A stretch of DNA of 64,000 nucleotides from a virus: positions 1 to 64,000 of the IMG/VR virus record IMGVR_UViG_3300035703_000016; one strand, given 5' to 3'. The translations under genes and the position numbers were made by a program. Under the pieces are notes generated by a model, which saw nothing but the letters and a program-made list of their open reading frames with translations, did not search any database and was not told the DNA's origin. Positions 1-64,000 of the stretch are shown here, piece after piece; within the stretch, counting starts at the first letter, position 1; the number at the start of each line of letters is the position of its first letter.

Positions 1-213
1 ATTACAAGAACTACAATCACTACAATAACTACAATCACTACAATCACTACAAGAACTACAAGAACTACAATCACTACAATCACTACAATCATTGCAATAA
101 CTGCAATAATTACAAGAACTGCAAGAACTACAATAACGACAATAACTACAATAACGACAATAACGACAATAACTACAATAACTACAATCACTACAATCAC
201 TACAATTCCAACA
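1..213. repeat. 9-nt tandem repeat array encoding Cys-X-X units
   Basis: Units such as actacaatc, actacaata, acgacaata and actacaaga repeat in register. Confidence 0.95.
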
Positions 214-339
214 TCCCGTATTAGTAGAATTGTCATCTACATAATTAGGGTTATTTTTTGCAAAAGTAGGCGATACACCATTTACTGATTTATCTGTTCT
301 GTTTATAAACTCTAAATAGGAATTAAAAATCTGTATCAT
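1..339 (-). CDS. Cys-rich (CxxC)n repeat protein, copy 1 (3' end runs off the window; not in the ORF track)
   Basis: ATG at 339 reads MIQIFNSYLEFINRTDKSVNGVSPTFAKNNPNYVDDNSTNTGCWNCSDCSDCSY...; N-terminus nearly identical to 2265..2615. Confidence 0.85.
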   Translation of the reverse strand, partial: MIQIFNSYLEFINRTDKSVNGVSPTFAKNNPNYVDDNSTNTGCWNCSDCSDCSYCSYCRYCRYCSYCRYCSSCSSCNYCSYCNDCSDCSDCSSCSSCSDCSDCSYCSDCSSCN

Positions 340-350
340 ATTACTTTGTT

Positions 351-436
351 GTTTGAAGAGACATTCATTATTAATTGTCTCGTTGTAAATCTACTAAAAA
401 TAATTGACACTAAAAAATTTATTTTGAGATATTCTT
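351..436 (-). promoter_or_regulatory. Repeated early promoter with type-A hairpin leader
   Basis: Minus strand ...TAGTGTCAAT..GTAGATTTACAAC-GAGACAATTAATAATGAATGTCTC; same leader at 4821-4859 and 5611-5649. Confidence 0.7.
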
Positions 437-443
437 TTTCTTA

Positions 444-1265
444 CTATGAGGCATACTTTTCAGCAATTTCCCATAGTTTAAGATTCATTTCCATATCAAG
501 CAGAGGATTATTGATTGCTCTCGCCTGTCTCTCATTTAACTCAAAACCTCCTTTGATAAGATTCTCCTGAGTGCGATTAAAAATATGCCATAAGTCATTC
601 TGTTCATCTTCTTTTCTCTTTGGTGTAAGAATGCTAAGCAGTTCATATTGCTCTGGTTTTCTATCTCCAGATAAACGTAGAGCCAGAGCTTCGGCAGCAA
701 ATGCAAATTGTTCTTTGCTTGTCATTGGCTTCATTATCCATTGATTGATACGTTTTACAGCACTCTCGATTTTTATTACTTGATCGTCTACTAATTTAGA
801 CACTTGTTCTTGAGTATACTTAATATGACGCTCTTTTATTGTACCAAAGTCTTGTGTTTTTATCATAAGTCCATTAGAGCACACTAGTCTGAAACAACCC
901 GCTTCTATTTGCAATGGACGATCACCATTGTGATTGTTAAGAATAACTATCTGAGGGCGACCTTCTATTCCACCTCTATTATCTTTCATATATAATTCTG
1001 GATGAGAGAATTTCATGATGTGAGTACCGTAAGTAGTATAGATTGGGTTTGCATTCTTACTCGTACTTTGTTTAGCTTCTACTAATTTCCAGCCAGCTGA
1101 GTCAAGATGTTCCACTAACTGGAGAGAGCTAGTAAACTTGTAGTCTTTTGACACTCTTGGAGCTGGTTTGTCAGCGAAGATTCCAGGTGCTTTTTCACGT
1201 GCTGCCTCAAGAGAAAGAGGAACTATAATGTTGTTTGCGTTATTTGTGGCTAATTGAGTTGTCAT
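444..1265 (-). CDS. DUF932/DUF945-family phage protein
   Basis: NnHNG..LQIEAGCFRLVCSNGL motif, R..D...DLWHIFNRTQENLIKGG and N..LW C-terminal motifs. Confidence 0.85.
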   Translation of the reverse strand: MTTQLATNNANNIIVPLSLEAAREKAPGIFADKPAPRVSKDYKFTSSLQLVEHLDSAGWKLVEAKQSTSKNANPIYTTYGTHIMKFSHPELYMKDNRGGIEGRPQIVILNNHNGDRPLQIEAGCFRLVCSNGLMIKTQDFGTIKERHIKYTQEQVSKLVDDQVIKIESAVKRINQWIMKPMTSKEQFAFAAEALALRLSGDRKPEQYELLSILTPKRKEDEQNDLWHIFNRTQENLIKGGFELNERQARAINNPLLDMEMNLKLWEIAEKYAS

Positions 1266-1283
1266 AACTTTGATTGTTTTAGT

Positions 1284-1350
1284 TTGTTTGATATACTGTA
1301 AATCTACTTAAAACTTTCGATATAAAAAAATCTGGAGATGTATATTTATT
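1284..1350 (-). promoter_or_regulatory. Repeated early promoter (type-C leader)
   Basis: ttgtttgatatactgtaaatctact is identical at 1284-1308 and 2100-2124. Confidence 0.6.
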
Positions 1351-1713
1351 TTAATCATCTGAGTACTTTGTCTTCTTAGAGCTTATCCGATTTATCGAAA
1401 CTATGCCGTCCATATGCTTATTATTGCGTATAGAATTATAACTCATCCTCCAGACTTCCTCATCCATAGAACCATTCCACTCGTTGAAAACTGTTATATC
1501 CATATAGACAGTAGTTCCAGTTCCGTACTTTATCTCTTCTCTTTTATCAGTTTCTGCGAGTAGGTTAAAGTAACACTTTATCTCCTGAGTTAATTTCCAA
1601 AACTTATCGCCCTTTTTAACTGGTACACCAAAGTCTATAGAGTCTGGCCATATCTGACGTGATGCGCACTGAATTTCGTGTGCTGCGGAGTAGAATTCTT
1701 TGAATACTGACAT
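1351..1713 (-). CDS. Hypothetical phage protein
   Basis: ORF with its own promoter box (gtaaaagta at 1736). Confidence 0.7.
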   Translation of the reverse strand: MSVFKEFYSAAHEIQCASRQIWPDSIDFGVPVKKGDKFWKLTQEIKCYFNLLAETDKREEIKYGTGTTVYMDITVFNEWNGSMDEEVWRMSYNSIRNNKHMDGIVSINRISSKKTKYSDD

Positions 1714-1787
1714 ACTTTATTGTTATTGGTACTAAGTAAAAGTAATAAAAAAAGTTGAAAGTAGAAAGCTTTTTGACAAGTATTTTT

Positions 1788-2090
1788 TTACTTAATATAA
1801 TGGACGCCCTCTGCCATGACATCCATATAATAAGCTCTGGCCTCTTCTAGTGCGGTTCTGTGCGCTTTTGGAACATCTTGTATATCTTTCCAATGTCTAC
1901 TATAGCTCTTTTTATTTGGACTATCTGGGAAATAGTTTTGTCCAGAGTAATATTCACATGCTTCTTGTCCTTTACGAGGACCATTAACATATATGATATA
2001 GTTAATGCTTGTCCCTATTGATATTCTATTTTCAACGATATCACATTCTGGATTATGATTTTTGTGACTAAGAAGTTTGAATTGGCTCAT
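1788..2090 (-). CDS. Hypothetical phage protein
   Basis: ORF with promoter box at 2114. Confidence 0.7.
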   Translation of the reverse strand: MSQFKLLSHKNHNPECDIVENRISIGTSINYIIYVNGPRKGQEACEYYSGQNYFPDSPNKKSYSRHWKDIQDVPKAHRTALEEARAYYMDVMAEGVHYIK

Positions 2091-2264
2091 TTTGCTTTGT
2101 TGTTTGATATACTGTAAATCTACTGCAAAAAATTGACACTAGAAAGAAAAATCTCAAGTATTTGTTTTTATAATGTAAAAAATGAGATGCTCTTAGGGTC
2201 CCTGTAATAGAATTTATACTGTTGTCCATATTGATATTTTTATTTTCAACAATATAATGTATAT

Positions 2265-2615
2265 TTAATTGATGTTACTACAATCACTACAATCACTACA
2301 ATCACTACAAGAACTACAAGAACTACAATCACTACAATCATTGCAATAACTGCAATAATTACAAGAACTGCAAGAACTACAATAACGACAATAACTACAA
2401 TAACGACAATAACGACAATAACGACAATAACTACAATAACTACAATCACTACAATCACTACAATCATTGCAATAACTGCAATTCCAACATCCTTTATTAG
2501 TAGAATTGTCATCTACATAATTAGGGTTATTTTTTGCAAAAGTAGGCGATACACCATTTACTGATTTATCTGTTCTGTTTATAAACTCTAAATAGGAATT
2601 AAAAATCTGTGTCAT
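2265..2615 (-). CDS. Cys-rich repeat protein, copy 2 (42-aa head plus 24 CxxC units)
   Basis: Translation; promoter box at 2640; paralogue of 1..339 and 5150..5599. Confidence 0.85.
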   Translation of the reverse strand: MTQIFNSYLEFINRTDKSVNGVSPTFAKNNPNYVDDNSTNKGCWNCSYCNDCSDCSDCSYCSYCRYCRYCRYCSYCRYCSSCSSCNYCSYCNDCSDCSSCSSCSDCSDCSDCSNIN

Positions 2616-2698
2616 ATTGCTTTGTTTGTTTAGTACTTAGTAAAAGTAAGAGATTAAAACGACACTTGAAAGTATTTTGTCAAGTATTTGTTTTTATA

Positions 2699-3652
2699 CT
2701 ATGAGGCCGATGGTACTGTTATATCAGCCCCATTCCTATTGATTACGAATTGCTTTGGCTCTTCACTCACCTCAGACTCATCAGTAACATATCCATAATG
2801 TATCTCATTATTATTTAATTGATATGACCAACGGATATCGGCCTGACCATTTCTATTTTTAGTAAAAACTATATATGTTCCACCTCCATCGGACATTTTC
2901 TCCTTTTTCATTTCCATATGGGCGTCAGTCATATGTTTAACTTTGTTACTACCAACAAATACTCCACCTTTAGTAACTTGATTAATTAATAAAAAAGATG
3001 AATATACGTTTCTTTTATTCTGTCCTTCATTATGAGTTACACACAAATCGATCAACCACTTTTCTACTTCTTTTAAACTCATTCCAGCGTCTTCTCTCAC
3101 AGATTCCATCATTTCTGCCATAGAGTCAATAAGAACATAATCAAACCCTTCAGATAAGATTTGTTCAACTACGTCTTTCATATTATCACTTAGAAAGTCT
3201 GAAGCAATAAGAGTCTTAACACAACCGAATATAGGGAATCTTTGCATATATTTGTAAAGTTGGATTTTTCCCATTTCACATGATATAAAAAGACATTTGA
3301 GTTTTTTATTATTTTTCTGGAGATTAGCGAGAGTATGTAAAAGAACCGTTGTCTTACCCACTCCTGGATCGCCAGTACACATGATATTAGTTCCAACTGG
3401 AATACCACCTTCGTATGAGATTAATTTATCTATGACTATTCCAGTCTTGTGAGTAACTAACATATTCTCATTAATATCTAAAGACTCAAGTGTTGAAACT
3501 TTATCAAAAGATATTGGCTTTTTTTCAACTACTTTCATATTTCCTACAGCACCTGTTTTATTTGCTAGATACTCTTCTACTGTGATACCCATTTGCTTTG
3601 CTTTCAGTTTTGCATAATACATTTGTGAATAACTCATATTGGCAGTTGACAT
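2699..3652 (-). CDS. RadA/Sms-like RecA-fold ATPase (no Zn finger, no Lon domain)
   Basis: Walker A GDPGVGKTT, Walker B VLIDS, QVTKGG.FVGSNKVKHMTDA and KNRNG (KNRFG-like) motifs. Confidence 0.8.
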   Translation of the reverse strand: MSTANMSYSQMYYAKLKAKQMGITVEEYLANKTGAVGNMKVVEKKPISFDKVSTLESLDINENMLVTHKTGIVIDKLISYEGGIPVGTNIMCTGDPGVGKTTVLLHTLANLQKNNKKLKCLFISCEMGKIQLYKYMQRFPIFGCVKTLIASDFLSDNMKDVVEQILSEGFDYVLIDSMAEMMESVREDAGMSLKEVEKWLIDLCVTHNEGQNKRNVYSSFLLINQVTKGGVFVGSNKVKHMTDAHMEMKKEKMSDGGGTYIVFTKNRNGQADIRWSYQLNNNEIHYGYVTDESEVSEEPKQFVINRNGADITVPSAS

Positions 3653-3734
3653 ATTGCTTTAGTTTTTTAGTACATTGTAAATATACAAGAAATAAACGAA
3701 ACTTTAAAGTTTTTTTCGGATATTTTTTTTCTTA

Positions 3735-4019
3735 CTATGAATTAAATATCCTCTCGTACTCAGTCACATCCTTTGGCACCCACCTCACACCGTTATATTT
3801 ATGTTCTATTGCTGGATATCTATGCGCTTCGTGATTAGTGGCACCATATATTGTTTCATTCATATCTGCGCAATATATCACGTATCCATATTCTTGCGCC
3901 CCTATTTGACAGTTCTGCTTCCAATGCTCTTTGGCTGCCTTGAGAGTAGAGAAGGTGCCACAGAATGAGTTATATTTACATTCTGCAACCAGGGTAAATA
4001 TTTGCTTTGTCTTTGTCAT
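3735..4019 (-). CDS. Hypothetical phage protein
   Basis: ORF preceded by a type-B leader and promoter box at 4062. Confidence 0.7.
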   Translation of the reverse strand: MTKTKQIFTLVAECKYNSFCGTFSTLKAAKEHWKQNCQIGAQEYGYVIYCADMNETIYGATNHEAHRYPAIEHKYNGVRWVPKDVTEYERIFNS

Positions 4020-4031
4020 TTGCTTTAGTTT

Positions 4032-4117
4032 TTTAGTGAATCAATATTCTATTGCTTCGTTGTAAATCTACTTAAAATAAACGACACTTTAAAGTTTTTA
4101 CTTAGATATTTGTTTTT
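4032..4117 (-). promoter_or_regulatory. Repeated early promoter with type-B hairpin leader
   Basis: tttagtgaatcaatattctattgcttc recurs at 6283, 6591, 10717 and (degenerate) 13243, always next to the TAnnTTTA box. Confidence 0.7.
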
Positions 4118-4118
4118 C

Positions 4119-4313
4119 TTATAAGTCTTCATCCATACCGTATTCAGCCAATTGCTCAAAAGTAGTGATAGTATCATCCTCTATTAGGACTATTAAACAA
4201 TCAAACTCTCGCTGTCCCACTTGATACACATATTCCCTTTTATTATCATAACAGAACTTTAATAATGCTTCTTTCATATAAGATGTTTTAGTAATGTGAG
4301 CGGCAACTGTCAC
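4119..4313 (-). CDS. Small hypothetical protein (true start probably the internal MKEALLK)
   Basis: ORF track; the GTG-start portion overlaps a hairpin at about 4296-4334. Confidence 0.55.
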   Translation of the reverse strand: MTVAAHITKTSYMKEALLKFCYDNKREYVYQVGQREFDCLIVLIEDDTITTFEQLAEYGMDEDL

Positions 4314-4355
4314 AAGCTCTTAGAATCCGCTCACTAATTCAGGTTGTATGATGCG

Positions 4356-4462
4356 TAGTCAAGACAGGATTCGAACCTGTATGGGTGTCTGAGTCTTGGT
4401 TTGCAACCATCTCCCCCATCTGAATTTTACTCCCGAGCGTCTACCAATTCCGCCACTTGACC
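4356..4462 (-). tRNA. tRNA-like RNA (Leu-type D arm, canonical T arm, aberrant anticodon/variable region; isotype undetermined)
   Basis: GGTCAAG/CTTGACT acceptor stem, TGGCGGAATTGGTAGACGC D arm, ACAGG-TTCGAAT-CCTGT T arm; 107 nt. Confidence 0.75.
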
Positions 4463-4518
4463 AAATTTTGAATTTCTACGCTCAGTTACCTATGAAATTC
4501 TAACAGTCCTAAGTTTCT

Positions 4519-4620
4519 TTATCCTATGATGCTAATTATAAACATCATCGCCCATATAATAAAAGTTCCAAGTGCTAGACTTAAAACAATAAAAGAGGAT
4601 TGAATTAATTTATTTTTCAT
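4519..4620 (-). CDS. 33-aa single-TM peptide
   Basis: Read by hand: MKNKLIQSSFIVLSLALGTFIIWAMMFIISIIG. Confidence 0.5.
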   Translation of the reverse strand: MKNKLIQSSFIVLSLALGTFIIWAMMFIISIIG

Positions 4621-4810
4621 AACTGAATATTTTATTTGTGAAAGATGTTTTAGTGTTATTAGTAGACGCTGGACATATGGAATGAAAAGGACCTAATGAC
4701 ATGGCTAAAGAATCAGCGAAGTTTTTAGGAAATTCAGATATTCCATTTATTTCTACAATCTGAAAGTATTCGTCCTTTATATTATAGAATGTGTATTTTT
4801 TATGTGTCAT
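4610..4810 (-). CDS. Hypothetical protein (start revised to MTHKKY at 4810)
   Basis: The ATG at 4834 lies inside the repeated type-A leader. Confidence 0.6.
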   Translation of the reverse strand: MTHKKYTFYNIKDEYFQIVEINGISEFPKNFADSLAMSLGPFHSICPASTNNTKTSFTNKIFSYEK

Positions 4811-4921
4811 ATTATTAGATGTTTGAAGAGACATTCATTATTGATTGTCTCGTTGTAAAAGTAAAGGAGTAAGTTGATACTATAAAGTATTTTGACAAGT
4901 ATTTCTTTTCTTAATTTATAT

Positions 4922-5065
4922 TTAGTTATTCAGTTCTTCTTGTATTTGCTTTTTTGCTTGTTGACGTGCACTTTTCTTAAAGACTTTTCTAATTTTCTTA
5001 GATACATTATCTCCCCAAAATTGAGACCATAATGCTTTTCCTCTTGAATTATGATATGCTTTCAT
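4922..5065 (-). CDS. 47-aa basic hypothetical protein
   Basis: Read by hand: MKAYHNSRGKALWSQFWGDNVSKKIRKVFKKSARQQAKKQIQEELNN; promoter box at 5092. Confidence 0.65.
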   Translation of the reverse strand: MKAYHNSRGKALWSQFWGDNVSKKIRKVFKKSARQQAKKQIQEELNN

Positions 5066-5149
5066 ATTCTATAGTCGTTGTTTGCTTCTTTGTAAATCTA
5101 CTTTAAAAATTTTTTTCAGATATTATATTTTCAACGATATTATATATGT

Positions 5150-5599
5150 TTAATTGATGTTACTGCAATCACTGCAATAACGGCAATTATTGCAATCACT
5201 GCAATCACTGCAATAACGGCAATTATTGCAATAACTGCAATAATTACAAGAACTGCAATCACGGCAATTATTGCAATAACTGCAATAATTACAAGAACTG
5301 CAATCACGGCAATTATTGCAAGAACGGCAATTACTGCAATCATTGCAATCACGGCAATAAGTGCAATTATGACAATTACTGCAATTACTGCAATCACGGC
5401 AATAAGTGCAATTATGACAATTACTGCAATCATTGCAATCATTGCAATCACGGCAATCACTGCAATTCCAACATCCCGTATTAGTAGAATTGTCATCTAC
5501 GTAATTAGGATTATTTTCTGCAAAATTAGGCGTAACGCCATTTACTGATTTATTTGTTCTGTTTAAAAATTCCGAGTAAGAATTAAAAATCTGTGTCAT
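5150..5599 (-). CDS. Cys-rich repeat protein, copy 3 (42-aa head plus 35 CxxC units)
   Basis: Translation; type-A leader and promoter at 5611-5700. Confidence 0.85.
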   Translation of the reverse strand: MTQIFNSYSEFLNRTNKSVNGVTPNFAENNPNYVDDNSTNTGCWNCSDCRDCNDCNDCSNCHNCTYCRDCSNCSNCHNCTYCRDCNDCSNCRSCNNCRDCSSCNYCSYCNNCRDCSSCNYCSYCNNCRYCSDCSDCNNCRYCSDCSNIN

Positions 5600-5713
5600 A
5601 ATCTATATTTGTTTGAAGAGACATTCATTATTGATTGTCTCGTTGTAAATCTAATGAAAATTATTGATACTAGAAAATTTATTTTGAGATATTCTTTTTT
5701 ATAATACAAAGAA

Positions 5714-5739
5714 AAACCCTCCATATTTAAGGAGGGTTT
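5714..5739 (-). terminator. Intrinsic terminator
   Basis: AAACCCTCC-8nt-GGAGGGTTT followed by a T-rich run on the minus strand. Confidence 0.75.
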
Positions 5740-5813
5740 GAAAAGTCTAAGACAAAGACTATTATATCCAGATTCAAGAGGTGGGAAATTAATATCTGGA
5801 TTTTATTTTATAT

Positions 5814-6269
5814 TTACTCTATTATTCCAAAGTTTTTTGCGACTTTTATTAATTCTTCAAATTTTTCTATATTTACAGTTTGTCATCCTACTTTTATTCC
5901 CTCTTCTGATACAACTGCGTCATATTCTTTAGTAATATTACAAACAGTAACTGGTTGTAGTCGTTCTACTTCGAATAGAGCAACAAACTCTTCAACTGAA
6001 TTTACAACAATAGGATATATTTCACGTATACGAAAGACATCCGCAGAGTTAGAAAAAGACAAAGATGATTGAGAAACATTTTCTTTAAAAGAAAATACTA
6101 ATCTTGGAAATTCTGGGTCGTACACCGTCGTATCTTCATATATAGGTACTCCAATACTTTTTAGATATTTTATGGCCGAGGTAATACTGTCCTGAATAAA
6201 TTGACTAGGATTGTCTGGAGTGTTACAGAAAACGGATTGAGTCGGCAAATTAAATGTTCGCTTTGACAT
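5814..6269 (-). pseudogene. Phage protein with an in-frame TGA at 5883-5885 (..GIKVG*QTVNIEKFEEL..)
   Basis: The frame continues 22 codons past TGA to a TAA at 5814; VG-C-Q would be the expected motif. Confidence 0.55.
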
Positions 6270-6380
6270 ATTGCTTTGTTTGTTTAGTGAATCAATATTC
6301 TATTGCTTCGTTGTAAATCTACTAAAAATTATTGACAATAAAAAATTTATTTTGAGATATTCTTTTTTATAATATAGACA

Positions 6381-6578
6381 TTAATCTCTATTATCACCTC
6401 TTGGATCCATTTGACCTTCAGTCCCAAAAAAATCATTATCTCGCATCTCGTCTAACATACTATTTTAACTGTCAACCCAGAGTTTTTTGCAATCTTTATT
6501 TGATTCATTCTCAAAAGATTTTACTATATTCTGAACAACTGTTTTGAAATTCTTTACTGTTGCTTTTTTGCTTGGCAT
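6381..6578 (-). pseudogene. Small phage protein with an in-frame TAA at 6465-6467
   Basis: MPSKKATVKNF...LWVDS*NSMLDEMRDNDFFGTEGQMDPRGDNRD; has a type-B leader and promoter. Confidence 0.6.
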
Positions 6579-6729
6579 AATCTCTATTTGTTTAGTGAAT
6601 CAATATTCTATTGCTTCTTTGTAAATCTAATGAATAATTTTGACATTAGAAAGTTATTTCTCAAGTATTTATTTTTAACATTTGATAACCGCCGCCTCTT
6701 ATATAAAAAAACAAATATCAATTTTTATC

Positions 6730-6978
6730 CTATGGATGAATTTCCTCTAAGTTACGTTCACACACACTCAACCACTTGTCTTTTGTAAACGTATGATGAT
6801 CCAGAAGTGGAATATCCAAATACCAACAATTTTCTCCATAGTCATTAACACAGCTTAATGAAAGAATAGTGCCAATTTTCCCTATATATTCGTCTAAATA
6901 CGCATAACGCTTTTCTCCATATTCTTCTCTTGTCTTATTAATGTTTCCGCAAATAATTACTTTGTCTCCTGGTTTCAT
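6730..6978 (-). CDS. Small KOW/SH3-like hypothetical protein, paralogue of 10465..10704
   Basis: Shared GDK.I..YIGK..TI...ND.G..C.Y.DIP..LSVCE.N.E pattern. Confidence 0.7.
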   Translation of the reverse strand: MKPGDKVIICGNINKTREEYGEKRYAYLDEYIGKIGTILSLSCVNDYGENCWYLDIPLLDHHTFTKDKWLSVCERNLEEIHP

Positions 6979-6986
6979 ATATAATT

Positions 6987-7184
6987 TTATTTTGTTATTA
7001 TATTAACTCTATCTCTTATTCCTTCTGGATTAGTATGAAAATTAAAATTTGATTGAAGTTCTGTGTGTAAAGGTATTAGAATGCTAGAATAACCAAGATC
7101 TGGTAAATTATCTTCAAGTTGCTCATAATATGATCTAATTACTTTTAATCCATTTTCCTCTATACTCGACGTTATCTGTTTCAT
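6987..7184 (-). CDS. Small hypothetical protein
   Basis: ORF track. Confidence 0.55.
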   Translation of the reverse strand: MKQITSSIEENGLKVIRSYYEQLEDNLPDLGYSSILIPLHTELQSNFNFHTNPEGIRDRVNIITK

Positions 7185-7752
7185 CCCGGGATACCTTTTT
7201 TGTTTTTAATTATTTAATTGATTATCTAAAGTTAATTCTATATTATTGACAATAATAATATGTATAGGAGTACTAAGATAGTTAAATAGATATTTATAAT
7301 TAACATGATCTGGTTTATTATTATATAAAATTAAGTCTAATAATATTGATGATTCTAAAAATACCTTTTTCATTTTATTTCATAATCATTTGACTTTGTA
7401 AAGAATCGTTTATATTTATTCTTAAAATATTATATATAGGAATTCTAAGATAATTACGCGTATATTTATACATATCAGATTTAATAAATTCTATATTTAA
7501 ACCTGTACGATAAATTAAATTGAAATCTAACAATGATTTTAAGAAAACAATGTTTTCATTTATCTGGATAATAGTATATTTATAATAAATTGTAGCTCTT
7601 TAAAATTATTCAATACCTTTTTCGATTTACATCAAAACTGGTATATTTATGATTATAGAATCACGGTTAAAAAGCACATAAAGATTGTCGCAGTAGGCCG
7701 GTGGTCCCGAGTACTTCGCCTTGAGCTAGGAAACAGGATGACAAACTAAAAG

Positions 7753-7950
7753 CTAAATAACAAAGATTCTAAATATAAAGACTACGATTAAATAAATACC
7801 AATAGCTGTTATTATCTTACTAATAGATTCTATTGCTATAAGAGTAAAATAGTCTGTAATATGATGTTTAATCTTATTACAAACTATAATAACAAGACCT
7901 AAAGTCAGTATACTTAATAAAGAGATATACGCGTCGATTAACTGTTCCAT
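7753..7950 (-). CDS. Small 2-TM membrane protein
   Basis: Two hydrophobic stretches; promoter box 4 nt upstream of the ATG. Confidence 0.6.
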   Translation of the reverse strand: MEQLIDAYISLLSILTLGLVIIVCNKIKHHITDYFTLIAIESISKIITAIGIYLIVVFIFRIFVI

Positions 7951-8214
7951 GCAGTAAATTTAACTCTTTTTGTTTAAATAAGAGAGATTAAGTTGAAAGT
8001 CATCGCAAATATTTTTAAAAGTATGCTTGATTACTAAGAAGTTATGTTTTTTTCCTGGAAGTTTTGAGTGGAATAGGGATTCTAAGACTTTGAATTTTTG
8101 TTATTACCCACTTCCGTCTCCATATATTCCTATCTCTGCCTCATTTACCTCCAGATACCTTTTTTGTTTTTACTATATCCGATCTTCTCCACTCTTTCTT
8201 AATATTTTATTATC

Positions 8215-8829
8215 CTATTTAAGAGAATTTAATGCATCTTCTATCCACTGATTGGCATTTTTTACTCTTATTAGTTCTTTCTGCCAGTTTTCAGAATGAT
8301 AGTCTATAGAATGTAATATAGTCTCTGTTCTATCTTTTCTTATTTTTTCAGCTGATAGATTATGTATAGCTTTTTCTAGACTTTCTATTTCTTTATCATG
8401 ATATTCGCTGTTACCATCCCATTTTATAGTTTCTTCTAACTGTTGTTTTAGAAAAGTCTTGTATGTTTCATGGTCTAGAGTTGGTGGAACATAATCTTCG
8501 GCTTGTTTTAAAAAAGATTCTAGCTTTTGTCTTGTTTTTTCTATTTCTTGCTTTTTATTCTTATAATACTTTATAGATTCCTCTAGCTCTTTTCTAGTAT
8601 CTACTAGCAACTGTTCATCGGTTGTTCTGTTAAGTTTTAATAGATTCTTATGTTCTTCTTGGAGTTTTTTTTGATGATACGTATCTGTTTCTCTTGATTT
8701 ATATGGAGTACTCATGCTGTCATCTCTCATATGAATAGCTGCACCAAAAGCTCTTATACACTGTGTAGCGTATTCTTTGAATGTTTTTATAGAGCCATCT
8801 ATTATTCCTTGTGTGTATCCGGTCGGCAT
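8215..8829 (-). CDS. Conserved coiled-coil phage protein (MPTGYT family)
   Basis: MPTGYT..I.DG..TF.EYA..C.RAFGA.I.MRD N-terminus, recognised from phage hypothetical proteins. Confidence 0.75.
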   Translation of the reverse strand: MPTGYTQGIIDGSIKTFKEYATQCIRAFGAAIHMRDDSMSTPYKSRETDTYHQKKLQEEHKNLLKLNRTTDEQLLVDTRKELEESIKYYKNKKQEIEKTRQKLESFLKQAEDYVPPTLDHETYKTFLKQQLEETIKWDGNSEYHDKEIESLEKAIHNLSAEKIRKDRTETILHSIDYHSENWQKELIRVKNANQWIEDALNSLK

Positions 8830-8904
8830 TTTTTAAGATTTATTGATTATTTCTTCTACTGATAATATCATATAATCCAATGTCTTTGTTGTTATAGGTA
8901 AAAA

Positions 8905-9207
8905 TTATTCTACTACTCCGTCATTCCAATATCCTAAAAATAGCTGACCTAAATGTCTCTCTTCTTTATTATAAGCAAACATTAAGTCAAAAACGTGAGA
9001 ATGAGATCTTTCTCGAACTAATTCAATGAAGTCGAAAGAATCTGGATTAGGACATTTTTCATACGGCTTTTGATTATTTAATTCTATAGTAGCAGAGACA
9101 TTTTCATTAGTTGAACTCCTAGAAAACACTAATTCCAATTCTCTTACAAATTTTATTGGTTTAACTTGTTTAGTTTCTTTCTGTCCTAAATTTATGCACT
9201 TCGTCAT
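8905..9207 (-). CDS. Hypothetical phage protein
   Basis: ORF track; C-terminal LFLGYWNDGVVE. Confidence 0.65.
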   Translation of the reverse strand: MTKCINLGQKETKQVKPIKFVRELELVFSRSSTNENVSATIELNNQKPYEKCPNPDSFDFIELVRERSHSHVFDLMFAYNKEERHLGQLFLGYWNDGVVE

Positions 9208-9240
9208 TTTATTTTTGTTTTTGATTATTTATCGAATATA

Positions 9241-9463
9241 CTCTTTATATAGTAGTGTTGTAATAGTGTGTTGTTACACCAAAGGGTTATTATTTCTAAT
9301 AAACAACGGCATTTAGTCCGTCCAGTTTTTGCATTTACGAAGCCAGTATTTTCAGCCACTGTTACCATGCTGAACCTCACTTGATGTCTTCTGCTCACCC
9401 ACTCATTATATGATGGCTACTTTCAAGCCTACATTCTACTACAACAACTACTATAGCAAAGAG
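9241..9463 (-). ncRNA. Structured RNA resembling 23S rRNA helices 43/44 (L11-binding domain) with a large insertion
   Basis: Long terminal inverted repeat (9241-9266 with 9436-9463); AGAATGTAGGCTTGAAAGTAGCCATCATATAATGAG resembles H43; GGTGTAACAACACACT resembles H44. Confidence 0.7.
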
Positions 9464-9471
9464 CAATGTTA

Positions 9472-9612
9472 TTATCCACCGAATGATACTAAATACCCTT
9501 GTCTTTGATAGCTTGCTACTATACTATCTATAGAATCTGATGAACAGCTACCACCTGCTACATTATGACCTTGATTGTCGTATACTGAATATGTTATCAT
9601 GTTGTTATACAT
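9472..9612 (-). CDS. Small hypothetical protein
   Basis: Read by hand: (MYNN)MITYSVYDNQGHNVAGGSCSSDSIDSIVASYQRQGYLVSFGG. Confidence 0.55.
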   Translation of the reverse strand: MYNNMITYSVYDNQGHNVAGGSCSSDSIDSIVASYQRQGYLVSFGG

Positions 9613-9627
9613 AGTTTTTAGTTATTA

Positions 9628-9822
9628 TTAATAAGAACCCCCTATAGTTCTAGGAAGAGCTTTTACTAGCTGCTCTATTTCTTCACTATTGAGTATTATA
9701 TCAATACCATCTTTACTAATACACATTTTTAGACCCTTTGATCAGTGACGGTATTTGTCAGCTTCTGTGTTTTCTACTGTTGATACAGTTATTACTGAAA
9801 ACGTTGATTCATTGTCTGTCAT
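9628..9822 (-). pseudogene. Small phage protein with an in-frame TGA at 9742-9744
   Basis: MTDNESTFSVITVSTVENTEADKYRH*SKGLKMCISKDGIDIILNSEEIEQLVKALPRTIGGSY; shares a 20-nt leader with 9977..10342. Confidence 0.6.
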
Positions 9823-9976
9823 CTTGTATGTAGTTTATTTGTTTGAGTTTAGCTATTATCGACTACTAAAGTAGCAAAAGTTGAAAGCAAATCACAACTC
9901 ATACATATTGTGCATATCGTCAACCCAGCCGTCATATTCGGCTATTACTTTTATTTTCTCTTCTATAATCATATAG

Positions 9977-10342
9977 TTATTGTTTTTCTTCTTCCCAGAT
10001 ACTATCTAGTAATGTGTATATTTTATTGAACTCTTTAAACACTGGTTCTACATTAGTACCACAGTTTTCTACTCCATCAGCTGTTACTAGAATAAACTTT
10101 TTGTGTACAGCATTTTTGTTACATAGTTGAGCTATACAGTTTACAACGTCTATATTGAGTGTTACTATAATAGTTTTTATGGTCTGCTTTTTTACAACAT
10201 TAGAAAAAACATTATTACACCAGTTGAATATCTCTACTGCTCCTTTTTCTGTTTCTGGAAATATACTCCAGTAGTCATAATCAATGTTATTAAACTCTTT
10301 CATTACTAGCTCTTTATTGCTACCTGTTATTACTGTTATCAT
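9977..10342 (-). CDS. Hypothetical protein (possible degenerate P-loop/ABC-like fragment)
   Basis: MITVITGSN start and FPE and IIVT segments; weak. Confidence 0.6.
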   Translation of the reverse strand: MITVITGSNKELVMKEFNNIDYDYWSIFPETEKGAVEIFNWCNNVFSNVVKKQTIKTIIVTLNIDVVNCIAQLCNKNAVHKKFILVTADGVENCGTNVEPVFKEFNKIYTLLDSIWEEEKQ

Positions 10343-10464
10343 CTTGTATGTAGTTTATGTGGGTGAACATTTGATTGTTGGTTATCTATTTAATTTTCTG
10401 ATGTCTTATACGTTCTGTGTAAATTTAATCCTATTTATTGACTATTTAAGAATTAAGTTCTAAG

Positions 10465-10704
10465 TTAATTCTCGTTATACAATTCAATGTTTAATTCACA
10501 AACGCTTAAACTAGGATTACTTGGAGATATAAAATGAGACGGAGCTGGGATATCAGTATAATAACATGCGTCTCCATCATCATTACAACCATTTAACCTT
10601 GTTATGGTCGCACTTTTCCCAATATACTGATTAAAGTATTCATGTCCTTCATGGGAATTTTTTACAATTTTTATTTTATCTCCTACTTTGAATTTTAGTG
10701 ACAT
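10465..10704 (-). CDS. Small KOW/SH3-like hypothetical protein, paralogue of 6730..6978
   Basis: FKVGDKIKIV...YIGKSATI; type-B leader upstream. Confidence 0.7.
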   Translation of the reverse strand: MSLKFKVGDKIKIVKNSHEGHEYFNQYIGKSATITRLNGCNDDGDACYYTDIPAPSHFISPSNPSLSVCELNIELYNEN

Positions 10705-10791
10705 AATCTTTATTTTTTTAGTGAATCAATATTCTATTGCTTGGTTATAAAAGTACAACTTTATTTTGACATTAAAAAGTTTTTTTCAAAT

Positions 10792-11163
10792 TTATTTTTC
10801 TGTAACTTGTTCTCGAATTCTTACTATATTTCTATAATCAGAAAATACACCTTTTCCAATTCCACACACGACCAACGCATATGTTTTTCCAGTATCTAAT
10901 AGCAAATACCTATCAGAACTACTAAAAACTCCATGAATTAGAGATTTTTCAATTTTAAATACTTCTTTGTCTGTACTAACTAAATATCTATATTCTGTTG
11001 ATATGTCTTCTTTAGAACCGCTTACCAATTCTTGGCACATTTTATTCTTAATCTTTACAGTCACTGTCTCAGTCTGTAAATCTCTCAATCCTATTAAGAC
11101 TAATAAGAATATCACGACGGTAAAAATAGTTGCTATTCTCCAATTAATTCTTTTACGTTTCAT
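10792..11163 (-). CDS. Membrane-anchored OB-fold-like phage protein
   Basis: N-terminal TM helix, then YLVSTDKEVF...GKTY...V.G...S.YRNI. Confidence 0.65.
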   Translation of the reverse strand: MKRKRINWRIATIFTVVIFLLVLIGLRDLQTETVTVKIKNKMCQELVSGSKEDISTEYRYLVSTDKEVFKIEKSLIHGVFSSSDRYLLLDTGKTYALVVCGIGKGVFSDYRNIVRIREQVTEK

Positions 11164-11237
11164 TTCTATTTTTATATTTTAATTACTTTAGGAGCGTCAG
11201 AATGATAGATTATAATATTATATCTTTGTTATTAATA

Positions 11238-11546
11238 TTATAATGTTGCGTTTTCTATTATCTTACTAATACTGTCTAATACTTCTTTATCTACCTTATC
11301 TGCTAGATAACCACGTAACATTCTCAGAACATTATACATCTCTGATACAGACTCAGGGTTAATTCCCTTGCCGTATGTGTTGTTAATGGAGTGGGTAATG
11401 GCGTACTGCATAGCCTCATCTACATTGTTGCTGTAATCCCTGCTATAGCAATCTAATACATGCATGCCCGCGCAATATATTGTTGAACCATCACCCATAA
11501 GTAACGGCAATAGTGGTAAGTTCTCTTTAATTTCTTGCTGTGTCAT
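11238..11546 (-). CDS. Hypothetical phage protein
   Basis: ORF track; overlapping operon. Confidence 0.65.
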   Translation of the reverse strand: MTQQEIKENLPLLPLLMGDGSTIYCAGMHVLDCYSRDYSNNVDEAMQYAITHSINNTYGKGINPESVSEMYNVLRMLRGYLADKVDKEVLDSISKIIENATL

Positions 11547-11910
11547 TTTGTTTTAGTTTGATTGTGATTGATTTGGTTAACAAAGGGCAAAGATTAACTT
11601 CAATATATGGTCTGTTATTTGGGTAACTTGGGTGGGTGCAATAATCATTTATAGTTCCTTCACGTCTAAAAAAACAATCCACACACCCAGTTACTTCTAC
11701 TACCTCATTTGGCAATGTGTTGATGAAATCGGAGTAGGTTATTTTAATCTCATTTATCGCAGAAACTACAGATTGAATTAAATAAGTATTATCTGATGCT
11801 TGAGCAAAAACAACTTTTTTCGTTATCTCAGGAATAATATTAAACTCTGATGCTGCTGCTTTTACTATTCTATCAGTTTTCTTGTCTATTATTCCTTTGT
11901 TTGTTTCCAT
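11527..11910 (-). CDS. Hypothetical protein with a Cys cluster (CxxC..C.H..CPL)
   Basis: Translation. Confidence 0.65.
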   Translation of the reverse strand: METNKGIIDKKTDRIVKAAASEFNIIPEITKKVVFAQASDNTYLIQSVVSAINEIKITYSDFINTLPNEVVEVTGCVDCFFRREGTINDYCTHPSYPNNRPYIEVNLCPLLTKSITIKLKQNDTARN

Positions 11911-12221
11911 AGTTCATACAGCTGTTGTGTTGTTAGATTATTACTGTCATGTTTTTCAATATCTAGTCTCCATATTACTGTATCAGCATGTTGTCTTCCA
12001 GCTGTAACATTAGTATGTGCCCATTCTAAAAACTCAATAGCATCTGTAGCAGATTGTTCTTTTTGCCAATTTGCTCCAGCTATTATTCCTTGTTCCCAAC
12101 CTGCCCATTCTCCATGTAAAGGTGTTCCCCACGGCATTTTAGGCCCGTATTTAGATTCCCAAGTTTCTCTTGCAAATTTTCTTTGCTTTTCCCACTCTTT
12201 TAAAGCCGTTTCTTTATTCAT
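11889..12221 (-). CDS. Hypothetical phage protein
   Basis: G.IAGA.WQKEQ motif typical of small phage proteins. Confidence 0.65.
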   Translation of the reverse strand: MNKETALKEWEKQRKFARETWESKYGPKMPWGTPLHGEWAGWEQGIIAGANWQKEQSATDAIEFLEWAHTNVTAGRQHADTVIWRLDIEKHDSNNLTTQQLYELWKQTKE

Positions 12222-12996
12222 ATCCTAAATCTTTTAGTGCTTGTTTATAACCATCAATATAAGCAGTTTTTCTTGCTGTTAAACATTTCATATTTTTCAT
12301 TATTCTGCATTTTTCTACTGCATAATCTGATGCTATATCGTTTATTTTTTCATAAGTAGGAATAGATGGTTTAGTCGTTGCATTTGCAATTATTTTGTCA
12401 ATTGCCCTTTCAGCTAAGTCTCCTAAATCATTTCCCCTGTTTTTGTATTTCTTATTAAACTCTAATAATATATTACTACTAATAGTAACTGGTCTTGGTA
12501 CATCAAACTGTACCCAGTTATCTGGTTGATCGTATGTGGATGGTATGTAGTGACCTTCTACTAGTTTAACAATTCCTTCTTCAGGTGTACCAGCATCTAT
12601 CCAAGCCTGTACTGTTTCTTTAGATATGGGTAGAGTACCTTCAATATTTGGATATGAAGCGATGACTTTAAAATCAAAGTTGGTTACATCGCCAACCATT
12701 TTGAAAACCTTCTTGTAAATACTATTGTATGCCAAATCTCCATTGCCATTCAAAGGGTTATTTACTGGTATTGTGTTTGTTTTTATCTCATCATCACTAA
12801 GAACCAGAAGTTGTTGTGATTGCCAAGTAACATTTGGTTCAACAGCATCCCACTTTACCGGCGTTATTGTTAAATCACCTAACTTATACTTATCATTGTT
12901 CTTTATAAGATTTATCAGTTTTATTAAGTCTCCCTTTTGATGGAAACCTTCACGACTACTTAAAGGCGTTATTACTATCTGTACTGTTTTTTTCAT
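12214..12996 (-). CDS. Hypothetical phage protein
   Basis: 260-aa ORF in an operon. Confidence 0.7.
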   Translation of the reverse strand: MKKTVQIVITPLSSREGFHQKGDLIKLINLIKNNDKYKLGDLTITPVKWDAVEPNVTWQSQQLLVLSDDEIKTNTIPVNNPLNGNGDLAYNSIYKKVFKMVGDVTNFDFKVIASYPNIEGTLPISKETVQAWIDAGTPEEGIVKLVEGHYIPSTYDQPDNWVQFDVPRPVTISSNILLEFNKKYKNRGNDLGDLAERAIDKIIANATTKPSIPTYEKINDIASDYAVEKCRIMKNMKCLTARKTAYIDGYKQALKDLGYE

Positions 12997-12999
12997 AAT

Positions 13000-13230
13000 C
13001 TATAACGTTATTTGATGTGGAATAATAGTAGTTTCATTTTTACAATCTGGACACACATGTTTATATCCTTTTCCTTGTGGAATATGGATATGTGAAGGTG
13101 GGTTATGGAGAGGACTGACACACTGTTTATTTTTTGGTAAGTCGAAAAATTCACTCTCTTTTTTTTGAGAATCTTCTATTATTTTATTAAAATAGTTCAT
13201 TATTAATTTGTCTGATAAATCTAATGTCAT
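13000..13230 (-). CDS. Small Zn-binding protein
   Basis: C..P.HNPP.HI.IP.G..YKH.CPxC. Confidence 0.7.
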   Translation of the reverse strand: MTLDLSDKLIMNYFNKIIEDSQKKESEFFDLPKNKQCVSPLHNPPSHIHIPQGKGYKHVCPDCKNETTIIPHQITL

Positions 13231-13307
13231 AGTCCTTATTTGTTTAGTAAATCAATATTCTACTTCTTCGTTGTAAATATACATGAATTAATCTTCTAGA
13301 AAAAGAA

Positions 13308-13339
13308 AAAGTGCAAAGTCGATTAAGAAATTGCACTTT
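13308..13339 (-). terminator. Probable intrinsic terminator
   Basis: AAAGTGCAA...TTGCACTTT followed by a T run on the minus strand. Confidence 0.55.
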
Positions 13340-13374
13340 AAAATTAATTCACATTTATTATTTTTCTAATTAGA

Positions 13375-13563
13375 TTATTCTTCTTCAGAAGTTAATACTA
13401 ATCCAGAAGACATATTTCCACCTATTTCTTTTATACTCGTCTTTGATTTATTTATCATCTCAGACATCTTCTTTTTAATTTCTTTTATTGAAGTTGCGTA
13501 TTGTTTAAACTCCTCTTTCTCTTCTTGAGTTAAGTTATTTATTATCTCTTTTATGCTCGCCAT
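13375..13563 (-). CDS. Small coiled-coil protein
   Basis: ORF track. Confidence 0.65.
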   Translation of the reverse strand: MASIKEIINNLTQEEKEEFKQYATSIKEIKKKMSEMINKSKTSIKEIGGNMSSGLVLTSEEE

Positions 13564-13576
13564 ACTTTTTTTGTTT

Positions 13577-13810
13577 TTAATAAATATCTGTCAGACTAGA
13601 AGGTGGTTTTAATCTGTCAAGTTCTTCCATTATTTTTGGATTTCTAATTACTTGAATAGAAGATATCTCTTCGCTCTCTTTACCTTCTGTTACTACTAGT
13701 CCCATAAACTTTTTAGTTTGGGAATGTTTTACGCATGTATCATCATAACCTAATTGAACTCTTTTAGGATGAATTACTTCACTGCAAACTTTACAATATC
13801 GTTCTGTCAT
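13577..13810 (-). CDS. Small DksA/TraR-like Zn-finger protein
   Basis: CKVCSEVIHPKR..LGY.TCVKH resembles CxxC..I...R.....CxxC/H. Confidence 0.55.
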   Translation of the reverse strand: MTERYCKVCSEVIHPKRVQLGYDDTCVKHSQTKKFMGLVVTEGKESEEISSIQVIRNPKIMEELDRLKPPSSLTDIY

Positions 13811-13828
13811 GTGTCCTTTTTTTATTTT

Positions 13829-13948
13829 TTATTTTCCGTGCTGATTATTATAATGCCTGTCTAATACTTTATTTTTCTTTTTAATAGATAGATATCCTAT
13901 TGTACATAAAAATAATATAAACACATAATAGTCTAATAACTGTTCCAT
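13829..13948 (-). CDS. 39-aa TM peptide
   Basis: Read by hand: MEQLLDYYVFILFLCTIGYLSIKKKNK...; N-terminus resembles 7753..7950. Confidence 0.45.
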   Translation of the reverse strand: MEQLLDYYVFILFLCTIGYLSIKKKNKVLDRHYNNQHGK

Positions 13949-13954
13949 GTTGTT

Positions 13955-14269
13955 TTATTTTTTATTTCCAATCATAAAATTTAATATAGTCTTTTGCAAC
14001 TCATTAAGAGCTTTTGTATTATCTTCTATAAGTTTCATCATCCTATCTCTTTCTTCTATTAGCAAATCATTCATCTCTCTTTGAACTCTATCAATTTTTT
14101 GTTCTAAAGATTCATTTCTATCTATTAATTTCTGATATTGCTGGAAAGCTATATAAGCTAGAACAACGGTTATTATTCCTAAGATTCCATATTGAAGAAC
14201 ATAGCTCTGAATTCCAGATACGTCAAATTGAATAGTATTTTGAGCAGATTCTAATAAAAGTGATAGCAT
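13955..14269 (-). CDS. Holin-like membrane protein (one TM helix plus coiled coil)
   Basis: QYGILGIITVVLAY TM helix, then a heptad region ending ..I.DNT.AL..L. Confidence 0.5.
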   Translation of the reverse strand: MLSLLLESAQNTIQFDVSGIQSYVLQYGILGIITVVLAYIAFQQYQKLIDRNESLEQKIDRVQREMNDLLIEERDRMMKLIEDNTKALNELQKTILNFMIGNKK

Positions 14270-14423
14270 TTATTTCTATGATTTATAGCTATAAATATCA
14301 TCTATTGACAGCTTATTAATATGTAATCTAAATTTTCCAAATTCTATATTAACTCCATTAAAAATTAAATAAGTTGCGAATAATAAAACTGACAATATTC
14401 TAATGATGTCTATCTTTTTTATT

Positions 14424-14804
14424 TTATTCATTATCTACTACTTTAATAAATATATAATCAGGATGTTCTCCTCCAAAAACCCAAGAATTTACTGGACATA
14501 ATCCAACAAGCCAAGATTGAGTGTATTGTTTTGTTTCTTTAGGAAAAAATATAGAACAAAAATATTTAGCCCAACCGCTGTCTTCTCCAGGGATTTTAGT
14601 TTTTCTCAAAATAGCGTCTGAATTATCTAGTTCCTCTGTAGATGCTATGACTGTTAGTTTTTCTACTCCTCCAAGTTCTTCTATTAATTCTGGAGCGCCA
14701 TCTACCATTAAACAATCTGAGAATTCACCTCCATTTTCTATATACTCTGGAATATCAGCATACCAGAGATCTTGTAATTTTACAAATACTACTTTATGTT
14801 TCAT
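14424..14804 (-). CDS. DUF6717-like protein
   Basis: WYADIPEY...G...D..MV.GA..L and LCPV..WVFGG..PDYI motifs. Confidence 0.6.
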   Translation of the reverse strand: MKHKVVFVKLQDLWYADIPEYIENGGEFSDCLMVDGAPELIEELGGVEKLTVIASTEELDNSDAILRKTKIPGEDSGWAKYFCSIFFPKETKQYTQSWLVGLCPVNSWVFGGEHPDYIFIKVVDNE

Positions 14805-14974
14805 TTCTTAAATTTTAAAGACAATGTCATAGAGTGGATATACAAAATTAAAAAGTCTTATTCGTTCCATGTCTAAATCAAAATCGTCGATTCCTACTAT
14901 CACTTGTCGTTCCACTATTTTAGAAATTGAGCTTATTGCATCACGAAGTTGATAATTTATTTCGAATATTTTTT

Positions 14975-15157
14975 TCACGATTTATAAATAAAATAAGTCT
15001 TCATTAATTGTTCTTGTAATTCTCTATCATAATGAATAATAGTAGACCGCGTTACTACATCATAAATTTTAACTATTTTCATAAAATTATCTTTTGACAT
15101 AATCTTATCTAAATCAGAACACAGAGTCATTAATTTATTAAAATAAATAGTTTTCAT
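14975..15157 (-). CDS. Small hypothetical protein
   Basis: ORF track. Confidence 0.5.
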   Translation of the reverse strand: MKTIYFNKLMTLCSDLDKIMSKDNFMKIVKIYDVVTRSTIIHYDRELQEQLMKTYFIYKS

Positions 15158-15332
15158 TATCTATACGTTTGCTAAGATTAATCATATTCATTATATTGAA
15201 TAACATACCAATATTATCTTTAACTTTAAATCTGTATAGTAGATAATTAGAATCTTTTATATCAACTGTTTCTAAGTTTAGTAAATCTGAATATAAAATA
15301 TGATATAAATTTGGTAAAATAGTTCTTTTTAT

Positions 15333-15527
15333 TTATGATTGTCTTTCTTTATACCATGGGCTTATTTTTGTATTCTTTTCAACCCTTGATCCTACTTTCA
15401 TTAAGTAGGACCAAGAGTTAAATTCTACTTGATTTTCTGGATAATAACTTCTAAATCCAGGTTGTTTGTCAATTATATTTTCTCCTCCAGCGCTTATACC
15501 GAAAAAAATAGTTTTTAGAATATTCAT
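15333..15527 (-). CDS. Small hypothetical protein
   Basis: ORF track. Confidence 0.55.
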   Translation of the reverse strand: MNILKTIFFGISAGGENIIDKQPGFRSYYPENQVEFNSWSYLMKVGSRVEKNTKISPWYKERQS

Positions 15528-15545
15528 AACTTCTTAATTATTAAT

Positions 15546-16568
15546 CTATGACCTTAAATCCCAAGAATAATCTTCTGGGTTTAGACGACTAAGAGATGCT
15601 ATAGCTGACCTTGCGTCTTCGTGATGAGGTTCTACCCCTTGCAGATACTGAGTTCCAGTAGAAGGACAGACCATTTTAACCCAAGCAAAAGGCTGATTAT
15701 CTATCTCAGCAAATACTTCTTTTGTTTTTAGCAATGTTATTTCTTCTAAGTCTCCATTAGCGTGTACTAGCGTCTGTTGATCTACTGGCTCTGCTCCTAA
15801 CAAATCCATAACGCCCTTTTGTCCAAGTATTTCATACCAAGCTCCTTTATAATCAGAATTTTTTTCTTTTATAAACTCTTCTCTCGTAAGAGACTTTGCT
15901 TTATTGAAAATATGTGCTGGTATATTTCTACCATTTATGTAATAACAATCATCCCATGCTGTGCATTCATAAGTGCTATTCCAAGTAACAGCTTGATATG
16001 CTGGATTGTGCAAGAGATTTTTATCATTTCTTACTATCTTTGTTGGGTACTTGCTTACGATGCAAACTTCTTCACAAAATATCGCAGAATAAATATTTGC
16101 TTTCCAGTTTAAAGCCTCTAAAGTATCTAACTCTGCTGCAGCTCCAGTTGTTTTTATTTTAAATTCATCTTGGATAAATTTATACCAAGTATAATAATAT
16201 CTAGCATATATTCCAATAGCAAATAGAGAAGAATCAACAAACTTCATAGAACCTGCATTATCTTTTACAAACTGAGATAGATCTTTTTCTGGGATTTGAT
16301 CTATACCAATAGCAGCCGCTTTTATCATATTCTCATTTTCAACAAGATAATGATATATAATTTTTGCTTCTAGAGGATTTTCAACGACAATAAGATGTTT
16401 TGGTCTTGGTTTTTCAGCCATGTCATATAGCTTATTAACAATCGCGAGAGCTGACTCTTTATCGAAATTTTTATAATTTTTACCATCAAATACTCCATCT
16501 AAAGCATGATCAATATATTGAGGAATTTTTGCTTTAATGTCTTCTGTAAATTTGTCTGAAGTAATCAT
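15546..16568 (-). CDS. DUF6745-like protein
   Basis: P..IVR...NLLHN...AV.W...YYING..IP and C-terminal VKMVCPSTG..Y..GV.P...A..AIA. Confidence 0.7.
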   Translation of the reverse strand: MITSDKFTEDIKAKIPQYIDHALDGVFDGKNYKNFDKESALAIVNKLYDMAEKPRPKHLIVVENPLEAKIIYHYLVENENMIKAAAIGIDQIPEKDLSQFVKDNAGSMKFVDSSLFAIGIYARYYYTWYKFIQDEFKIKTTGAAAELDTLEALNWKANIYSAIFCEEVCIVSKYPTKIVRNDKNLLHNPAYQAVTWNSTYECTAWDDCYYINGRNIPAHIFNKAKSLTREEFIKEKNSDYKGAWYEILGQKGVMDLLGAEPVDQQTLVHANGDLEEITLLKTKEVFAEIDNQPFAWVKMVCPSTGTQYLQGVEPHHEDARSAIASLSRLNPEDYSWDLRS

Positions 16569-16634
16569 AATCTTTATTTTGTTTTGGTATGACGTAAATA
16601 TACATGAAATTAACTAGCTTTTTTAATTAATCTT

Positions 16635-17099
16635 CTAAGCGAAGTCTTTTAATAATACTTTTATCCAATTATCAAAATATTCTCTTAATTCTTTACTTCT
16701 AGGATGAGATCCTTCATGATAAATAGCAAAATCTTTTTCATTTTGAATTTTATCAGCATATAACATTTGTTTAATTCTAAAATTAGTAAAACCAACAAAG
16801 TCTTCTATCTTATTTTTTGATAAATAACTATTAGCGACTCTTCTATATTCCATTGCCAGTAATAAAGATGGTATTGATATTCCCTCAAATAATGATTCTC
16901 TTGCATAATTTTTATTAAAAGAGTCATCAGATTGTAATATTGGATGTAAACAATATGCGTCTATAGTAATTTGATCTGCTCCTATAGATTTTAATATATC
17001 AATACCTTCATTTATATGATTTATTAATTTTACTCCACTTCTTTCTGTTACCCTGTCTTCATAATAAGAAAGTATTAATTTATATGCAGCACTTTTCAT
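16635..17099 (-). CDS. Conserved phage protein, possible HD-like fold
   Basis: INHINEG, CLHPILQ.D, MEYR..AN and ADKIQN motifs. Confidence 0.6.
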   Translation of the reverse strand: MKSAAYKLILSYYEDRVTERSGVKLINHINEGIDILKSIGADQITIDAYCLHPILQSDDSFNKNYARESLFEGISIPSLLLAMEYRRVANSYLSKNKIEDFVGFTNFRIKQMLYADKIQNEKDFAIYHEGSHPRSKELREYFDNWIKVLLKDFA

Positions 17100-17111
17100 A
17101 ATTTTATTAAT

Positions 17112-17756
17112 TTATAGAAAAAATATTCTTATTCCAATTACTTTATCATCTTTTTTATAGATATAACAACTATAACTTCCATCTCCCCAACCACTACTAG
17201 AAACAACTCCTCGACCCATTATTAACCCAGACTGTGTCCATGGTACTTCTTGAAGATTAAAGATTTGAGTTTTTAAATCTTCAATTCTGGATGATAGATA
17301 TAAATCGCCGTCTTTATTTTCTATCATTTTTGATAATCTATTATAGTCGTTCTTTAATTCAAACAAACGTTGTTTAGCATGATATCCATCTCCCAAAGTT
17401 GCATTACAACAAGCTCCATAAAATGAATTCTTATCATCATAATCTCCAATATCATTTTCTTTCGGATATATAGAATCACAGAAGATACCAGCTTGTCCAG
17501 AATCAACTCCAACTATAAAATTTGCTTTAATTCCTTTTCTAATACTAGATTCTTTCATAGTCTCATGAAATACTGTAAGAGATTTAACTCTCTTATCTTC
17601 AGAATATCTAACTACTGCTTTATATTTTCCAGGTAAGACATTATCTATGACTCCCATACACCATACATCTCTAGAATAACATGGATCGGATACTATAACC
17701 TTTTCTCCCAACTCTATCAAATCTTGGAATTCGTGGGAGACTTTTATTGATTTCAT
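17112..17756 (-). CDS. DUF4241-like protein
   Basis: VSDPCY, GVDSGQAGI and SSGWGDGSY motifs. Confidence 0.7.
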   Translation of the reverse strand: MKSIKVSHEFQDLIELGEKVIVSDPCYSRDVWCMGVIDNVLPGKYKAVVRYSEDKRVKSLTVFHETMKESSIRKGIKANFIVGVDSGQAGIFCDSIYPKENDIGDYDDKNSFYGACCNATLGDGYHAKQRLFELKNDYNRLSKMIENKDGDLYLSSRIEDLKTQIFNLQEVPWTQSGLIMGRGVVSSSGWGDGSYSCYIYKKDDKVIGIRIFFL

Positions 17757-17844
17757 AACATTTATTTTTTTAGATTAGATTACATAATTTTATAGCGTAT
17801 TCAATTTTTGCTAAAGGTCACTTTCACATTTGTTATGTCTACCT

Positions 17845-17929
17845 GGCGACTTTCTATTAGGATCCTTATGTCAAGGTCTGCTCTCTAACAGATATCATAG
17901 TCATTTTGAGCGACTGTATTGAAGTCCCC
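17845..17929 (-). ncRNA. Candidate multi-stem RNA directly 3' of the tRNA-like element
   Basis: GGGGACTTC/GAAAGTCGCC closing stem around three hairpins (AGTC/GACT, TCTGTT/AGCAGA, CCTT/AAGG). Confidence 0.4.
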
Positions 17930-17930
17930 G

Positions 17931-18072
17931 TGATCAAGACAGGATTCGAACCTGTATAAAGGAATGACCGTCGTGACGACATACATTATCCATATCGGCG
18001 CAGTGCTATTTATCCTTCCACTTACGCTATTACTCACTTGCGATTACGTTAAACCAATTTCGTCACTTGATC
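17931..18072 (-). ncRNA. Oversized tRNA-like RNA (142 nt)
   Basis: GATCAAG/CTTGATC acceptor stem, TGACGAAATTGGTTTAACGT D-like arm, the same ACAGGTTCGAATCCTGT T arm as 4356..4462, about 90-nt non-tRNA middle. Confidence 0.7.
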
Positions 18073-18311
18073 ATTTTTAATAAGACTGTTGACTTAATAA
18101 TCTTTGTTTTTTCTTGTATTTCTATTAATCTTCTCTTTGGAATATCATAATGAGGATATGGTTTTGATTCATACCAAGATCTTGATATTTTTAAATTTTT
18201 AGCCATTTTATGTAAATTCTCTACAGAATAAGGAATACATATTAAATGTCTAAATATGTCACTAAAATACTGAAGTTCTTCAAACCTCTCATTAGATTTC
18301 ACATACTCCAT
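18063..18311 (-). CDS. DUF4031-like protein
   Basis: LH.MA..L.I.R.WY....HYDI motif; stop codon overlaps the 5' end of the tRNA-like RNA. Confidence 0.6.
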   Translation of the reverse strand: MEYVKSNERFEELQYFSDIFRHLICIPYSVENLHKMAKNLKISRSWYESKPYPHYDIPKRRLIEIQEKTKIIKSTVLLKMIK

Positions 18312-18386
18312 TAGAAAATTTTATTTTAAAAAATAGGTGTTCTATTATCTTTGAACTATTTGGGTGGATGTTTCCTATTTATAAAA

Positions 18387-18767
18387 TTAGTCAATAACTT
18401 TTTCCATTAATCGACTAAATGGATTATAAGAGTTTTGTATCCAAATCTCATAATTTCCTTTTGGAAGATGAAGTGGTTTATGATCTGCCATTGGAAGTTC
18501 TTTTGTAGATTTCCAAGCAATTTCATTATTAAACATACTTGACTCATGTATATGTTGAAGAGTTGCGCCATCACTCCCTACAGCAGCAAAGAATGTTCCG
18601 TCTTCCGACATAAATAAAGCCACGTCCCCAGTCAAACAATGTTGATGTCCAGAATGTTCTCCATAAGCCACCGGACGGTTTGTTACTTGTCTTGCTTCAA
18701 ACGGAATTGATTCAATTTGACGACCTTGTACATCACCTTGGTGAAATTTTATCATTTTTGTTTCCAT
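18387..18767 (-). CDS. Conserved His-rich protein usually paired with DUF6745 proteins
   Basis: FHQGDV, VAYGEHSGHQH, H..H..L.LP.G.YEI..Q..Y.P motifs. Confidence 0.7.
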   Translation of the reverse strand: METKMIKFHQGDVQGRQIESIPFEARQVTNRPVAYGEHSGHQHCLTGDVALFMSEDGTFFAAVGSDGATLQHIHESSMFNNEIAWKSTKELPMADHKPLHLPKGNYEIWIQNSYNPFSRLMEKVID

Positions 18768-18852
18768 TGTATTTTTATTTTTCTTTGTAAATTTAAGAGA
18801 AAAAGTCTATTATAAATATCTAATCTTCTAAGTCCGTGTATTTATTTTATTT

Positions 18853-19179
18853 TTATATCAACTCAGAATTTTGAATACGTCCACGAAGCATGTCAAATGC
18901 TTTATTCATGATTTTTGTATTAAATTCTTTGCCTTTTAGCACATCGTGCACATGAGTCTTAGAATATCCAGTCCTTTGTGAAATACGTGATACGTCTCCA
19001 GACCTTAGTCTTCGATTAGCTATTATACATTTTTGAATGTAAGTGCGAATTTTATATTTCGCTGGTCGATTTGATAAAACTGTGCTCATTTTTTTGAGTT
19101 TTTTTGTTAGATTATAAAAATAAGAAAATAAAATGATTTTGTGAGTTAATTCTTCAAAGTCATCATATTTAATTTCCAT
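18853..19179 (-). CDS. HTH DNA-binding protein (start probably at MSTVL)
   Basis: GDVSRISQRTGYSKTHVHDVLKG is HTH-like. Confidence 0.65.
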   Translation of the reverse strand: MEIKYDDFEELTHKIILFSYFYNLTKKLKKMSTVLSNRPAKYKIRTYIQKCIIANRRLRSGDVSRISQRTGYSKTHVHDVLKGKEFNTKIMNKAFDMLRGRIQNSELI

Positions 19180-19349
19180 TCAATTGGCATACATAATCTA
19201 GAATTTATAATAGATAATAACTTTAAACTTAAATTATTTTTCAATTTTAATTGAATAGATTTTTGTAATTGACATTGTATATCATTATTATAACATATCC
19301 ATATAACTGAAGTTAAATCATTTTTTAATTCTACATTTATTTGTCTCAC
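19146..19349 (-). CDS. Small hypothetical protein
   Basis: ATGA overlap with the upstream gene. Confidence 0.55.
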   Translation of the reverse strand: MRQINVELKNDLTSVIWICYNNDIQCQLQKSIQLKLKNNLSLKLLSIINSRLCMPIEWKLNMMTLKN

Positions 19350-20626
19350 TGATAATCTATTAAATCATTAATATCCTCTGGAGTTTTATTCTTTTGAGGT
19401 TTTACTTCCTCTGCTAAATCTTTTACTCCTAAATTTCTTAAGTGGTCTAAATAAAAATCATCTATTTGATAGAACGATTCTAGGACTTCTGGAGCATCTG
19501 GAGATTCTGGTGCGATAGATTGTATAATTTGTCTATTAGTTCTTGTAAATGAGTCTAGAGATAGCAAGAAAGAGCAATTATAACACAGCCATCTCAAGTT
19601 GTCCTCTGTCCAGTCTGTTCTATCATCATTTTTAAAGTTTAACATTAAAGGCATCTTCAAATCTATCGGTCGTTTTTGAGAAAATCCGCACTCAGCACAA
19701 CAATATCCCAATCTGCCATCTTTCATTAATCTCTTTGACAGTTCATCTACTCTAGCAGGAGTACAATATTGTCCTTTAATTAATTGATAACCTAATTCTA
19801 AAGCTCTTGGATTTACTTTATTCTTTGCTGACTTCATAACTTTAGGAATACCTTTGCCACCACTCGCTGTATGAACACTAAACAAATCTCTTCCAGTTAT
19901 TGGATCGATATAGGATTTAGCATATTTTTTCCAAGTCTTATACGATATTCTTAACCATGATGCTGCTTCCTTATTGCTACGAGTATTTTTCATAGCAGTT
20001 CTAATAACCTCTTCGCTTAGTTGAAGACCTTTGAATTTATGCTCTTCTGCTATTTGATGTCCAGGTTTGAATCTTGCTTTCTCAAACGCCTCTTTTCTTT
20101 TTTTATATTTGTCTATCCATCCAGATTCTTTTTTTATTAAAAACCTCTCATAACTGATCTTTCTCCACTTCTCATAAAGAACTTCATAAATATTCATACC
20201 AGTTTCTTCATCAATAACTAATGATGAATATTTTTTCCAAGCATATGCTGATATTTGAAGATTGTCTGCAGCTTCTTTATTTGAGTGTGATATAGCCGCA
20301 GTTTCTCTAATCTTATGTTCTGGAATATTTAACTTTAAATTTGGAAGATTATTTACTTTTACACCTCTTGGACCAGTGCCTACTTTATTTGCTTTTTCTA
20401 ATAGTCTAGATTTTCTTTGCAGTTCTAATAAAGTTAAACCCGTATCAGCGTCTAAATATTTATTTGCCCAATGTTTAAATCTATGCTCTGATACGTTTAT
20501 AAACTTAGCCGCAAGTCTAATTCTATTTGAATGTTGAATTGCTTTTCTTATGTCTGACTCAGATATAACTAACTGAGCCAATCTATTCATAAAATTTTTT
20601 CTTGGATCATCAAAAAAACCCGTCAT
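19346..20626 (-). CDS. Triple HTH-repeat protein with a C-terminal HNH-like Zn domain
   Basis: Three ~50-aa repeats, then CAECG...NLRWLCYNC. Confidence 0.75.
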   Translation of the reverse strand: MTGFFDDPRKNFMNRLAQLVISESDIRKAIQHSNRIRLAAKFINVSEHRFKHWANKYLDADTGLTLLELQRKSRLLEKANKVGTGPRGVKVNNLPNLKLNIPEHKIRETAAISHSNKEAADNLQISAYAWKKYSSLVIDEETGMNIYEVLYEKWRKISYERFLIKKESGWIDKYKKRKEAFEKARFKPGHQIAEEHKFKGLQLSEEVIRTAMKNTRSNKEAASWLRISYKTWKKYAKSYIDPITGRDLFSVHTASGGKGIPKVMKSAKNKVNPRALELGYQLIKGQYCTPARVDELSKRLMKDGRLGYCCAECGFSQKRPIDLKMPLMLNFKNDDRTDWTEDNLRWLCYNCSFLLSLDSFTRTNRQIIQSIAPESPDAPEVLESFYQIDDFYLDHLRNLGVKDLAEEVKPQKNKTPEDINDLIDYQ

Positions 20627-21030
20627 TATTTTATTTTTGGATTAATTTTAATCATTAAGTCCCATAAATCATGAGGACTTTGCATATTTATTTCTACTCC
20701 TCTGGAATCAACTAAAGACAGCGGTTGTCCGTTTTCATCCATTCTTTCCCAAAGATAAAAGCTAATTAGCTCATAACACTCTTGCCCATAACTTGTAAGA
20801 AATAGATGATCTATTACTTCATAGAATTTTTCATCATATTTAGACATATCTATTTCTATATCGGAATATATAATGTTTGATCTAACTATAGAAGACTCTA
20901 AAATGGTTATTATTCTCACAAAAGAATCTCTTTTATTTTCTGGTCCTTTTAATGATAATTTCTTTTTTATAAAAGATTGTACATTTAAAACAGAATTTAC
21001 AGCAGTTTGTATATTTTTATAGTCTTCCAC
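20626..21030 (-). CDS. Hypothetical phage protein
   Basis: ORF track. Confidence 0.7.
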   Translation of the reverse strand: MEDYKNIQTAVNSVLNVQSFIKKKLSLKGPENKRDSFVRIITILESSIVRSNIIYSDIEIDMSKYDEKFYEVIDHLFLTSYGQECYELISFYLWERMDENGQPLSLVDSRGVEINMQSPHDLWDLMIKINPKIK

Positions 21031-21035
21031 AGTCT

Positions 21036-21365
21036 TTATTTTTTAGAAAATTTTTTTTTAATATCTTGAGATAGAGCTGTTATTTTTATACACGGTTCAT
21101 AGTCTTCTACTTCAGCATACATTCCTATACAAGATTCTAAAGCATTGACCCAATCGTTTCTATGTATTTCTATAAAACAAGATGAGTCATTAATTTCAAA
21201 TAGAGTAGCAAATACACTATTAGATTTATACGCTGATTCTATTATTCCTGGGACTTTCTCTTTAAGCAAAGTCTTAAATGTAGCAGATTTAGCTACTTCA
21301 TCAGATTTTAATTCGTGAACATTATCAAAAATTGCTCTAATAGGAACTTCTTTTTTTGCAGCCAT
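21036..21365 (-). CDS. Hypothetical protein (UVR-like C-terminal helix)
   Basis: ..Y.E.EDYE.C..I motif. Confidence 0.65.
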   Translation of the reverse strand: MAAKKEVPIRAIFDNVHELKSDEVAKSATFKTLLKEKVPGIIESAYKSNSVFATLFEINDSSCFIEIHRNDWVNALESCIGMYAEVEDYEPCIKITALSQDIKKKFSKK

Positions 21366-21369
21366 CTTA

Positions 21370-21690
21370 CTAATTAGATCCTTTTAAAATGTCAATTAAT
21401 ATTTTTGATACAGAAGCCAAAGGAACTAAAAATCCTATTACATTTTCAAAAGGATTTCTATCGTCAAAATCAACCATAATTCCAGCATCTCCAAATCTTT
21501 TCTGCAAAGCAGTTGATATTTTTTGAGTAAGATCTGCTTTTACTTTAGGATCAATTCCTCCATTTTCATCTAAGATAAATTGCATTTTAACACCTCTCTT
21601 AGTTTCATTTGTATTTAAATCAAACTGTAGTCCGAGTTTTTGTCCTGCTATTGTTATTGAAGTTTTTGGTTTTGGTATAGTATTAGCCAT
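21370..21690 (-). CDS. Hypothetical phage protein
   Basis: ORF with an ATATTTAT box upstream (21701-21708). Confidence 0.7.
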   Translation of the reverse strand: MANTIPKPKTSITIAGQKLGLQFDLNTNETKRGVKMQFILDENGGIDPKVKADLTQKISTALQKRFGDAGIMVDFDDRNPFENVIGFLVPLASVSKILIDILKGSN

Positions 21691-21716
21691 GTCTTTTTAT
21701 ATAAATATGTAAAATA

Positions 21717-22286
21717 TTATTCTACTTCTTCTCCTATAATAGAATCTACTATGCCTAATTCTTTTGCTTCAATTGCTCCAAAATACCATTCCTTGGCTTT
21801 TTGTTTTTCTTGTTCTAGTTGTTCTTCAGATAATTTACTATTTTCTATAAGAATAGTGTCATACTTTTTTTCCATTAATTCATACTCTACAAATTCATTT
21901 TTATGAACTCTACCACTACCCTCTACTCCATATACTCCCTCATGATACATAAATCTAGCATTTGGTCCTGAAACTCTATAATGACATACTGCAGCTATTA
22001 CTAAACCCATGCTCATAGCTCTACCTAATATAGTAGCTTGAATTGGTGTGCCTGAATGTTGTATAGCGTCTACTATTGCAAAACCATCATACACATCTCC
22101 TCCAGGGGAATTTAAAATCAATTGAATAAATTCTCTATTTTCAGACTTTACATCATAGTCTTCCATGTTTATTTCGTAGATTGCTCTAATTACTTCATTT
22201 GCACTTTCTGAATTTATTTCTCCCAAAGTTATTACTCTACTTAATTTTTCAATATCTCTATTTTCTTTTTTCATAAATCCATTCAT
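21717..22286 (-). CDS. clpP: ClpP-like protease subunit
   Basis: NSPGGDV.DGFAI.D, G.AMSMG (catalytic Ser), NARFMYH (His), A.EAKELGIVD. Confidence 0.85.
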   Translation of the reverse strand: MNGFMKKENRDIEKLSRVITLGEINSESANEVIRAIYEINMEDYDVKSENREFIQLILNSPGGDVYDGFAIVDAIQHSGTPIQATILGRAMSMGLVIAAVCHYRVSGPNARFMYHEGVYGVEGSGRVHKNEFVEYELMEKKYDTILIENSKLSEEQLEQEKQKAKEWYFGAIEAKELGIVDSIIGEEVE

Positions 22287-22333
22287 TTAATTAAAATATA
22301 AAACAATTAGTATTATCTTCTAATTTTATCTTT

Positions 22334-23104
22334 TTAGTCTATGTACTTTAAATTTGATTCATTGTCATGTTTTATATATGACCCCCATTTATACTTAGCA
22401 TATTGATGAGCATGATTCTCCTCGTATTGTCTATTCTTTCCAGTTGCTATTTGAGCAAAATGATAAAAATGGGATTTATAAGTCCTATTCATACTTAAAT
22501 TAGACAAATTACATTTTAAAAAAAAATCCCAATCAGCTACAACTCCGTTAGTGGGATAATTTTCATCCCATCCGCCAAGTCTTAAAAAGTCAGTTTTATT
22601 TATTAGAAATGGAAGAGTCGATCCGCAATGATAATCTATGTCTTCTTTTTTTATAGAATTTGAATATTCTATAAATTTTTTAAAATTAAACTCTTGAACT
22701 GATTTTCCTAAATCTTTTATATTAAATTGAGAAAACATACTAGGACTAGGCTCTATTTGATTTGGAGATAATACAGAATTATGTTCATAGTCGCAAAGTA
22801 AATCATTATCCCAATTATCAGGAAAAACATTATCATCATTAACAACTAGTATCTTATCAAATCTAGAATTGTACACACCAATATTAATAGCTCTGCATAA
22901 CCCTTGATTCTCTTTTAAGTTTATGATGTCTATCTGAGAATCATATTTCTCTAAAACTTCTCTATTTTCTTCATAAAATCCATCTACGATAACTAATATC
23001 TGATTTTGATTTCGTTGTCCAGAAATAGCTGATTTGATGCAAAGATTTAAATATTCTGGCTCTTTATATGTGGGAATAATTACGCTTATCATATTTTTGT
23101 CCAA
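22334..23104 (-). CDS. Glycosyltransferase family 2
   Basis: ISVIIPTY, VNDD, GGWDE.Y and DWDF motifs. Confidence 0.85.
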   Translation of the reverse strand: MDKNMISVIIPTYKEPEYLNLCIKSAISGQRNQNQILVIVDGFYEENREVLEKYDSQIDIINLKENQGLCRAINIGVYNSRFDKILVVNDDNVFPDNWDNDLLCDYEHNSVLSPNQIEPSPSMFSQFNIKDLGKSVQEFNFKKFIEYSNSIKKEDIDYHCGSTLPFLINKTDFLRLGGWDENYPTNGVVADWDFFLKCNLSNLSMNRTYKSHFYHFAQIATGKNRQYEENHAHQYAKYKWGSYIKHDNESNLKYID

Positions 23105-23784
23105 TCTACTAGTGGAGATAGATATTTTACTTCTGTGTGTGTTGATAGTCCAGGTATTGGAGTTATTAAAGATCTTCCTTTTTCTCTTAATTCTAAAAAT
23201 GATTGAAAATCATTTGGATGAGCTGTATTTAAATGCTTATTCCAAATTTCTAAATCTTGTTTTAAAATTTCTACTGTAGATGCAAATGTCATAGTTGTAG
23301 AATTCGTAAGTTTCCAGTGAGTAGACTCACTTAATATAACTCTTGTTACCTCTCCTCCGTTTTCTATGAAAGGATTATCTCCACCTTCAGAGTGATTCAT
23401 ATATTTATCTGGATGATCATATAAAGAGACATAGTCTGCTAATCGCAATCCCTCTTTTATAATTTTGTCAGAGCCAGGGACATATAAATAATCGTCTTCG
23501 GCAAAGAAAACAAATTCATTATCACTTAAATCTTGAATAGATTTGTGTAAAATATACTTAAAAGATTTAGCATTATTTAAAGATGTCTCTTCTACTCTAT
23601 TTACATTACAAGATTTAATAAATCTCATTAATGCTTGATCAGTAACGTTGTCAGCTATAATAGTAATACTATTTTCTAAATTATTAAATTCTCTTAAGAA
23701 ATTAGAAAGACAATATTCTTTTGTTGCAAACTCTAATCTCTTTTTATTATAAGAGTTGTTACTTATTCTGTAGTATATTTTCAT
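23089..23784 (-). CDS. GT-A fold glycosyltransferase-like protein
   Basis: FFAEDDYL (DxD-like), YVSLYDHPDKY, STTMTFA. Confidence 0.65.
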   Translation of the reverse strand: MKIYYRISNNSYNKKRLEFATKEYCLSNFLREFNNLENSITIIADNVTDQALMRFIKSCNVNRVEETSLNNAKSFKYILHKSIQDLSDNEFVFFAEDDYLYVPGSDKIIKEGLRLADYVSLYDHPDKYMNHSEGGDNPFIENGGEVTRVILSESTHWKLTNSTTMTFASTVEILKQDLEIWNKHLNTAHPNDFQSFLELREKGRSLITPIPGLSTHTEVKYLSPLVDWTKI

Positions 23785-24484
23785 AAAAATTAGAATATTG
23801 TATTAAACTTGGAAATGTTGTTACTTTATATTTATCGAATAATCTATCTGAAATGTATAATTCTGGATTGATATTGAATTTTTCCTCTCCATGAGCTTTA
23901 CATGAAGAGTAATTATTCCACTTTTTATTTACATACTCTAAATTTAAATCTCTAATATTTGGAATAGAATCTCCTCCAGTTTCTGATAAATTATAATCAG
24001 CGCTTATTCCTAAAGTGGATATTGTTACTCCATTTAGTTTACATCTGTATTTATAATCATTGTCTTCTCCAGCTGCAAAAATAATGTTTTCGTCGAACAT
24101 ACCTACTTTATAATAAGTTTCTCTATGTATGCAAAATAAAGAAAATTCAAAAGCTCTATCATAAGTTCCAGCTATATTTATAGGAGAACAATTATTATAT
24201 AGGGCTTCTAAATATTCTTCACTGTATAAATTGTCTTCATTGCTTATAATTACCTTTTCTAGATTAAAAAACTCAAAAGCTAGCTTACATATAAAATTCC
24301 ATCCACCAGCGCATCCTATATTTTGTGGAATTGAATAATATAGATACGGAGTCAGCCTTTCTGAATACGTTTGATTTCCATTATCAATAATTCTTATTTT
24401 TGTATTTTTAAATTTTTCAGGATCAATCCAAGCATCTAAAAATTTAGAAGAACCATATCCTAATATAAACAAATTATAGTTCAT
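23759..24484 (-). CDS. Glycosyltransferase family 2-like protein
   Basis: IIDNG, NIGCAGGWN, VGMFDEN and EDNDY motifs. Confidence 0.75.
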   Translation of the reverse strand: MNYNLFILGYGSSKFLDAWIDPEKFKNTKIRIIDNGNQTYSERLTPYLYYSIPQNIGCAGGWNFICKLAFEFFNLEKVIISNEDNLYSEEYLEALYNNCSPINIAGTYDRAFEFSLFCIHRETYYKVGMFDENIIFAAGEDNDYKYRCKLNGVTISTLGISADYNLSETGGDSIPNIRDLNLEYVNKKWNNYSSCKAHGEEKFNINPELYISDRLFDKYKVTTFPSLIQYSNFYENILQNK

Positions 24485-25424
24485 TTTTTATTATTTTTAT
24501 AATATCATCATCAGAAATAAAAGGATCTAGATTTATATGATTTTTATTAGGAAATAAATTTGCTGGTCCTAAATTAACTTTATCAAATTTCTTCATTATT
24601 CCATTAGGTCCATATAAAGCATGCATAAAGTCTGTGGTTATTATGCACCTAGTTCCGACTCCTGCAGCTAAATTAGTTAATCCCCCCTCTTGTCCTATTA
24701 CTAAATCACAAATTTTTAATATAGAAGCTGTATTAGTATAAGTTGATGTAGAATCTAAAGCAGTATGATATTGAGTTACTCCGTGTTCATACCCTATTGG
24801 AATTAAAATATAATCTTCGTATAAACTATTCACTATTTTATCTATATTTCTAGTGTTTAGTTGAGAATGAGACATTATGTCTTTAATATTTTTTAGTCCT
24901 CCGTTATACTCTTCTTTCGTATATGAAATTGTCAAATTCTTCCAATTTGCGACATATCCAATAACTTTCTTATTGTCTTTATTTAAAAGAGATAATTCAT
25001 ATTTAATTGACTCATCTAATTCTCTATCAGTATAAACTTCATACTGTGGAGTTGAATTTGCTATTCTGCAATGTTGTTGATACCATATTGTAGGTTGAAT
25101 ATCTTGTTTACATTCTGGCAATTCATATACTTGATTATAATTATTTAAATCTACATTATCAGGTAAAATCACTTTAGGTCCTTTCTCTTTGGATAAAAAA
25201 ACGTTATCTATGTATGGATTATTTTTAAGTAATTTATACGGTTGTGGAAATCCTATGCAATAATCAACTATACAATACGGATTTTGAATTTTTAATTTCT
25301 CTGCAATAGAAGAAGCAAATAATATGTCTCCTATAAATCCGTATGTTTTAATTAATACTCTATTTTTCATTATTTCTTTTTTATAGTTACTCCCCATATA
25401 ATATTTGGAGTATAAGAATTGCAA
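24474..25424 (-). CDS. GT9 (heptosyltransferase-like) glycosyltransferase
   Basis: GFIGDIL, LLKNNPYID and CDLVIGQEGGLTNLAAGVG motifs. Confidence 0.7.
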   Translation of the reverse strand: MQFLYSKYYMGSNYKKEIMKNRVLIKTYGFIGDILFASSIAEKLKIQNPYCIVDYCIGFPQPYKLLKNNPYIDNVFLSKEKGPKVILPDNVDLNNYNQVYELPECKQDIQPTIWYQQHCRIANSTPQYEVYTDRELDESIKYELSLLNKDNKKVIGYVANWKNLTISYTKEEYNGGLKNIKDIMSHSQLNTRNIDKIVNSLYEDYILIPIGYEHGVTQYHTALDSTSTYTNTASILKICDLVIGQEGGLTNLAAGVGTRCIITTDFMHALYGPNGIMKKFDKVNLGPANLFPNKNHINLDPFISDDDIIKIIKNEL

Positions 25425-26059
25425 TAATTTTTATAATTCTCTTCAGTATTTATTTCTTCTCCTACTTCATACCATTCATTAAAGTCGAGTGACATATAAA
25501 ATTTTTCATTATCTATTTTATATCCGTTATTTTCGACCTCTCGTCTTATTTTATCTTGTCTTTGTTTATTATAATATCTCAAAAATGGATATCCAGATTC
25601 TTGATAATTCATAAATGGGCCAACTGGAAGAGTAATTATTAATTTAGAATCTTCATTTTTAAGAAGTCTACAAGCTTTTAAGATTCCGTGTATATCATGA
25701 TTCCAAAGTATTATATCTTCTAAAGTAGAATCGATGTCATATGCTTTACCTTCCCAAAACATTCCAAAATGTTCAAATACTGATATTGAAATAATATAAT
25801 CATATTTCAGATCTTCATTAAACTTTATAAAGTCTGTCTTTATATGTTTCCAGTCAGTATTCTGTCTCAACCACGAATTAGGCAATGATTCTAAAATATC
25901 AGTAGTTGTAACATTTTTAAAACCTAAAGCATGTACACTCTCACTTACACCCTCTTCTCCTCCTTTACATTCACCAACAATTAAAACCTCTTTATTTAGA
26001 TCTTCAAGTTGATTTAGAAAATATGGAACTTCTACATTTTTTGTGCCTTTTAATACCAT
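25370..26059 (-). CDS. Class I SAM-dependent methyltransferase-like protein (DUF268-like)
   Basis: YDYIISISVFEHFG...LLK...KLIITLPVG. Confidence 0.7.
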   Translation of the reverse strand: MVLKGTKNVEVPYFLNQLEDLNKEVLIVGECKGGEEGVSESVHALGFKNVTTTDILESLPNSWLRQNTDWKHIKTDFIKFNEDLKYDYIISISVFEHFGMFWEGKAYDIDSTLEDIILWNHDIHGILKACRLLKNEDSKLIITLPVGPFMNYQESGYPFLRYYNKQRQDKIRREVENNGYKIDNEKFYMSLDFNEWYEVGEEINTEENYKNYCNSYTPNIIWGVTIKKK

Positions 26060-26061
26060 AT

Positions 26062-26679
26062 TTACTTTTTACGTTTAAGAATAGTCAACCCATTATTGTT
26101 TGTGAATCTTTCATATAATTCCCAATTCTTATCTTTTTCTTCTAAAAAATTCTGTACTGCTGGCCATAATCCACTTAATCCTGACCTTAAATTTGTCCAC
26201 CTATTTTCTGAAGCTGTTGACTCATCATTATATTCAAAAGAAGTAGTATCATGAATTATAATAAATTTCCTAACTTTATGTGAATGAAGTTCTAACTCTG
26301 ATGTTAATTGATCATAAGTGTGCCAAGTATCTATAAAAAGCAAATCAGTTTCTTCAATTTCAATATCTAATACATTTGCTTTATTAAATTGATATTCTAC
26401 ATTATTATATTTTGCTATATCATATACCTTTTTTATATCTGATCCCCAATAACTTGGATCTTGAATATCATAGCTAATTAATTTTTTAGGAAAACCAGCT
26501 AAAAATGCCCAAGTAGATACAACTCCTCGAACTCCCATTTCTGTTATATGATCGCACATACTTGCATATTTTACTAACGTAAGTATGTGTTCATTTATGT
26601 CTGATGGCTCTTGATATATTCTTTCTATTATTTGTTGTATATTTTCCATTTTTATTTTTTTATCATATAACAACCACAA
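26062..26679 (-). CDS. Class I SAM methyltransferase (Methyltransf_24-like)
   Basis: EMGVRGVVST, DLLFIDTWH and IIIHDT motifs. Confidence 0.75.
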   Translation of the reverse strand: MWLLYDKKIKMENIQQIIERIYQEPSDINEHILTLVKYASMCDHITEMGVRGVVSTWAFLAGFPKKLISYDIQDPSYWGSDIKKVYDIAKYNNVEYQFNKANVLDIEIEETDLLFIDTWHTYDQLTSELELHSHKVRKFIIIHDTTSFEYNDESTASENRWTNLRSGLSGLWPAVQNFLEEKDKNWELYERFTNNNGLTILKRKK

Positions 26680-27308
26680 GGAAGAATTGCTCCTCTTTTG
26701 TATATAAATAATTCATCTGTTTCTGGATGTCTCAGTTCTATTTCTATTTTTCTATCTTCAAAGAAATCAAAAATTGCATCTGTTGTTGGTTGTAAACAAG
26801 TATCATCGAATACTATGAACCCACCTACACTTACTTTGTCATATAAACAATCTAAAATTTCTCTAGTAGCAGAATAAGCGTCTACATCTATTCTTAATAG
26901 AGCTATTTTTTTAATTTTTGATTTAGGTAAAGTATCTTTAACAAATCCTGGGAGAAATTTTATCCTCTTTTGGTTTATGTCTATATCAAATTTTTTAAAA
27001 TTATTTTCTACAGTCTCTTGAGTTACTTTTATCATGGGATTATAACTAGGAGTATGCGTCTCTCTGTCATATTGGTACTTAGCTGTGTCTAGAGGCTGAA
27101 ATCCTTCAAAAGAATCTACTATCCATATATTTTTGGTTTCAAATAGCTTAGTTAAAAATATACTCATTCCTCCAGCCCACACACCGCACTCTATTATATC
27201 TCCAGATACTTCATTGATTGCTTGTTGATTTCTAAGTATTGTATCAAATCTCTCTTTAGATACTAATGTTGTATTTTGAGATAATAAATCTTGGATTAGT
27301 TTTTCCAT
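26652..27308 (-). CDS. TylF/MycF/NovP-family sugar O-methyltransferase
   Basis: GDIIECGVWAGG, DSFEGF, GFVKDTLP, IALLRIDVD.Y, GGFIVFDD. Confidence 0.9.
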   Translation of the reverse strand: MEKLIQDLLSQNTTLVSKERFDTILRNQQAINEVSGDIIECGVWAGGMSIFLTKLFETKNIWIVDSFEGFQPLDTAKYQYDRETHTPSYNPMIKVTQETVENNFKKFDIDINQKRIKFLPGFVKDTLPKSKIKKIALLRIDVDAYSATREILDCLYDKVSVGGFIVFDDTCLQPTTDAIFDFFEDRKIEIELRHPETDELFIYKRGAILPCGCYMIKK

Positions 27309-27311
27309 ATT

Positions 27312-27923
27312 TTAAATCGTGTCGTATAATTCGTTTTGTTTTTCTTGTTTTTTTATATCTTTTGGGTGAATTAAGAAAAAATCATCAGAAAAATGAGATG
27401 ATATAATGTGTCCAATAATTCTTTCATGAACTTTTCCATCCCACCTAATTTCCAATTTATTTTTAACTAATCTACTTTGATAGTCTGGAAAATTTATTCT
27501 ATTTTGAGTATCTACTCTCCATCTCCATTTATCAATATGTCGCTGAGTCAATCCATTTACTGTGTTCCATCTAGGAATATAATATAAATCAATTTCTGGA
27601 TTTAATTTTAAAATTTCTTTTAGATAAATTACAAGATTTTCATTCAAAAATTCATCTGCGTCTATATAAAAAATATAATCCTTTGTTGCGAACTTTTTTA
27701 TATTATTCTTAAAAGTAGCAAAATCTTTATTTAAAGAGAATTCTATATTTTTTATACTAGGATGATTAACTAAAACGTCTCTCACTTCGCTTGTGGCATT
27801 ACTATCTAATTGTACGATTACTTCATCGTCTTCATCTTTAAATGACTCCAATTGACACAAGAGACGCTCCAGTTCATCATGTTCATTACATGCTGTTATT
27901 GCAAAACTTATTGTTGGTTTCAT
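27312..27923 (-). CDS. Glycosyltransferase family 2
   Basis: IFYIDADE, PR.N, PDYQ.R and W.GKVHE motifs. Confidence 0.85.
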   Translation of the reverse strand: MKPTISFAITACNEHDELERLLCQLESFKDEDDEVIVQLDSNATSEVRDVLVNHPSIKNIEFSLNKDFATFKNNIKKFATKDYIFYIDADEFLNENLVIYLKEILKLNPEIDLYYIPRWNTVNGLTQRHIDKWRWRVDTQNRINFPDYQSRLVKNKLEIRWDGKVHERIIGHIISSHFSDDFFLIHPKDIKKQEKQNELYDTI

Positions 27924-27992
27924 AATCTTCTTTTGATATAATTTAAATTAGAATTAAATTGCAATTTATCTAACTCTTCAGTTTTCATATAA

Positions 27993-28442
27993 TTATTCTA
28001 ATTCAAAAGCCCCAATATAATCACATGCATCAAAAAATCCAAGTATACCAAAACTCTTAAGAGTAGACGGATCAGATTTATATGACTGTGATTTAAATCT
28101 TGGCATTTTCTTTTCTTCTTCAGTTAAAGGAACAGTCTTTATAGCAGAAAAATAACAATCGTCTGCAGTCTTTCCATTTAAGAAAACTATACCTTTATTT
28201 TCTATATTAATAGTTCTAGGATACCATACTCTTCCTGATTCATCTTGAACTTTAGCTGCTTTATGAAGCTCAGGCATTTCTACTTCAAAAGAATCAAAAT
28301 CAAACTCTCCAACTATCATTAAGTCTGTTGATTGATATCCACAATTAAAGCAAGAGTACGATTTTTTAGTTTCATTTATATTATCGATCATGCAAGATTC
28401 AATCTCTTTACATAAAGGACATGTCATTAATATGTCTATCAT
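27993..28442 (-). CDS. Zn-ribbon hypothetical protein
   Basis: CPLC...CFNCG. Confidence 0.7.
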   Translation of the reverse strand: MIDILMTCPLCKEIESCMIDNINETKKSYSCFNCGYQSTDLMIVGEFDFDSFEVEMPELHKAAKVQDESGRVWYPRTINIENKGIVFLNGKTADDCYFSAIKTVPLTEEEKKMPRFKSQSYKSDPSTLKSFGILGFFDACDYIGAFELE

Positions 28443-28446
28443 TTTA

Positions 28447-29745
28447 TTATTTTTTTGGTAGTAATGAAGGAAGTTCTATCTTTTTTAAATTTGGTAACTT
28501 TAATTGAATAGGGCGAGGGACTATTTCTAATATTTTATTTAATTTAGTCTTCATCTCTTCAAATGAAAAATTAGTTTTTACATAATGAGATTGTCTTTTT
28601 GAATTATCTGTATATTTTTGGTAATTTTCAAATAAATCTACCATTTTAGCAGAAGCCAATTTCATATTCGGAGAAAACCACTTAGATCCCTGTATAAGCA
28701 TATTCTGTGCTTGAGCTGACGGATGTATATCTGTTAATTCTCCTGGAATTAATATTGAATACTCTTGATGACAAAAGTCTGTATGACCTGACCAAAAAGA
28801 AACTATTGCTGGTTTTTTACTCATAAAGAATTCTGCAAGAGGTCTACCAAAACCCTCTCCTTTAGTTAAGTATAACATTGCTTTTACTTTCTTATGATTA
28901 TATAGAAGATTCATCTCTTTATCGTCTATATCTCCATGAATTAAGTAGATATTTGGTAAATCTTTTGAGTTTATTTGTTTACGAATAGCGTCTATATTTT
29001 CTAAAATAGAATCTCTATCCATTATTGAATTAGTTCCTCTAGCTGTTTTGAGTATAAGAGCCGGCTTTTTTTTCTTATCTTTAAATGTTTCTAAGAATGT
29101 TTTTATTGTTAGTCCTAAATTCTTTCTATCTTCTCCAATGACTCCAGGTAACCAATGTCCAACAAATAAATAACAAAATGATTCTGGAATACTATCAAGA
29201 GATTTTGCTAATGGTTCTGTTGAAGAAATTTGTTCTGTGTAAAAATACTTAGAAATATCTATTCCCTCAAATAAAACTTCTACTGGTTTTTCTAATTTTA
29301 TCTGTCTAATAACTTGACCAGTTGCTTGATCTTGTTGGTTAAATGTAGAGTTTTCAAATACTGTTTTTGCATGTTGAGAAGAAACTAGAGTTAAATTCAT
29401 TCTATTACATCCGTCTATCCAACTAGGATCGCATAAAGTCGTTTCTATTCCAGCCGTCACTAAAATGTTATATTTTCCAATAGGCTGCGCTTCATTTGGT
29501 ACTGTGATTTGACACCATAAATCTGGTTGTTGAGTCAATTGATTTGCTATAAGAGGTCGTATCCATTGGTACTTTTCTTCATCTAAGTTATGCCATGGAG
29601 TATTTCCCCATCTTTGAGGAATAATTTTTATATCCCATTCATTTTTCTTAAGCTCATAAAGCGCTTTTACAAAATCATAACTTCTAGCGCCATATCCGCT
29701 GGCTGTTAAAATCGGGCAACTTATAACTGCTAATGGTTTTATCAT
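28447..29745 (-). CDS. Glycosyltransferase family 4 (GT-B)
   Basis: SGYG, DRKN and GEGFGRPLAE (EX7E) motifs. Confidence 0.85.
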   Translation of the reverse strand: MIKPLAVISCPILTASGYGARSYDFVKALYELKKNEWDIKIIPQRWGNTPWHNLDEEKYQWIRPLIANQLTQQPDLWCQITVPNEAQPIGKYNILVTAGIETTLCDPSWIDGCNRMNLTLVSSQHAKTVFENSTFNQQDQATGQVIRQIKLEKPVEVLFEGIDISKYFYTEQISSTEPLAKSLDSIPESFCYLFVGHWLPGVIGEDRKNLGLTIKTFLETFKDKKKKPALILKTARGTNSIMDRDSILENIDAIRKQINSKDLPNIYLIHGDIDDKEMNLLYNHKKVKAMLYLTKGEGFGRPLAEFFMSKKPAIVSFWSGHTDFCHQEYSILIPGELTDIHPSAQAQNMLIQGSKWFSPNMKLASAKMVDLFENYQKYTDNSKRQSHYVKTNFSFEEMKTKLNKILEIVPRPIQLKLPNLKKIELPSLLPKK

Positions 29746-29748
29746 ATT

Positions 29749-30288
29749 CTATTGTTGAGTTATTCTTATTATTTCTTTTTCTCCATTTGGTTTTGAGTAT
29801 ACGCAATGGCTTGGAGTTAATATAAATTCTATATCTTTCAATAGTTCTGCATATTTTTCTCCTATTCCAGATTTTATATACGCTATAGTCATATGCGGAT
29901 GATAATCTGGATAATTTGATGTAAATGGAAATTGTTTTAGTAAATTGTTAGCTTCTACTAGTCCTTCTCCAGAAACATTAAATTTTAAAACATCATACTT
30001 TTCATTTTCAAAAATAGAAGCATCTTTAATTTCACATGAACTAAATATAATAGAGCGTATTACGTTTTTTATTTGATCAGTGGTCACTTCTTCGTGTAAT
30101 CCATATAATAAAGTAGTATGGGGTTCTGTTTCTAATCCAAACGATCTATCGCCCTCTTCAGTATAAATGTCTGATTTTTTAATTATACTATGAATTAAAT
30201 TCATTTTAGGAAAATCAAAGTATAACATTACACATCCATAATCGTACGTCTGATTATCTTCTTTTAATAAATTAATTAATTTTATCAC
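29749..30288 (-). CDS. 2H phosphoesterase, T4 gp57B/Acb1-like
   Basis: Two HxT motifs (PHTTLLYG, PHMTIAY) with YPDYHPH context; N-terminal MIKLINLLKE leader. Confidence 0.75.
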   Translation of the reverse strand: MIKLINLLKEDNQTYDYGCVMLYFDFPKMNLIHSIIKKSDIYTEEGDRSFGLETEPHTTLLYGLHEEVTTDQIKNVIRSIIFSSCEIKDASIFENEKYDVLKFNVSGEGLVEANNLLKQFPFTSNYPDYHPHMTIAYIKSGIGEKYAELLKDIEFILTPSHCVYSKPNGEKEIIRITQQ

Positions 30289-30299
30289 TATTTTTAGTA

Positions 30300-31742
30300 T
30301 TAATATGTAAGTGGATGTTTAATTTTTTTAGGTTTGATGTCCTCAATTTTTATAAATTCAAAGCTTGCTCTCGGTTTAAATTTATCTATCGCTGTCTGTA
30401 AAGTATTACATACTCCATCTGCCATACTCTGAGCTGACATTTTAGATTCTGAAGATGTGACCCATTTTCTTCCAGATAAACCTCTTTTTTGTCTTTCTTC
30501 TGATGTCATACTATATACTTTGTTTATCGCGTCTGCTACATCTCTAAAATCACAACGATCATCAAATATATAAGGAGTAGGAATAGATCCAACTAGACTT
30601 AAATTACTAGGAAATACTGGTATTGCCCATTCTCCGCATTCTCTAAGAGTTCCAAAATGATTTGATGGCATCTCTTTTGTTGGTTCATACCACTTTCCAT
30701 CTTTTACAAATCTCATCTGATCTTGCATTCCTCCAGTTACATTTCCTATTATCATAGTTCCACTCATCATAGATTCTGTCAAACTTAATCCCCAACCTTC
30801 ATTTGAAGATATTAAAGCGGTAACATCTGCTAAATTATAGAGTAAGTTCATTTGTTCTGGAGTATATCTTTCTTCTGAAAAATAAACCTTTTGATAAGAA
30901 GGATCGCAAAGTAATTCAACTACTTTTGGAAGATCAGTTCCATGTTCATCAGTTTTTTGAGTATGAAGTAATAGAGCGCATTTAGATGCTTTTTCTTTTC
31001 CAATAGATTCTGTAAATTTAGACCAAGCGGCTATAAGATCTGAAGTTGATTTTCTCCTTATATTTCTAGCATTATACAATACTATAAATTCTGGATTAAA
31101 TGAGCCAAATATGCCCTTTTTCATTTTTTCCATTTCTGAATTAGCCTCAATCATAAACTCATTTATAGGAAAAAATGTCTTTTCGTTAATACCATGAGGA
31201 ACATAATTAATTATTTTATCTTTAATTTTCTCCTCTAGTACTAATTCAGTCAATATTTTAGTTTGTTTTGATATGCACATAAATGCGTCACATGACTCGT
31301 AATATGATTTATTGTATATAGGGGCTGGATCTGAATCCCAAATTTGTAAATATATAATAGGCATTCTTTTTCTTATTTCTGCCTCCATATCAAAAAGCCA
31401 TACGAAATATCTAGGATCTGTAAATAGCATAATAGCGTCAGGTCTCTCTATTTCTATTATTTGTCTTACTAGTTCTGGAGTTCCGTATCCATCTGTGGGA
31501 TACATTATAACTGAAGAATCTTCAATTTCTAAAATCTTGTTTGTATCTTGAGATAAGTCTAGTCTTTTTCCTTTTTCTGGATGATTTATTCCACCTGCTA
31601 TTTGAACCCAATTAAATTTATGAGCAGACCCTAAAACTATTTCTCTTGTCATAGTTGCTACTCCACTTGTCATTCTCAGATCATCTGATAGCAAAAGAAT
31701 TTTTTTCCTGCTGTCTTTATTTATGTAACCTTGTTTTATCAT
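30300..31742 (-). CDS. Glycosyltransferase family 4 (GT-B)
   Basis: VPHGI, RNIRRK and NEGWGLSLTE motifs. Confidence 0.85.
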   Translation of the reverse strand: MIKQGYINKDSRKKILLLSDDLRMTSGVATMTREIVLGSAHKFNWVQIAGGINHPEKGKRLDLSQDTNKILEIEDSSVIMYPTDGYGTPELVRQIIEIERPDAIMLFTDPRYFVWLFDMEAEIRKRMPIIYLQIWDSDPAPIYNKSYYESCDAFMCISKQTKILTELVLEEKIKDKIINYVPHGINEKTFFPINEFMIEANSEMEKMKKGIFGSFNPEFIVLYNARNIRRKSTSDLIAAWSKFTESIGKEKASKCALLLHTQKTDEHGTDLPKVVELLCDPSYQKVYFSEERYTPEQMNLLYNLADVTALISSNEGWGLSLTESMMSGTMIIGNVTGGMQDQMRFVKDGKWYEPTKEMPSNHFGTLRECGEWAIPVFPSNLSLVGSIPTPYIFDDRCDFRDVADAINKVYSMTSEERQKRGLSGRKWVTSSESKMSAQSMADGVCNTLQTAIDKFKPRASFEFIKIEDIKPKKIKHPLTY

Positions 31743-31764
31743 TTTTTATTTTTAAATATGGTTT

Positions 31765-32001
31765 CTATATTTTACAAGTCTTTGTGTGTTTGATACTCTC
31801 TACGAATGCACTTCCAGTATAGTAAGTATTATACGCACAATGAATTTTATGTCTAAATTCAGAATCTACTACGTAAAGATAAACTGCTCTGTCAGTAAGA
31901 TCTTGTAGAGACATTTTATTCATTTTAGTTAAAACCCTAAAATCTTCATAGGTTAGTTTTGGAATCTTGACAGTTGTAAGTGTTTTTTCTTGAATTATCA
32001 T
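31765..32001 (-). CDS. Small ribbon-helix-helix-like protein
   Basis: LTTVKI...YEDF.......SLQDL.DRAVYLY. Confidence 0.55.
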   Translation of the reverse strand: MIIQEKTLTTVKIPKLTYEDFRVLTKMNKMSLQDLTDRAVYLYVVDSEFRHKIHCAYNTYYTGSAFVESIKHTKTCKI

Positions 32002-32031
32002 GTTTTTTACTTATAAATATACGTAAAATAT

Positions 32032-32211
32032 TTACAAATTATTTTCATTACATATATTTTTTGTCAATTCATTATTTTTAGATTCCTTTTCTTGTCTTTT
32101 AAAAGCATCTACTATCGTGTCTCCATGCCATTTTAGCCACTGATCATATGTAAATTCAGACAGAGGATTTTTATCTAAGTAATTTTTATATTGAGTTTGT
32201 AAAGTTGCCAT
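32032..32211 (-). CDS. 59-aa hypothetical protein
   Basis: Read by hand: MATLQTQYKNYLDKNPLSEFTYDQWLKWHG... Confidence 0.6.
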   Translation of the reverse strand: MATLQTQYKNYLDKNPLSEFTYDQWLKWHGDTIVDAFKRQEKESKNNELTKNICNENNL

Positions 32212-32688
32212 TTATTTTTCTATTTTTATTCCTAGATTGCTTATTTCATTACAAAAGTATTCAGCTATTTCATAAGAATCTTTTGCTAACTTTTCAAATG
32301 CCATAGCTTTTTCTTCTTCTTCTTGATATCCTTCAGGAGTATAATACTCAAATGTTGAATTTCTAAAATTAGATCCATCAACTAAATGACCCAATTCATG
32401 AGCGCATGCTACTAGTATATCTTTGAATTTAACTTTATCAGAATTATAAAGAAGCACACATATTATTCCTTTTGATTGTTCACATGTATCCGCTTCCCAG
32501 TAAAATTGTTCAGGTTTTGGAGTCTCGTCTGATAAGTGAGTTTTAGATAGTAAGACTAAATCTTCAAAATTATCTATATCAACTATCTCGTTATTAGCAT
32601 CTTGAAAACAAAATTCTATATTTTCTTTATCTACATAATCTTGAAAACTAGAATAAAATCTTAATTTAAAATTATTATACTCCATCAA
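32212..32688 (-). CDS. HExxH zincin-like protein
   Basis: AHELGH followed by a downstream EE.A. Confidence 0.55.
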   Translation of the reverse strand: MMEYNNFKLRFYSSFQDYVDKENIEFCFQDANNEIVDIDNFEDLVLLSKTHLSDETPKPEQFYWEADTCEQSKGIICVLLYNSDKVKFKDILVACAHELGHLVDGSNFRNSTFEYYTPEGYQEEEEKAMAFEKLAKDSYEIAEYFCNEISNLGIKIEK

Positions 32689-33590
32689 TTATTTTTTTTA
32701 TTACATAAATTAGGTTCTTTTGAAAATGGACAATATTTACAGCTATCTATATTTTTTGGATAATTTTTATCTATATACTCTCCATCCTTAGTAAAACCAT
32801 CTTTTATAAAAGTCTTAAAATCTTCTACAGCCTGTTTCATTTTTATTTTGCCTTGAGTTGGCACTACATGCTGAACTCTTTTTATTTGAAATTCTGCATC
32901 TTCATAAACTTTTCTTCTGACTATAAAAAATTCTACTTCTATCATTTCTGGATCAACACCTAATTTTTTTGAATAGAAATGCTTATAAAGTAAAACTTGA
33001 TTTAGTTTTGTTTGATCTTTTTTATCTTTGTCTTTCCATCCAGAAGTACTAGTCTTTATGTCATAGATTTTATACTTCTTTGTCTTTTTATTTCGCATTA
33101 TTAAATCTATGCTACCTATTAATAAGACATTAGGAACATCTTCATCTACAACTTCAGTAAGCGGAATTTCTATTCCAACCAATTCTTCATTTTTGATACT
33201 AAAGAATTCTGATCTTTTTTTCTTCACATATTCTAAAATTACTATTCCATCATTAATAAACTCGTTGAATTCTTCAAGTTTTGCAAAATGTTCATTATTA
33301 TTTTGTTCTTTCGCCTCTTTATAATTTTCTATCATTCTTGCTTTGAAGAATTCAACGAGATCCATTGTATCAGCAGCTTTTCCAGATACGGTATATACTA
33401 TGTTTATATACTCTTGAATTGCTTCGTGTATTGAAGTTCCAAAGGTTAAGTGAAGACTCTGTTGGAATTTTTTGTGCTTCTTTACATATTGAAGATACCA
33501 ACTATTGGGACATGATTTATACAGAGCATATTGAGAATATGACACTGATTTCTGGAATGAGTAGTCTACTGGATATGATTGTTTAGGCAT
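32685..33590 (-). CDS. PD-(D/E)XK exonuclease (RecB/Cas4-like)
   Basis: SYSQ..Y..CP, FGTSIH, GSIDL, IYDIKT, Q..LY and CKYCPF..C motifs. Confidence 0.85.
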   Translation of the reverse strand: MPKQSYPVDYSFQKSVSYSQYALYKSCPNSWYLQYVKKHKKFQQSLHLTFGTSIHEAIQEYINIVYTVSGKAADTMDLVEFFKARMIENYKEAKEQNNNEHFAKLEEFNEFINDGIVILEYVKKKRSEFFSIKNEELVGIEIPLTEVVDEDVPNVLLIGSIDLIMRNKKTKKYKIYDIKTSTSGWKDKDKKDQTKLNQVLLYKHFYSKKLGVDPEMIEVEFFIVRRKVYEDAEFQIKRVQHVVPTQGKIKMKQAVEDFKTFIKDGFTKDGEYIDKNYPKNIDSCKYCPFSKEPNLCNKKNN

Positions 33591-33843
33591 TTGGGGTTTG
33601 TAATTCTTTTGGAAGGAATTCTTGATTTACGTGTCCGCAATTTGAACAAACAAATGTTGGTATTGGGATAACTGCGTCTTTTTCAGTTCCAGTAAGAAAT
33701 TTTGAAGCTTTTCTTATTATTAGCCCCTCAGTGAAAGTATGTCCTCCACATTTTTCACATGTTACTCCAGTAGTTTTATCTAATGAAATATTTAATTTTG
33801 GAGCATGAGATTGATTCGCCCCTAGTAAAATTTCTTTTGCCAT
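33583..33843 (-). CDS. Zn-ribbon protein
   Basis: CEKCG...CSNCGH. Confidence 0.75.
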   Translation of the reverse strand: MAKEILLGANQSHAPKLNISLDKTTGVTCEKCGGHTFTEGLIIRKASKFLTGTEKDAVIPIPTFVCSNCGHVNQEFLPKELQTPNA

Positions 33844-33897
33844 AATTTATGTATTTTAATAAAAGTAACTAAAACTGTTGATTTTCTAAAGTCTATC

Positions 33898-34155
33898 TTA
33901 CAAGTACTTTTTTATTTTGTCTATTAACAACTGTTTGGGCAATACTCCAGTAAATCTATCAATGACTTGTCCATTTGATAAAAATACCATAGTAGGCACA
34001 GATGTTACAGAGTACGCATTAGTCATTGATGGATTTGAAATAGCATCTATGTAATTTATGTTTATTCCAGTTTCTGCTGATACTTGTTGAACTACAGGCT
34101 TAAAAGATTTACACGGCATGCAAGTCGATGTTGAAAAATAAAGTGCGCTTATCAT
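33898..34155 (-). CDS. trxA: Thioredoxin
   Basis: CMPC active site, cis-Pro SVPT. Confidence 0.85.
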   Translation of the reverse strand: MISALYFSTSTCMPCKSFKPVVQQVSAETGININYIDAISNPSMTNAYSVTSVPTMVFLSNGQVIDRFTGVLPKQLLIDKIKKYL

Positions 34156-34157
34156 TT

Positions 34158-34640
34158 TTAAAAATTTGAGGTTGAAAGATTTTTCATATACTTTATTGTA
34201 TTCTCATTAGTAATAGTGTGAATATGAGTCATAGCTTCTTGGTCTATTGGAATACACGTATTTCCATCAATCAAGTGTTCAATACAGCTTTTTTTAGTAA
34301 TCATAGTTTTTGGATCTAATTCATAAATCTTTCCTCCGTATCTATTATCTAATTTTGAAAGAGGAACAGCTATAAAATAAGTCCTATAGCTATTCATTAT
34401 TTTTTCAAGTTGATTATTTTTAACCATAAATGATTTATCTTTTATCATAGGAACGAGAGTTTTTACTTCTACGTCTTTTCCATCTACTAATAAATCTCTT
34501 TTTCTATCAAATAGATCTTCTGATAAAAGAACTACTTTTCCTTTTAGAGTGAAATAATTAGCTATTATTTTTTCTCCTAAATTTCCCAGCTCTTTATTTT
34601 TAAAATCCGAAGTATTCGAATATGAATTTAAGTATGACAT
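34158..34640 (-). CDS. PD-(D/E)XK endonuclease-like protein
   Basis: G..GE..., DLLVDG..VEVKT. Confidence 0.6.
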   Translation of the reverse strand: MSYLNSYSNTSDFKNKELGNLGEKIIANYFTLKGKVVLLSEDLFDRKRDLLVDGKDVEVKTLVPMIKDKSFMVKNNQLEKIMNSYRTYFIAVPLSKLDNRYGGKIYELDPKTMITKKSCIEHLIDGNTCIPIDQEAMTHIHTITNENTIKYMKNLSTSNF

Positions 34641-34644
34641 GTTT

Positions 34645-36441
34645 CTATTTTGATTCTAATATAGATTTGAACTTGAAGTATGATTTATGTTTTTCAACGC
34701 CTGGAATATTCCAACCATTATCGAAATCTTTTATCGTATGTTCTTGTTTTATATAATATTGCCATATTGGATTTTTTATATACTTTAACCATACACACAA
34801 AAGATCTTCTAAGTCAACGGGTTTCATATTATACCTTGCACAAAGTTTGTCAAAATCTTTATACTTAAATCCAGGTCTGAGAATTTTCATAGAGGCAGTT
34901 GCAGTTGGACCTAATTTACACTCAGACCACTCATCTATATCAAATAAACCTTTTATTTTTGTATCTAGATTCACATAATTTGCTAAATCCCCTGCCATTA
35001 ATAAGTAATGAAAATTAAAAGCATGTAGATTATGTTTGCTATTATACTGATTCATTACATCTACTATACCGCATAGACTTGTTTTTGGTTTAATATTCTC
35101 TATTATATGGTCTGCCCATGGTCTAAAATGATTAATAACAAGATCTTTAAGAGGATATCTAGGAGGTTGATTCACGCAACAACTAACAAAATTTCCCTTA
35201 TCTTCTTTCATAAACTTATAAAAGTCTACATGAGAATTATAATTTTGAAAATTTAAAAGAATAGTGTTATTATATCCGTGATTAAATTGATTTGAAGTTC
35301 CAGATCCAAAAATCCTATGAGAATAGATTAAAAATAAATAATCATATATTTCCCAATTTGGATTTGCAATTGGTTTATAAATATCCCAAGTAAGTGATTC
35401 TTTACCCATAAAATAGTCTTCAAGCAAGAATATAAATCCTTCATATCTTCTATCAATATTATGGAATAGGTTTACATTGTCTATGTAATTATCTCCAGTA
35501 TTAAACTCTCTTTTTCTTGTGTCAATAAAGACTTTTTCTGTCTTTCGGTTGATATCGATATAGTAATCCAAACACTCTAAAGCTATCGGATTCCATCCAT
35601 TTTCATCTAGTGTAATATTTGCTTTTGACTTTTTTTCTTTATCTTTTATCAAATACACGCTAGAAGATCCAGAGTTTTTTTCTTCTTCGTTAATAGGAAC
35701 TGGTTCTGCAAAATCATAATAATCTTCAGTCTTACATTGATATTCTTCTTGAGGAACTGGGGGGCTAGATAGAATAAGATCTGATATTGACGTCTTTACG
35801 TCTGGTGTTAGCATATTAAAATGCTTTTCATAGATATGCAAATTTGTTATAAAAAAATGCATTGTGCCAATTTGAGTATTTGTTTCAAAACAAACCATAC
35901 TCATTAATTTTGCAAATGTGTATTGATCATTTGAGAATCCATAGACTAAATCAATACTTCTTGCAAATACTGTAAGATTTAGTCTTCCTTCTACTATGGT
36001 GAAGTTTAGCACAATGTTACAGGGAGTGTCTGAGGCATACCTGTCTAGCTCATTTATATCGTAATGAACAATTATAGCTCTTCTAGTATTAGGGTTGCTC
36101 TTGAGCTCCTGAATAGCTCGTTCTAGCTGACCTCCTTTTTGCCAAAAATATCCATAGTTTGAATTCACTTCATTTGTACCAGGAACTATCATGTTATTCC
36201 ACAGTTTGGCTCTTTTAGCAATTTCAGTCACATCTCTATTTCCTGACAAATACCAATGCCACTCATACTCTGCGTAAGATTGGTTAAATTTTCTCTCTGG
36301 TTCTGTGATAACCATTTGAAGTGGATTATCTAAAGTAAAAGAGACATTAAATTTAGTTTTTGTTTTTGAAAAGTCTACTCCATTTTGCATTATATCAAAA
36401 TATAGACCTCTAAAAGCCTCATTTGCATTTTTAAAATTCAT
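34645..36441 (-). CDS. Thymidylate-synthase-family (dCMP hydroxymethylase-like) enzyme fused to an aGPT-pyrophosphorylase-like helical domain
   Basis: NSNYG, TRRA, PC, RSIDLVYGFSND and LHIY in the N-terminal half; FHNIDRR, GPTA and DLEDLLC..KY in the C-terminal half. Confidence 0.75.
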   Translation of the reverse strand: MNFKNANEAFRGLYFDIMQNGVDFSKTKTKFNVSFTLDNPLQMVITEPERKFNQSYAEYEWHWYLSGNRDVTEIAKRAKLWNNMIVPGTNEVNSNYGYFWQKGGQLERAIQELKSNPNTRRAIIVHYDINELDRYASDTPCNIVLNFTIVEGRLNLTVFARSIDLVYGFSNDQYTFAKLMSMVCFETNTQIGTMHFFITNLHIYEKHFNMLTPDVKTSISDLILSSPPVPQEEYQCKTEDYYDFAEPVPINEEEKNSGSSSVYLIKDKEKKSKANITLDENGWNPIALECLDYYIDINRKTEKVFIDTRKREFNTGDNYIDNVNLFHNIDRRYEGFIFLLEDYFMGKESLTWDIYKPIANPNWEIYDYLFLIYSHRIFGSGTSNQFNHGYNNTILLNFQNYNSHVDFYKFMKEDKGNFVSCCVNQPPRYPLKDLVINHFRPWADHIIENIKPKTSLCGIVDVMNQYNSKHNLHAFNFHYLLMAGDLANYVNLDTKIKGLFDIDEWSECKLGPTATASMKILRPGFKYKDFDKLCARYNMKPVDLEDLLCVWLKYIKNPIWQYYIKQEHTIKDFDNGWNIPGVEKHKSYFKFKSILESK

Positions 36442-36910
36442 GTTGTTGTATTTCTATAAATTGTTTAAGAAATTGTAGGCCATCAGTTTTTCTATATTCT
36501 TCTAAATAGACTACTTTTTTAATTCCAGATTGCAGTATTAATTTTGAACATTCAATACAAGGAGATAGAGTAATATATAAAGTCGCTCCATTTACAGAAT
36601 ATCCAACTTTTGCAGCTTTTAAAATAGCGTTCATCTCTGCATGTATAACTTCTAGAACTGTTACTCCGCCTCTTTCACAACAATTATCTACTCCAGTAGG
36701 AGTTCCATTATAACCGAAAGATACTACATTGTCATCTTTTACTATTATTGCTCCAACTTTAGATCTTTCGCAATGTGACAGTTTAGATATCTCTTTAGCT
36801 ATATTTATATAGACTGTATCTAATTTTTTTTGCTTATCCATAACCTGTATTTTATTTTCTGTATTTATAGTTATTTTTATTCCATAACCATATAGATCAA
36901 AACTATTCAT
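36431..36910 (-). CDS. dCMP deaminase
   Basis: GYNG, HAEMNA and LSPCIECS motifs. Confidence 0.92.
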   Translation of the reverse strand: MNSFDLYGYGIKITINTENKIQVMDKQKKLDTVYINIAKEISKLSHCERSKVGAIIVKDDNVVSFGYNGTPTGVDNCCERGGVTVLEVIHAEMNAILKAAKVGYSVNGATLYITLSPCIECSKLILQSGIKKVVYLEEYRKTDGLQFLKQFIEIQQHEF

Positions 36911-36915
36911 TTTTT

Positions 36916-37347
36916 TTAGTTTACTCCAGTACTACCAAATCCTCCATCTTTTCTTTGTGTCTCTATATCTTCAAGCTCATCTACAACTTCTATACTATCA
37001 TAATTCATAGGAATAAGAATAAATTGAATTATTTTTTGTCCTGGAGTTATTAATACTTGACTATTTCCAGAATTAAAAACATGAATGTGAATTTCTCCAG
37101 TATAGTCTTCATCAACAACTTCAGCTCCCTTTGTTAATTTATTTTTAGTTGCTACTCCAGATTTATTAAAAGCTATTAAAGCATAACCAGATGGGATTCT
37201 TACTTTTATTCCAGAAGGTATTAGAGCGTCTTCTCCTGGGGATAGTAGTATAGGTTCTAAGTCATTAGGTGTATAAAAGTCAATTCCCGCGCTTTTGGAT
37301 GTGCCTCTTGAAGGTGACTTAACGTCACGACATTTTTGAATTTTCAT
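36916..37347 (-). CDS. dut: Trimeric dUTPase
   Basis: SAGID, KSG, VDEDYTGE and RKDGGFGSTG motifs. Confidence 0.92.
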   Translation of the reverse strand: MKIQKCRDVKSPSRGTSKSAGIDFYTPNDLEPILLSPGEDALIPSGIKVRIPSGYALIAFNKSGVATKNKLTKGAEVVDEDYTGEIHIHVFNSGNSQVLITPGQKIIQFILIPMNYDSIEVVDELEDIETQRKDGGFGSTGVN

Positions 37348-37349
37348 TT

Positions 37350-37628
37350 TTATTTAGTTTTATCGTAGTCTTCTTTATAATGTTCTACCATAGCTGTTAA
37401 ATACGCTATAGCATCAAGTATATTATCATATTTTTTAGCATAAGATTCTCTACTCATTTTAAGAGCAACCATGCATAGATACATGTCTTTCGCAGTTATT
37501 TGTTTTCCTGTCATAGTAGAAGCCAAAGTTGCTGCTTTTTCCATGCTCTCTTTCATTGGACCGTATTTTCTAGAGGATTCTTCTGCTCTACGATATACAA
37601 TATCTTGTGCGTGCTCAAGTACATTCAT
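37350..37628 (-). CDS. DUF6378-like small helical protein
   Basis: R...YG......A...S...G........M..LK.SR....K.D...D..AY. Confidence 0.7.
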   Translation of the reverse strand: MNVLEHAQDIVYRRAEESSRKYGPMKESMEKAATLASTMTGKQITAKDMYLCMVALKMSRESYAKKYDNILDAIAYLTAMVEHYKEDYDKTK

Positions 37629-37655
37629 ATAATTAATTTATATATTATTTTCTAT

Positions 37656-38579
37656 TTAAGAAATTAATTCATGCAAGTACGGAAAATATTTAGGCTTTAG
37701 ATGTACTGACTGCTTAGATTCTAGAATATCCAGCATTTTAGTTCCGTCTGAATCAACCCAATCTTTTGGCCAACTAATATATTTCAATCCAGAATTTTCA
37801 ATCATTTCATTAGCTATGTCTCTTAATTCCATTCTCAATTGCCTACTTCCATAAAATGGTTTACCTTTATATAGTCCAGTTCCAGGTATTTTTCTAGATT
37901 CATGCTCTATAGGTATTAATTCTACTAAAGTTGGATTATTTAACTCTCTTGCAAAATTTATATACTTTGAAAACAGTTTTTCTGTTTCTTTATAGGGATC
38001 TTCCATTCTTCCTAAATGAAATCTTGTGTCTATATTTCCAAAATAAAGTACAACATTGCCAGGCCTCTGTTCATTAATAGCTTGAGCATTTGCATGTTTT
38101 AACCACCCAAATAAAGTCTTACCTGGATTATAACTAAGAGCGTATCCTGGTCTCCATACTGAAAGAGAATGAGAATCTCCTATAACTATATTTGGATTTG
38201 CTTTTGAAAAATAGTCAATAGCTCGACTTATTGGCCAATTATTGCTATCTACTTTTATTCTTTGATTAAATTTTCTAAAATCAAAAGTTTTATTTACAAA
38301 CTCAAATTGTCCATTGAATTTTGAGATAGCTTCCATTTTCTTAGCATGGATTGGACCAGGACCTCCAGGGATATTGAAACTTCCATCTACAAAATTAACT
38401 CCTTCGCAAATATAAAGTTTTTCATATTGATTCCAAGTTTCTGGACTTGGATTAACATCTATATCGTCTTGAGGATTAAAATCCTTAACCATCTTTGTTG
38501 ATATAAGGCCATAAGCACCTCCTTGAAAATTCAAGGAAGTACTCACATTTGCCATAATTGATACTAGAGCAGCTTTCAT
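37656..38579 (-). CDS. SGNH/GDSL-hydrolase-like protein in the nucleotide-modification cluster
   Basis: IGDSH (block I), FGNID (block III), SVHL (block V). Confidence 0.6.
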   Translation of the reverse strand: MKAALVSIMANVSTSLNFQGGAYGLISTKMVKDFNPQDDIDVNPSPETWNQYEKLYICEGVNFVDGSFNIPGGPGPIHAKKMEAISKFNGQFEFVNKTFDFRKFNQRIKVDSNNWPISRAIDYFSKANPNIVIGDSHSLSVWRPGYALSYNPGKTLFGWLKHANAQAINEQRPGNVVLYFGNIDTRFHLGRMEDPYKETEKLFSKYINFARELNNPTLVELIPIEHESRKIPGTGLYKGKPFYGSRQLRMELRDIANEMIENSGLKYISWPKDWVDSDGTKMLDILESKQSVHLKPKYFPYLHELIS

Positions 38580-38596
38580 TTATTTATTTTTATAAA

Positions 38597-40249
38597 TTAC
38601 ATTAATCCTGACATATTTGGAATATCAGAAGTATCGTTATCTTTTTCTGATTTTTTCTGTAAAACCACAGATTCAACAGTTATGATTGTTCCAGCTACTC
38701 CAGCAGCATTTCTAAGAGCAGATATAGCCACTTTAGTAGGATCTAAAAGCCCAAATTCGATCCCGTTTACTACTTTTTTATCTTTGGCATCATATGTTGT
38801 AAATGAATCATTTTGTGTAGAAATTTCATGTAATATCTCATACCAATTTTCTATTCCAGCATTTGATAATATTTTTTTAAATGGAGCCAAGCAAGCAGCA
38901 AGTACTATGTCAAATCCTATTTTTTCATTCTCTTTCCAATCTTTAGTAATGTCTTTTATTCTAGAAATTGCATTTATAAGAGCGATTCCGCCACCAGGAA
39001 GGATTCCTTCAGAGAGAGCTGCTTTTGTTGCTAGAAGCGCATCTTCTACTCTGTCTTTTTTCTCTTTCATTTCAATTTCAGAGTTTCCTCCAACATTGAT
39101 TATTGCAACTCCTCCAATAAGTTTTCCTAAACGTTCTTGTAGTTTTTCTTTTTCAAAAAATGACTGAGCATTATCAATTTGATCTTTTATATCTTTAGAC
39201 CTATCTATTATTGCTTGAGAATCACCTTTTCCATCTACTATAGTTGTTTGTTCTTTTCCTACAGTTACCATTCTAGCGCGACCAAGTAAAGAATCTATCG
39301 TAGCTGGATTTGTTTTTTCTAGCTTATGTCCTTTATTTTTTGACATTACTGTAGCGCCTGTAAGAATTGCTATGTCCTCTAGCATCAAAGTTCTGCGATC
39401 TCCAAAATCTGGAGCTTTAGTAGCACAAACCTTAACCACGCCTCTCATCTTATTTACTATGATAACAGCTAGGGCTTCATCTCCAAAGTCTTCTGCTATT
39501 ATTAATATTGACTTATTCTCAGAATTAGCCTTTTGCAAAAATGGAACTATCTCCTCATGGCTATTTATTCTACCATCATATATCATAATATATGCATCCT
39601 CTAACACAGCTTGCATTGTTGTATTATCTGTTACTAGATACGGACTTTTATATCCTCTGTCAAATTGCATACCTTCAACGACTTCTAAAGTAGTTTCTCC
39701 AGTCTTAGATTCTTCAATAGTTATTAAACCTTCTCTACCGACTTTATCAATAGCTGCTGATATAAGTTCTCCAACTTCAAAATCATTATTTCCAGATATT
39801 ACTGCAACTTGTTTAATTTGCTCTTCTGTGCTAACATCAATAGATAAATTCTTAAGCTCTTGTATAACTAGATTTACTGTTTTATCTATACCTGATTTAA
39901 CTTCAACTGCATTTGTTCCTTGACGTATAGATTTTATTCCCTCTTGAATCATTTTTGTGGCAAGTATAGTAGAAGTTGTTGTACCGTCACCAGCCTCATT
40001 TGCTGATTTTATAGCGACTTGTTTTACCATTTGAGCGCCAATGTCTTCAAAATCGTTTTCTAATCGAGTTATTGACTTTGAACAACTAACTCCATCTTTT
40101 GTGGCTTTTACTTCCCCATTTGGTTCTCTTATTAAAACCGTACGACCTCCAGGACCTAAAGTAGAAGACACTATATCGTTTAGTTTATTAATTCCTACTA
40201 ATAGCTTTTCTTTTAACTCAATTCCTGTTAAGTGTTGTGTTTGACTCAT
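38597..40249 (-). CDS. groEL: Chaperonin GroEL
   Basis: TLGP.GR.V, TKDGV, AGDGTTT, EGMQFDRGY and GILPGGG motifs. Confidence 0.97.
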   Translation of the reverse strand: MSQTQHLTGIELKEKLLVGINKLNDIVSSTLGPGGRTVLIREPNGEVKATKDGVSCSKSITRLENDFEDIGAQMVKQVAIKSANEAGDGTTTSTILATKMIQEGIKSIRQGTNAVEVKSGIDKTVNLVIQELKNLSIDVSTEEQIKQVAVISGNNDFEVGELISAAIDKVGREGLITIEESKTGETTLEVVEGMQFDRGYKSPYLVTDNTTMQAVLEDAYIMIYDGRINSHEEIVPFLQKANSENKSILIIAEDFGDEALAVIIVNKMRGVVKVCATKAPDFGDRRTLMLEDIAILTGATVMSKNKGHKLEKTNPATIDSLLGRARMVTVGKEQTTIVDGKGDSQAIIDRSKDIKDQIDNAQSFFEKEKLQERLGKLIGGVAIINVGGNSEIEMKEKKDRVEDALLATKAALSEGILPGGGIALINAISRIKDITKDWKENEKIGFDIVLAACLAPFKKILSNAGIENWYEILHEISTQNDSFTTYDAKDKKVVNGIEFGLLDPTKVAISALRNAAGVAGTIITVESVVLQKKSEKDNDTSDIPNMSGLM

Positions 40250-40264
40250 AATTATTTTATATTT

Positions 40265-40624
40265 TTATTCAGTTATTTTTATAAATTTTTTCAGACTATG
40301 CACTACTTGTCTAAATAGATAATCTTTACTTCTTTGTTCTACAGGCAATTCTGAATATGGAATATAGCAAGGATGTTCTTTTGTTTCTACATTTTTAACT
40401 GGTCCGTATTTCCAACCTTCTTCTGTCTTCTGCTTCATCCAACTTTCATGAGAAGCTTCTGGTGTTGCATTTGGGTTATCGATATGAAATTTTACTCCAT
40501 TTTCTGCAGATGATTTTTGCCAGTCTGGCGCTAAGCTCCATGGTAATTGAGACGTATCGCCTATACTTTGACAATATGCCATATTAATTTCGTGTGCTAC
40601 TTGAGCTATATCTTGAATTGTCAT
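40265..40624 (-). CDS. RyR-domain protein
   Basis: HESWM.QK..EGWKYGPVK..TKEHPC.IPY.ELP..Q..KD. Confidence 0.85.
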   Translation of the reverse strand: MTIQDIAQVAHEINMAYCQSIGDTSQLPWSLAPDWQKSSAENGVKFHIDNPNATPEASHESWMKQKTEEGWKYGPVKNVETKEHPCYIPYSELPVEQRSKDYLFRQVVHSLKKFIKITE

Positions 40625-40625
40625 G

Positions 40626-40913
40626 TTATGCTAATACTCCCAGTATTTCTGTTTCTTTTGTTAAAAAATAATCTTCTCCAGACATGCTAATTTTAGTAGT
40701 TCCCATTTTAGGAATCATTACTATATCTCCAACATTTAAATTAGACAGGATAACTCTGTCACTATGATAATTAAATGTTCCAGAGACTGCAATAACTTCT
40801 CCAGTTTCTGGTCTTTCTTTTCCCATGTCAGGCAATATAATGTTGCCTACCATTTCTTCGGATGATTCTACGGGCCTTATCAAAATGTACCCATTCATTG
40901 GTTTTATATTCAT
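40626..40913 (-). CDS. groES: Co-chaperonin GroES
   Basis: IKP....LI, GNIILPD..KE.P..GEVIAV, VGD.V and E.EILGVL motifs. Confidence 0.93.
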   Translation of the reverse strand: MNIKPMNGYILIRPVESSEEMVGNIILPDMGKERPETGEVIAVSGTFNYHSDRVILSNLNVGDIVMIPKMGTTKISMSGEDYFLTKETEILGVLA

Positions 40914-40915
40914 AT

Positions 40916-41206
40916 CTACAATTTATTTGCTAAGTTTAAAATATACTGTTCATCTTCTAAATCTAGTCTCCATCTATTTACATTGATTATCTCGCATGCT
41001 TCTGCAAATTTAGAATCATCCCCAGATAAAGAGGGTTTTATTCTATTAGTTTTATCTGTATATTCTGAATTAGAATTTAAAACTGATAAAACATCTTCTG
41101 GATCTAATACTTCTAATAGTCCTTCTAATAATTCTAATCTATCGGATTTTTTCCACAAGCTGCTTAAAACTTCATCAATTTCAAAATCTACTGAAATGTA
41201 TGCCAT
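40916..41206 (-). CDS. Hypothetical protein
   Basis: ORF track. Confidence 0.65.
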   Translation of the reverse strand: MAYISVDFEIDEVLSSLWKKSDRLELLEGLLEVLDPEDVLSVLNSNSEYTDKTNRIKPSLSGDDSKFAEACEIINVNRWRLDLEDEQYILNLANKL

Positions 41207-41218
41207 ATCTTTATTATA

Positions 41219-41473
41219 CTATTTATTTAATGAAAAATTAAACTTATCTTTATGGTTATTTACATAATTTCTATACTCAGCCAGTGTTCGTCTTTCTCTT
41301 ATTTTCCGTAGATTGTCTAATTCTAGACTTAGAGGCAAAGTAGAATGTATAAAATCTCTAATAGAGCCATATTTAAGAACTCTTTTAGTTTTATGGTCTA
41401 GTACTCGAAAAAAATCATCTTCCCAAAACCATGTATATCTTTTTCTTAGCTTCTTTAAATACTTTATTTTCAT
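41219..41473 (-). CDS. Hypothetical basic protein
   Basis: ORF track. Confidence 0.55.
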   Translation of the reverse strand: MKIKYLKKLRKRYTWFWEDDFFRVLDHKTKRVLKYGSIRDFIHSTLPLSLELDNLRKIRERRTLAEYRNYVNNHKDKFNFSLNK

Positions 41474-41489
41474 AATCTTTTATTTTTAT

Positions 41490-43799
41490 TTAGTGAGCGT
41501 CTTTAAAGTTTCTTCCTATTTCAGCTGGCGCTTTTAGTTTTATACTTATTTTTGTAGTATTCTCCATTAGCTGTTGAACTAACTCTGCGCATTCTTTAGC
41601 TCGGTCTTCTGGAACTTCGGTTATTATTTGGTCATGTATTTGTCCGCACACTTGTCCGTCAATTCCTCTTTTCTTTAATTCTCTATTTATAGCTATAGCT
41701 GCTCTATTTACTATTGATGCTGATAAACCTTGAATTTGTACGTTAAGTGCGTTATTTAAACCATTGGAGTAATCCCTATAGATCTTTGTTACTTTGTCTT
41801 TTCCATATTGTTTAGACAGCATATTTCTAATCTGCCAATCCATTATACCCTCTCCAATGATGTCATGTATTTTTTTAACTTTATCTAAATGTCTTACTCG
41901 ACCTACTTGAGTTTTTACATATCCCAAAGTTTGAGCTTGAGTTCTAGAGTCATGCATCCATTGTTTCAAGGCAGGAAATCCATTTAAATATCCGTCTACT
42001 AATGTCTGTGCTTTTTTCTGAGATACTCCTAATGTTTTTCCAAGAGCGTATGCGCCCATTCCGTAAGGTATTCCTAGAGAATATGCTTTAGCATCATTTC
42101 TAACTTTTGGCGCATGTTTCCTAAGAAAATTTTCTGACTTTTTATCTGGAGAATATTGATGAAGTCCTTCGGTTTTTATTGCAATAGTAGAATAAAAATC
42201 CCAATTGTTTCTAAATATATCTCTTAACCCCTCATCACCAGACACGTGAGCAAATACGTGAGGCTCTAATGACTCATAATCACAATCTATAAATACATTT
42301 CCAGTATCAGATATAAAAAATGCCCTAATCAAATTTGTATATTCAACTACTATAGGATCATCATCGCCTTCTTCTTTAGGTCTTGGTAATTGTTGAGCAT
42401 CTGACCCATATCTTCCTGAGACTGTGCCATGCTGTTTATAATAAAAAAAATACCTGCCGTTTTCTTGACCATCTAAAAACCTATCCATATAGGTAGATTT
42501 TATCTTTAGTAACTTTCCATATATTCTTAATTTAGAAGCCCAAGAATGTTGATCAGCTATGCTTTGAATTAAGTCTTCGTCAAATTGAGACTTACCTTTT
42601 TTAGTCTGAGAAAGAGGTTTTATTCCAAGAGCATTAAATGCAATATCTCCCATTTGATCTTTGGATTGTATATTGAAAAAAGCTCCATCATTTTCTTTTT
42701 TCCAAAGACTTATACTTATTTTATCTAAATCTTCTTGATCTAAAACATACTCAAATCCTTCTAATAAAAATGTTTTAACTGGAGATGGTGGTAATTTTGA
42801 TACAGTAGACTTTGTAATTGAATATTTTCCAGAAGTTTCTGAAATCGGTAAATCTAAATTAAAATATTTTGCTGTTTCTTGAGCGTATGATCCTTTATTT
42901 TTTGGTGGAAACATCTCTGTTGCCTTGTTCTTAATCCACCTTTGAACTTCTTTACGTTCTAGTAAATCATCAACGACTAGTCTTTCATATTTTTCCATAT
43001 CAAGAGTGATTTTTTCTCTTGATGATTTTATTAATTCAAGATCAATTTTAACTCCTCTATCTTCCATAGGAATTGTGACTTCTCTGTAAAGAGGCATAAC
43101 TTCATCTTCAAAAAAGAATTCAAGTAGTCCTTGTTCTTCTAATTTTTTAAGATAATACTCATATACTCGTAAAGCTAAATCCGTGTCAGCGCATGCATAT
43201 TTAGATAATATATCGATATTTGCTTTAAAAATTTCATAATTATCTTTAGAAGTAGATCCACCATTTGCTTTTATAGATTCTTTTAAGTCTATTTGCTCTT
43301 GATTTGCTTCAGTTTCAACATCAATTCCAATTTCTGATTGTATGCTTCTTGCAACTTCTTTTAATGCAAACACTCCTTGGCCATATTCAGAATTTACACC
43401 CTCTTCTTGAATAGTGTGAACCATAAGCAAAGTATCTGCATAAATAGAATCTATTAAATTTACACCATAGAAATTTTTAATAAATCTAGAGTCAAAAGAT
43501 AAATTATGTCCTATTAGTTTTTTTCCTACTAAAAGAAGTAAAATTTTCTTTGCTATATCATGACAAGAAATACCATCAATCTTAGCGTCCAGGAGCTCGC
43601 CATTAGCATATATCATTGTTGGCAAGTAGTAGCCAAGGCCTTTAACTCCAGTAACAGAGAATCCTATTATTTGACCTTTTCTAGTATTTAAGGAATCTGT
43701 TTCTATATCGACTGAAATATACTCATGTTCTTTTATATGAGCTACCATTTCTTTGACTTTAGTCGAAGTATCTACTTTCAAATAGACTCTTTCTGTCAT
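41490..43799 (-). CDS. polA: DNA polymerase family A (3'-5' exonuclease plus polymerase)
   Basis: DIETD, GHNLSFD, YACAD; TVSGR, DYESLE (motif A), K..SLG..YG (motif B), QIHDQ (motif C). Confidence 0.95.
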   Translation of the reverse strand: MTERVYLKVDTSTKVKEMVAHIKEHEYISVDIETDSLNTRKGQIIGFSVTGVKGLGYYLPTMIYANGELLDAKIDGISCHDIAKKILLLLVGKKLIGHNLSFDSRFIKNFYGVNLIDSIYADTLLMVHTIQEEGVNSEYGQGVFALKEVARSIQSEIGIDVETEANQEQIDLKESIKANGGSTSKDNYEIFKANIDILSKYACADTDLALRVYEYYLKKLEEQGLLEFFFEDEVMPLYREVTIPMEDRGVKIDLELIKSSREKITLDMEKYERLVVDDLLERKEVQRWIKNKATEMFPPKNKGSYAQETAKYFNLDLPISETSGKYSITKSTVSKLPPSPVKTFLLEGFEYVLDQEDLDKISISLWKKENDGAFFNIQSKDQMGDIAFNALGIKPLSQTKKGKSQFDEDLIQSIADQHSWASKLRIYGKLLKIKSTYMDRFLDGQENGRYFFYYKQHGTVSGRYGSDAQQLPRPKEEGDDDPIVVEYTNLIRAFFISDTGNVFIDCDYESLEPHVFAHVSGDEGLRDIFRNNWDFYSTIAIKTEGLHQYSPDKKSENFLRKHAPKVRNDAKAYSLGIPYGMGAYALGKTLGVSQKKAQTLVDGYLNGFPALKQWMHDSRTQAQTLGYVKTQVGRVRHLDKVKKIHDIIGEGIMDWQIRNMLSKQYGKDKVTKIYRDYSNGLNNALNVQIQGLSASIVNRAAIAINRELKKRGIDGQVCGQIHDQIITEVPEDRAKECAELVQQLMENTTKISIKLKAPAEIGRNFKDAH

Positions 43800-43968
43800 A
43801 AACTTTATTTTTTTTGTAAGGAAATAACTTATTTAGTTTGTATTGTCTTCTATCACAACCACAGTCTTGTAAACCTAATACTTTTTTAGCAAACCATGAA
43901 GACAAAATATCAAGTTTAAAAAAGTGTGTAAATTTAAAGACTGTATCCCCAAGACCTCTACTTTTCAT
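43759..43968 (-). CDS. Small conserved phage protein
   Basis: KSRGLGDTV.K.T...DCGCDRR..LN..FPY. Confidence 0.75.
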   Translation of the reverse strand: MKSRGLGDTVFKFTHFFKLDILSSWFAKKVLGLQDCGCDRRQYKLNKLFPYKKNKVYDRKSLFESRYFD

Positions 43969-44152
43969 TTATTTTATTTTCTAAATTTGTTATTGCTGTA
44001 GATGCTCCTAATATTAAATTTTGAACTTGGATCCATAAATTATTATGATCTTGTCTAAGTCTGTATATCATTCTAAATTGATATATCTGCAAACTCATTA
44101 GTATGAAAATAATAACTAGATAAAAATCTTGAAGCGTAAGTGTAATTGTCAT
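43958..44152 (-). CDS. Small TM protein
   Basis: Hydrophobic N-terminus. Confidence 0.6.
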   Translation of the reverse strand: MTITLTLQDFYLVIIFILMSLQIYQFRMIYRLRQDHNNLWIQVQNLILGASTAITNLENKINEK

Positions 44153-44201
44153 AATTAAATGTACTACTATATCTTGAAGATTTATAAATTTTCTTCAAAG
44201 T

Positions 44202-44224
44202 AAAAGAGGCCTTAGGCCTCTTTT
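44202..44224. terminator. Intrinsic terminator, potentially bidirectional
   Basis: AAAAGAGGCC-TTA-GGCCTCTTTT. Confidence 0.8.
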
Positions 44225-44225
44225 A

Positions 44226-45173
44226 TTATTTCTTTAAACTCTGCGATTGTGCTTTTGCTTCAGCCTCTGCTTTCCATTTTCTATCTCTTAACTTTAGATT
44301 TAGTGGTTGGACTTTTACTTGAGACATTGATCCTACGATTTTGCCTGTTGCTGGAAAGAATTTAGCATCAAAGTTAGGATCTATTTCATTTCCAAGTTTT
44401 AAGATCTTTTCTTGGTTTGCTGCGACGTCATTTCCAGATATTACAACTCTTGTAGTTTTCATACCCAAGGACATATGAGACAGCTTTGAACTTCCAGGTC
44501 CGTCTTCATTTTCGCTTATAGATTCTTGGAGATATTTTTTGATAAATTGATCGAAGATAATTTTTGCAATTTTTATATTACCTCTATACTTTTGTTGATA
44601 GAATAATGGCGCATTCCCAAAAGTTGAATCTCCTGCTACGCCGTATATCTTATGCATTATATTATCTCCTTGCTTATATGATTGAGCGTATAAATCCCAC
44701 GTATAACCCCCCGCTTTAATCTTATGTAACTCTTCTTTAGGTCTACCTTGATCATCAAAAAGATGTTTAACTTTTTCCCAAGATTGAGGTCCTAATTTAA
44801 GAATCATTGTAGGTCTACCACCTCCAGAATCTTTCTTATAAACATAATCTGAACTTCTAGGTCCGTCTTCATTTTCCTCTAAAAAATCATCATCTTTATC
44901 ATTGTATGAATTAAAAGCTGGTCTATTTTTAAAGATAGAAGTCTTACCCCACTGACGTATTTTATCTTCTATAGGTTTTAATACATCATTCTTATAATTT
45001 TCTCCAGATGTATAATATGCTTTCTTCCAATTATCGCTATCTGATAACCATGCTTCGATAATTTCTTTTATCTTTGGATACTTACCATATTTTTTTTGAA
45101 ATACTGAAATTAACTTATTCGCTATATTTTTATCAAGCGTAGATTCTTTTAGTAAAGGAATTAATTTTATCAT
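44226..45173 (-). CDS. Hypothetical protein with MIKLIPLLKE leader and internal ENEDGP.SS repeats (candidate virion-internal protein)
   Basis: Translation; ATATTTAT box upstream. Confidence 0.7.
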   Translation of the reverse strand: MIKLIPLLKESTLDKNIANKLISVFQKKYGKYPKIKEIIEAWLSDSDNWKKAYYTSGENYKNDVLKPIEDKIRQWGKTSIFKNRPAFNSYNDKDDDFLEENEDGPRSSDYVYKKDSGGGRPTMILKLGPQSWEKVKHLFDDQGRPKEELHKIKAGGYTWDLYAQSYKQGDNIMHKIYGVAGDSTFGNAPLFYQQKYRGNIKIAKIIFDQFIKKYLQESISENEDGPGSSKLSHMSLGMKTTRVVISGNDVAANQEKILKLGNEIDPNFDAKFFPATGKIVGSMSQVKVQPLNLKLRDRKWKAEAEAKAQSQSLKK

Positions 45174-45200
45174 TGAGTTTTTATTATAAATATGGCAAAA

Positions 45201-46823
45201 TTATGATTCGCAATTTACGCATTCTAAAATATTTCTAGAAAATGATTGAGCAGAAGACTGACTATATTGATAATATAATGTCTTAATTCCAGATTCATGA
45301 GCATATAAGTATAATTGATTTATATCTTTTGCTGGAACTGATGGATGTATCATTAGATTTAAAGATTGTGCTTGATCAATAAATACTTGACGTTGAGCAG
45401 CCTGTATCAATATTTCTTTAGGAGAAATTTCTATAAATGACTTAAAAACTTGTTTTGTGGGAAAATCTAAATGTTGCACTGAGCCATCTTTTTTCAATAT
45501 ACTTTCCCAAACTTCTGGAGTATTTAATCCATAATTATCTAGTTCTTTTTCTAAATAAGGATTTTTATAGATAGTTTTTGACTTTGCTAAATCTTTAATA
45601 AAATAGTTTGATTTAATTGGTTCTATTCCCATAGAAACTTGACCCAATATAAATGAACTTGATTTAGTTGGAGCTATTGCTACTAGAGTAGTATTCGCGT
45701 ATCCGTCTCTTAAACTTGTTACTCCTTTTTCAAAAAGCATTTTAGAAGCGGACTCTGTTCTTTCTTTTATTGTCTTAAATATCTCATGATTAATCTGCTT
45801 TGCTCTTAAAGATTCAAACTCTATTAAATTATATTGTAACAAAGAATGATATCCTAGGACTCCAACCCCAATAGCTCTATGTTGAGATGCAAATCTATGA
45901 GCTCTTTTCATACCAGGATACCAATAAGACTTAAATATAAATTCGTCTAATACTGCATTTAAAAACAAAGTATAAGTCTCTATAGCATCTGTATTTTTTA
46001 ATTCATCCCAGTGAAGAAGATTGATAGAGCCTATGCAACAAACAAATGAATTAAAAGAGTCTGTTGGCAACATTATCTCAGTACATAGATTAGAAGCTGT
46101 AATTTTTAAACCTAGTTCTTTATATGGAGTGTTGTTATTTGCATTATCATAGAATTTTATGTAAGGAAATCCAAATTCACTACGTCTTTGAATAACTTTT
46201 GCCCATATCTTCCTCTTGTCTGCATCTCCCTGTTTCATTTCATCTAACCACTTGTCTGTAACAGTTACTCCATATTGTAAATTTTGTATAGGATTTCCTT
46301 CAGTTCCTATATCTAAAAATTCCAAAATGTCTCCATGTTCTATTGGAAGATATACAGCGCATGCTCCTCTTCTAGCTTCAGATTGTTTTGATACATCTAC
46401 CGTAGTGTCATATAATCTAGCATAGTGTACAGGCCCATCAGCAGTTCCACCAGTTGATATTTTTGAACCTCTTGCTCTTATATTTCCCAAATAAGCAGAT
46501 GTGCCACCTCCATATTTAGACATCATGCCTATTTCTCTAGCAGCATTTAATATACTATCAAGAGTATCATCTATATTAGAACCATAGCAGCTTATAGGAA
46601 GTCCTTTCTCTTTTCCAAAATTAATCCAAACAGGAGTTGCTAAACTATAGTATCCTCTGGACATATAGTCTTCAAATTTCTTAGCAAATCCTTCTATTTT
46701 AAGATATTTTTCTGCCGTGTTTGATATGTCTTTAATTCTTTGTTCAGGAGTTTCTTCTATATAACCTCTAGATAAAAAAGTCCTACTATCTTCGTTTAAC
46801 CAATAATATTTTTCGTATGTCAT
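45201..46823 (-). CDS. nrdA: Class I ribonucleotide reductase alpha subunit (short, no ATP cone)
   Basis: ISCY, SNLCTEI, IAPTKSSS, KTLYY and C-terminal CVNC motifs. Confidence 0.95.
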   Translation of the reverse strand: MTYEKYYWLNEDSRTFLSRGYIEETPEQRIKDISNTAEKYLKIEGFAKKFEDYMSRGYYSLATPVWINFGKEKGLPISCYGSNIDDTLDSILNAAREIGMMSKYGGGTSAYLGNIRARGSKISTGGTADGPVHYARLYDTTVDVSKQSEARRGACAVYLPIEHGDILEFLDIGTEGNPIQNLQYGVTVTDKWLDEMKQGDADKRKIWAKVIQRRSEFGFPYIKFYDNANNNTPYKELGLKITASNLCTEIMLPTDSFNSFVCCIGSINLLHWDELKNTDAIETYTLFLNAVLDEFIFKSYWYPGMKRAHRFASQHRAIGVGVLGYHSLLQYNLIEFESLRAKQINHEIFKTIKERTESASKMLFEKGVTSLRDGYANTTLVAIAPTKSSSFILGQVSMGIEPIKSNYFIKDLAKSKTIYKNPYLEKELDNYGLNTPEVWESILKKDGSVQHLDFPTKQVFKSFIEISPKEILIQAAQRQVFIDQAQSLNLMIHPSVPAKDINQLYLYAHESGIKTLYYQYSQSSAQSFSRNILECVNCES

Positions 46824-46831
46824 ATATATTT

Positions 46832-47812
46832 TTAGAATAGATCGTCTTCTGTAATTGATTTACTTTTTTTATTATAATCGACACTTTTTTTATGAAAAAA
46901 ATCCCCCTCCTTAGTTGAAGTTATCTCAACATCAAACCAAAGAGTCTTTTCTATTTTTAAAAAATCAACATCGAAAATAGATTCCATTCCAATCTTATTA
47001 AGAGAAGAATTAAATCTATTCTTTATAAAATTTTCAATCGTTGATTTTGGTAAAAATTCTAATTCCCCATTTTCAAATATCCAATCAAGTATTTTACACT
47101 CTGCTTTATATGCTTTTTTACAAGCAGAATTTATAAGTTGTTCAAATTCTTTATCAAACCACTCAGGATTTTCTCTTTTTATTATGTTTATTATTTCAGA
47201 TCCAAAGTTTCCGTGAATATCCTCTTCTTTAGACGTCGCCTCTACTACATTTGAAATTCCTTTAAAAATATTTCTTTCTTTATTAAAAGACATCATTATT
47301 AGGAACTGACTAAATAAACTTACATGTTCAATAAACAAAGAAAATAGTAATACTGATTTTGTGTACATTTTATTATCAGAACTTCTAGTTCCGTCTAGAT
47401 ACTTTTTTAAATAAGAAATTCTATCTTTTATTGCTGGTATTTCAACTACTGTCTGAAACTCCTCTTCCAGTCCTAAAATTCTCAATAGCCTAGCATATGC
47501 GTCTTTATGTCTAACTTCAGATTCAGCAAATGTCATTCCAACATCTCCTATTTCTGTAATAGGCATTCTTTTATACATATCTGCCCAAAAAGTTTTTACA
47601 TTAACTTCTATTTGAGCAATTGCAAGCATTGTTCTTTTTATCGCTTCTCTTTCTGATTCTGAAACTTTTGTTTTAAAATCATCAATGTCAGTTGTAAAAT
47701 TAAATTCTGTATCTATCCAATAAGAATGTCGGATAGCATCTTTATATGCAAGTAGAGACGGATACTCGTATGGAAGTATATTCACTCTTGGCATAAATAT
47801 ATTATTATTCAT
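46832..47812 (-). CDS. nrdB: Class I ribonucleotide reductase beta subunit
   Basis: EVRHKDAY, EHVSLFSQF, EEDIH and DFF..K.VDY motifs. Confidence 0.95.
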   Translation of the reverse strand: MNNNIFMPRVNILPYEYPSLLAYKDAIRHSYWIDTEFNFTTDIDDFKTKVSESEREAIKRTMLAIAQIEVNVKTFWADMYKRMPITEIGDVGMTFAESEVRHKDAYARLLRILGLEEEFQTVVEIPAIKDRISYLKKYLDGTRSSDNKMYTKSVLLFSLFIEHVSLFSQFLIMMSFNKERNIFKGISNVVEATSKEEDIHGNFGSEIINIIKRENPEWFDKEFEQLINSACKKAYKAECKILDWIFENGELEFLPKSTIENFIKNRFNSSLNKIGMESIFDVDFLKIEKTLWFDVEITSTKEGDFFHKKSVDYNKKSKSITEDDLF

Positions 47813-47901
47813 TTCTAAATACCTTTATTTTTTAGAATAGTTTATAATCTAGGTCTTGTACAATAAGCCTATTAGTTATTTTTATTAATTAACACTATTC
47901 C

Positions 47902-48102
47902 TTATTTTCCTGGAATAGTCGAGTTTCCTGGAGTAGTAGGAGAATTAGATTGAGCTCTTGCTAGAGTTGATGTAGTTGGAGCTGCTTGATTTGTAGAATT
48001 TAGAAAAGCGATACTGTCATTATACTTTGTTGGAGTATCAGTTGTTCTATATCCGTCTGATTTTTTTGATTTCTTAAATAGATCTATTAAAAAATTTCCC
48101 AT
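47902..48102 (-). CDS. Small hypothetical protein
   Basis: ORF with an ATATTTAT box at 48124-48131. Confidence 0.6.
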   Translation of the reverse strand: MGNFLIDLFKKSKKSDGYRTTDTPTKYNDSIAFLNSTNQAAPTTSTLARAQSNSPTTPGNSTIPGK

Positions 48103-48138
48103 GATTGTTTTGTTTTTATATCAATAAATATCGATAAA

Positions 48139-49524
48139 TTATTTTGAAAGTTCAAAGAACTTTTTACTTAGTATTGATTTTTCTTCAAATGTCAAACTTC
48201 CTGCAGAAGAAGATTTAAATTGTCCATTTGTTTGAGCCTGCATTGATTGAATTTCTTCTTCAGTCAATTCTTGTGTATCTATTTTTATAGAACCATTGTC
48301 TGTGTTTATTTGAGCGTTATATGTCATACCGTCTTGACCGTATCTATTTTTCATAATGTGCACTCTACCAGTTTTATTTAACTTATCGATTCTTTTTCTT
48401 GACAAAGACGCAATAAAATCTGCAATCATAATTTTATTATAAGATCCAGCAGCTTTATCGCCTTCTACAATGTCGTCTTTTGCTCCAGCCCTATTAACTT
48501 GAGAAACAGACCATATTGGTGTATTTAATTCTCTTGCCATTCCCTTTATAGCTGTATATACGTCGTCTATTTCATCCTTTATATCCACAGATTTTCTATT
48601 TGATTTTAATAAATCAATATAATCTATGATAATTAAGTCTGGTTTGTGTCCTAAATCTATACATTTTCTTATGTGAGATTCTATAGTATTAACAGTTGTT
48701 TTCCCCATAGGAAACTCTTTTACTATGAGTTTTCCTGGTATATTTTTTATAACCTTTTCTACAGTTTCTCTATGATTATAAATCTCTTTAAAGTCTATAC
48801 CGGTTAATACCGAATCGTATCTTTTTCCAGTATAAATATCTGAAAGTTCTAATGTATAATGAACAACAGTAAAACCGTTCTTGATAGCGTACGCCCCTAA
48901 ATTAACTAGGAACCAAGATTTTCCACTCCCCGGTCCACCAAATATTAATCCTAAATCTCCTCTTCCCAGTCCTCCCATTAAATGTTGATTAATAATGTCC
49001 CATGGTGTTGGAATTGCAGCTCTATCATCTTCTCTGTGTCTTTGTTCTATATCTTTGTCATACTCATGTCCTATATTTTTATCTGCTCCTGCTTTTAAAG
49101 CTCTATCAATAATAGAACGAATGTCTTCAAATTGACCTTTTCCTAATAAATCTACTGAATTAAGTAATGCCTTTTTTAATTGTTGATTTTTACAAAATCC
49201 AGAAAATTCTTGTTCTATATAATCCCTGTCTTCATTTGCGGCTTTTAATGATTCTTTGACTTGCTCTGCTACTGATATTTTTAATACCTCATTATCTATT
49301 TTTTTTACTTCTACTTGTAAAAATTCTAATGACGGTGTTGTGTGGTATTTATAGTAGTACCTTAATATCTCTTTTACTATCCACTGAGACGCTGGGGAAT
49401 CAAACATTTCAGGCTCTATAACATCATTGATTGTCTGTAGAAACTCTTTATGCTTTAAAAGTGAACTAAGCACTTTTATTTGAAAACCTGAACCGTACGC
49501 GTTAAGCGTATTTAATTGTGCCAT
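48139..49524 (-). CDS. dnaB: Replicative DnaB-like (T4 gp41-type) helicase
   Basis: GGPGSGKS, IIIDYID, SQVNR and KNRYG motifs. Confidence 0.92.
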   Translation of the reverse strand: MAQLNTLNAYGSGFQIKVLSSLLKHKEFLQTINDVIEPEMFDSPASQWIVKEILRYYYKYHTTPSLEFLQVEVKKIDNEVLKISVAEQVKESLKAANEDRDYIEQEFSGFCKNQQLKKALLNSVDLLGKGQFEDIRSIIDRALKAGADKNIGHEYDKDIEQRHREDDRAAIPTPWDIINQHLMGGLGRGDLGLIFGGPGSGKSWFLVNLGAYAIKNGFTVVHYTLELSDIYTGKRYDSVLTGIDFKEIYNHRETVEKVIKNIPGKLIVKEFPMGKTTVNTIESHIRKCIDLGHKPDLIIIDYIDLLKSNRKSVDIKDEIDDVYTAIKGMARELNTPIWSVSQVNRAGAKDDIVEGDKAAGSYNKIMIADFIASLSRKRIDKLNKTGRVHIMKNRYGQDGMTYNAQINTDNGSIKIDTQELTEEEIQSMQAQTNGQFKSSSAGSLTFEEKSILSKKFFELSK

Positions 49525-49541
49525 AACTATTTATATTATTT

Positions 49542-50552
49542 TTAATTTGTACTTAAATACCTAAAATTAGTAAACAACCAAGTTTGAGGATTTGTTATAC
49601 TTTTTCCTAATTCATCCTCATTATACATTTCTATAAACTCTGAAGGATAATAATCTTTTTTTGCGTCTTGCACCATTTGATCTATTTCTATCTTTGCATC
49701 TTCTGGAATATTAGTATCTTCTAAGTCCATTAATTGCTTATTTATATATAGCTGATTCTTAAAGTCATATATTTTATTTAGCAATGGAACTTTACTATCT
49801 TTACATTTATCTAAGATATTCTCTAGATTAATAGTAACTGATTCTCCCAATTCAGGAAAATGTTTTAATAGAGTCTTGATTCCTAATCCTTTTACTCCAG
49901 GTACATTATCGCCTTTATCTCCTAATAAAATCTTTTGAGTTAAGAAATTTTTAGATGTGACTTCATATTCTCTTAATACGTCGTGTGGTCCATAAAATTT
50001 CTTTTTAGTAGGAGAATATATAGTTACTCTATCAGACGCTAGTTGAAGATAATCTCTATCAGAGGACATTATTGTTACTTCTCCATCAATACGTTTTGTT
50101 ATATATCCTATAACATCATCTGCTTCTATTTTATCAATGCATAAAAGATCCACTGGCAGACATTTTAAATAATCTATTAGTCTCACTAGTTGATTTTTTA
50201 TTGCGTCTCCTTCTTCTTCTAATGAATCAAATGTATCCCAATTTGTAATTCTTTTTAGTCCTCTATGGGCTTTATATTCTGGATATAGATATCTTTTATT
50301 TGTAGAACTACCTTTTCCGTCAAATACCACTATGACTCTGCTTGGTCGAACTAGTCTCATTCCGTAAGCCATTGATTTTAAAAATCCAGTCAGCGCTCCA
50401 ATGTGCTGTCCTGAAGGATTCGTATGCTGAATCATTGCGAACGATCTCAAAAAATTATTCAACCCGTCTACTATGAAAGTTTTAGATTTTTCATTAGAAA
50501 CAGATTTTTCATCTTTTAATGAGTCTAATATATCTTGATAATTGCTATTCAT
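49542..50552 (-). CDS. 5'-3' exonuclease / RNase H (FEN-like)
   Basis: VDG.N, VFDG, YKAHR, EADD, SSDRD and GD..DNVPGV.G.G.KT motifs. Confidence 0.92.
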   Translation of the reverse strand: MNSNYQDILDSLKDEKSVSNEKSKTFIVDGLNNFLRSFAMIQHTNPSGQHIGALTGFLKSMAYGMRLVRPSRVIVVFDGKGSSTNKRYLYPEYKAHRGLKRITNWDTFDSLEEEGDAIKNQLVRLIDYLKCLPVDLLCIDKIEADDVIGYITKRIDGEVTIMSSDRDYLQLASDRVTIYSPTKKKFYGPHDVLREYEVTSKNFLTQKILLGDKGDNVPGVKGLGIKTLLKHFPELGESVTINLENILDKCKDSKVPLLNKIYDFKNQLYINKQLMDLEDTNIPEDAKIEIDQMVQDAKKDYYPSEFIEMYNEDELGKSITNPQTWLFTNFRYLSTN

Positions 50553-50564
50553 AATTTTTATTTT

Positions 50565-51644
50565 TTATTCTGAATCATCAAAAATATCTGATGAATTTTC
50601 TGGTTCTTCTATTAAGTCAAAATCTTCAGTTCCCAAAGTCTTTAACCATTCATGAGCATGAGTCTTTTTATAAGATTCGATTTCTTTTTTATCATCATTT
50701 ATAAATCCATGAACAGTCATTATAACTTTTCCAATAGCTGTTACTCCAGTAATGTGATTTTTATCACAACTTAATCTAGTTCTTTTTGCAAACTCTACTG
50801 TTTTTCCATTTTTACTAGCATTTATTTTATTAGTGCCTGCATTTGTTATATTTCCAAAAGTTAAAACTAAAGAAGCGTCAAACCACATAGTATTACCACC
50901 TTTATTTTGCATTTTTGGTTGACCTAGTCTTACTTCTGGTTTTGCTACCCAAACTTTATTAATAGCAACTAATGTGTTTGTATATTTTTGACTTTCTTTT
51001 CTAGACATTATGATCCTTTGGTTGATAAAATTACCAAATTGTTGACTCATAGCTCCAGCATTCCACTCGTTATTATTGGAATTTGATTCTATGCTTAATC
51101 TACATGGAATTGATCCAACAGAATCCCAGAAAAAACAAATATTATAAGGTAGATTTTCTTTTTTTTGTTCATCTAATATATCAGCAATAAATGCAGAGAC
51201 GTCTTCTACACAATTCATTTTTTCTCTATCTACATAAATAAAAAATCCGCTATAGTCTACTACTTCTCCAGTAGTTTCATCTACTACTTCATCAAATTTT
51301 AATCCCATTGACTTTGCATGCTCCCAAGACCACTTCATTTCTGTAATTATAAAAACTGGTAAAATCCCCATAGATTGAGCACTAACTGCTGCTTCCAATA
51401 GCGCTGTTGTTTTTCCAGTATCTGAGTGACCTCTCAAAAGAGTTATATGACCTAATGGTATTCCTGAAATTTGTAAAGTATCTTGAAATGCTTGAGATAG
51501 AGGAATCCACCTAGTCTCTTTAAATTTTACAGAAGTGCTCGATAAATTTTTAGATTTTTTAAATTTATCTAAACTAAAAGAGCCCTTTATAGCATCTGAT
51601 ACACTAGAAATAACCCCTTCTTTTTTTTCTTTGTCTTTTTTCAT
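50565..51644 (-). CDS. recA: RecA/UvsX-like recombinase
   Basis: GIP.G.IT...GHSDTGKT, WDSVG, GG..M.F.AS and DKNH motifs. Confidence 0.85.
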   Translation of the reverse strand: MKKDKEKKEGVISSVSDAIKGSFSLDKFKKSKNLSSTSVKFKETRWIPLSQAFQDTLQISGIPLGHITLLRGHSDTGKTTALLEAAVSAQSMGILPVFIITEMKWSWEHAKSMGLKFDEVVDETTGEVVDYSGFFIYVDREKMNCVEDVSAFIADILDEQKKENLPYNICFFWDSVGSIPCRLSIESNSNNNEWNAGAMSQQFGNFINQRIIMSRKESQKYTNTLVAINKVWVAKPEVRLGQPKMQNKGGNTMWFDASLVLTFGNITNAGTNKINASKNGKTVEFAKRTRLSCDKNHITGVTAIGKVIMTVHGFINDDKKEIESYKKTHAHEWLKTLGTEDFDLIEEPENSSDIFDDSE

Positions 51645-51674
51645 ATAATATATAACTAATTTTTAAAAATAAAA

Positions 51675-51767
51675 ATGGCCCTAACAATTCCGAGAACTAC
51701 TACCCTCTGCGGAAAATTAGGGCCATATAATTTAGAATATAGATTGTTTAGTAGTAGTAAACATCTA
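51675..51767 (-). terminator. Two hairpins between the SSB and RecA genes, the second terminator-like
   Basis: ATGGCCCTAA...TTAGGGCCAT plus T run, and TAGATGTTTA...TAAACAATCTA. Confidence 0.6.
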
Positions 51768-51778
51768 ATACATATAGA

Positions 51779-52603
51779 CTACAGGTTAAATAGTTCGTCT
51801 ATTACTTTATCTGTATCTGATTTTTTTGTGCTAAGAGAAAAAGATTTTGGTTCAGCATCTTTTCCTTTTTGCCAAGGTAAATCTCCAGATGTTTCTGATT
51901 CTTCTATAACTGCTGCTGGTTTTTCAGTTTCTTCTTCAGGAGTCAAATGAGCCTGTAAAGCTGCTTTCATATCTTCATAAGAATGCTTTGTATACGCTTC
52001 TAGAGGATTTGGCTGCTCGGTTAACCACTTTTTAACTTCTGCTTCTTTTTCTGATAAAGGGGTTATTTTAGTTCTTACTCTTACTTTTGATTGAGTATAC
52101 TGTGTTCCATTCTGTTCTGGAGAAGTTGTTTCTATTGTGATATCACGTCCAGAAATAGGATCTGTATAATCGCCAACGTCTTCATCTTCCATAATAGCGA
52201 TCAGTTCCATATAAACTTGTTTGCTAAATTCCCAAAGCATTACACCTTTGTCTTCTTCTCCTCTTACTATTACAGGAACCATTACTCTCATTCTAGGTTC
52301 TAGCTTTTTAGCAAGCTGCCAATCTTCTTTATTTGAAGACTTTCTTAATTTTTGAGTAAATTCAGAAATAGGATCTTTTTCTCCATAATTAGAAGGAGAC
52401 ATCATCGTCTTATTGTTTATGCCATAATACACATAAACTTCTTTAAAAGGATTGGTTTTATCGAAAACTGATGGTAAGATTCTTACTGAATGTTTTCCTA
52501 CAGATGGTCTCCAAAGAGTTTTAGGTTTATTGTCTCCTTTTGCTGATTTTGGATTTTGTAATGCAGCTAATCGCTGCTTCAATGCTGAAATGTCAATTGC
52601 CAT
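51779..52603 (-). CDS. gp32-like single-stranded DNA-binding protein
   Basis: W.P..G...VRILP, DPI, V.LW.F, D.TDP..GRDI and acidic tail ending ELF. Confidence 0.8.
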   Translation of the reverse strand: MAIDISALKQRLAALQNPKSAKGDNKPKTLWRPSVGKHSVRILPSVFDKTNPFKEVYVYYGINNKTMMSPSNYGEKDPISEFTQKLRKSSNKEDWQLAKKLEPRMRVMVPVIVRGEEDKGVMLWEFSKQVYMELIAIMEDEDVGDYTDPISGRDITIETTSPEQNGTQYTQSKVRVRTKITPLSEKEAEVKKWLTEQPNPLEAYTKHSYEDMKAALQAHLTPEEETEKPAAVIEESETSGDLPWQKGKDAEPKSFSLSTKKSDTDKVIDELFNL

Positions 52604-52663
52604 AATATTTCGTAAATGTTTATAATTAAATGTATAAAAGTAGATTGATATAAAAAAACAAAT

Positions 52664-53086
52664 CTATGAAGTCGTAATTATCTTATGAACTAGTGTATTT
52701 AATTTTCTAAATTCATTTCCTTGAGTTAGTAATAAAGAATTTTTATACTCATTCCAGTCTACAGAAACTCTACTATCAGAAATTCCATTATTTAATCTTT
52801 GTATTAAATTATTTAAAGCATTTATAGTATATAGAGTATTTGTTTCTTTTTTTCTATGAAGTAGTATAGTATTACTTATAATGTATGTTTGTTGATCTTC
52901 TACTTCGATATTGTAAGTACACATATATTCTTCTGATTCTGGAGAAGCAAGAACAAATATCTTATTATATAGGATTTTATATTGACTATTTATCTCTGCT
53001 AGTCTTTGATCTAATCTGTCTTTTGGAGTAAAGCTACAAAACAGCCTATTCATGAGTGATTGTTGCGTTAATGTTATCGATGCCAT
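52664..53086 (-). CDS. Conserved hypothetical phage protein
   Basis: LHRKKETNTLYTINALN motif. Confidence 0.75.
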   Translation of the reverse strand: MASITLTQQSLMNRLFCSFTPKDRLDQRLAEINSQYKILYNKIFVLASPESEEYMCTYNIEVEDQQTYIISNTILLHRKKETNTLYTINALNNLIQRLNNGISDSRVSVDWNEYKNSLLLTQGNEFRKLNTLVHKIITTS

Positions 53087-53112
53087 AACCTTTTATTTAT
53101 AAATATCGTCTT

Positions 53113-54417
53113 TTAGTTAAAAAAATAAGTTTTTGAATGTCTATGTTTTACTTTAAATTCTCCCTCTTCTAAAATTTGTTTTACTTTTATTAAAAACTCT
53201 TTTCCGTCTTCTATAGAATAATCGAATAAAAAAGAATCATACGTAATAAGTACTAATTTACTTTTATAATTTTGCATCATTTCCCTTAGTTTCTCTATTT
53301 TATAAGAATTTACTCTTGTTTCTAAATTCTGAATCCAATAATTAAATAATTTAAGAGCAGTTATTTCAGAATCTCTTTTTAACATTATCCCCGTTGGTAG
53401 CGTTATGGATCCTTGTTTTTTATACTTAGCCCATATTTTGTTTATAAAATTATCTAAAGATGAAAAAAATAAATGTTTTTTGTATTTATCTTCTATTCCT
53501 CCATATAACTGTCTAAAAGTTATCTCTTTAGATTTATTATACTCTTCTTCTGTTAAATTACTTTTATTAAAGTATATTTTTCCTAATTGAGCGTGTATAG
53601 ACTCTTGAGTATCTTCAAATTGATAATTAATTTGCTTAGCTATTAGTCTTAAATGATAACTGTCAAAATCGAATTCTATTAAATAATCATATCTTGGAAT
53701 AAAACAATCTCTAAACTCTTTATTTTTAGGAATTGCTACAAAATTAATTCCGTTGTATGAGTTTGTAGGTCTACCTGTTGTATTATACATATTATAGTAA
53801 GAATATGCTAATCTAGATTTTATAAAAACTCTACTATCTTCTATTCCATATACTTTTTCAAATAATTTTTGATTTATGCAAATACCAGATTTCTCAACCC
53901 ACTTATATAAAAGGGATATTTTATTTAAAATAGAATAATCATTTTCTAAATCAATTAAAGATTGTACTTTATTGTATAAATTTTCACATCTTTCATAATG
54001 TTTTGTTATAGGAATAATTTCATTTATGCTATCTAATTGTCGTAGTCTTGAGTTAAATTCTCTATGTAAAATTGTACTATATTCTAGTTTTGATGAGTCT
54101 ATCCCCTGTTCTACTCTAGTAAATTGTAAATCTATAACATTCTCTAAATTTAAAAAATAAGAATGAAATTTATAATCCAATAAATACACTTTTTTATGGC
54201 AGTTTATGAAACATTCAATTTGAGCTACTTCTAGGCTAAATCCTTCGCTATGATTCACTGAGAGTATATAACCTTTAGTTCCATCATTATAATAGACCAG
54301 AGAGCATCTGGATAGCTCAGGATGGCATTTATCTGAAGATGGTATTAATTGAATGAAACAAACATCGCTTTTTGGTAAATTATCTAATTGTTCTTTTGTT
54401 TCAATAATAAAATACAT
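53113..54417 (-). CDS. Second, divergent family-A polymerase-like protein
   Basis: TTGRP.N..NG.NF, EFDFDSYHLRLI, SK..TFRQLYG, QNLET and YDSFLFD motifs. Confidence 0.75.
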   Translation of the reverse strand: MYFIIETKEQLDNLPKSDVCFIQLIPSSDKCHPELSRCSLVYYNDGTKGYILSVNHSEGFSLEVAQIECFINCHKKVYLLDYKFHSYFLNLENVIDLQFTRVEQGIDSSKLEYSTILHREFNSRLRQLDSINEIIPITKHYERCENLYNKVQSLIDLENDYSILNKISLLYKWVEKSGICINQKLFEKVYGIEDSRVFIKSRLAYSYYNMYNTTGRPTNSYNGINFVAIPKNKEFRDCFIPRYDYLIEFDFDSYHLRLIAKQINYQFEDTQESIHAQLGKIYFNKSNLTEEEYNKSKEITFRQLYGGIEDKYKKHLFFSSLDNFINKIWAKYKKQGSITLPTGIMLKRDSEITALKLFNYWIQNLETRVNSYKIEKLREMMQNYKSKLVLITYDSFLFDYSIEDGKEFLIKVKQILEEGEFKVKHRHSKTYFFN

Positions 54418-54474
54418 GACATAACCTATTTTTATTAAAGTATTTTATTTTTTGAATTTTTTTTAACTTTTGTT

Positions 54475-55149
54475 CTAAGTGTTAGGTCTTGCCCATTTTG
54501 AGTAGTCTCCTCCTATAAAATCAATTATTCCAAGTAAAGTTCTATTTAAATTTTCTGTGAGTCTCTTATTCACATCTATTATTCCAGATCTAGTATCATA
54601 TTGATTTATTCTAATAGAATTTAGAGGACCAGTTAATTTCCAAAGAATTTGACCTGTTTGATACATAGATATATCATAAGAAGCTGATCCGTCTTGAATG
54701 CTATTGTATTCTTGTTCTGAAATCTCGATTATAAATCCGATATTATTTTTCTTTTTCACAAAATACCTAATAATGTATCCTCTATCGTAATCACTTGGAA
54801 GAGGGAGCGGATAAAACGATAAAGGACCTGTTGTTGAATTTCCTATTCCATATACCGATTGTTGAGTTGTTGGAGAGGTTATGTTTTTATTATTAGGTGT
54901 AGAATTAGAAAGAGCATCTATCAGTATAGGAGACAAACTTTTATTTGTCAATACTGGAGATTGTTTATATTGTTGCACTGGAGTTAATAACTCGTTTGGT
55001 CCTGAAATAGGATCAGTTCCTGAAAATGCTTTACCGTCATACGTTGTATAAAATTTACCAACATATGGTTTTCCATTTACAGTAAAATCTCCACCAGCTG
55101 TGTTTTGATTAGTCTGTACTCTAAATGAAGGATAATATTTTAATGACAT
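54475..55149 (-). CDS. Hypothetical protein, probably structural
   Basis: Lies in the tail operon; DY.RG.I.RYF and W.LTG motifs. Confidence 0.6.
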   Translation of the reverse strand: MSLKYYPSFRVQTNQNTAGGDFTVNGKPYVGKFYTTYDGKAFSGTDPISGPNELLTPVQQYKQSPVLTNKSLSPILIDALSNSTPNNKNITSPTTQQSVYGIGNSTTGPLSFYPLPLPSDYDRGYIIRYFVKKKNNIGFIIEISEQEYNSIQDGSASYDISMYQTGQILWKLTGPLNSIRINQYDTRSGIIDVNKRLTENLNRTLLGIIDFIGGDYSKWARPNT

Positions 55150-55150
55150 A

Positions 55151-58100
55151 TTACGTTAATGTTGAAGTATTATCTTTAAATATAGTATTTGCTGCGGCAA
55201 GTCTACCATTAAAATTAGCTGATTCTGCTTTTGGCCTTTCATACTTATTCATTATAATTTTTGTAGCTTGTTCTACAGTAGATGAAGTTTTTATTTCAGA
55301 TAATACATTTGGATAATCTTTTTGTAATTCTTCTACTACAAATTCTAATTGAGTATATAAGTCTGATACGCTTTTATTTTTTTTATATGCAAACATTCTT
55401 AGCTTATCTTGTCTACTTTTTATAGTCCACTGCGCTAGTCCATATCCTACATTTGGAGTTAGCGGAGCAGCTGTTGAGACTTGAGTTGCATTTGGATTTA
55501 ATCTACTTTCTTGCCAAAAATTTCCAACAAATGCAGATGCTTGTTCTGAAGTAAAAATTTCTTTACTTTTTGGAGTAGATTTTCCCGTAAAAAACTGATA
55601 AATTAAATTTGCATTTCTTGGTAAACTTATATTTATTTGTTCTGGGATTATATCTTGATTTTGGATTTCTACTTGAGTTGGAATAATGTCTCTAACTTCT
55701 GACTGACCTTTACTTGGATTTCTTATAAGAGTCATAAATCCATCAATACTAGTTGTCCATTGATTATCTGAAATTGTATGAGATATTTTTGATATTGAAA
55801 AAGCCGTCTTTCTTAAATTTCCTGCTCCATCACTAAGATTTATAGAACTATATCTATACGGTAATAATCTTTCATCTATTGTATATAATTGAAATGGAAA
55901 TAATCCAGACATCCCATCCATTACGACATTAGATTTAACAGGTATTATCATAGCATGTAAACTTTCAGGCTGTTCATTTTTTACTTTTGCCATTTTATCA
56001 ATATAATATGACATAGCTTTATTAATAGAGTCTCTTGATATAAAAAGAGTATCTTGATTTTCACTACCGTCTTCTCTAGAAATACTATAAATACTCTTTA
56101 CTACGTTGTTAAAATTTATAGCAAGTTGAGCAGCTGGAAGATTAGAAGATTCATCCTCAGAATTAGAAGGATCACTAAATTTATATGGAAGATATCTATC
56201 AAAAGATCCAGAATTATAAATTCCAAAATCAGAAGTATTTTTAGAATTTGATACTTGATCTTGAATTCCTGGATTTGAAGATATTGCTATTAAACTAGCT
56301 AGTCTTGAACTTAAATCCGTGCTAATGTTAAATGATCTAGCTATAGATTTTTTGCCATAAATAGGTATTTCGTATTCGTCTGATTGTGAATTAACTATAG
56401 AACTATGAACGCTTTGTAAAGATTCATCTGGTCTTATTTGTATCTGATCATCAGTTATAACATAACAATTAGCTGTATCACTATAGGATAATCTAAATGA
56501 ATTATATAAACCCATACTTTTATTCAAATCAGTTAATATTTTTTCTATGACTGTTTGAAAATAGGCTTCGTTGGTACTACTACTGTTTTTTATAGTCTGA
56601 ATCACATCTTGTAATAGATAATTTATGTCAACCATTACATTCATCAGTCTTCCTATATATCCGTCAGGTTTACCTCCAAATTTTGGAATTTTTTGTTGAG
56701 GAAGAGCGCCACTTAATTTATCATTTGAAAAATCAAATAAAGGTGTTGGTGCTTGAATTGGAATTTGTTGATTTGTATCTTGCAGTTTTGGTAGAACAGC
56801 TTTTATTGAATCATTTTCTATTAATGTTTTATTAAATAACTTTTTATAGTCTTGATTTTTTCCTATGTATGGCACTATAAATTTGTAAGGATCTATAGAT
56901 ATTTGATTTATGCTACTTAAATAAAAATTCGTTTCTGGGTTAAAATCTAAATAAGTCACTGGAGTGAGTGTATCTCCGGTTTTTAATTTTCCAACTGTCT
57001 CTTTGTTATAAAGTAAACTGGTGTGATTTAGCATCAAAAAGAATAATCCTAAATTAATATAGACAGATAGCTTTGGTTTAGAACTTACTTCTAAATCACA
57101 AGATTCTCCGTAAGGAACGGGAACTATTTTAAATAACTCTTTAAAGTTTACTTGAGGAATTACGCCTTTAGCCATTTGATTTTTTAAAATCATCGTGCTA
57201 TTTGAATCATTTTTATAGGCATTTTCCCCAGACATTAAATAAAAATTATTTCCATATCTTAGATTTGCTTCTAATCTATCTAAAGAGTTTAATGTTCCAC
57301 TTATATACTTCTTAAAAAACTCATCATCATATTTTGAATAATCTTCTTCCCACGGAATTCCTTTATTAAATATAGGAGCGTATACTCCTTCAGAAAATAA
57401 ATTTTTTATAAAGTCTTTGTATTCAGGTCTAGATAATAATTGTCTATTAGTCGCATTATTTACTCCGTATAAAAGTATTGATCTTAACATGAGTTCAATA
57501 GTAGACTCAGAATCTACTGTGCCTCTTAAAGCTTCAGCGTTATATTCATTCTGCAAGTCCCTTTCTTTTTGAGATAATTGAGCTAATGCGTCATTTTCGG
57601 CTTTTTGAATAGCAGCATTTCTCTCTTGAAGAAATTTGTTTTCTCTTAAATTTTGAGGACCAATTATGCTGGTTATTATTCCAAAATCTGAATAATCAGA
57701 TATTTTATTTCCAAGTATAATTTTATATTCAGAATTATTTTTTACTGATAATACTATCTTAGAGTGGCTAGAAATATCTGTTTCTATACTATCTATATAA
57801 TACTCTGTATTTGGATTTGAAAATAAAGACTTTGCTGTATCAATAGATCCTCCAGAAATATCAAGTGTTATAGAAAATTTAATATTATTTTTTTGATAAG
57901 ACATATTATCACCAGACTCTTGAAATAATATGTCTACATAGTTTGTAGATGATTTTCTGTCTCCTATTTTTATGTCTAAATTTAATAAAGTTACTCCATC
58001 TATTTTATTATTAACCAATCTATATAAGTAGTCTGTATCTAATTTAACTGATATATTCCCAAAAGATTTTTGTTGGGGTTGACTAGTAATTGCAATATAT

Positions 58101-59524
58101 TTTTCTTTTAGATTATCTTGTGAAGTTTCTCCAAAAAATACAATACCGTCTTTTATATAATAAATCTCTAACCCCTCTACAGTAGATGACTTACTTAAAT
58201 TTTGTTTAATCTTGAAGTTATCTAGTAATGTCTTCGATCTTTTCTTATAATATTCAACGTCTAAATTTGATATTTCTTCTGGTATGACTAATCCAGGAAC
58301 TGCTATAAACTCTCCTGTTCTTGTGTAAATTTTTCTTACTGGAAGAACTTCGGCTGTTTCAGAAACTATAGTCTTTCCGTCTCCGCTGTCTTGTAGATTT
58401 TGATTATTTTTATATTCAGTAAATACTTGAAAATCTCCAGCATTTTTTGAATTTGTGTTAAATAGAACATTACTTAACTTATCAGAAATATCCAATTTTG
58501 CCCAAAGACTTTCGCTTGATTGAATTTTATTTTGAGCCTCTTCAATTGCTTTTTGTTTATCTAATTCTATTTGTTTTAGTATAGCGCTTTTTTCTTTAGA
58601 TTTTTCATTACTCAAATATAACTTTAATTGTTCAAAATAAACATTAGCAAGAGAAGATTTATGAGTAATGGCATAATTTCCTAATACAGATCCAAGCGCT
58701 GTAACTTTTATAATACAATCATACCCACCGTCTTGAGTCAATGTAAAATTAAAAGAAGTAACTAATCCTAACATTCCTCCATAGTTTCCGTAAGATTGTC
58801 TTATATTTGTTGATATTTTTAATCCTATATCTTCTTTTGTAAGTCCAGCTTCAAACGGATTTATCATAAACTGCTCAGACGATTGGATTTTACCAGCATT
58901 ATCATAATACTTTGCATGACCCCACTCCAAAAGAATAGTAAATCCTAAACGAAAATATAATGCATCCATTATGTCAAGCTGATACTTATCCCATACTTTA
59001 AAATTGATGGTAGCTTGTCTAAGAGATCCCATTCTACCTGTTGATTCTACAGTTACAGATGATATTCCAGGCATTGGTTTATACCCAAAGTCTTTTATCT
59101 CTTGCTGACCTAGTAAATTATAAGAATCTAATCCTGATCTTAAATTCATGCCTCTAGTCGTAGATCCGTTAAGATCTCCGATTTCTATATTATTTATACC
59201 TAAAGTGGGTAAATTTAATTGTTGACTTTCAAAAGCATAAGTAGAAGTGCCTCCGTATAAAATAAAATTCTCAGCTAGACTTCTATCATTTGGTAATCCT
59301 AATTGATATGTGCTTTTTAGATAATTTCTAAAATTTTCTTCAAAATTAGCAGAAGATACAACTCTCACCCAAGCTGTTTTATTCGCTAAATAAATTAAAT
59401 CGTCATTTTGTCTCAATTCTCCAGACCCAAGCTCACTTCTTTTTTTTAGTTGACTTGCGGCCCATTCATATATTGGGTAACCAGCTACATTACAAATTCT
59501 TTCTAATTCTTGATTGTTTGGCAT
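55151..59524 (-). CDS. Baseplate hub-like protein with a C-terminal phage tail lysozyme (lysozyme2-type) domain
   Basis: PMPGI..V, G.TILLEWG and GNY..MLG.V..F motifs; C-terminal GN..QES.LNP..GYGLAQWT..R..QLEF..EL. Confidence 0.75.
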   Translation of the reverse strand: MPNNQELERICNVAGYPIYEWAASQLKKRSELGSGELRQNDDLIYLANKTAWVRVVSSANFEENFRNYLKSTYQLGLPNDRSLAENFILYGGTSTYAFESQQLNLPTLGINNIEIGDLNGSTTRGMNLRSGLDSYNLLGQQEIKDFGYKPMPGISSVTVESTGRMGSLRQATINFKVWDKYQLDIMDALYFRLGFTILLEWGHAKYYDNAGKIQSSEQFMINPFEAGLTKEDIGLKISTNIRQSYGNYGGMLGLVTSFNFTLTQDGGYDCIIKVTALGSVLGNYAITHKSSLANVYFEQLKLYLSNEKSKEKSAILKQIELDKQKAIEEAQNKIQSSESLWAKLDISDKLSNVLFNTNSKNAGDFQVFTEYKNNQNLQDSGDGKTIVSETAEVLPVRKIYTRTGEFIAVPGLVIPEEISNLDVEYYKKRSKTLLDNFKIKQNLSKSSTVEGLEIYYIKDGIVFFGETSQDNLKEKYIAITSQPQQKSFGNISVKLDTDYLYRLVNNKIDGVTLLNLDIKIGDRKSSTNYVDILFQESGDNMSYQKNNIKFSITLDISGGSIDTAKSLFSNPNTEYYIDSIETDISSHSKIVLSVKNNSEYKIILGNKISDYSDFGIITSIIGPQNLRENKFLQERNAAIQKAENDALAQLSQKERDLQNEYNAEALRGTVDSESTIELMLRSILLYGVNNATNRQLLSRPEYKDFIKNLFSEGVYAPIFNKGIPWEEDYSKYDDEFFKKYISGTLNSLDRLEANLRYGNNFYLMSGENAYKNDSNSTMILKNQMAKGVIPQVNFKELFKIVPVPYGESCDLEVSSKPKLSVYINLGLFFLMLNHTSLLYNKETVGKLKTGDTLTPVTYLDFNPETNFYLSSINQISIDPYKFIVPYIGKNQDYKKLFNKTLIENDSIKAVLPKLQDTNQQIPIQAPTPLFDFSNDKLSGALPQQKIPKFGGKPDGYIGRLMNVMVDINYLLQDVIQTIKNSSSTNEAYFQTVIEKILTDLNKSMGLYNSFRLSYSDTANCYVITDDQIQIRPDESLQSVHSSIVNSQSDEYEIPIYGKKSIARSFNISTDLSSRLASLIAISSNPGIQDQVSNSKNTSDFGIYNSGSFDRYLPYKFSDPSNSEDESSNLPAAQLAINFNNVVKSIYSISREDGSENQDTLFISRDSINKAMSYYIDKMAKVKNEQPESLHAMIIPVKSNVVMDGMSGLFPFQLYTIDERLLPYRYSSINLSDGAGNLRKTAFSISKISHTISDNQWTTSIDGFMTLIRNPSKGQSEVRDIIPTQVEIQNQDIIPEQINISLPRNANLIYQFFTGKSTPKSKEIFTSEQASAFVGNFWQESRLNPNATQVSTAAPLTPNVGYGLAQWTIKSRQDKLRMFAYKKNKSVSDLYTQLEFVVEELQKDYPNVLSEIKTSSTVEQATKIIMNKYERPKAESANFNGRLAAANTIFKDNTSTLT

Positions 59525-59527
59525 AAC

Positions 59528-59836
59528 CTATCTTACAGTATTAATTGATTTATATTTATTCAAAATTGTTTGTAAATCTGAAGGAAGTCTTAATTGCATT
59601 CCAACTGGTGGGAATAAACTATCTCCTGGAAGAGAATTTGCTGAGGCTATTACCCACCAATAACTAATATCTCCATAGAAATCTAAAGATAAAAGATCTA
59701 ATCTATCCCCAAGAGTAGTTATGACATAACTATCATTATTAGAAAGTGGAATATCTGGATAAATAGCATTTACATAAAACTGTACGCCTCTTGGGTTATT
59801 TTTCGTTGTTTGTATATTTTGATATCTATTTACCAT
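59528..59836 (-). CDS. LysM/gp53-like baseplate wedge protein
   Basis: GDRLDLLS..FYGD..WWVIA.AN...G.QLRLP. Confidence 0.8.
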   Translation of the reverse strand: MVNRYQNIQTTKNNPRGVQFYVNAIYPDIPLSNNDSYVITTLGDRLDLLSLDFYGDISYWWVIASANSLPGDSLFPPVGMQLRLPSDLQTILNKYKSINTVR

Positions 59837-59837
59837 A

Positions 59838-61565
59838 TTATGATTCTATTATTCCAAAATTTGGTTGATTTGTTGTTTGAGCTCTATCAAAAGTCGTCTC
59901 TCTTATTGGATTTGGGTTTTGAGGTAGAGGTTGCAATCCAGATATAGGAACGCCTTCTAATGAACTTTGAGGAGAATCTATAAATCCATTTGTTATTAGA
60001 TTTATGCTGTCAGTTGTTTGTCTCTTAGGAAGTATATTATGTATTGGTTTAAATGAAACAGATATTTCTAAAACATGAGGTAACTCTTGTACATCAGAAG
60101 AAGATTCTAAATTTATTTCCCAAGGAGAACTATTATCTGCTGTTATATTTATACTTTCAATAAACCCAGGAACTCTATATAAATAATCTCCCAATGTTAA
60201 TCTAACTAGAGGAGCTCTCATTACATTAGTATTTGGAGAATAGTCAGGGTAGACTTGAGACATCAAATAATTCAACTTATTATAAAGAGGTTTTAATTCT
60301 ACTCTTGAAAATGCTGCAATTTTAAATGAAAACGATATTTGTCTAGAAAAGCCTTGATAAGTAAAAAATTCCTCTCCTCTTCCCATATATCTAAATGAAT
60401 TTAAAATAGCAGAATTACCGTCTGAAAATCCATTTGTCAATAATGCTCTAAATATAAGAGCTGTACTATAAGAAGTATTATCATTATTAATACATTCAAA
60501 TCCAAGTTTTATAGAATCTTTGTATCCTAATGCCGTCCAAGGATCTTGAGTTTCAAATGTTCTATAAACAGTTGGCATCATCATATTAATCTTATCAGTA
60601 CTTACTGTTATTCTATAGTCGACTGGCTTGCCTTGAGGTAGTCCAGATTGAATCTTTCCTGAATTAGATATACCGATTCTATTTTCCATATTTATCCCAG
60701 GATACCACGTCATTTGCGCACTTCTGTAGTCTTGAGTCGATAATCTAAAGTCTTTTATGTCATTTGTAATTACTGGATTATTTTGAAATGGTCTGGATTG
60801 AGCAATTTGAGCATAGTTCATTACTCCTGGTAATCTATTCATAGTTGTATCTACATATCTGCCTATTGTAGTATTTCCAACTCCATTTCCAGAATCAGGA
60901 CCTCCAGGATAATTAAAAAGAAGTAATTGATTAGTTGAAATTCCTAAACTTTTAGCGGTAAGAGTACTTTCTGCTGCTCCCAAAAATTCATCTAAATTAG
61001 AAAACATATTTGCATTTGACTTAGATATTTTTAATCTATGCAATATTGCTAATCTATTTAATGAAGAGGAATTAGTTATATTCTGAAGATTTACTGTATT
61101 TGCGTAAAAATCATCTTGAATTGCTAAATTAGAAGACCCAATTCTTGAAATATGTCCTCCACTTCCTTGTATTTTTATTTGGTTTAATAAATTTTCTTTA
61201 GAATAAACTCTAGTATTTTCTATTAATCCGGGAAGAGTATTTGTATTTGTTGATATTTTCATACTAGGAGCAGTCTCTATTCTTGGATTCATAAACTGTA
61301 ACATTCTTTGTTTTTCTAAAAATGTCGTACCAGCTTGAGTATCTAAAAATTTACTTATTCTTTGAAAATCAATATCATTAGACGGATAATTTCCACCTCT
61401 TTTTGGAAAATCTATTATAGAAGCGTTCTTTGTTTTTATGTTTCCAGGCTCTACTACTCCATTTGAAGTAAATGTAACAAAAGGCTGACCTGACCATCCC
61501 CCGCCTTTTTGATCATTTCCATATTTTAAAGAAGTTAGATTTGTTTTTAAATTTACTAAAGCCAT
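59838..61565 (-). CDS. Tail-tube initiator / baseplate protein
   Basis: FRA......D, Y.GR.E.F.TY.GF.R.ISF.F, P.VRLT.GD and WEI motifs. Confidence 0.65.
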   Translation of the reverse strand: MALVNLKTNLTSLKYGNDQKGGGWSGQPFVTFTSNGVVEPGNIKTKNASIIDFPKRGGNYPSNDIDFQRISKFLDTQAGTTFLEKQRMLQFMNPRIETAPSMKISTNTNTLPGLIENTRVYSKENLLNQIKIQGSGGHISRIGSSNLAIQDDFYANTVNLQNITNSSSLNRLAILHRLKISKSNANMFSNLDEFLGAAESTLTAKSLGISTNQLLLFNYPGGPDSGNGVGNTTIGRYVDTTMNRLPGVMNYAQIAQSRPFQNNPVITNDIKDFRLSTQDYRSAQMTWYPGINMENRIGISNSGKIQSGLPQGKPVDYRITVSTDKINMMMPTVYRTFETQDPWTALGYKDSIKLGFECINNDNTSYSTALIFRALLTNGFSDGNSAILNSFRYMGRGEEFFTYQGFSRQISFSFKIAAFSRVELKPLYNKLNYLMSQVYPDYSPNTNVMRAPLVRLTLGDYLYRVPGFIESINITADNSSPWEINLESSSDVQELPHVLEISVSFKPIHNILPKRQTTDSINLITNGFIDSPQSSLEGVPISGLQPLPQNPNPIRETTFDRAQTTNQPNFGIIES

Positions 61566-61572
61566 TGTTTAT

Positions 61573-63918
61573 TTAATTTGATGATTGTCCTGGAAGAGAA
61601 TAACTAATATTGGACTGATATTGCCCAACGCTATTGTCTAATGGCGCGTTTGATTGAGCATTTTTAAAATTAGCAGCCGCTATAGCTTGAGAGTCGAGTA
61701 ATGTATAATTTTGTATATTAACAGATACTGGTTGATTATTTTTGTTTGATGGCTGATTCATTATTATTGGGGCGGGTTTATTTCCAACCGCATTTTGAAG
61801 TGCTGACTTTCCAACAGATATCGGCTCTATTCCTATAGCTTTTATAGAATTTGATGCTGTTTCAGAATTTGATCTAATAACACTAGCATAATTTTCCCAT
61901 TTTTTTGTGTCTGTTCCTGGAAGATAGCTAATTGCGTCTGCTACAAAAGCAAATAGATCTCCAAAAAAAGAAACGGCTCCCGCTATTATATTTTTTATCG
62001 TATTTAGAATACCACCTATTTTTTGTGGATTTGATAAATAGTCTATGAAACTCTGTATTTTATCAATTAGTCTAGACCCCTCTACAAAATCCACAATAGA
62101 CGTCTTTATTTTATCTATCATAGCAGCCATTTTTTCTTGAGTAGATGCGTTTACTAGATTATTATACACGTCTTCTCCAAGTGCTTGCGAAAGCTGCTTT
62201 TGAGATTGAAATCTTTGTAATCCAATTTTTAACTGTGTTCTTGCGTTATCTGTATCTTTTGCTCCAAGAATAGAAAGTAGTTCTTGTCTTTTTAACATCT
62301 CTCCAAGTTGATCTCTTGACATTCCAAAAGACTCAGCCATACTCGCAGCAGATATCCTATTCATTTTAAGAAAATCATCAGAAGTCCCCAATTGTTTATT
62401 TATTTCAATCGCAGCGCCAGATAAATCATTATTTAAAAACAATCTCCTTGCTTCTTGTAAATTAATATCTCTGCCAGTCAATAACTGAGCTTCAAATTGT
62501 TTACTAATGCTACTTTCAAAATCTAAAAAAGAATCTGCTAAAGAATCAATATCTTTTAAATTAGTACCAAGAGCTTTTGTAGTAACTACAGCTTTTGATA
62601 TTTTTTCTGGATACTTAGCAAATGATAATCCTAAATACCCTCCTAGTTTATTTGCCTCTTCAAGTATTTTTTGGAAATTTAAACTTATTCCAGTTGCATT
62701 TTTTAAACCTTTAACTTGTGCAGCTATAAATTTTATAGTCTGTTCTGATGTATTTTTAGATATTATAGAATTTTCAACTATATCCGCTCTTACTCCAGCT
62801 TCTATTCCAGCAATATCCTTTAGTTTTATATTTGTTGATAAGATACTGTTTGAGATTTGATTATTTACTCCAAGAGCTTGTCCAAGTTCAACTTGAGAAC
62901 TTAACATTTTCTTAGAAGTAATAAATATGTCATTACTCTGATAAGAAATATTTACATACTCTCTATATAGTCTAGTAGCTTCAGCGGTATTTAATGATAA
63001 ACTTCTTCCTGATTTTACTATTAAATCATTTGTAGACACTATTATATCAAATATATTTGAAAATACTCTAGTAAGACCTCCTAAAATTGGACCTAATAGG
63101 GGTATTTTTTCTAACATAGTGGAAATTCCAAATGTTAAATTTGAAGCAAACCCATCTCCAGCTGGAGTTATAGTTTTTATTCCTTGAGAAAGAGTTGTTC
63201 CTATTTTTTGAGCTAATTTATAAACGCCTATCATAGAGGCTGTTAATATTCCATATAATTGAATTTTTCTTAACTCAGTTTTATTACCGTCTCTTGCTTC
63301 TTCTACAATTTTTGCATATGTATCTTTAAATAATCCAAATTTATTATTTAAAAATCCAACTAATTGACCTGTTTTTCCTAGACTCTTTTCTAATTGTTTT
63401 TCAAATGATAATCTATCTCTAACTTCTTCTGTTAATTTATTTGCTATTGATTGTGTCTCTCTAGAGGCGATGAGTTCTAAACTTTTTGCGTCTAAATTTG
63501 ATTTTATATTATCTAACTGAGCGTCTAATGTTTGTAATATAGATTGTTCTATCTGATACTGTTGAGAGTTTCCAGTCGCTATAGCTCTTTGTAATTTTTT
63601 TGTTTGAGTTTCTATAGATTTTATAGTAGTTTCATATAAATCAGCATTCTGTACTTGCATAAAATTAGCATCAGCAAGCGCTTGATTATATTTTTGTTGA
63701 GCTAATTCCGCTTTTGCTGATGCTTTCTCTAATTCTGATTGTATTCTTTTTGTATTTATAGCCCCCTTATTCATATTATCTATCTTTGACAAGATAGTGT
63801 CATATGACTTAGCCATATTCTTAAGAGAATTAACAGTATCTTTTACAACGTCATTAAATTCTCTATTAACCTGAGCTATTTCTTTTAAATCTCTAGCATT
63901 TATGTTTTCATTCGTCAT
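61573..63918 (-). CDS. Tail tape measure protein
   Basis: Long helical protein with LDFESSI..EAQLLTG..INL..AR; upstream of the baseplate genes. Confidence 0.8.
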   Translation of the reverse strand: MTNENINARDLKEIAQVNREFNDVVKDTVNSLKNMAKSYDTILSKIDNMNKGAINTKRIQSELEKASAKAELAQQKYNQALADANFMQVQNADLYETTIKSIETQTKKLQRAIATGNSQQYQIEQSILQTLDAQLDNIKSNLDAKSLELIASRETQSIANKLTEEVRDRLSFEKQLEKSLGKTGQLVGFLNNKFGLFKDTYAKIVEEARDGNKTELRKIQLYGILTASMIGVYKLAQKIGTTLSQGIKTITPAGDGFASNLTFGISTMLEKIPLLGPILGGLTRVFSNIFDIIVSTNDLIVKSGRSLSLNTAEATRLYREYVNISYQSNDIFITSKKMLSSQVELGQALGVNNQISNSILSTNIKLKDIAGIEAGVRADIVENSIISKNTSEQTIKFIAAQVKGLKNATGISLNFQKILEEANKLGGYLGLSFAKYPEKISKAVVTTKALGTNLKDIDSLADSFLDFESSISKQFEAQLLTGRDINLQEARRLFLNNDLSGAAIEINKQLGTSDDFLKMNRISAASMAESFGMSRDQLGEMLKRQELLSILGAKDTDNARTQLKIGLQRFQSQKQLSQALGEDVYNNLVNASTQEKMAAMIDKIKTSIVDFVEGSRLIDKIQSFIDYLSNPQKIGGILNTIKNIIAGAVSFFGDLFAFVADAISYLPGTDTKKWENYASVIRSNSETASNSIKAIGIEPISVGKSALQNAVGNKPAPIIMNQPSNKNNQPVSVNIQNYTLLDSQAIAAANFKNAQSNAPLDNSVGQYQSNISYSLPGQSSN

Positions 63919-63938
63919 GTATACTCGTGTCTATATGA

Positions 63939-63946
63939 ATAAATAT
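63939..63946 (-). promoter_or_regulatory. ATATTTAT box, second (middle/late) promoter class
   Basis: Same 8-mer 10-25 nt upstream of ATGs at 14291, 21701, 32013, 45186, 48124 and 53099. Confidence 0.55.
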
Positions 63947-64000
63947 CTATTAATTTATTTTTTAGACTTAGATACAAAATCAGGAGTCTTTGTTATTGCT

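Follow-up and report, generated by a model that had tools for sequence, protein, structure and literature searches.

A family of phage-borne RNA elements rebuilds the GTPase-associated centre of 23S rRNA

The GTPase-associated centre (GAC) of 23S rRNA consists of the top of H42 together with H43 and H44, and forms a 58–60-nt domain that binds uL11 and thiostrepton. Position 1067 of this domain (A in E. coli) contacts factors, tRNA and thiostrepton, and stalk-base structures show that uL10 needs the kink-turn 42 region of H42. An isolated GAC of 58–60 nt folds alone and uL11 recognises the tertiary fold that it adopts (PMC6239185). H43 is stapled to H44 by a base triple, in which C1072 and C1092 form a cis Watson-Crick/Hoogsteen interaction and N4 of C1072 contacts O6 of G1099 (PMC2952862). 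The RelA-bound A/R tRNA stacks on A1067, and the RelA-tRNA complex touches both 1067 and the sarcin-ricin loop (PMC5829649), while the toxin Tre23 ADP-ribosylates H44 at 1095–1098 (PMC8661411). Synthetic ribosome-in-pieces RNAs containing the isolated GAC bind uL11 and thiostrepton (PMC6239185), and oligoribonucleotides of the thiostrepton and sarcin-ricin domains reportedly bind EF-G (Munishkin and Wool 1997, as cited in PMC5829649).

Natural RNAs that imitate a stalk-base protein-binding site of rRNA off the ribosome are described among the r-protein leaders, such as the rplJ/L10 leader (RF00557). These are cis-acting parts of cellular mRNAs that lie upstream of the regulated gene and imitate the contact surface only. 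Phages are also known to carry small stable RNAs that stand in for host translation or defence RNAs, namely tRNA arrays, tmRNA and the pseudo-ToxI of PhiTE (PMC3475682), none of which imitates an rRNA domain. A full-text literature search found no published description of a phage RNA family that copies the GAC. A published catalogue states that none of its 10,006 anonymous viral structured-RNA candidates overlaps rRNA predictions, and it names no motif of this kind (PMC10690425); the family described here may nevertheless be among them without a name.

The window analysed was a stretch of 64,000 nt, positions 1 to 64,000 of the IMG/VR record IMGVR_UViG_3300035703_000016. It belongs to an uncultured phage with a 158-kb genome of 30% GC and direct terminal repeats, which encodes a family A DNA polymerase, DnaB, RNR, thymidylate synthase and GroEL. 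A host among the Flavobacteriia is likely because the nearest cultured phage, with 54% DNA polymerase identity, is Flavobacterium phage immuto, and the host is probably Flavobacterium-like. A 223-nt non-coding RNA element occupies positions 9463..9241 of the window on the minus strand, and every string quoted for it in an earlier, sequence-only reading was found there. The segment is taken to be the gene for a stable non-coding RNA that would function off the ribosome, an explanation that as a whole is held at slightly better than even confidence. The same reading had described the segment as free of ORFs, which does not strictly hold, as a 57-codon GTG frame (9225..9398, minus strand) and two plus-strand frames of about 40 codons overlap the element; nothing supports these frames as genes.

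The genes around the element all share one strand and are co-oriented with it. A 46-aa ORF ends 8 nt upstream of the element and a 100-aa ORF begins 34 nt downstream; neither gave a family in Pfam or PHROG, and the wider neighbours gave no family of known function. No convincing promoter was found upstream, where weak sigma-70-like matches stood at the level of shuffled sequence and the Bacteroidota-type -7 box (TAnnTTTG) was absent, and neither side of the element shows a convincing U-tract terminator. The phage's 20 tRNA genes and its tmRNA gene lie far away, at 138.5–147.2 kb. A search with the neighbouring 204-aa protein led to a single related contig (L113), which has 75–83% DNA identity in the flanks. 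In it an unrelated 734-nt cassette replaces the 46-aa ORF, the element and the 100-aa ORF, and homology picks up again exactly at 9240, at the 3′ end of the element. The element motif is also absent from immuto, and the two observations together indicate that the element is an accessory, dispensable cassette.

The element is a self-closed copy of the GAC that carries an inserted domain, as judged by sequence, fold and covariance-model match. It is closed by a stem of 28 bp with two one-base bulges, which stands in for H42. The 5′ strand of this helix comprises 28 nt at 9436..9463, where 9436–9440 correspond to 23S 1051–1055 (core positions are given in E. coli 23S numbering, and all features lie on the minus strand), and the 3′ strand comprises the last 26 nt of the element at 9241..9266. 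A1056 separates the 5′ strand from the H43 hairpin (1057–1081, at 9410..9434), which contains the 1057-1081 pair, the 1062–1065/1073–1076 stem and the conserved loop, here UUGAAAGUA with G1067 and U1072. The junction AUAAU follows (1082–1086, at 9405..9409) and has an A-U version of the U1082-A1086 pair, after which GAGU (1087–1090, at 9401..9404) provides the 5′ strand of lower H44 and includes A1088. The inserted domain lies at 9284..9400 and is closed by GGGU (9397–9400) with ACCC (9284–9287); the sequence-only reading had put this closed insert at about 110 nt, and the measured length is 117 nt. A UUUG linker (9280..9283) joins the insert to the upper H44 hairpin GUGUAACAAC (1091–1100, at 9270..9279), in which a GUAAYA loop is closed by the 1092-1099 and 1091-1100 pairs and U1092-A1099 matches U1072. 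ACA (1101–1103, at 9267..9269) completes the core, with A1101 paired to U1090. The RNA therefore reads as the block AGAAUGUAGGCUUGAAAGUAGCCAUCAUAUAAUGAGU, the insert and linker (121 nt together) and the block GUGUAACAACACAC. The predicted fold has an energy of -66.8 kcal/mol (z = -3.9), and none of 200 shuffled sequences folded as well.

The E. coli L11-domain sequence given in the sequence-only reading agrees with rrlH of MG1655, where GGCUU begins at 23S 1062. Over 1056–1103, with the insert removed, the element is identical to E. coli at 35 of 48 positions, and 7 of the 13 differences fall in three compensated interactions (1072/1092-1099, 1082-1086 and 1090-1101). A covariance model, R1, was built from 21 other phage elements, leaving out that of the window. 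With filters off, R1 matched the window at 9257–9445 over its full length (model positions 1–168) with 93.2 bits and E 1.7e-19; default filters missed the element. The second-best match within the window reached 16.6 bits. R1 matched E. coli 23S rRNA only at 1046–1113 (57.5 bits), and its sole match in each of two Flavobacteriia 23S rRNAs was at the homologous place (48 bits). No LSU rRNA match was found in the 158-kb genome, and the element is thus not part of an rRNA gene. A search of Rfam 15 at the element returned nothing at E ≤ 10, including the LSU and L10-leader models proposed for this comparison and the intron, ROOL and GOLLD models, so that the element is not a described Rfam family; at the gathering threshold, nothing was returned across the whole window for group I/II introns, ROOL, GOLLD or any other described large phage RNA. 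One relative, L010, gives a weak LSU match that is confined to its GAC part.

The window copy also retains the tertiary features of the 23S GAC. U1060 is present together with A1088, the 1082-1086 pair is A-U, G1071 stands with G1091-C1100, and the 1072/(1092-1099) triple is formed by U1072 with a U-A pair. A1095 is present and position 1067 is G, a state shared with both Flavobacteriia 23S rRNAs that were compared. Position 1067 is A in 67 and G in 30 of the 101 relatives' cores among the matches listed; it was considered as a simple host tracker and rejected, as it does not follow the host simply. The window copy carries several of the rarer states, namely U1072 with U-A, A1082-U1086 and A1061. 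A recent copy from a host was likewise rejected, the GACs of Flavobacteriia and Flintibacter rRNA differing from the elements in lineage-specific ways.

Relatives were sought in IMG/VR with a pattern for the H43 block, which gave 107 loci; one was a true 23S rRNA and most of the others had both blocks around a variable insert. Because this pattern fixed most of H43, the search was repeated from the 3′ block (UUUG + GYGUAAYARC + ACAC), giving at least 119 loci, and the 101 distinct cores among the matches listed form a set that is unbiased on the 5′ side. In these 101 cores among the matches listed, the pair 1058-1080 is UA in 51, GC in 21 and AU in 18, 1064-1074 is CG in 92, AU in 6 and GC in 2, and 1063-1075 is GC in 96 and CG in 4, all counts being uncorrected for shared ancestry. 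The 1057-1081 pair covaries likewise in the 3′-anchored set. The junction pair 1082-1086 is U-A in 60, C-G in 20 and A-U in 12 of the 101 cores among the matches listed, and A1088 occurs with U1060 in 93 of them. G1087-C1102 and U1090-A1101 are nearly invariant across the family, and G1093, U1094, A1095 and A1098 of the H44 loop are invariant in the 5′-anchored set. The pairs of the H42 analogue covary freely across the family. In an alignment of 23 sequences 92.7% of cells were paired, compared with 75.1% in shuffles, and the covariation score was 0.487, compared with 0.155; none of 500 shuffles scored as high, and the signal collapsed in slid controls; these figures, too, are uncorrected for shared ancestry.

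The 1092-1099 pair is C-G in 67, U-A in 27 and U-G in 7 of the 101 cores among the matches listed, and it changes together with position 1072. The triple 1072/(1092-1099) is C/C-G in 67, U/U-A in 26 and U/U-G in 7 of these listed cores, with one exception (Fisher p 8e-26, uncorrected for shared ancestry). Since this triple is a documented contact of the GAC, its covariation indicates selection on the three-dimensional GAC fold, beyond the two hairpins. The compensatory changes predicted for H43 and H44 were thus found in more than 100 distinct relatives, and the element is a member of a large phage-borne RNA family. The R1 match to real 23S GACs and the family-wide covariation bear out the sequence-only reading that H43, the junction and H44 stand in the right order with the phage stem replacing H42. 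Its claim of a free-standing RNA is strongly supported in its structural part by the R1 match and by the secondary and tertiary covariation: when its two ends are brought together, the element re-creates both the three-way junction of the 23S GAC and its tertiary fold (E. coli 1051–1108).

Despite this conservation of secondary structure and order, there are clear differences between the phage RNA and the 23S GAC. The phage RNA is encoded by a phage outside any rRNA gene, and closes itself with a plain helix. The H42 columns that are non-canonical in real rRNA, which represent the kink-turn 42 region (PMC1919483), are Watson-Crick and covarying in the phage elements. Kink-turn 42, the uL10 site, is absent, its place in the window copy being taken by the regular 28-bp helix. 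The window copy further differs in having the 117-nt domain and UUUG between 1090 and 1091, U-A at 1090-1101, U/U-A in the triple and A-U at the junction. The insertion point is always between 1090 and 1091 in the family, and the insert is closed by a helix and then followed by UUUG or UUUA, one of which precedes 1091 in nearly all insert-bearing relatives. Inserts vary between 0 and 555 nt in length, the median being about 160 nt. Position 1101 is A in 51 of 54 insert-bearing cores, and is U in rRNA and in L015, the one clear insert-less member. Judged from these sequences, the A1101-U1090 pair looks as if it strengthens lower H44, a helix that has one more junction to close in these RNAs, and this argues that the insert is retained in the RNA. 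The hallmarks of the family insert (GGGU/ACCC closure, UUUG and A1101) are all present in the window copy.

The insert had been expected to be variable, which proved right, and it is besides structured and partly conserved. Within that of the window are a hairpin with the heptaloop GGUAACA (9351–9374), a GUAAAUG motif (within 9331–9339) and two more hairpins (9305–9322 and 9286–9304). Together with L060, L003, L230, L290 and L298 it makes up a smaller class, characterised by a GGUAAY-capped hairpin about 30 nt into the insert that is followed by RUAAAU. RNAalifold analysis of six relatives of this class showed that the closing helix and the GGUAAY hairpin are backed by compensatory changes. 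A comparison of the insert with 23S rRNA by BLAST gave no similarity. The GGUAACA heptaloop is the same as the loop at E. coli 23S 712–718, a weak resemblance that was noticed post hoc.

Other insert classes have the common motif CACCCCGUAAnUGGUAAGG. The largest class has inserts of about 315–400 nt, with a few larger, and contains an exact sarcin-ricin motif, (U)AGUACGAGAGGA, identical to 23S 2653–2665. The motif sits in a hairpin whose stem covaries (UUCCA/UGGAA, UUACAU/AUGUAA, CUGCG/CGCAG and UCCC/GGGA). Members such as L010, L020, L076 and L081 share with the window copy the GAC core, the insertion point, the UUUG linker and A1101. On the sequence evidence these relatives would imitate both halves of the factor-binding site, and that site would be the theme of the family. 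The motif AGUACGAGAGGA is absent from the 117-nt insert of the window copy, which, having no sarcin-ricin hairpin, is unable to imitate the factor site in full. The presence of another sarcin-ricin RNA elsewhere in the genome was considered and rejected, as the only exact 12-mer (3749–3760) lies inside a 94-codon ORF, has no fold and is attributed to chance.

BLAST of the window element against 50,697 phage records gave no match, and a junction-specific pattern, GCCATCATATAATGAGT, found no close relative, returning only L087/L092 and chance matches in coding sequence. Full but unannotated members of the family were found in the cultured Pseudomonas phage pf16 (91 bits), Cronobacter phage GAP32 (78 bits) and Aeromonas phage 4_4572 (66 bits), and BLAST matches occur also in XacN1, Serratia BF, Erwinia jumbo phages and others. 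When one genome of each of 185,579 prokaryote species was searched with the 3′-block pattern, 99 matches were obtained, 9 of them with the 5′ block. Flintibacter muris DSM 110149 is one of these 9, as are two further isolates, and the prokaryote genomes that hold both blocks probably do so as prophages. The Flintibacter element does not copy the peculiarities of the GAC of its own host. The neighbourhoods of about 75 loci showed no protein family in common beyond single lineages; in one lineage TerD, vWA-TerF, a CCA-adding enzyme and RlaP lie nearby. Many members lie inside tRNA arrays, and 51 of 126 distinct elements have a same-strand tRNA gene within 150 nt.

The closing helix has a median length of 9 bp in the 126 distinct elements, and that of the window copy, at 28 bp, is the third-longest. 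A helix of 18 bp or more is found in 11 elements (window copy included), and none of these has a same-strand tRNA within 150 nt, compared with 51 of the remaining 115 (Fisher p 0.003). RNase III cuts double-stranded stems in rRNA precursors and in T7 early transcripts. The combination of a very long stem with the lack of tRNA neighbours suggests an RNase III-type release from mRNA. Elements in tRNA arrays would then be freed by tRNA processing, and those embedded in mRNAs by double-strand cleavage at a long stem. The window RNA would probably be cut at its long stem from a polycistronic transcript by an RNase III-type enzyme.

The proposed function of the window RNA is an imitation of the GAC that acts in trans, off the ribosome, and is in competition with ribosomes for whatever recognises the GAC in its folded form; together with uL11 as the likeliest partner and an RNase III-type release, this reading is preferred with modest confidence, a little above even. 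Several other explanations were weighed. The GAC fold could be a mere handle, a stable, uL11-protected and nuclease-resistant frame on which the insert does the work on an unrelated target; in the window copy the working part would then be the GGUAACA-loop hairpin and the hairpins that follow it. The range of insert lengths, from none to 555 nt, would be compatible with such a division of labour, as would the structure and partial conservation of inserts within their classes, seen in the compensated closing helix and GGUAAY hairpin of one class, CACCCCGUAAnUGGUAAGG in others and the sarcin-ricin hairpin of the largest. However, nothing is common to all members beyond the GAC core, the UUUG linker and A1101, and L015 has no insert at all. 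The conserved core moreover extends beyond folding residues to the exposed H44 loop (G1093, U1094, A1095 and A1098), and wherever an insert is readable it copies the adjacent part of the ribosome, again indicating the same site. The handle is thus considered unlikely.

The tight packing of the element between co-oriented ORFs and the lack of an obvious promoter of its own are what a cis-acting regulator would show, in which binding of host uL11 controlled the translation or stability of the 46-aa or 100-aa ORF in the manner of r-protein leaders. Imitation of rRNA by such leaders is an established mechanism (PMC3616713). In this family, though, the neighbours are unrelated from member to member, protein families recur next to the element only within single lineages, and the tRNA genes close to 51 of 126 elements include those on either side of the pf16 element (tRNA-Asn and tRNA-Pro). 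At the window locus the flanking ORFs have no Pfam or PHROG family, r-protein genes included, and the start codon lies outside the structure. The phage RNA also copies the full H43/H44 fold, is phage-encoded and has no match in Rfam, unlike the leaders, and cis regulation is accordingly thought improbable. The constant insertion point at 1090/1091 and the existence of the insert-less L015 would both be expected if the insert were an intron or mobile insertion in a captured piece of rRNA, whose removal would leave a 58-nt GAC RNA; a related possibility is that the whole element is a decaying, functionless fragment of host rRNA. A group I or II intron would need more than the 117 nt of the insert, and no intron or ribozyme family matched at E ≤ 10. 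The A1101-U1090 pair, the conserved closing helix and the UUUG linker look like adaptations to a retained insert, U1101 being found in rRNA and in the insert-less member. More than 100 distinct phages show compensatory changes, which excludes a decaying relic, and the lineage-specific details of the elements are unlike the GAC of the hosts' rRNA. Both forms of this explanation are regarded as very improbable.

For the preferred trans-acting imitation, uL11 is the most economical direct partner because the GAC folds unaided in isolation and its fold is what uL11 recognises; host uL11 would be the likeliest, as the GAC domain is its complete binding site. The RNA, or an RNA-uL11 particle, might then divert a translational GTPase, the RelA/tRNA complex, or a toxin or defence effector that modifies the GAC. 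No uL11, RelA/SpoT (RelA_SpoT), translational GTPase (GTP_EFTU) or RtcB was found in the phage's own genome, so any partner would be a host factor or an unrecognised phage protein, and no conserved protein neighbour among the approximately 75 loci points to one. Titration of uL11, dampening of RelA and service as a decoy for toxins that target the GAC, all raised in the sequence-only reading, are possible roles. Its further suggestion that uL10(L12)n might be bound is unlikely because the H42 analogue has no kink-turn 42 and consists of a plain, freely covarying Watson-Crick helix. uL11 is mostly ribosome-bound, which raises a stoichiometry problem for simple titration. Other points that count against the preferred reading are the G at position 1067 and the variation of this position in the family, the missing sarcin-ricin hairpin of the window copy and the dispensability of the cassette, although G1067 is also the state of the two Flavobacteriia 23S rRNAs.

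The RNA described here may be regarded as a natural counterpart of the synthetic GAC RNAs, which are laboratory constructs, with an insert and a long stem added. A wider interpretation is offered tentatively, at somewhat less than even confidence. Phages of many bacterial phyla may make a free-standing imitation of the factor-docking site, either the GAC or the GAC with the sarcin-ricin loop, as a counter-measure RNA that soaks up a defence or competitor toxin, or captures uL11, RelA or translational GTPases and so blunts the stringent response. If this is true, the family would represent a new class of anti-host RNAs, a parallel to the phage tRNA arrays, and phages would encode a functional centre of the ribosome as a copy that acts in trans, a form of mimicry not found described for any mobile element. 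It would place a new layer of phage-host conflict at the GAC, a site already targeted by thiopeptides and Tre23. It would also provide a natural test bed for the recognition of isolated rRNA domains by uL11, RelA and translational GTPases, and a compact RNA scaffold that folds by itself and accepts an insertion at one point. The unannotated members in cultured phages (pf16, GAP32 and Aeromonas 4_4572, with BLAST matches in XacN1 and Serratia BF) make the question directly testable.

The insert of the GAC-copy RNA contains, on the minus strand, a hairpin (window 9351–9374) with the heptaloop GGUAACA. These are the same seven bases as in a domain II hairpin loop of 23S rRNA (E. coli 712–718), also in Tenacibaculum, although the comparison was made post hoc and each 23S is expected to yield about 0.7 matches of this kind. 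The identity could reflect a shared loop fold or chance. Many otherwise unlike inserts of the family (L315:1494-1688, L316:1501-1776, L007, L080, L086, L006 and L011) have in common the motif CACCCCGUAAnUGGUAAGG, positioned immediately ahead of the 3' strand of the closing helix of the insert; this motif was absent from the insert of the window copy.

Outside the element, an exact 12-nt sarcin-ricin core, AGUACGAGAGGA, was found on the minus strand at window 3749–3760, with an expected count of about 0.02 per genome. The 12-mer lies inside a 94-codon ORF (3735–4019) in a region without a fold (z 0.05), and it was read as a chance occurrence rather than a sarcin-ricin RNA.

A promoter-like repeat of 37 nt, AACTTTAAAGTnTCGTTTATTTnnnGTAnATTTACAA, occurs three times on the minus strand, at window 3675–3711 and 4060–4096 and, with a few mismatches, at about 156196 of the genome. 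Both window copies are followed by a common leader, ACTAAAAAACTAAAGCAA, and then ATG; the third precedes another minus-strand gene. The terminal TAnnTTTA box of the repeat is reminiscent of Bacteroidota -7 elements.

A tRNA-like gene of 107 nt in all (window 4356–4462, minus strand) scored 36.3 bits with the Rfam tRNA model and was not called by ARAGORN. Its acceptor, D and T arms are well formed. The place of the anticodon arm, where 17 nt are expected, is taken by 39 nt, and the gene could be a tRNA with an intron or one that is odd in another way. The main array, comprising 20 tRNA genes and a phage tmRNA gene, is far away, on the minus strand at 138589–147249 of the phage's own genome, outside the window. 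The tmRNA gene within it (139240–139714, minus strand) encodes an unusually long tag, AKVELSTWTVEDALAFVDGEYAVAA.

Among the relatives, one large-phage lineage (sample 3300045988 and relatives; loci L105:704-2170, L098:6932-7984 and L055:4331-5997) has the GAC-copy RNA flanked by genes for a CCA-adding enzyme, an RlaP-type RNA-repair nucleotidyltransferase and TerD/vWA-TerF. The cultured gut bacterium Flintibacter muris DSM 110149 carries in its genome (contig 4, about 81114–81301) a full family member (L185 / L311) whose core is identical to that of viral contigs L004/L082. This member probably sits in a prophage and is a possible laboratory system.

Follow-up and report, generated by a model that had tools for sequence, protein, structure and literature searches.

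A fused dCMP-hydroxymethylase-type and HhH-glycosylase-fold protein, with an SGNH-fold partner, points to a probable cytosine-hypermodification pathway in an uncultured aquatic phage

Introduction

What is the role of a phage gene that joins, in one reading frame, a thymidylate synthase (TS)-family domain and a helical domain resembling DNA-modifying enzymes of the aGPT-Pplase superfamily? The window analyzed here comprises 64,000 nucleotides (positions 1 to 64,000 of IMG/VR record IMGVR_UViG_3300035703_000016) from an uncultured aquatic phage whose whole genome is 158 kb. On its minus strand, at 34645–36441, an intact reading frame encodes a 598-aa protein made up of a dCMP-hydroxymethylase-type TS domain, an acidic linker, and an HhH/aGPT-Pplase-like domain. 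Fused relatives of 578–607 aa were seen in independent metagenomes and in five IMG/VR loci (L001–L005). A preliminary description proposed that 5-hydroxymethylcytosine (5hmC) is made here and then decorated by chemistry of the thymine type, and this reading is supported by the TS signature, the fold of the C-terminal domain, the lack of a 5-hmU DNA kinase, and the presence of a separate ThyA. We consider it fairly likely that the fusion is a bifunctional enzyme in a phage cytosine-hypermodification pathway, in which 5hmC is made and then derivatized together with an SGNH-fold protein; the actual decoration of the phage DNA is a prediction from sequence.

The N-terminal domain

The N-terminal domain (residues 1–216; 35794–36441, minus strand) belongs to the T4 gp42-like 5-hydroxymethyl-dCMP synthase type by its Pfam match, its match to 1b49, and its active-site signature. 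Pfam Thymidylat_synt (PF00303) matches residues 49–216 (E 7.6e-27), and RSIDLVYGFSND forms a gap-free alignment with RSNDVVFGFRND of T4 dCMP hydroxymethylase (PDB 1b49, E 3e-16), pairing SDTPC with SDFMC and RSID..SND with RSND..RND, and placing equivalents of gp42 Asp179 and Cys148 in the domain. Compared with ThyA, the diagnostic residues defined in PMC13326640 show Asp at N177 and Asp at L143, with Asp169 retained, and the catalytic Cys is present. The signature is E-D-C-D-D (E60/D138/C141/D164/D172). The change of N177 to Asp, as in T4 gp42, had earlier been read as pointing to dCMP as the substrate, and the full signature and the 1b49 alignment agree. The best phage matches are annotated dCMP hydroxymethyltransferases (44% identity). 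Judging by the active-site signature, the domain is a putative gp42-type dCMP hydroxymethylase that would make 5-hydroxymethyl-dCMP.

The C-terminal domain

An acidic, low-complexity linker without a family match (residues about 217–283; 35593–35793, minus strand) leads to the C-terminal domain (residues 284–598, 315 aa; 34648–35592, minus strand), which the AF2 model, fold searches, and motifs assign to the all-helical HhH-glycosylase fold of the aGPT-Pplase superfamily. The model has a pLDDT of 89.2, with the first seven residues of the construct (P0001 residues 261–267) below 50, and its top BFVD matches are AADT-domain proteins (E 4e-8). The closest of 48,161 PDB chains is 8z2m_A, PaMx11 gp46 (Z 8.8, rmsd 3.8 Å, 196 aligned residues), a score that is less than 1 above AGOG and QNG1 and moderate for helical proteins, and HhH glycosylases come next (ranks 2–21, Z 5–8). 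gp46 is a 5-PmdU glycinyltransferase. The preliminary description had suggested a fold check, and model, BFVD search, and PDB search all returned an HhH/aGPT-Pplase fold.

The three motifs pointed out earlier are all present, in the same order as in PaMx11 gp50: FHNIDRR (326–332), GPTATAS (511–517), and DLEDLLCVWLKY (543–554). Conserved positions are His375, Arg376, Gly379, Ser380, Asn392, Phe477, Asp485, Gly511, Glu545, and Cys549, with Glu545 invariant and Cys549 found in 35 of 36 family members. The pattern E...C.[FWY].[KR][YFW] was found in 69 of the 81 family ORFs and in none of the 1911 others from the fetched loci; no other ORF of the present genome has it. Since Glu545 and Cys549 are conserved and the pattern is confined to family ORFs, the three motifs are not a product of chance. 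The D-x-E-x3-C-x-W stretch corresponds to E241/E243/C247/W249 of gp46.

Searches with Pfam and PHROG models, including all three Pfam aGPT-Pplase models, gave zero matches to the domain. Profile-profile alignment to three true AADTs, and to the clade 1 protein gp50, gave no significant match and recovered only the Glu/Cys stretch. In the ESM Atlas, PF18723 and PF18724 clusters come closest, and 24 of the 30 matches are of the PF18723 type (score 0.96). Motifs and language-model features place the domain nearer to clade 1 (HMUDK_hel) than to the proven clade 2 transferases. The aGPT-Pplase resemblance proposed at the outset therefore stands as to the HhH fold, gp46 as best PDB match, and the Glu/Cys pair, but the Pfam models are not passed and the closer affinity seems to be with clade 1.

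The SGNH-fold partner and a conserved gene set

Partner protein X (307 aa; 37656–38579, minus strand) has an N-terminal alpha/beta domain and a C-terminal SGNH-fold esterase/acyltransferase domain. It matches phrog_13881 (E 1.5e-38); its AF2 model (pLDDT 83.8) retrieves SGNH esterases in Foldseek with probability 1.0, and every one of the VIA top 50 is an SGNH/GDSL protein (Z 8.3–12.2). The SGNH set, Ser136, Gly158, Asn182, and His293, is conserved throughout. Homologues of X occur in each of the 25 loci whose flanks are complete; in distant loci they are encoded immediately upstream of the C-domain relative, and in locus L020 they are fused to it. In ORF233c of Aeromonas phage 44RR2.8t, the first 336 residues correspond to X (HMM E 6e-96) and are followed by a weakly aGPT-Pplase-like C-terminus (PF18723, E 9e-4). 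A fused form is thus carried by cultured T4-like Aeromonas phages such as this one; in Tenacibaculum phage PTm1, X is present alone and a C-domain relative was not found. The SGNH-like protein had been listed as a neighbor, and while its fold is borne out, it is more than that: a conserved, obligate, and sometimes fused partner. X probably replaces the 5-hmU DNA kinase of thymidine systems. No SGNH enzyme is known to act on DNA bases.

In IMG/VR, at least 211 contigs carry a C-domain relative. Of 85 loci, 64 have a TS homologue within the flank; in the five that were re-checked, it sits at another place on the contig. All 69 of the checked TS homologues linked to C-domain relatives carry the dCMP-type signature E-D-C-D-D; TS genes beside true AADT cassettes (PaMx11 gp51, ViI ThyA) have E-D-C-D-N. 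Most loci encode the TS and the C-domain relative as separate genes, 1–7 kb apart, and distant cassettes have a Tmk/YorR-like nucleotide kinase beside the TS gene. An OASS-like PLP enzyme and a Tmk-like kinase, usual in most related cassettes, are absent in the present lineage. The fusion and its SGNH-fold partner are the core of a widespread, previously uncharacterized gene set, one that would probably give phage DNA an undescribed cytosine modification.

Neighboring genes and the rest of the genome

Pfam matches confirm the other neighbors named in the preliminary description, all on the minus strand: a dCMP deaminase (36431–36910; PF00383, E 4.2e-27; phrog_174, E 1.3e-57) whose gene overlaps the fusion by 11 bases and whose family is found near the cassette in 48 loci, a trimeric dUTPase (36916–37347; PF00692, E 3.8e-25), and, between the dUTPase and X, a DUF6378 protein (37350–37628; PF19905, E 1.5e-12) with 90–96% identity in L001–L005. 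The search for a separate canonical ThyA, also suggested there, located one elsewhere in the genome (129997–131169; 312 bits), with LPPCH and FNIAS. Most simply, the dCMP deaminase and dUTPase feed this ThyA. No 5-hmU DNA kinase (PF18748) was found in the window, as the preliminary description had stated, nor in the whole 158-kb genome; PF18723 and PF18724 likewise had no match genome-wide, and a genome search for a dNMP kinase for 5hm-dCMP identified neither a gp1-type nor a Tmk-type enzyme.

Proposed pathway and alternative explanations

In the pathway that we propose, the N-domain would make 5-hydroxymethyl-dCMP, which would be phosphorylated and incorporated into phage DNA as 5hmC. The C-domain would then flip 5hmC out of the DNA and act on the pyrimidine with its conserved Glu/Cys pair, a use modeled on the thymidine enzymes gp46, gp51, and gp247. 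The SGNH protein at 37656–38579 would work with the C-domain, in the place held by the 5-hmU DNA kinase in thymidine systems. In the preferred mechanism, the SGNH enzyme may esterify or otherwise process the 5-hydroxymethyl oxygen; attack of the Cys at C6 would then allow loss of the processed group and addition of a new nucleophile, giving a 5-(substituted-methyl)cytosine. The dCMP deaminase, dUTPase, and canonical ThyA would sustain parallel dTMP synthesis, like T4 td and cd. Counting against the proposal are the lack of Pfam and significant profile matches for the C-domain, its moderate Z score, its nearness to clade 1, and the missing OASS-like enzyme and nucleotide kinases; moreover, enzymes for consecutive steps would be expected to pair, whereas here a mononucleotide enzyme is joined to one that acts on DNA.

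On one hand, the fusion of the C-domain to a mononucleotide enzyme could mean that modification precedes replication, with free 5hm-dCMP from the N-domain converted by the C-domain before phosphorylation and polymerization, such that the fusion joins two consecutive steps. We see this as possible, yet unlikely. The Tmk/YorR-like kinase adjoining the TS gene in distant cassettes favors it, as does the glycosylase-fold QNG1/DUF2419 (Z 8.0–8.1), which ties with DNA enzymes in the fold search and, going by PDB titles, acts on a free nucleotide. Moreover, the 5hmC carbamoyltransferase accepts 5hm-dCTP too (PMC8670742). However, gp46, the closest solved relative, acts on DNA with a flipped-out base, the GP.A motif is conserved and hairpin-like, the TS and C-domain genes are separate in most loci, and a bulky dNTP would need to be accepted by the phage polymerase.

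On the other hand, the HhH-like domain may serve for base flipping or targeting rather than group transfer, a role that clade 1 may have with the 5-hmU DNA kinase; X alone would then do the chemistry, either yielding O-acylated 5hmC (5-acyloxymethyl-cytosine) as the end product or taking such a group off. This appears less probable. In its favor, the domain's order of F.NI.R, GP.A, and E..LC.[FW].KY is that of clade 1 PaMx11 gp50, PF18723-type clusters dominate its ESM Atlas matches, and the ORF233c C-terminus weakly matches the same family; X lacks none of the SGNH catalytic residues, is similar to PatB and OatA, both O-acetyltransferases (Z about 10), and stands alone in PTm1. Nevertheless, little or no variation is seen at Glu545, Cys549, His375, Ser380, Asn392, and Asp485, as would be expected of an active site more than of a binding module; clade 2 uses this Glu/Cys pair for catalysis, and clade 1 itself has a putative role only.

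It is quite doubtful that the phage carries plain 5hmC and that the C-domain and X serve otherwise, for example as a glycosylase against unmodified host DNA or as an envelope esterase. Phage SGNH esterases often act on polysaccharides, an N4 tail protein matches X at rank 49, and ranks 2–21 of the C-domain fold search are HhH glycosylases. Yet X, the C-domain relative, and the dCMP-type TS are linked across divergent phages, fusions run both ways (TS with C-domain and X with C-domain), X sits among nucleotide-metabolism genes rather than structural or lysis genes, and the conserved Cys is typical of transferases, not glycosylases. Finally, an ordinary thymidylate synthase or dUMP hydroxymethylase in a thymine pathway is hardly credible: dUMP-supplying dCMP deaminase and dUTPase lie directly upstream and tblastn also matches ViI-type dUMP hydroxymethylases (28% identity), but the N177 position is Asp where the ViI and PaMx11 enzymes have Asn, the top phage matches are of the dCMP type, and the genome already encodes a canonical ThyA.

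Comparison with known systems

With T4 gp42, the N-domain shares the catalytic Cys, Asp179, and the acidic residue at the L143 position, whereas the 315-aa glycosylase-fold domain is attached only in the present enzyme. As in the T-even hmC pathway (gp42, td, cd), a separate canonical ThyA and a dCMP deaminase are encoded; unlike there, no decorating enzyme homologous to alpha- or beta-glucosyltransferase was identified, and a gp1-type or Tmk-type dNMP kinase was not found.

The clade 2 AADTs (PF18724; PaMx11 gp46/PUGT, M6 gp51, ViI gp247) and the C-domain have in common the helical HhH-glycosylase fold, the (D/E)-x-E-x3-C-x-W stretch with its catalytic Glu and Cys, and a TS-family hydroxymethylase encoded nearby. 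The C-domain differs in having no HMM or profile-profile match to them, and the cassettes differ in that the TS is dCMP-type here and dUMP-type there, with an SGNH-fold partner here in contrast to a P-loop 5-hmU DNA kinase. Clade 1 (PF18723, "5-hmdU DNA kinase, helical domain"; PaMx11 gp50, M6 gp55) shares F.NI.R, GP.A, and E..LC.[FW].KY, although the C-domain gives no significant HMM or hhalign match to it and does not adjoin a P-loop kinase; M6 gp55 was dispensable in the reconstituted in vitro reaction, and the function of clade 1 is putative.

The C-terminal half of X has the fold and the Ser, Gly, Asn, and His of SGNH/GDSL enzymes (TesA, sialate O-acetylesterase, PatB, OatA), but X carries about 125 additional aa as an N-terminal domain, is not matched by any Pfam GDSL model, and in block V reads E-x3-S-x-H rather than D-x-x-H. 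The 5hmC carbamoyltransferase cassettes found by MetaGPA in uncultured phages (PMC8670742) co-encode a dCMP-type TS homologue, a dCMP deaminase, and a 5hmC-decorating enzyme, the combination proposed here; their decorating enzyme is a TobZ-like carbamoyltransferase, unrelated to the HhH-like domain or the SGNH protein described in this study.

The N-terminal domain and its probable substrate

The 598-aa ORF at 34645-36441 (minus strand) joins an N-terminal thymidylate synthase (TS) domain, through a linker, to a C-terminal domain of a different fold (the C-domain). ORF residues 49-216 match Pfam Thymidylat_synt (PF00303; E 7.6e-27, 94.6 bits with a cut-off of 24.3), and in a search of solved structures the T4 dCMP hydroxymethylase gives an ungapped alignment to this domain (E 3e-16), in which RSIDLVYGFSND of the ORF lies opposite RSNDVVFGFRND of the T4 enzyme with no gaps. 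The catalytic cysteine (C146 in E. coli, C148 in T4) is present, SDTPC of the ORF lying opposite SDFMC of T4. At the position of ThyA N177 (T4 D179) the ORF has Asp, with FSND opposite T4 FRND; the L143 position is occupied by Asp138, and the Asp169 position is kept as Asp164. In ThyA numbering, N177D is the diagnostic residue for the choice of dCMP as substrate, L143D/E accompanies a hydroxymethyl product, and D169N is the mark of the 5-hydroxy-dCMP synthases (PMC13326640, 2026). Because the ORF has Asp at all three positions, the domain is, by its diagnostic residues, of the 5hm-dCMP synthase type. Other identities were considered: a thymidylate synthase or dUMP hydroxymethylase was rejected on the Asp at the N177 position, a 5-hydroxy-dCMP (5hoC) synthase on the retained Asp169, and a dCMP methylase on the acidic residue at the L143 position. 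Among phage proteins, the domain is matched best by Bacteroides phage products that carry the annotation deoxycytidylate 5-hydroxymethyltransferase (44% identity). The preliminary description had read the Asp in place of N177, as in T4 gp42, as a sign of a dCMP-type enzyme, and both the alignment to the T4 enzyme and the three diagnostic residues agree with it.

The same description had raised the question of a separate thyA or thyX. A second, canonical ThyA is encoded elsewhere in the genome at 129997-131169 (minus strand, 312 bits), where LPPCH and FNIAS supply Leu143, Cys146 and Asn177; ThyX has no match in the genome. This ThyA is 390 aa long, ~120 aa above the usual length, and its Pfam match is split by an insertion (residues 9-389 against 265 profile positions). 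Since the genome has this separate enzyme, the dCMP deaminase and dUTPase adjacent to the fusion gene would most simply provide its dUMP supply, as in T4.

Association with dCMP-type hydroxymethylases

A pattern scan of IMG/VR seeded with a distant group of C-domain relatives gave at least 211 relatives, and 80 loci were retrieved. In 64 of 85 loci the flank encodes a TS homologue, most often 1-2 kb away and on the same strand, and in five of five re-checked loci that lack a nearby TS, one is found elsewhere on the contig. The diagnostic residues (E60, D138, C141, D164 and D172 in the ORF) read E-D-C-D-D in 69 of 69 associated TS homologues, with the catalytic Cys in all 69, whereas the TS genes that accompany genuine thymidine cassettes (PaMx11 gp51 and ViI ThyA), used as a control, read E-D-C-D-N. 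The C-domain family is therefore tied to dCMP-type hydroxymethylases.

Most of the distant cassettes carry two further genes. One, in 21 of 25 loci, encodes a PLP enzyme of ~300 aa related to cysteine synthase and O-acetylserine sulfhydrylase (profile against the PDB, E 2.5e-5); the other, in 11 of 25, encodes a Tmk/YorR-like kinase (E 4e-17), which is of the nucleotide type and not a 5-hmU DNA kinase. The PLP-like, Tmk-like and dUTPase_2 genes of these cassettes have no homologue in this genome, and the lineage studied here has a minimal cassette, consisting only of the TS::C-domain fusion and a 307-aa SGNH-fold partner, X (37656-38579, minus strand).

Fold and placement of the C-domain

Pfam and PHROG scans of residues 261-598 of the ORF, the C-domain alone, at E <= 10 gave nothing useful, and tblastn of the C-domain and of two remote members of its family found no match among 50,697 GenBank phage records. 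A word-indexed search recovered close relatives only, mostly fused (578-607 aa) and some stand-alone (330-445 aa). Exhaustive phmmer against 1.8 billion representatives returned 37 proteins at E <= 1e-3, most of them stand-alone, 300-390 aa long and 25-30% identical. In two proteins of this set, P0035 (790 aa) and P0047 (740 aa), the C-terminal half belongs to the C-domain family and ~400 residues precede it; they may be further fusion forms. In the family alignment (domain numbering, starting at ORF residue 261), H115, G119, S120, G129, N132, F217, D225, G251 and E285 are invariant, and R71, R116 and C289 nearly so.

The AlphaFold2 model built from this alignment is all-helical (pLDDT 89.2, pTM 0.87). 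Its best matches in BFVD are phage proteins named "Amino acid:DNA transferase domain-containing" (E 4e-8, probability 1.0), followed by aGPT-Pplase clade 1 proteins and endonuclease III. Foldseek against the PDB gave weak AGOG matches only (E ~1). Exhaustive VIA alignment to 48,161 PDB chains placed 8z2m_A, the 5-PmdU glycinyltransferase gp46 of PaMx11, first (Z 8.8, rmsd 3.8 Å, 196 aligned residues), ahead of AGOG (8.2), QNG1/DUF2419 (8.1 and 8.0) and HhH glycosylases (Z 4-7.5). Because gp46, AGOG, QNG1/DUF2419 and HhH glycosylases are what this alignment returns, the predicted two-lobed helical HhH-glycosylase-like fold is a solid assignment; the preference for gp46 over the other HhH enzymes falls inside the tie margin. 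An HhH/aGPT-PPlase fold had been proposed for this domain at the outset, and the model and fold search bear this out, with gp46 the best match in the PDB.

Sequence comparison does not place the domain in a described family. Run against all PDB sequences, the family profile returned noise only and did not recover gp46; the HMMs of PF18724 (aGPT-Pplase clade 2, at E <= 10) and PF18723 (clade 1) match neither the C-domain nor the genome; and hhalign comparisons of the family with three true AADTs (probability 0.2%), with PaMx11 gp50 (probability 0.7%) and with the C-terminus of a fusion protein of Aeromonas phage 44RR2.8t are not significant. One of 35 family members weakly matches Pfam ADDT PF18724 (E 1e-3). 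As neither HMM nor profile-profile comparison gives a significant match to clades 1, 2 or 3, we place the C-domain as a separate clade of the aGPT-Pplase superfamily, outside every Pfam family. That the enzyme acts on the mononucleotide is a less probable reading. Net charge and pI give no separation of DNA from nucleotide enzymes for this domain, because the known AADTs are acidic as well; the best structural match, gp46, is a glycinyltransferase of 5-PmdU.

Active-site residues and motifs

E545 and C549 of the ORF (domain E285 and C289) have the clade 2 spacing by sequence, with Glu four residues before Cys as in gp46 (E243 and C247): the protein reads D-L-E-D-L-L-C-V-W against E-V-E-T-I-L-C-K-W of gp46. 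In gp46 the catalytic pocket is lined by Cys247 and Glu243, and in its homologues M6 gp51 and ViI gp247 mutation of the Cys or the Glu abolishes activity. A purely targeting role of the HhH-like domain is a less probable reading; against it stand the Glu, found in 36 of 36 family members, and the Cys, found in 35 of 36.

The preliminary description had likened three motifs to the aGPT-PPlase family. The superfamily likeness stands and can be refined, as clade 1 fits even better. PaMx11 gp50, a PF18723 protein (E 5.6e-41), has F.NI.R at 41, GP.A at 206 and E..LC.[FW].KY at 265, and the C-domain has the same three motifs in the same order at 66, 251 and 285, a correspondence that is not a statistical test. 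When the last motif is relaxed, 69 of 81 family ORFs carry it, against 0 of the 1911 remaining ORFs in the loci retrieved; within the genome the fusion ORF alone has it. Among ESM Atlas clusters, 24 of the 30 nearest are of PF18723 type (score 0.96, 220 of 256 features common, again not a statistical test), and ADDT clusters score 0.93 against the C-domain. Clade 1 has no proven function, because the M6 clade 1 protein is dispensable in vitro.

The SGNH-fold partner and cultured carriers

Clustering of the neighbouring genes placed homologues of X (BLAST 1e-18 to 1e-32) immediately upstream of the C-domain relative in the distant loci. Every one of the 25 loci with flanks of 7 kb or more on each side has X, and in one locus X and the C-domain relative form a single ORF. 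Its invariant blocks are G-D-S-H, T..G, D-x-R-x-H and E-x3-S-x-H, the third lying inside a G-N-I-D-x-R-x-H block whose Gly and Ile are nearly invariant. S136, G158 and H293 do not vary, and in the GNID block G181 and I183 hardly do; N182 is visible in the alignment and absent from the computed list of conserved columns. In the structure model (pLDDT 83.8), residues 127-303 are predicted to adopt an SGNH fold, with Foldseek matches to TesA and a sialate O-acetylesterase (probability 1.0, E 1.6e-4), and the N-terminal ~125 aa form an alpha/beta domain. The best 50 VIA matches are all SGNH/GDSL esterases or O-acetyltransferases (Z 8.3-12.2). A Pfam scan of X at E <= 0.01 gave no match, to a GDSL model or any other, and a distant ESM Atlas cluster is the only one to carry Lipase_GDSL.

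In GenBank phages, tblastn with X gave 43 matches, in T4-like Aeromonas phages, Stenotrophomonas phage IME13 and Tenacibaculum phages PTm1 and PTm5. In Aeromonas phage 44RR2.8t (L103), ORF233c (7001-9388, 795 aa) fuses X to a weakly aGPT-Pplase-like C-terminus: X makes up residues 1-336 (HMM E 6e-96), and the remaining 459 aa have a weak PF18723 match (E 9e-4) and hold E-x3-C and GPGACATLERLWPG, comparable to GPTATASMKILRPG of the window protein. This phage also has a gp42-type TS that reads E-D-C-D-D, together with a canonical td. Directly upstream of ORF233c, at 5408-6931 of the same locus, is a Na:solute symporter gene (PF00474, E 6e-53), whose product might import a substrate. In PTm1, X is stand-alone and next to ribonucleotide reductase genes. 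A divergent TS of PTm1 (record 123231-123866; L109), with one TAA within the match, reads D-E-C-N-D, that is D169N with N177D, a signature that resembles in sequence the 5-hydroxy-dCMP (5hoC) synthase type (PMC13326640). The C-domain family profile has no match in 44RR or PTm1. A literature search found no report of DNA modification in these cultured carriers. That no decoration takes place at all is an improbable reading, against which stands the association of X, the C-domain family and a dCMP-type TS in divergent phages.

Genomic setting and candidate kinases

The phage record is 158,434 bp long with direct terminal repeats, is rated complete, and has a G+C content of ~30%; no close relative was found among GenBank phages. 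The genes of the window, its first 64 kb, are nearly all on the minus strand, and in order of transcription the region encodes GroEL, X (38579-37656), a DUF6378 protein, dUTPase, dCMP deaminase, the 598-aa ORF (36441-34645), a 160-aa ORF, thioredoxin, a zinc-ribbon protein and a PD-(D/E)XK exonuclease. This order is retained in five IMG/VR contigs with fused relatives (L001-L005), whose proteins are 70-95% identical.

Several neighbours deserve mention. The 160-aa ORF (34158-34640, minus strand) is the next gene downstream of the fusion and is matched by no Pfam or PHROG model; by eye it has a G.LGE ... D ... EVK pattern like that of PD-(D/E)XK nucleases, and among the five contigs it is found in L005 only. 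Immediately upstream of the modification genes, a 119-aa RyR-domain protein (40265-40624; PF02026, E 8e-12) sits between the phage GroEL (38597-40249, 550 aa) and GroES (40626-40913, 95 aa), all on the minus strand. Two GT-B glycosyltransferases (Glycos_transf_1; 28447-29745 and 30300-31742, minus strand) are encoded 3-6 kb beyond the cassette on its downstream side; they are conserved in L001, L003, L004 and L005. A 179-aa protein at 29749-30288 (minus strand), which has no counterpart in L001-L005, has weak 2H-phosphoesterase matches (Acb1, E 1.9e-5; 2'-5' RNA ligase, E 2.2e-5), both below the Pfam cut-offs.

The preliminary description had seen no 5-hm-pyrimidine DNA kinase, and a search of the whole genome extends this, finding no match to the 5-hmU DNA kinase family PF18748; PF18724, PF18723, PF18746 and PF02223 likewise have no match in the genome. 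Outside the window, at 142701-143096 (minus strand), is a 131-aa AAA_33 P-loop kinase (E 1.4e-13), the sole one in the genome, 106 kb from the cassette and with no specific similarity to PaMx11 gp49. Because gp49, a proven 5-hmU DNA kinase, likewise matches AAA_33 (E 2.9e-6), this protein is the only candidate base or nucleotide kinase in the genome, and it is unlinked to the cassette.

A possible route to a modified cytosine

Domain identities, signature residues, folds, fusions and a conserved three-part association are what these genomes display, and they suggest a scheme. 5hmC would be incorporated into phage DNA, where X and the HhH-like enzyme would then derivatise it. X would stand in place of a DNA kinase, most likely by forming or processing an ester on the oxygen of the 5-hydroxymethyl group, and the Cys/Glu enzyme would perform the substitution via attack at C6. 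In its full form, which we hold to be possible though rather improbable, this would be a kinase-independent cytosine hypermodification, in which the SGNH enzyme esterifies 5hmC in DNA and the Cys/Glu enzyme, of a fourth and cytosine-dedicated aGPT-Pplase clade, swaps the ester to give an undescribed base; hundreds of phage lineages from aquatic habitats would have it, cultured T4-like Aeromonas phages (44RR2.8t and 31) would have it as a fusion, and the O-acetylserine-sulfhydrylase-like PLP enzyme of relatives would extend the route. A literature search that left out Iyer et al. 2013 found no paper that connects 5hmC with an aGPT-Pplase-like protein or an SGNH protein.

If true, this widespread cassette of a dCMP hydroxymethylase, a transferase-like enzyme of glycosylase fold and an SGNH enzyme would open a new branch in the chemistry of DNA hypermodification, with a new activating principle, an ester in place of a phosphate. 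The product would probably be a new natural base, with consequences in many environmental phages for restriction, CRISPR and sequencing. As fused forms exist in cultured Aeromonas phages, the question is directly testable by nucleoside mass spectrometry. To our knowledge, the decorations of 5hmC are sugars and a carbamoyl group, and all characterised aGPT-Pplase/AADT pathways act on thymine, via 5hmU and a DNA kinase. In AADT clade 2 systems the 5-hmU DNA kinase is encoded nearby, whereas here, with no PF18748 protein, the P-loop gene of the related cassettes is Tmk/YorR-like.
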